Shown here in pieces: positions 1 to 64,000 of a stretch of DNA of 64,000 nucleotides; position 1 is the stretch's first letter, and every line of letters starts with the position of its first letter. Origin of the DNA: Eledone cirrhosa (lineage: Eukaryota). The notes beneath the pieces were generated by a model that was not told the origin of the DNA, ran no database searches, and worked only from the letters and a program-made list of their open reading frames with translations. The stretch is taken from contig OZ024754.1 of the NCBI GenBank assembly GCA_964016885.1, forward strand, positions 20,336,001 through 20,400,000, read 5' to 3'. The translations under genes and the position numbers were made by a program.

Positions 1-14199: not shown

Positions 14200-16420
14200 T
14201 ATAACAGATTATAAAACCCTATAATAATTTTTACTCATTTATGATATGATTAATGTTAGATTAAGGATTCTATATAAATATATTAACATATAGATTGTTA
14301 ACATGATCTCTTGATGAATATGCATATAATTTGATTGGGATTCTTGTTCTTTTTTAAATATATAGCTTATAATGAACCGTAAACCATTCATGCATTTATG
14401 TATTTATGTATTTATTCTTTTGGAGTATGTTAGTTTTAAGATTCAGGATGTTTGATTTATATATTTATATTTATTTATATGGTATATGCATCGCACACGA
14501 TCCTAGTCGACAAACTTTTTCCACTTAACTTGATGTAAAACTTCAATTATAACTTTACTAACAATGATTTTATTATTTATTTATTATATGTATATGGATC
14601 ACTAATATTGTCTTGAGTTCCGAACAGAATACTCTGTATATATTTGGACAAATGTGAATATCTGGTTTAATAACATACTTCTAGCTACATTTATAAGTAC
14701 TTTAGATACTTAAGGACATTCTAGTGTTATAATTGTTAAATATTTTCTAAATTATATAACGATTTTTTTTTTTTTTTTTTTAAATTTAATTAAATTCGGT
14801 TACCTTCGGGTCGATGAAAATCTTAAGTTTTCTCTTTCTCATGTTTGCAGACACTTTAAATATGATATTATACTACAATATAGATCCTTAAAAAATTTTT
14901 TGTATTTTTAAATTATATAGATTAGATATTTGGCACTTATAGGATCGCAAACAATTTACTTATTTACTTTGAATCTGGTTCTTATCCTTATGATTCATGA
15001 GGTTTGATTTGTATATTTATAGTATATATGTATTACATGATCCTAATATAATAATTGATCTAAAACCTTAATTTTAACAATATTAACAGTAACTTATTTA
15101 TTATATTATATTATATTATGTTATGTATAACTGACTAATATCGTCTTGAACTTTAGACAATATACTCTTTGTATATATTTAGACAAATGCGTATATATAA
15201 TTTAATAATACCCTTTTTTAAGTTTAATTATAAGGCCTTTAGATACTTTAGGGCATTCTAATTGTTAATTTTAAATTTTTAAAGTTATAACTGTAATTAT
15301 TTTCTAAATTATATAATGAGAATTATTATTTTAATATAAAAAAAAATTTTTTTTTTAAAATATAATATAAGATATAATATAAGAATTTAATATGGATTAC
15401 CTTCGGGTGGATGAAAATACTAAGTCTCTTCTTTCTCATGTTTGCAAATACTTTAAATATGATTTTATAAATTAAATATGTTAGTATACTTTAATATTAA
15501 TATAGACATTTATAAACTTTTATAGCCTGAAATATTATACCTTTAGATTAATTCATTATTCTGAACTAACATAAATGATTCAAAATTTAACGGTCAGCCG
15601 GATACATTTGGATATATATAGTGTATATAATTAATTGTTAGTATATTTCTAATTAACTAAGGACTCGAAATTAAACCCTCATATAATTACACCCAGATAT
15701 ATTTAATATTTAGATTGATGGATACTTCTAGATAATTCAAAGATTCGAGTTTACTCTTTCACAAAGCTATGCCTAAATGTAAATTCATGTATTTATATAG
15801 ATATATATATGTTTGCATCATCTAATCACACACTATTCATCCACAACAATACAAATCTCCATCCCTATGCTTTATACTTTAAAAATTATTCCTCCTTGTC
15901 TCTCTATCCTTGATCAATTCTCTTTTGCTTTCTATACTTCTAGTAACTATATTTTTTCCTCATCTGTTTCTCTCTGTCGTTCTTCTTTCTTTCTTCTTTC
16001 TTCAATAATTTAAATTATTTGAATCTCTAATAGTTATGTAAATTGCTATTATGTATTTTTAAGCTTTCTCACACGCACCCTCTGTATTATATGTAAATTT
16101 TTTCATGTCTCAATCTTAAGGTATATAAATATTGAGTTTTGTCATATCTTATTCACTACCATGACTGAAGCTTAACCATCTACTAAGTCAGGGTATGTCA
16201 TGCATCATCTTATTTTATCTGATGAGGACGTACTGTTGAAGATAGCTCAGTACCTCTGAAATATGTATAATAAAATATACTTGATCACAAGAAGTTCTAT
16301 TTTTGTTAATATTTTGAATTAATATTAATAACTCCGGAAAACCAAACTGTTGAGTGCTTCCAACATATTGTAAAATTCATTCTTTGATTTATTCATTGAA
16401 CCTTGTTTAACCTTTAAATA
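14200..16420 (+). mobile_element. Highly decayed AT-rich element (PLE-derived?) with a ~600 bp internal duplication and a 3' hammerhead
   Basis: 14440-14870 resembles 14990-15470 (shared TTACCTTCGGGT.GATGAAAAT..CTCATGTTTGCA); hammerhead at 16213. Confidence 0.5.
16213..16275 (+). ncRNA. Type I hammerhead-like motif
   Basis: TTTTAT-CTGATGA-GGACGTACTG..CAGTACCTCT-GAAA-TATGTA-TA-ATAAAA; 6-bp helix I, ~9-bp helix II. Confidence 0.75.
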
Positions 16421-16590
16421 TATATACATACATATACATATATACATATACATATGTGTATATGTATATACACTCTTCCTGCTATATCAAGCGTTAACCT
16501 AGTATGTCCCTTCCATATACTGTACCGATTGTGTTGTTATTTCTGTTTACCTTTTACATACGTATATATATATGTATATATATATATATG

Positions 16591-16927
16591 TATGTAAAAG
16601 GTAAACAGAAATAACAACACAATAGGTACAGTATATGGAAGTTATATATTAGGTTAACGTTTGATATAGCAGGAAGATGGTCTTAACGTTTCGGGCGCTA
16701 GTCCTTCATCAGAAGAAAGAATGAGAAATGAAATAGATTGAGGGGACGGGCGGGATGGAATTGGAAAAAATGCCTATAGATAAAAATAACAGGTCCATTC
16801 ATGTTGAATCTCTTGCAAAACTGTTGGTGCTGGCGTTTTTGTGTATGATTTGTTTTTTAGAAAAGTGGATGATGACAGGCGTCTACCTGAAATGGAAAAA
16901 AAACCGTTTTGTAAAAACCACGTGCGT

Positions 16928-16975
<48 letters not shown>

Positions 16976-16993
16976 TGTGGTGTGGTGTGGTGT

Positions 16994-17067
<74 letters not shown>

Positions 17068-19340
17068 TGTGTGTTATATAGGTTCGTACGAGGCTAAGAA
17101 GAAATGTGTGTGTATATGTGAGTAAAAGAGTGTGTGTGCATGTAAGTACGAAGCTATGAGCAAAAGTATGTTAATATAAGGATGTGTATGTATGTATACA
17201 GAGCAGTGAAGGAAAAAGTGGAGTGAGCATATATAGTCGGTCTGCATTAGTTGTAAGAGAAGCTGCTAATTATCAAGAGAAAGTGATAGGAATCTAGGGG
17301 TTTGATAATGGACGGGGTATTAGAGAAATTGGTGAGATGAGTTGAGTCCAAGAGGGGAATAGGACCCAAGGCGGTGAATCAGACTTTGTTCAGTCCTGGT
17401 GCGCGAGGCCTGTGATCTATGATGTAAAAGGACACCCAGGACTGAAACATGTAGGGAAGAATGACCAGGAGAACAGAAATGACGGGCGACAGGAGTATCC
17501 AAACCGAGTCTGATGTCCCTCAAATGTTCGGCAAAACGTTCCGCCATACGGCGTCCCGTTTGTCCGATATATAAAGACCCGCAAAGAGAAGACCGGAGGG
17601 CATAGACAACGTGGGTGGACGTGCAGGTGAAGGAATGGCGGATACAGAAAGACCCGTTAGGGCCTGTAAGAGTGGTGAGGGTTGAAATAAAGAGACAAGT
17701 GTTGCAGCGGGAACAGGAACAAGAATGAGTGGGGTCGTGGGAGAGGAGGAAAAGGAACTGTGAACCAGGAGGTCGCGGAGGTTGCGGGCGCGCTTAAAAG
17801 CAGTAATGGATTGGTTTGGAAAAAAGCGAGAAGTGACGGGGTCAGAAGAGAGGATATGGAAGGAACAGAGGATATGGCGCCGGAGTGGTAGGGTGATGGA
17901 GTGGTAGGTGAGAGGGAAAGGAACACGGGTGTTGGGAGGGCGGGGTGAGGTGAGAGGGCTGTGGTGCGGTCTGTTTCCCGGGCGCAGGTGAGAGAAGCTT
18001 GGATCAAGGTGGAGGGATGTCCATGCTGGATGAAGCAGGAAGCCATGCGAAGGGAATGGGTTTCGAAATCCTCGTCCTGGTTACAGAGTCGACGAAGATG
18101 GAGGAATTGGGAATAGGCTATGGAGTGTTTGGTGTGGGTTGGATGGTGAAGTCAAGATAAGACTTGGAGTCTGTTGGTTTAATGTAGATAGAAGTAGAGA
18201 GGGTGTGATGAGAGTGATTAATAGATAGAGAAATATCTAGAAAAGCGGAAGAAGAATCGGAGACGGAGGCGGTTAAATTGAGAGCAGGATGGAAAGATTG
18301 GACAAAAGAAAGAAAACAGTCGAACTGTTCTCGTGATAGAGAGGTGGCGCCGATACAGCCGTCGATATAACGACCGTATAGTTCAGGAGTCGATCCAGCG
18401 TACTGGGAGAAGATCTGGGCTTCGACGTAGCCAACAAATAAGTTGGCAGAGTTTGGACCCATTCTGGTTCCCATCGCTACCCCAGAGACCTGCTGGTAAA
18501 ATTCACCCGAAAAAGAAAACCCATTAAGAGAGAGAACAAGCTTAGCCAGACGGAGAAGAGTGGTAGTGCTGGGGTAAGGGGTAGGGCGTAAATCTAAAAA
18601 ATGCTGGAGAGCGCGGAGGCCGTCATCATGAGGGATGACGGTATAGAGAGAAGTGATGTCCAGGGTAAACAGAAGGCGGGAGGGACCAGGAGGGAAGGAG
18701 AAAGAGTTGAAGAGTCAAAGGGCATGATTTGTATCGTGGATGTGGGAGGGGAGATTGCCGACCAACGGGGCGAGGATGGTGTCTAAATATTCAGAAATTA
18801 TTTCGGTGGGGCAGTTGCACGCTGAAACGGTAAGACAGCCAGGATTATTTTGTTTGTGTATTTTTGGGAGGAAGTAGATGGTGGGTGTGCGAGGGATGAG
18901 TACAATAAGGTTGGTGGCTGTGGGGGGTAGGTGAGAGGAGGAGATGAGCTAGTGGATTGTGGAGGACACAAGTTGTTGGTAGCCAGGAGTGGGGTCGGAG
19001 GATAAAGGGCATTAAAAAAGAGTGTTGTGAAGCTGGCGGAGAGCCTCAGCCCTATAGTGGTCAGCGCTCCGAACTACCACAGCGCCACCTATGTCAGCGG
19101 CTTTGATGACAATGTCATCGCGACGCCGAAGGTTGCGAAGAGCGGAGAGCTCAGTTCGCGTGATGTTAGAACGACGAGAATGTTGGTGGAAACAGAACCG
19201 ATTCACAGTACGCCGGCAAGTATCGACAAAGGAGTCGAGGGTGCTGAACTAACAGAGCTCGGCGTCCAATGTGATTGCCGGCGACTGAGACGAGTGAAGT
19301 CATCCGTCTGTGTCGATGATGGCGTGTCATGAAAAAAAGC
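16591..19340 (-). mobile_element. Degenerate Neptune-like PLE with 3' pLTR
   Basis: Peptides SNITRTELSALRNL..IVIKAADIGGAVVV, MGTRMGPNSANLFVGYVE, RYIDG, FLDISLS, KPTDSKSYL, ERFAEHLRDIR, EQSLIHRLG..PLGLN; hammerhead at 16681. Confidence 0.9.
16681..16716 (-). ncRNA. Minimal hammerhead motif of the Neptune-like pLTR
   Basis: Minus strand TCTT-CTGATGA-AGG actagcg CCC-GAAA-CG-TT-AAGA; palindromic AACGTT helix III. Confidence 0.7.
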
Positions 19341-19344
19341 TTTC

Positions 19345-19950
19345 AGCTGGTGTGGGTGGGTGGGTGTGTTCGTGTGCGTGGGGTCGGAGGGATGTTGGAG
19401 GGATGTTAGTGGTATTAGTCGTGGGGTGGTGGGAGTGGATGTGTGGGTGAGGGTTAGTGTGGTAGTAAGGTGTGTGGATAGTGTGAGTGCGTGTATATAT
19501 GTACCGGTGGGTGTGTGCGTGATAGGGGGAAGGGGAGGGCGGAAATATTAGTATTGTTAGTTGGGGAGGGTGGTCGGGGTGGGATGGGGGTGTTAGTATT
19601 GTTAGTTGTGGGGTGGGCGGTGAAAAGGAGGAGTGTGTTAGTGGGGGATATGTGTGTGGGGGGATGAACAGGGCGGTCGAAGGCTAAAGGAATAGGGGTG
19701 GGGAGTTCAAGCCGGGGGGAGTGTGGGTCTGTAGGGTTAAGATGGTGCGTTGTTCGACCCTTAAAAGGGTGGCGGGTGTTCCGTGGCATTGGAGTAGGCC
19801 ACAGACTGTGAGGTGGTGCGCGGAATGTCCAGGGAAGCCAAAGTGGCGGGCGATGGGGGAACTCCCGCCGAGACGAATATCCCAAAGGTGTTCGGTGAAA
19901 CGGTCCGCCAGGCGACGTCCAGTCTGTCCGACGTAGGTTGCGCTACACAT
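19345..19950 (-). mobile_element. 5'-truncated Neptune-like PLE (GIY-YIG end + 3' UTR)
   Basis: ORF 19684-19950 CSATYVGQTGRRLADRFTEH..PPGLN; UTR similar to the start of 49035-49990. Confidence 0.85.
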
Positions 19951-20838
19951 ATATATAAAACTGAGGATGTCTGTCTCTGTGTGTGTCAGTTTGAATCCCT
20001 AAAACTCGAGAACCACCCAACTGACTATTTTCAAACTTTACACATGTAATACTTTCAGGGAGTATTCTGAGCAAAAAAAGTTTCAAATTTTCAATGCCCT
20101 AGAGACCGCATTAGGCGATTTAGCGATCTCTCTCTATAATTCTTAGTCTTTCTCTTTTTAGATAGATACATGCATATAACGTCGCGCCCTTATAATATCT
20201 GTCTGTATGTCTGGCTGTCTGCATTACGTCACTTCCCTGAGGATGTCTGTCTCTGTGTGTGTGTGTGTCTATGAGTTTGAATCCCTAAAACACGAGGAGT
20301 ACCCAACCGATTTCTTTCCTACTTTACATGTGTATTACGTATGTTTCAGGGAGTGTTATGCACATGAAAAAATTCAACTTTTTGATCTCCTAGGGCCCAC
20401 ATTAGGTGGAAAACTGCGTTTTTTAAGGTTTTTAGGGTTTTTTTTAGGCGTTACGTCAGACCGATTTCCTTGAAATTGTAACTATGTATCATTCAATCCT
20501 TTCTTCATACCGTGAGCAAAGAAAATCCAACTTTTTTATGGCCTAGGGTGAAAAACTTCATTTTCCAGCTTTTTAGGGCTTTTTTGAGGCGTTACATCTA
20601 GCCGATTTTTCCGAAATTTCAAGGCATATTATCCACATAAAGAAAATTCATTTTCTTGATCGCCTGGGTGAAAACCGGCATTCTTCCTCCTTCATTGACG
20701 AAAATCTTAAAGATTATCCAGCCATCAGAGTATTTTCTTTACATATTGTCCAGGCATGCAGTTTTTCCACGATTAGGTCTGTGGGCGGCCCGCTTTCCAA
20801 AATATCTTAACCCGTGCAACGCCGGGTACCACTGCTAC
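19951..20838 (+). mobile_element. Non-autonomous Helitron
   Basis: Starts TATATAAAACTGAGGATGTCTGTC; ends with the CCCGTGCAACGCCGGG hairpin + GCTAC; homologous to 30555-31623. Confidence 0.75.
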
Positions 20839-20887
20839 TATATATATCACCTTGATCACCTTGCTAGTATATATATCACTTTGATCA

Positions 20888-20933
<46 letters not shown>

Positions 20934-21441
20934 CACATATACATATATATATATACACACACATCAGTAAGTTCTAATGCACTGGTATATATACATCGTT
21001 TCATGAATAAATAATTCAGGTGTGTCAACATGTTCCATGTACTGTACGTATTCTTAACAAATGTGCAACAGTGTTTGTGTGTGTATATATATATATATCG
21101 ATTATGTATATATCGATTTTGGCTGATGGAATACAAATTCAGAAAGCTTCCACCAATTTTTCTTTGTTTAATTTTTATTCTTCCCAATAAATTGACTTAG
21201 GTATTTCCCCGACACCACTAAAGTCCCTACCTACACCATCACTGTTACCGCCGCTCCCACCACCACTAGCGTTGCCGCGACCACCACCACTACTACTACT
21301 ACTACATCTACGGGTCCGTTGCCACTACCACCACCACCATTTTCTCTATTCATTCTCTTTTTTGGATGAATTGTCTTTAATTTTAGAATGCTTTACTTAA
21401 ATCTATCGGTGTGGGTTGTTGGTGTGAACTGTTCTGGATAG

Positions 21442-21498
<57 letters not shown>

Positions 21499-22026
21499 CG
21501 AAATAGAACAAATTTATTTACACACGCAATCACGCACACATACATACATGCGCGCGTGTATACACAGATACATATGCATACACAGGTACATGCATACACA
21601 TATGCACCCACGCACTCATATACACACTTCACATAGACACGTCACATATATACACATCTTACACATACATGCATGCACACACCGCACATCTTACACATAC
21701 CTCTCATATATGCACACCTTACACATACATATACACACATATACATACATACATACACACATAGACGCATACATACATACATAACCTCATATACACACAC
21801 TCATTTAACCTTCTGCACTCTGCTTACGCGCTTGTCCATCACTCTTAGCAAGGATTAGAATAGGTTTTTAAAAATACGATTCTGTTTTACTTCGGAGCTA
21901 ATTGGTTCTCTAGTCGCTTGATACATTGCTGAAGACAGGCATGGTATGACAATACAAACTACGTATTCCAATCGTGTCTCATCCATCGACTTTTACTGGA
22001 GGTTAAAATTGAAATACCATTTTTAA

Positions 22027-22221
22027 CCCTTCAGCATTTGTATTATTCTATATATATACCATTATATTTTCACGGTAAAGGTTTTACCTCACATAATCAA
22101 CTCACATAATCTAGTTTGAGAACAATACTTTAATATCAGTATGAGTGGCTTGTTTGGCCGGTTTGAACAGAAAGAGATGAGAGAATTCTGGCCGGATACG
22201 GCCGGTTTAAATGCTAAAGGG
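22027..22221. mobile_element. piggyBac-type MITE
   Basis: TTAA-CCCTTCAGCATTT ... AAATGCTAAAGGG-TTAA: terminal inverted repeats and TTAA flanks. Confidence 0.8.
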
Positions 22222-22254
22222 TTAACCTTTTCATTATCATATTTCTAATGAGTG

Positions 22255-22395
22255 ATGGATCGGCAGTAATCAGTAGAGTGTCGGACACCATGCTTGGCAG
22301 CATAGAGTTACGTCCCTTTACGTTATGAGTTCAAATCCCGCTGAGGTTAGCTGTGCCTTTCATCCTTACAGGGTCGATAAAATAAAGTACTAGTC
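22255..22395 (+). mobile_element. tRNA-derived SINE (family of 3733 and 41660)
   Basis: GAGTTCAAATCCCGCTGAGGTTAGCTGTGCCTTTCATCCTTACAGGGTCGATAAAATAAAGTAC. Confidence 0.8.
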
Positions 22396-22399
22396 CCGG

Positions 22400-23760
22400 G
22401 TTCAATCGGGAGTAACCACAGTAAGATACTCAATACATTTATATTTCTTAAGATTTTTTTACTGGCAAGACCAATTTCTGATTTAGCAGGGTTAATGAGT
22501 CTACAACTAGGACTGTTATTGAAATATATTTTGTGGTCTTTCAGTGTAATATAGGCGTTACGTTTAGCTAGGCTTTCAGTTCTATTGTCTAATTTTAATT
22601 TACTTGCAATGTCTTTAGCTTCATTATTATAGGTGTTATTTTTGGCTTTTTCATATTTGGTAGTGATACTATCTGTTAAAAGTTGGTTATATAAATCGTT
22701 ATTTACTTCATATAAGTTTTTAGTCTTATCAGAAAATACAAACTTATTAGAAATATCATAAATATAACATTGTTATATAAATATAACAACATTTTTAACA
22801 GAAACTGTGTCAAGATTAGCTATTCTTGCAGTCCTTCCATAAGATCGAAAATCACCACCGGAAAAACTGAAAGAGGAATCCCAGGATGTTCATGCAGAAA
22901 TGCAGGTGAATGTCCTTTGCAAGGCAAATGCAACATTGAATCTGTTGTATATGAGGCAATTATAAGACCTATTAACACCAACCAACCTTCTATCGGAGAA
23001 CGTTATGTAGGCATGACCCAGGATACCTTTAAAAAGGAGATACTATGCACACGTCGCTTCCCTCCGGCACCAGGATAAAAAGAAAGCTACGGCGCTGGCA
23101 AATAGAGTGTGGGAGATGAAAGAGTGTGGGGGTCCCATATGAAATTGATTGGTCTATTTTAGACCAATCAAAAGAATATGTTAAAGGCACAAGAAGGTGT
23201 ACCTTGTGTGTAACAGAAAAATATAGAATTCTACAAATCTGAAATCTCCCAACACCTGTCTTAACTCTAATTCTAAAATTTTAAAAATTTGCCCACATAT
23301 AAGAACTCATCTCTTTTCTCGGCATCATAATATCATTTTGGACACTTACCCACCTTGAACACTCTCTTACTTTAAACACCCTGGACCTTTACCACACATT
23401 CAACACTTATCTTATATTACGCCCTTATTTTATATTACACCTATTTTGTTCATTTCTTCATTTCCTTTACTTTTACCTTGAACAATCTTATTTTCACCAC
23501 GCACACTCTCTCTCTCTCTCTCTCTCTCTCTATTTTACTTTATTTTACACCCTTATTCTATTTTACACCTATATTATTCACTTATTGACTTCTTCATTTC
23601 CTGAACACTCTCTCTTACTTTAACCACCCTGGACCTTTACCACACTTTCAACACTTTTTTTATATTACACCTATTTTATTCATTTCTTCATTTCCTTTAC
23701 TTTTACCTTGAACAATCTTATTTTTCACTCATTTACTGAGTCCTCTGAGTCCTTAACCCA
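22400..23760 (+). mobile_element. Rearranged Hydra-like PLE: inverted N-terminal RT piece + forward GIY-YIG end and 3' UTR
   Basis: Minus 22440-22750 encodes FSDKTKNLY..LKDHK..CRLINPAKSEIG. Plus 22770-23320 encodes NRNCVKISYSC, CSCRNAGECPL, YVGMTQDTFK, CTLC. Confidence 0.85.
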
Positions 23761-23959
23761 CCCATATATATATTTTCGTAGGTTACCATGTGTATGTATG
23801 CATATAATCGTATGGCCGTAAGTACGCGCTTATGTATCTATGTACGTGTGTATGTATATGTATGTTTATGTACGTATGTATACGTATGTATATGTATGTG
23901 TGTATACATGTATATATTTTTATTTATATTTATATATATATGTGTGTGTGTGTGTGTGA

Positions 23960-24560
<601 letters not shown>

Positions 24561-24708
24561 CTTTATCTACACTCCGGAATACAGAAGGATCAGCAACTAA
24601 GTTTCTTCAACAATTCTTCCATAACTCGTTGAGTAACCTCTCACCGTACGTCAACCATATCCAGTGTAGTAATTAACCATTACTGCATCTAGGATAATCC
24701 TATACCTA

Positions 24709-24739
<31 letters not shown>

Positions 24740-24747
24740 TGTATGTA

Positions 24748-24833
<86 letters not shown>

Positions 24834-25015
24834 TATTTATGTGTGTGTGACTTTTGTTCGCAAAAATTCTTTACATGTAAACCGTTTTTCCATACTTCTT
24901 GCGCCATTTACTATACTTTTTCATATTGTTATACTCGTACGTACATACAAACATATGAAGGGTTTTTTCGTATTTTGCACCCTATGATATAAGCATTTAC
25001 TACAATTCTTAATTA

Positions 25016-25044
25016 TCTATACATATATATAAAACTGAAGTTGT

Positions 25045-25076
<32 letters not shown>

Positions 25077-25854
25077 CTGTGTCTGTGTCTGTGTCTGTGT
25101 GTGTGTGTGTGTGTGTCCTCATTTTGGTAAAGTCTATACAAATCCACATTTCTACTCCGATTGACTTCACACTTGCATTTATATATATTCCTTGCGGTCT
25201 AAAGATATTAACTGCAGCTTTTATTTTTCTATTTTCTGTTGTTAAAGGCGTTTTTTCACTAAAATGTTTAAACCCTTTTTGTCAGATAGTTGGGAAATTT
25301 TGTCTACAATGTTCAAGAGAGACAACTTTTAGTATTTTGAAGGAGTTACTTCTCTTTATAGACTAAACGTACTTCTCTTTATCCCTACTTAAACGTACAT
25401 CCTTCAAATTGTTGATGGTGACCCCAATAGTAACTCCGAAGCGTTCGGCATCCGGTATAACAGTTCGGTCTATATCAGATTGGGTAAATTTTTGTAACCT
25501 TGAAAATATCCAACTAAATTCCTTCATGGTCTCCGCTAATGCAGTCCCACATGCTTACTGCTCTGTAACTATTGCTTTCATTGTACCATAGCACAACAAA
25601 TACATGTTCGGTTTGTCGAATGCCTTTTTACTTAACCCTATCGTCTTGGCTTTCGTGGGTTGAACATTTTACTCTCAGGCACCCAATTAAGTTAAACCCC
25701 TGGTAATCTACGACGAATTATTTTTATAAGCACAAAATGTAGACACCATCCCCAGGCCGAGGTATTGCGTACTTCTCTGTACTGTTTCAGAAAGGAGGGA
25801 TAAACATGCCAATCTATGTTTAGAAGCCCGAGCAACGCCAGGTCATTCTGCTAG
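25016..25854 (+). mobile_element. Complete non-autonomous Helitron
   Basis: A|TC 5' end (TCTATACATATATATAAAACTGAAG), subterminal CCCGAGCAACGCCAGG, 3' CTAG|T. Confidence 0.85.
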
Positions 25855-25941
25855 TATATATATAAAATAAAATATATATAATATATAAATATAAAAAATA
25901 TATGATATATATATATAAAATATATATATATATATATATTT

Positions 25942-26060
25942 ATAGGAAAATGTTTTACCTCGGCGGCAGGCCTCAAGCCGTTTCGACGGCTATTTCTGGA
26001 GTCCAGAAATAGCCGTCGAAACGGCTTGAGCTCTGCCGTCGGGGTCAAACATTTTCCTAT
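25942..26060. repeat. Palindrome of a ~58 bp module also present at ~48151-48208 and ~48303-48361
   Basis: CCAGAAATAGCCGTCGAAACGGCTTGAGCTCTGCCGTCGG..TTTCCTAT in both orientations, centre ~26001. Confidence 0.9.
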
Positions 26061-26699
26061 TACCCACTCTACTACCCTAAGTATTGAGTACTCTGGTGCG
26101 TTAAGGTCCATCTGGTTCCTTACCACACCTCCTTCGTTATATACATATATATATTCGAATCTTCATCCTTGCCGAAGGGTCGTTTGAGAAATGTAATGTA
26201 TTTCACTCCATTTTCTTGTCTCTCCATGTTTTACTCGGTCCATTTACTTAGAATCCAATCTTTCAATTTTATTCGATAATTCTGTCAGACCCTCAAAAAC
26301 GATCTTCTTGTATTTAAACTCTGTTTACTGTTATACGTTTGTTTAATAACCTTCTCGTATTTAAACACTGATTACTGTTATACGTTCGTTTAAATTTTAA
26401 ATTATGGTCGAATTTGTAGGTTTAGATTATAAAAATAACCTTCCCGTTAACTTCCCCATATCACCCGCCCCCACTCGCCACCATTATTAGATGATCCAAT
26501 CATAATTCAGCGGCTTATATGTTTCTCTTACCAATCTCTTACACAAAACCACTGCTTCGGCTATTCACTCCTTAAGTTTAAACCTGGTTGCCTTTGATAT
26601 GCTAGATGGACTATAGAATTCTAGAGAGTATGAAGAATCTGGACACTCAATGACAATGTCAAAGATAAAGATAAATTCACCTCATGTTGCCGGATGAGA

Positions 26700-29600
26700 A
26701 TGTAAGGACTCCTCTTTATTTCATACGCGGATGGCTAACATAACCCCATCTCCCTCACCCCCTCCCTACACCTCCAACCCATCCCTTCCACCCACCAAAC
26801 GAAATCCAAAACTTCAGAGTTGGTACCATGAATGTAGGCACTTTAAAAGGTCGCTCTAACGAGGTTGTAGAGATGCTTGAACATTGCGTCCAAGAGACTA
26901 GGTGGAGGGGTGGGTCTGCTAGATTCATTGTGGGTAAAAAAACAATGCTATAAACTTTTCTGGGTGGGAAATGAAAATGGGCTGGGTGGAGTAGGAATTG
27001 TGTTAGCAGAAAAATGGGTAGATAAGGTAATTGACGTAAATAAAGTGAACGACAGAATAATCAAAGTAAGACTCGTCCTAAATAGAACTACTGTGACAAT
27101 AATATCCGCTTAAGCACCCCAATCTGGACTGCCAGGCGTTATAAAAAGACAGATTCTATGAGTCGCTAATGCTCACTACCTCCCAAATAACCGACAGTGA
27201 CTACATACTTATTGCTGGCGGCCTAAATGGTCATGTTGGACAACATTGTGATGGCTATGACGGAATCCATGGAGGCTACGGGTTTGATACCAGAAATGAG
27301 GAAGGCTTCAGAATCCTGGAATTCTCTGACGCTAATAACCTAACTATCTGTAACACAAACTTCAAAAAACGAGACAATCACTTGATCACCTATAGATCAG
27401 GAGAACACGCCAATAAGATAGATTATATCCTTACCAGAAGACGTGACAAAGTGTCTGATGTAAACACTAAATCCCTCCCCCGCGAAGAATGCACCTCCCA
27501 ACATAGCCTCATAGTTAGTGACCTCATAGTCAAGACGAGACGTACTCGACAACAGAGGAGGACTACCCTGAGAAGAAGAATATGGAAGTTAAAGGACCCC
27601 ACAGCCAGTAACAAATTTAAAAGCATGTTACTTGATGCTTTTGACAGTAAGGAAGAGCAATTAGAGACGTGCAGTATAGAGGAACAGTGGCAATTCCTGA
27701 AAGTTAACCTGCTGAAGGCGACAGATGAAATCTGTGGCTGCAGCAGACCTATAGGCAGGAGGAGAGTAACATGGTTGTGGAACAGTAAGGTGGAGGAGTC
27801 AATCTAGGCCAAAAAGCAAGCTTGGAAAGTATGGCGGGATGGGGAAGTAGAGAAGACTATCAAGTGGCCAGGAGGGAAGCTAGGAGATGAGACAAGTGTA
27901 CATTGCAAGAAGGGAAGCAGAGGAAAGAAAGTTCAAGCATGTTCTACAACGTGAGGACCAAAAATGTGAGGTCTTCAGGATTGCTAGACAATGTGTCAAG
28001 GAAAACCGTGATATTGTCGGGGAGAAGTGTGTCCGTAATGATGATGGTATACTTGCCATCACTGACACTGATAAGAAGGTAGCTTGGAAGTGTCACTACA
28101 AGAGGCTACTAAATGAGGAGAATAAATGGGAAAAAGATAGTCTGCCCCAAATCGATCCAATAGAGGGAGCAGCAGTGCTAGTTGAAGGTAGTATAATAAG
28201 TAAGGAAATCAAAGATATGAAGACAGGCAAGGCAGCTGGGTCTTCGGAGATAGTTGCTGAAATGCTGAAAGCATCTGGATCGGTGCGACATATTGTGGTC
28301 ACCCGGATAGTAAACCAAGTCATACAGAATGGGGTCATACCAAATGACTGGCGTAGCAGCATCATCATTAACTGCTACAAGGGTAAAGGAGATGCCTTAG
28401 ACAGGGGAAACTATAGAGGCATTAAATTAATTGACCAGGTCATGAAGGTCACAGAAAAAGTTATAGCGCAACTAATCAGAGAGCGAATTGATCTAGATGA
28501 AATGCAGTTTGGGTTTGTGTCAGGTAAAAGTACCACAGACGCTCTTTTCATTGTACGACAACTACAGATGTACCTAGCTAAAAGTAAACCCCTATACTTA
28601 GCTTTTGCTTGACAGAGTCCCCCGCTCCATTATCTGGTGGGCTCTTAGAAAACTAGGTGTTGATGAATGGCTTGTGAGAGCTATACAAGCCATGTATACA
28701 GAAACAGTCACCAAGGTTAGAATTAACAACGAATATAGTGAAGAATTTAGCGTAAAAGTTGGTGTTCATCAGGGCTCTGTCCTTAGCCCCCTCCTATTTA
28801 TTATTGCCCTTCCGGCTATAACAGAGGAGTTCAAGACCGGCTGCCCATGGGAACTTCTATATGCAGATGATCTAACGCTCATAGCTGAATCAATGGCTGA
28901 ACTAGAGAAGAAATTCCAAACATGGAAGCATGGCCTAGAATCAAAAGGCCTTAAAATTAACTTGTCTAAGACTAAAGTTCTAGTCTCTAGGAAAGAAAAT
29001 AGGGCACTGGTCCCCTCTGGGAAATGGCCATGCTCAGTGTGTAGGAAAGAAGTAGGCAGAAACTCCATTTTATGTCCCAAATGCAAAGTATGGGTGCATA
29101 AAAGATGTAGTGGGATCACAGGTAAGCTAACTAAGAACATAGATTTTATATGTGGCCGGTGCTCAGGTGCAATAAGTAGTAGCAAGTGCCCACAGGATAC
29201 TAGCTCCTTCCATTACCCAGATGGTTCTATAGAAATAGTGGACACCTTCCGTTACCTGGGTGACAAAATCAGCAGTGGTGGAGGGTGCTCTGAAAGTACA
29301 GTAGCCAGAGTCAGAACGGGATGGAAAAAGTTCAGAGAGCTTATACCACTATTGGCCGGAAAAAGGTTTGTCTCTAAAAATGAAAGGTAGACTGTATGAT
29401 GCCTGCATACGAACAGCAATGTTACATGGCAGTGAGACATGGGCATTGTGTGCAGAAGATCTGCGCAGACTGGAGAGGAATGAAGCTTGCATGCTCCGTT
29501 GGATGTGTAATAGTAATATACGTGAACGGCAAAGCATAAATGAACTAAGTGAGAAATTAGGAATAAGAGGGATCAGATGCTGTTTACTCGAGAGAAGACT

Positions 29601-30165
29601 ACGTTGGTATTGTCACGTGATGCGCATGAAAGACAACAGCTGCGTAAAGAAAAGTGCAGGGCGATCAAAATTGATGGAAGCTACGGAGTAGGCAGACCCA
29701 GAAAAACCTGGGACCATTTGATAAATTCCGACCTTACACACTTACACCTCTCCAAGATAATGTCACTGGACCGAGATCTTTGGCGCTACGCAGTAATACA
29801 GAAGTCCCGCCTTGCCTAAGTACAAAGCGAAACCTACAGTCAGTAGGCACCTCTTAACCAAAAATGCACCCCCATCCCACAACCCCTACCCCTATCTACA
29901 CCACCCCTTTCTCTGTAAAGTTATGTTGGTACCACTACATCCAGTCCTAAATAAATGAGGTCGTGTAGGTGTCACGACAAAAAAAACACACAGTCCACAC
30001 TGTAATGTGGTTGGTGTTAGGAAGGGCATCCAGCCGTAGAAAACCTGCCAGACAGTCCTATACGAGCAAGTCAACCAATCTTCCCTCAAGTGGGACAATT
30101 CCCGTCTAAATCCATGCTAGCGTGGAAGATAGACGTTAAAGGATGATGATGATGATGATGATGAT
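26700..30165 (+). mobile_element. RTE-clade LINE, near full length, disrupted (APE + RT with PHD-like insert; (GAT)n tail)
   Basis: VGTMNVGTL, QETRW, GGLNGHVG, IDYIL, SQHSLIV (APE); YKGKGD..NYRGIKL, QFGF, GVHQGSVLSPLLF, LLYADDL, FRYLG, HGSETW, GRPRKTW (RT); frameshifts and stops. Confidence 0.95.
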
Positions 30166-30310
30166 AGTTATAATAATAAATGTGAAGACTAAAATACAAA
30201 GAGGGCTCGATAAGGATAAATATATATTAAATATATAAGAACCCTAGAGTTTCAGAAGATCCCGTTAAGGGTGTAAGCAGCGATTATTTGCTTAAATTTT
30301 AATATATAGA

Positions 30311-30391
<81 letters not shown>

Positions 30392-30554
30392 TTGTTATTT
30401 ATTTTGTTTTGAACTGTTTAGCTTGATTTGGTTTTTGGCTCGGGTGGTTAATGCCTTCTTGACCACCTTTTCAGTTTTGTATGGCTACTTAACACATTGT
30501 TTAGCTCTGGTTTTTAACTATTGAGCACTTTGCCAGTATCATTGATGAAGCAGG

Positions 30555-31623
30555 AAAAATGCAACTTTTCACCTAATGCGGGCGCTAGGGCATCAAGAAA
30601 TTATGTGCATAATATACCTTGAATTTTCGGGAATATTGGCTAGACGTAACGCCTCAAAAAAGCCCTAAAAAGCTGAAGTTTCTCACCTAATGCGGGCCCT
30701 AGGCCATAAAAAAGTTGGATTTTCTTTGCTCACGGTATGAAGAAGAGACTGACTAATACATAGTTACAATTTAAAGGAAATTTGTCTGACGTAACGCCTC
30801 AAAATACCCCTAAAAATCTTTTAAAAAAACGCAGTTTTTCACCTAATGTGGGCCCTAGGGGATCAAAAAGTTGAATTTTTTTATGTGCATAACACTCCCT
30901 GAGTAACTTTTGTTCTCGTAAAGGCACGTAAGTAAGCAACACTGTGAAAACTGAAGCTATTATAGCGATGTTTTTCTTTACCGGCTTTAATGTTTAGTGT
31001 TGTGTGAAATATATAACCTGCAAACCTGATTTTTGAATCGCAGCAGGATCGACTTTATTTCACTAGCTCCACTAAAAGTTGTATTTTCTTTGCTCACGGT
31101 ATGAAGAAGAGACTGACTAATACATAGTTACAGGCTTCCATGTTAGGCGTTGTGTGAAATATATAACTGCCTTAGCTAAGCTTAGTATTGCCACAACCAC
31201 GGCTGGCAAAGAAGTAAGGGTCTGGTGGTACGTAAGTAAGCAACACTGTGGCTTAAAACGTGAGGAAGAAGTTGTGTGCACTTACCAACTGTTTGGGGAA
31301 TGAGTGTGAGATTTGTCTTGAGCAAGGGTGGCAGAATAACCGGATGCAGCAGACAGTCAGACATACAGACAGATATTATAAGGGCGCGACGTTATATGTA
31401 TGTATCTATCTAAAAAGAGAAAGACTAAGAATTATGAGAGAGATCGCTAAATCGCCTAATGCGGTCCCTAGGGCATGGAAAGTTTGAAATTGTTTTTGCT
31501 CAGAACACTCCTTGAAACATAAGTATTACATGTGTAAAGTTTGAAAACAGTCGGTTGGGTGCTTCTCGAGTTTTAGGGATTCAAACTCACACACACACAG
31601 ACATCCTCAGTTTTATATATAGA
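30555..31623 (-). mobile_element. Non-autonomous Helitron (family of 19951-20838)
   Basis: Minus strand starts TCTATATATAAAACTGAGGATGTC; long reverse matches to 19955-20640; internal CACCTAATGCGGGCCCTAGG repeats. Confidence 0.8.
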
Positions 31624-31629
31624 GAGAGA

Positions 31630-31734
31630 TATGTATAAATATATATAATATATATATAAATATATATATAAATATATAAAATATATATTATATATATATA
31701 TAATATATTATATATATATGTATATATATATATG

Positions 31735-31781
<47 letters not shown>

Positions 31782-31796
31782 GTATATATATATATG

Positions 31797-31841
<45 letters not shown>

Positions 31842-31857
31842 TATATATATAATATAT

Positions 31858-31888
<31 letters not shown>

Positions 31889-32549
31889 GTATATATATTA
31901 TATATATAATATATTATATATATATATATATATGTATATATATAATATATTATATATATATATGTATATATATTATATATATAATATATTATATATATAT
32001 ATGTATATATATAATATATTATATATATATATATGTATATATATTATATATATAATATATTATATATATATATGTATATATATAATATATTATATATATA
32101 TATGTATATATATTATATATATAATATATTATATATATATGTATATATATATGTATATATAATATATTTATAAATATATAAAATATATATTATATATATA
32201 ATATATTATATATATATATGTATATATATATGTATATGTATATATATATGTATATATATTATATATATAATATTATATATATATATATATATATGTATAT
32301 TTATGTATATATATTATATATATAATATATTAGATATATATATGTATATATAAGTATATATATTATATATATAATATATTATATATATATATGTGTATAT
32401 ATATTATATATATAATATATATGTATATATATGTATATATATTATATATATAATATATTATATATATATATGTGTATATATATGTATATATATATATGTA
32501 TATATATTATATATATAATATATATATATGTATATATGTATATATATGT
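31630..32549. repeat. (TA)n-derived array with TTA/TAA/GTA variants
   Basis: Direct; same variant style as 37267-38670. Confidence 0.97.
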
Positions 32550-32907
32550 ATTAGTTTAGCGAGGTTTTTTATATGAAATCGTGTGTCGAAACAAATATTG
32601 TGATACTTGGGGAGGGTCATATTTGTGTAATATTGCCAGTAAATAAAATAAAATAAAATAAAATAAGATAAATAAATACATACACAAGCACAATAACAAC
32701 AAGCACATAAACACACACTAGTCACCCAGCAGACACAACACTATACACACTAGTCACACAGCAAACGTAACACTATACACACACGCAAACGTATGCGCAA
32801 AGAAGACAAAATAAAATAAACAAACAAGCAAATAAATAAATAAATATATAGACAGACTGAATAAAAAATGGCGTAGACATACAATGCAACAGGAGGAAAA
32901 GATATAA

Positions 32908-32950
32908 TACCACTGACGATGTTGCAGATGCGCAACGAAAGATTTATGTA
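32908..32950 (+). ncRNA. Minimal hammerhead motif in the left pLTR (copy at ~37014-37056)
   Basis: CTGACGA-TGTTGC agatgc GCAAC-GAAA-gatt-TA-TGTA; weak helix I. Confidence 0.65.
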
Positions 32951-33123
32951 AATTATGTAAACTATATATATGTGTTTGTGTCTATATTGTATCTGTATTA
33001 TTTTTGACCGTCGGTCAGTCAATGGCAACATTGAGGACCGATTAAGTTAGATCGCAGCGAGTAGCGAAAACCAACCAAACAGTGAGTGTGTTCTGTTATT
33101 AATTCTGGCAATATTACACAAAT

Positions 33124-36100
33124 ATGACCCTCCCCAAGTATAACAATATTTGTTTCGACACACGATTTCATATAAAAAACCTCGCTAAACTAATTCATCG
33201 CCGCTACGGCATTAGCTTGTGCCAAGCTGAAAGGTTATTGAAAGACACTGTTTTCTGTTGTATAAAAACTACAATAACAACAGAACAAATCCGCTTCTTA
33301 AAACACTGTGTTTCCTCCAAAACATACACAACAAACATATCAAAACAAGTAAATAATTTATTATTGAACAAAACACAAGCCGAACGACTAAAACACACAA
33401 TAACAGTTAATATGAAAAGAACAACATACACAAAAGTCAACGCACTCTACAGACAGAAACGCATTAACGGTAAAGAAATCCGAAATCTCATCACACCAAA
33501 CGAGAGAGATAACTTCATGAGCGCCATCAGACGTGAAACGAAATACGCTCAAAACGAATGCAATAGGCATTTCAAGAAGAAATTAGAATGGATGAATAAG
33601 AAAAAACTACAAGAAAGGAAAACCGAATATTCTCAAAAATACCCAGATAACATCGACAATATCCGTATGACTGATGTAAAACTACCGGAAGAATTTACCA
33701 ATGACCACACAGTAAATATCTATGGGAACACTTTAATCAGTGAACAAGAACAACAAATCCTACGGTTACCACCAAAATTTGCCATCTACAAAAAGATTAA
33801 CCCTATGGAGTGCAAAACGGAACTGGAAAAGTGTTTCACAAAAATACGTTGGAATGCAAAGCTAAACAACAACAACAATAATAACGGTAGTAGTAATATA
33901 AACAATAACTCTGGGTATAGAAATAACAGCCATAACCATAACAATGACAGGAAAGTGAGAAATAGTGATAATGGTAATAATACTAGCGATAGACAGAACA
34001 ACAACAACCACAATAATAATAATAATAGAAACATTAACCACAGACACAGCAGCAGCGACCACAGTAGTAATAACGGTAACAATACGAACAACAACAACAA
34101 TAACCACAGTGGTAATAATGGAAATAGTACATGTAGCAACATCAACAAAAACAAGAAACATAATAATAGTAACAACCACAATGGTAGAAATAACAGTAAC
34201 AACAACAACAATAACGGTGAAGTAAACAACAATACATCTAGCAATCATAACAATAATAATAATGCTAATGATAGAAACAACAACCACCCTGATAACAACA
34301 ATAGCAACACACACAACTATGACGATAGATATAATGACAACCCCTTAGAGAAACTATTTTTCAACCCAGCTGACAAAACATATAAGATGGGTAATATCTA
34401 TCCTACGAGGTTACCCTTTAATAAAAGAGTTTGCATACCACAGCAAATAGATGACGAGACAGAGGCACAGTTCACCATAGCTAGAAATAAGATTAGACAA
34501 GTAGTAGACAGGTATACTAAGAGACAGAGCAGACCAGAGGCCCAACAACTTGGGAGGAAACCTGTAGAAGGCTTGGTTAGCCTCAAGCAGCGCACAAGGG
34601 ATGGTGAGGTAGTGTGTCTACCCACAGATAAGTCTGGTAGGATGTCAATAGATAGCATGCCGAACTACATCGAGGCTATGCAACCCCACATCACCAACAC
34701 GAGCGAAGTTGCACAACAAACACACGATGGGAGAGAAAAAATCCTCAACGCTCACATGATGATGTGGACTGACATCCTAAAGCCAAGCAGACGCACTGCC
34801 AACAACTTCCAGGCGTCTAACAATGGCATACCACCCTTGTACGGGCTCCGCAAAGACCACAAGACAGTCGACGACCCGACAACAGGACCATCAACAAGAC
34901 CCGTATGCGGAGTTAATATAGCTAGCAACTACAGGATCTCCTACTTCCTCTCGATGGTTATACGCCCCATAATCAAGATGTCCCCAGATGTATGTGAAAG
35001 TACAGAGGACCTCCTCAGCAGAATCAGTGAGTGCAACAAAAACAGGAGCCTATCCAACTGCATAATAGGCAGCATGGATGTGGTGTCACTGTACCCATCC
35101 ATTAACATTGATTTTGCTGTGAAAAGATGTGTGGAGATGATCATCGAGAGTGAGGTGGAGTTCTGCGACGTCGACACAGACGAACTGGGCCTCCTACTTA
35201 GACTTACCTACGACACTGACTACCTAGACAGCCATGACCTTAGATGTTTCTGCCCTAGTAGACCTATAAGAGGTAGACCCCCACCATAACCTCAATGGCA
35301 AAAAAGAATCCCATGGGAAGGTGGATTGGGTGGACCAAAGCTATACGGACCCCCCAAAACAATGATCAGGTAAGAAAAATGGTCGCACATGCAATAGGGG
35401 CTAGTATCAAAACTACCCTAAAGGGCCACATATTTAAGTTCAATGAGAAAATCTACACCCAAAATGAGGGAGCAGCCAATGGCGTCAGCATAGCTGGTGA
35501 TGTTGCCAACCTTTTCATGGTATGGTGGGAAAGGAGACTTAAAGATCTCCTTAACGAAAGCTCCATAGACCTCATCATGTACTCTCGTTATGTAGACGAT
35601 ATCAATATAGTTATAAGAACACCCCCACTAGAGAGCACTAACAAGTTTGAATTAGAACGTAGCACGATGGAAAGCATCCAGCAGATAGCTAATTCCATAC
35701 ACCAGAGTATAACTGTAACTATCGACTTCCCTTCCAAACACCCTAACAATAGACTACCTGTATTAGACACAGAACTCTGGATTAACACTATAGACGAGGG
35801 AGCCCAAATTCTCCACTCACACTATGCTAAACCCATGGCCTCCAAATACCTGATACTCAAAAACTCAGCAATGTCCAGTAGTGCTAAGTTTAATATTCTG
35901 ATCGCAGATTTGGTACGAGTGATGAAGAATGTGTCCAGCATGTGCGACCCAACAGAAATGGAAAGACACATTCAACACTTCATCAACTGCATGCAGTTCT
36001 CTGGCTACAACCAAAGAGACAGAGTCAGAGTATACGAAGGAGCCATGGAAAAGTATAAGACCCTCATAGAATTGGACATGAAAGGAATTTGCCCATTATA

Positions 36101-36745
36101 CAGGAACAAATCATGGAATAGCTTAGATATGGCTAGACATAAGATAGGGAAGGCCACATCATGGTACGACAACCAGAGATATCAGAGTGTCATGTTTGTG
36201 GACGCCACCCCTGGAGGGAAATTAGCTAACCAGTGTAGAAAGGCCCTGAGAAAGACCCACTTAAAAATAAAGGTGGTAGAAAAGCCAGGAACCACCATAA
36301 AATCCATGATCAGCAAAACCTACCCCTTTAAGAAAACCCACTGTACCAATAGGAAATGTATCATATGTAAGGTGAACCCCCGGATAAACTGTAAAACTAG
36401 AAACGTAGTCTATAGCATAAGATGTACAGAGGGTACTTGCAGAAACATGACAACAACATACATAGGCGAAACAGCTCGTAGCATAGGTGAAAGGATAGAC
36501 CAACACTGGGGGAACTAAAAGGACGAAAAAACGGGTCAGTACTATACGAACATGCTAGACAACAACATGACGGTAACATAGACAACATAGAAATTAGAAT
36601 AATATCTAAACATAGGAATGACCCAGCAGATAGGCAAATCAGAGAGGCCAGTAAAATAGAAATTAGAAGACCAAAGCTAAACAGAAAGAATGAGTGGAAC
36701 AACAACAACACCCAAACAAACAACACTGACCTAAGAGAAGTATAA
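33124..36745 (+). CDS. PLE RT/GIY-YIG polyprotein with two apparent -1 frameshifts (~35280, ~36510)
   Basis: PTDKSGRM, TRPVCG, GSMDVVSLYPSI, GAANGVSIAG, YSRYVDD, LPVLDTELW, MQFSGY, CxxxxCxxC, VVYSIRC..YIGETARSIGERIDQH; collinear with the 51.2-54.5 kb copy. Confidence 0.9.
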
Positions 36746-37266
36746 ATAAGTAAATTAAATAAAATAAAATAAGATAAATAAATACATACACAAGCACAAT
36801 AACAACAAGCACATAAACACACACTAGTCACCCAGCAGACACAACACTATACACACCAGTCACACAGCAAACGTAACACTATACACACACGCAAACGCAT
36901 GCGCAAAGAAGACAAAATAAAATAAACAAACAAGCAAATAAATAAATAAATATATAGACAGACTGAATAAAAAATGGCGTAGACATACAACACAACAGGA
37001 GGAAAAAATATAACACCACTGACGATTTTGCAGATGTGCAACGAAAGATTTATGTAAATTATGTAAACTATATATATGTGTTTGTGTCTATATTGTATCT
37101 GTATTATTTTTGACCGTCGGTCAGTCAATGGCAACATTGAGGACCGATTAAGTTAGATCGCAGATATAAAAGACAGCGAGAAGCGAAAACCAACCAAACA
37201 TTGAGTGTGTTCTGTTATTAATTCTGGCAATATTACACAAATATGACCCTCCCCAAGTATAACAAT

Positions 37267-38670
37267 ATATATATGTATATGTATATATATGAATATATAT
37301 TATATATATATATATATGTATATATATTATATATATAATATATTATATATATATATATATAGGTATATATATATGTATATATAATATATATATAAATATA
37401 TATATGTATATATATAATATATTATATATATATATGTATATATATATGTATATATAATATATATATAAATATATATATGTATATATATGTGTATATATAA
37501 TATATATATAAATATATAAAATATATATATATGTATATATATGTATATATGTATATATATGTATATATATATATATGAATATTATATATATATATATATA
37601 TGTATATATATAATATATTATATATATATATATGTATATATATATGTATATATAATATATATATAAATATATAAAATATATATTATATATATAAAATATA
37701 TATTATATATATAAAATATATATTATATATATAATATATTATATATATATATGTATATATATTATATATATAATATATATATATGTATATATATGTATAT
37801 ATGTATATATATAATATATTATATATATATATGTATATATATATGAATATATATTATATATATAATATATATTATATATATATGTATATATATATGTATA
37901 TATATTATATATTATATATATATATGTATATATATATGAATATATATTATATATATTATATATTATATATATATGTATATATATGAATATATATATCATA
38001 TATATATTATATATATAATATATATATATGTATATATATGTATATATATTATATATATAATATATATATATGTATATATATGTATATATATTATATATAT
38101 TATATATGTATATATATATATATGAATATATATTATATATATAATATATTATATATATATATATGTATATATATTATATATATATATATATGTATATATA
38201 TTATATATATATATGTATATATATGTATATATATATATATGAATATATATTATATATATATGTATATATATTATATATATAATATATTATATATATAATA
38301 TATTATATATATATATATATATGAATATATATTATATATATAATATATTATATATATATATATATATCTGTATATATATTATATATATAATATATTATAT
38401 ATATATATATATATGTATATATATGTATATATAATATATATATAAATATATAAAATATATATTATATATATAATATATTATATATATATATGCATATATA
38501 TATATGTATATGTGTATATATATATATATATAGGTATATATATATGTATATATATTATATATATAATATATTATATATATATATGTATATATATGTATAT
38601 ATAATATATATATAAATATATAAAATATATATTATATATATAATATATATATAAATTATAAAATATATTA
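37267..38670. repeat. (TA)n-derived array
   Basis: Direct. Confidence 0.97.
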
Positions 38671-38863
38671 AGTTAAAAATGTACATCTACATATGCATAC
38701 TGAAATACTAGTATGCATATGAATACACACACGTATACATATGTAGATGTACCAAGTATTTCACTGGTTACTTTACTGTGAGTATCCAGCTATTCTGTAT
38801 GTAAACACACAGACAAACCGGTTTTTAGAGTCATACTGGTTTTTGAGGAAACACCTTTCCTCT

Positions 38864-38959
38864 ATTCTCCAGAAAGCCAGACAAGGAATATTGAACTAGT
38901 TTCGTTGTTGTTACAACTCATCAGCAATATTTACCTATCTACCGGCCTTTCTGGAGAAT
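38864..38959 (-). ncRNA. Type I hammerhead with extended helix I
   Basis: Minus strand AATATTG-CTGATGA-GTTG taacaa CAAC-GAAAC-TA-GTT-CAATATT, closed distally by ATTCTCCAGAAA/TTTCTGGAGAAT. Confidence 0.8.
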
Positions 38960-39129
38960 CGTAAAAGCACATATCGTTATATGCTTTTTCTATGAAAATT
39001 AGTAGTGGGCAGACTAATTTGCATAGAGTGTGAGTACGTACCGGTTCAACGGAGACGATAAAAACAAATAACGAAACGAAATTAAATTTCGTTTCGTTTG
39101 TAACTCACTGCTGAGGGAACACGTCCCAT

Positions 39130-40045
39130 CTGACTCGTCGGGTTTGTTGGAGAGGCATCTTCGCAGCGAAGGTCCTGTGTGGGCCAAATGTATGACATGG
39201 CTAATTTAACCATAGTGACCATTCACAGCCTACGGCCTGCTATCTTCACACACACGCACGTATATGCATACCCATACGCATACACACACTCACATCTATA
39301 TTTATACACGCACACATGTTTTTACAACCTACCACCTTTCACACCCTTTGATTTCCAGCTTCTACAGCCCACTATCTTTCACACACACACGCACTCACAC
39401 ATATACACACACAGTTACACACACATGTATACCCATACGCTTACACACACACATCTATATTTATACACGCACACATGTTTTACAACCTACCACCTTTCAC
39501 ACCCTTTGATTTCCAGCTTCTACAGCCCACTATCTTTCACACACACACACACTCACACATATACACACTTACACTTATACACACACAGTTACACACACAT
39601 ATATATTTACACACACATATCTTACGGCTTTCACACGCTAGCGCACCCTCTTGATTTAACCCATTTGGTCAGTAGCTTTTGCCACAGCCTATCACACGCA
39701 CGCTCATTCTTTCCCTCGTTTAAATTTTAAATAATTTTCTCCCCATAACGGCATTCCTGTCTTAACGACATCACAACTTTCTCCGCTTGGTCTGTCCCCC
39801 CCCCCCTTTGGAACTCTCCCCCGTTGATGGGCTTGAGCCCGAAATATTGGGATTAAATCTCCACTACGGTAACCCTTCTACCTTTGTTTTGTTTTCATCT
39901 TTGTCTCTCTCAATTTTCACTTTCACCTGTTTCTCCTATCTATCATTCACTTCCTACCTCGAGATTTCCCTCTGCATTGTTGTGGCTTTCTTAACTACGT
40001 ATTTTACACATTTCACAATGCTTCAAGCAAACTTTAACACCCTCT
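39130..40045 (+). mobile_element. Probable PLE 3' UTR/pLTR remnant with internal ~160 bp duplication
   Basis: 39285-39430 resembles 39445-39590; degenerate hammerhead TTGATG-GG cttgag CCC-GAAA at ~39824-39845. Confidence 0.5.
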
Positions 40046-40122
<77 letters not shown>

Positions 40123-40277
40123 GTATATATATACATATATATATATATGTATATATATACATATATATACATATATATATGTATATATATATATACATAT
40201 ATATGTATGTATATATATATACATATATATGTATGTATATATATATACATATATATATATGTATTTATATATATATG

Positions 40278-40318
<41 letters not shown>

Positions 40319-40335
40319 ATATATATATATATGTG

Positions 40336-40366
<31 letters not shown>

Positions 40367-64000: not shown

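Follow-up and report, generated by a model that had tools for sequence, protein, structure and literature searches.

A recently amplified retrozyme family with a predicted self-cleaving hammerhead in Eledone cirrhosa, probably copied by Penelope elements into TA microsatellites

The locus

The window analysed here is a 64,000-nt stretch of the Eledone cirrhosa genome (GenBank assembly GCA_964016885.1, contig OZ024754.1, positions 20,336,001 to 20,400,000, forward strand), and coordinates given without a locus name refer to it. As read from the sequence, its minus strand carries a clipped copy of a 466-nt ORF-free repeat with a hammerhead ribozyme that is predicted to cut itself (Table 1). The copy comprises 443 of the 466 nt (unit positions 251-466 followed by 1-227), is clipped at its 5' end with the loss of 23 nt, and differs at 2 positions from one unit in locus L034. 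Since it holds a single hammerhead, the window copy alone would release no unit-length RNA.

The first-pass annotation had described a stand-alone module at 38760..39115 to which no Penelope element (PLE) ORF was attached. The boundary shared by copies across the genome sets the extent at 39109-38667 instead, and the 20-bp hairpin at 38681-38752 had been overlooked. The copy is neither stand-alone nor free of PLE sequence, its 5' end being fused to ORF sequence of the family PLE-X at 39110-39197. A near-intact PLE does lie nearby, as had been noted; it belongs to the family PLE1 and ends at ~37266, across a TA-rich tract and 1.4 kb away rather than 1.6 kb. Elsewhere in the window, 27145-29691 holds a frameshifted non-LTR retrotransposon with endonuclease-like and RT frames, which is putatively of the RTE family and has many close copies in the fetched flanks.

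Table 1. Positions of the retrozyme copy, its parts and the adjoining features in the window
Feature	Position	Strand	Basis or remark
5'-clipped retrozyme copy	38667..39109	-	Genome matches, unit alignment
Type I hammerhead	38887..38931	-	Motif, Rfam HH9 match below gathering, covariation
Extended helix I arm including 13-bp distal stem	38864..38959	-	Folding; changes at unit pairs 20-411 and 24-407
Two back-to-back hairpins	38963..39026	-	Folding
13-14-bp hairpin directly 5' of start site B	39070..39098	-	Folding
Terminus B (unit position 302)	39058	-	Internal in the window copy; joined to (TA)n in other copies
20-bp hairpin directly 5' of start site A	38681..38752	-	Folding
Terminus A (unit position 227), joined to TA-rich tract	38667	-	Junction mapping
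TA-rich microsatellite tract, target common to the window copy and the neighbouring PLE1	37267..38666	.	
PLE-X ORF stretch (88 nt, from the RT/GIY-YIG linker), joined to the retrozyme at its 5' end	39110..39197	-	
Inverted PLE-X arm: ORF end and pLTR, up to the long (tailed) PLE-X terminus in (TA)n	39193..40046	+	
Neighbouring frameshifted PLE (PLE1 family)	32550..37266	+	Outside the element; second candidate partner

Repeat unit and copy number

The genome search that had been proposed as a check returned dozens of 99-100% matches sharing the boundary at 39109, many of them 466 bp apart. Measured from cut to cut, the unit is 466 nt long, is arranged head-to-tail and contains one type I hammerhead; its GC content is 35% and its longest stop-free frame 60 aa. 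Full units numbered 223, drawn from 57 of 117 loci, and arrays reach ~50 units. At G000:C1:95942300-95966300, ~50 units stand on one arm and 2 on the other. Exact hammerhead cores were counted genome-wide in two helix-II-compensated forms (4,843 and 4,081, total 8,924; reversed-pattern controls, 0). Exact junctions of terminus B with (TA)n numbered 1,934, so that there are at least 1,934 insertions. For terminus A the corresponding figure was 1,776, but overlapping matches raise it and it covers one subfamily, so that it is not set beside that for B. One 496-nt contig (466+30) from run X4 forms a closed assembly cycle, which tandem DNA yields as well.

No LTR arrangement was found in the mapped loci. 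A tRNA-derived or Pol III-transcribed SINE was considered and rejected: ARAGORN predicted 0 tRNAs in 38000-41000, simple A/B box patterns gave 0 matches, and four internal runs of T4-5 in the unit argue against transcription by Pol III. No promoter was found. The reading as a retrozyme is borne out by an ORF-free 466-nt tandem unit with one hammerhead each, by thousands of near-identical copies and by compensatory changes in the ribozyme. In its sequence features the element falls within the definition of metazoan non-LTR retrozymes, and is a further member of that known class; the family is recently amplified.

Related repeats were seen at several loci. A sister retrozyme family, 70-78% alike in patches, occurs at L137:2260-2790 and L047:2690-3250 and also in L183, L069, L062, L120, L106, L162 and L159; its modules are ordered as in the main family, its site is GUA, the basal pair of helix II is U-U, and its ends lie at positions structurally equivalent to A and B. 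A third hammerhead family (L012:3110-3164, minus strand) has a different palindromic helix III, and its helices I and II are fully re-paired. At L194:2241-3225 (minus strand), four hammerhead-core-like motifs lie exactly 310 bp apart, possibly a further tandem family.

Hammerhead and RNA fold

The minus-strand type I hammerhead reported for the window copy is present, with helix I at 38931-38925/38893-38887, CUGAUGA at 38924-38918, a 4-bp helix II (GUUG/CAAC), GAAA at 38903-38900, a palindromic helix III of 2 bp, and a GUU site with the predicted cut at 38894/38893, as claimed. Helix I is extended by a distal stem of 13 bp (38959-38947/38876-38864) where 12 bp had been given. The hairpins at 38963-38988 and 38990-39026 were confirmed, and that at 39070-39098 also stands, although the supposed perfect 14-bp stem is a 14-bp inverted repeat around 1 nt that folds as 13 bp with a 3-nt loop. 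Folding of 38760-39115 gave z-scores of -8.4 (minus strand) and -7.4 (plus strand), with 0 of 100 shuffles as good.

At the Rfam gathering threshold there were 0 matches in the whole window. Hammerhead_HH9 (RF02275) matched 38871-38942 with an E-value of 7.2e-8 and 38.6 bits, against a gathering score of 52. Matches to miRNA and sraA models at the Rfam E-value threshold were rejected as generic hairpin matches. Folded as a circle, the 466-nt unit has a predicted energy of -157.6 kcal/mol (z -13.9 vs 40 shuffles) with 316 of 466 nt paired. The hammerhead core is absent from the minimum-energy fold and lies 1.5 kcal/mol above it; the 2-nt helix III loop is outside the folding model.

Covariation among copies, which the first-pass annotation had named as a test, is present in two sets of sequences. 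Among 55 distinct units, 7 of 158 predicted pairs show changes on both sides, and several pairs are plainly broken; a U-A to A-U flip in helix II occurs in 19 of the 55, and six other pairs are altered on both sides. Unit pairs 20-411 and 24-407, in the helix I arm, show compensatory or wobble changes. Across 12 hammerheads of the main, sister and third families the core does not vary and two-sided changes occur in 8 of 14 pairs, a figure equalled in 1 of 500 shuffles and set against 0-4 in slid controls, though relatedness of the sequences inflates such counts. Cleavage sites are of the GUU form at 80 loci and of the GUC form at 31; GUU is the slower hammerhead site of the two.

Insertion structure

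Most loci consist of two inverted arms, often tandem arrays, whose 3' ends face outward into (TA)n. The outer ends fall at fixed unit positions, A at 227-233 and B at 302 (in a few cases 298-301), and a long hairpin lies immediately 5' of each. End pairing was scored in 27 loci picked by hammerhead in genome order, a choice that places no selection on the ends: 20 were AB, 1 AA, 0 BB and 6 one-ended, so that 20 of 21 two-ended loci pair A with B, for which the probability under free end choice is about 1e-5. One of these AB calls (L040) depends on a very short stub. In all 116 clusters, where later samples were mostly chosen by the B end, there were 86 AB, 4 called BB and 1 AA, the last with a mirrored flank; the remaining 25 had at most one end called. 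On inspection the 4 called BB proved to be A stubs. Duplicates (L006, L013, L023, L086), the flank-only locus L037 and clusters touching a locus edge were set aside; L097, a duplicate of L096, was left out of the mutation tests and is counted within the 86 AB.

A direct repeat abutting both junctions was informative in 8 of 85 AB loci (shuffled pairs: mean 0.2, maximum 1), most flanks being pure TA. Its length was 6-8 nt in five loci and 23, 24 and 39 nt in the others. No duplication was found at L028, L107 and L115, where the TA tract is interrupted within 5 nt of the junction. At L106 and L038 the flanks are duplicated over ~40 nt, far above the 6-8 nt found elsewhere.

The joints between inverted arms are mostly overlaps of a few bases and are scattered all round the unit. 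In four loci (L049, L131, L062 and L052) the two arms carry the same private variants, with 0-0.7 differences vs 3-4 elsewhere: 18 units (6+12) at L049 show 0 differences vs 4 to the nearest other locus, arms of 3+3 units at L131 show 0 vs 4 to other loci, and arms of 10+10 units at L062 show 0.7 vs 3.4. Heterogeneous arrays also occur (L085, L108, L119, L129 and L071), in which arm-to-arm distances are near those between loci. Higher-order periods were found at L031 (3-4 units, lag 4) and L059 (2 units, lag 2), with one core-mutant hammerhead per dimer period at L059 and one mutant per 3-4 units at L031. The notion that arrays with a multimer period need all but one hammerhead dead was dropped, as it fits L059 alone and is contradicted by L031. 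Between the two end types, arm length showed no clear difference (medians 458 vs 568, p 0.08, n 46).

About a fifth of the clusters are one-armed, several of them joined to unrelated DNA. At L098:907-970, L116:941-960 and L065, one arm is joined to an inverted copy of the flanking DNA, which suggests that a (TA)n target end can snap back and prime itself. L098 had been considered as a retrozyme/PLE1 chimera and was rejected, the join being a fold-back copy of adjacent DNA.

The inverted 5'-truncated arm, the one-sided tail and the (TA)n target are features of Penelope-type insertion, with a tail (the A-to-B offset) of 69-75 nt that is longer than described; in PLE1 and PLE-X it is 41-57 nt. 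Judged from the junction positions, the A/B pairing in two inverted arms is the Penelope 'tail' signature.

Penelope elements and the window fusion

PLE-X is a young family with two precise ends 41 nt apart and with matches to RVT_1 and GIY-YIG. In PLE1, whose copies are 99% identical, one end is precise and the other varies, lying 41-57 nt beyond it. Both families share the two-ended inverted (TA)n anatomy of the retrozyme, and from this resemblance a PLE likely mobilises it, for which we consider the evidence good. Homology between the retrozyme and the pLTRs of PLE1, PLE2 and PLE-X was absent beyond chance words of 10-14 nt, and no homology to 60 PLE loci was found beyond the window copy and a sister family. 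When the 20-mer at the short start of PLE-X was compared with the circle, its best position was A233 (13/20, rank 1 of 466); because six sites were compared, and the variable end of PLE1 gave 11/20 at A227, this match is only suggestive.

The retrozyme is fused directly to PLE coding sequence in 2 of 120 clusters, the window copy and L077, which involve different PLEs and different unit positions. At L077:1789-3100 a retrozyme arm and a 38-nt inverted piece are fused directly to the RT region of a PLE from a third family that contains stops; this fusion is ambiguous. At 39109/39110 in the window, the retrozyme 5' end passes with 1-nt microhomology into 88 nt of PLE-X ORF on the same strand, the PLE-X part inverts at ~39195, and its arm runs to the long terminus at 40046, so that a retrozyme A end is paired with a PLE-X long end. 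No contig bridging this fusion was present among the sequencing-run matches listed.

Either a template switch, giving a single chimeric insertion, or a later deletion could explain the fusion. A deletion joining two separate insertions in one TA tract stands only a little short of an even chance, in which case the junction would not indicate the partner; PLE1 is equally young. PLE ends often lie in the same TA tracts as the retrozyme, no target duplication flanks 38667-40046, and the pairing of an A end with a long end is expected half the time by chance; in addition, the one-armed clusters on unrelated DNA offer precedents, and the joins at L098 and L116, which look much the same, are flanking DNA folded back. 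Against a deletion stand the common strand, the microhomology, the complementary types of the two ends, the youth of both families and the start-site resemblance at A233. PLE-X is the better-supported partner enzyme at roughly even probability, PLE1 or another family making up the remainder.

Over the whole window, the hammerhead core pattern has 26 matches (overlaps included) vs 2.3 expected. The elements at 32550-37266 and 51230-54872 are related PLEs with long Asn-rich N-terminal inserts that end in (TA)n ~30 nt into the next ORF start, and their pLTRs each have a hammerhead-like core (32913, 37019, 54682). The PLE-X pLTR has a minimal hammerhead-like motif with a non-canonical core at 39817-39845. 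A PLE-like element with inverted arms at 40394-44050 contains hammerhead-core-like motifs at 40511-40561 (minus strand) and 43935-43990 (plus strand) and a long inverted repeat (41308-41453/41904-42049). Further core matches lie near PLE-like fragments at 16673-16712 (minus), 49891-49926 (plus), 55853-55910 (minus) and 58718-58775 (minus).

A>G changes among copies

Among distinct rare alleles that every unit of a locus carries, there are 21 A>G vs 3 T>C changes on the sense strand, 9 of the 21 coming from L103; rare alleles in single units show 25 vs 32. With all multi-unit alleles pooled the counts are 25 vs 8 (Fisher p 0.004 vs single-unit). An allele present throughout a locus is one that its template would have carried, and the skew may be read as the trace of an RNA stage. 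At L103, A>G makes up 14 of 30 derived changes, of which 13 are in both units within unit positions 314-432 and 12 are preceded by U or A; in the window copy this region corresponds to the hairpins at 38963-39026 and the 5' strand of the helix I arm. At L102, 8 of 10 changes are A>G. Polarised by neighbours and with L103 left out, the counts are 47 vs 20 (p 0.0006). A vote by locus on A>G excess is weak (12 vs 7, 20 ties), and the sum over all rare alleles is 53 vs 40 (p 0.15). There was no enrichment of A>G at paired positions (15/25 vs 94/149). After adjustment for base composition, rare alleles of PLE1 and PLE-X show no A>G excess (25:12 on A:T of 790:396, and 20:21), a control that is unmatched to the template-borne class. 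ADARs have neighbour preferences and are highly active in cephalopods. From the pattern of these alleles, ADAR editing appears the likeliest cause of the skew; a polymerase error bias is possible.

Proposed mechanism and alternatives

The element is probably best seen as a recently amplified retrozyme that is predicted to cleave itself and form a circle, and that PLEs likely copy into TA microsatellites. Tandem arrays would be transcribed, successive hammerheads would cut at GUU or GUC, and the monomer would be ligated into a structured circle. From the insertion anatomy, a PLE enzyme may then make a staggered cut in (TA)n, whose two DNA 3' ends would prime on same-sense RNA, one at A (227-233) and one at B (302). 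Each cDNA would roll round the template for a few bases to tens of units, and microhomology would join the two. The expected outcome, two inverted arms with one A end, one B end and shared private variants, matches the observed loci.

A fuller version of this scheme is doubtful, and we offer it tentatively. It would have a dimeric PLE-X act on one circular RNA at two structure-defined starts, with each strand of the (TA)n cut assigned one of them and two rolling-circle reverse transcriptions fusing head to head. The window junction would be the fossil of a switch between retrozyme and PLE-X, and ADAR edits would be written back into DNA, feeding the evolution of stems from A-U through G-U to G-C.

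PLEs might instead copy linear read-through transcripts of arrays, with the hammerhead slow or dispensable, no circle, and long arrays arising by later unequal crossing-over; we consider this rather unlikely. The predominance of the slower GUU site agrees with it, as do the higher-order periods at L031 and L059 and the heterogeneous arrays. According to the available text of Frangieh et al. (2024, PMC11167929), moreover, hammerhead cleavage was dispensable for insertion in vitro. Arms that are both multimeric and identical (L049, L131, L062), however, are not readily explained by growth after insertion, and the core is invariant across three diverged families whose helices are compensated. The dimer period at L059 with one core-mutant hammerhead is also what a dimer circle would be expected to leave.

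A solo or tandem pLTR belonging to some autonomous PLE so far unseen is a very improbable reading, and the first-pass alternative of a very structured solo pLTR is disfavoured with it. The window copy and L077 do abut PLE coding sequence, the loci examined are ~120 of ~2,000, and the text available from Li, Clavereau and Pollet (2026, 10.64898/2026.07.22.740005) gives matches to annotated TEs for 24 of 57 Xenopus retrozyme families, almost always at pLTRs. Regular attachment to PLE ORFs had been expected of an ordinary pLTR, yet 118 of the 120 clusters have no ORF joined and the two fusions differ in PLE and unit position; this, together with the lack of meaningful similarity to the three neighbouring pLTRs, argues against a solo pLTR. 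Least probable of all is a satellite or MITE-like element that folds back as DNA and has a ribozyme motif by chance. Palindromic insertions and the DNA fold-backs at some junctions (L065, L098, L116) would suit it, but the arms are unequal and of random length, the fixed ends are asymmetric, the ribozyme covaries and the A>G excess is specific to the sense strand.

Relation to known systems

The metazoan non-LTR retrozymes of Cervera and de la Pena (2020, PMC7229834), as far as the available text describes them, are alike in their ORF-free tandem units with a type I hammerhead each, low GC, thousands of copies and a highly paired predicted circle. At 466 nt the present unit is at or above their range of 150-450 bp, mussel (mollusc) retrozymes being 350-390 bp. 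Circles were found experimentally there and are predicted here. The mobiliser was left as a proposal, with PLEs named as likely, and two-armed insertions, fixed A and B ends and (TA)n targeting, as seen here, have no counterpart in the available account. The vertebrate retrozymes of Li et al. are alike in their co-occurrence with PLEs, their range from monomers to long arrays, and the proposal of PLE machinery. In the portion of that work available, the link to PLEs is drawn through pLTR homology, of which none was found here, local tandem growth is invoked, no insertion ends are analysed and no mollusc is sampled; 1 of 9 predicted Xenopus dimers was cleaved. Neither source, to the extent available, gives an account of A/B partition or of editing in genomic copies.

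Hallmarks of PLEs include a truncated arm in inverted orientation, a one-sided tail of 30-40 bp and a (TA)n bias (Craig et al. 2021, PMC8557442, available text), and Frangieh et al. report, in the part available, that the tail comes from two internal RT starts and that both target strands are cut and extended. The retrozyme is alike in its inverted 5'-truncated arm, its extension at one end, its two RT starts and its (TA)n bias. It differs in having no ORF and in a tail of 69-75 nt vs 30-40 nt, and its two starts are split one per arm, whereas the start site in vitro was equal between strands in the same part of Frangieh et al.

Rfam Hammerhead_HH9 matches over its full length with type I topology; the window hammerhead differs in its shorter palindromic helix III and its sub-gathering score. 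In L1 twin priming, two target ends prime on the RNA and an inverted insertion results. The retrozyme resembles it in two-ended priming and an inverted product, and differs in a second start at a fixed site, the lack of poly(A), and arms that can both be multimeric. A literature search brought up neither a retrozyme from a cephalopod nor an A-to-I footprint in genomic copies of one, though supplements or subscription papers may hold one.

Significance

The class of element was already known. These copies bear on two questions, the identity of the enzyme that copies animal retrozymes into DNA and the reason for the inverted arm and one-sided tail of Penelope insertions. On these, the portions of the cited literature available contribute co-occurrence, pLTR homology and a single in vitro system. 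The present young family has ~2,000 insertions, which nearly always pair the two start sites, share variants between arms and bear a possible editing footprint. It supplies a defined RNA and its target, two mapped start sites and two candidate enzymes, so that the question could be put directly to the published PLE assay.
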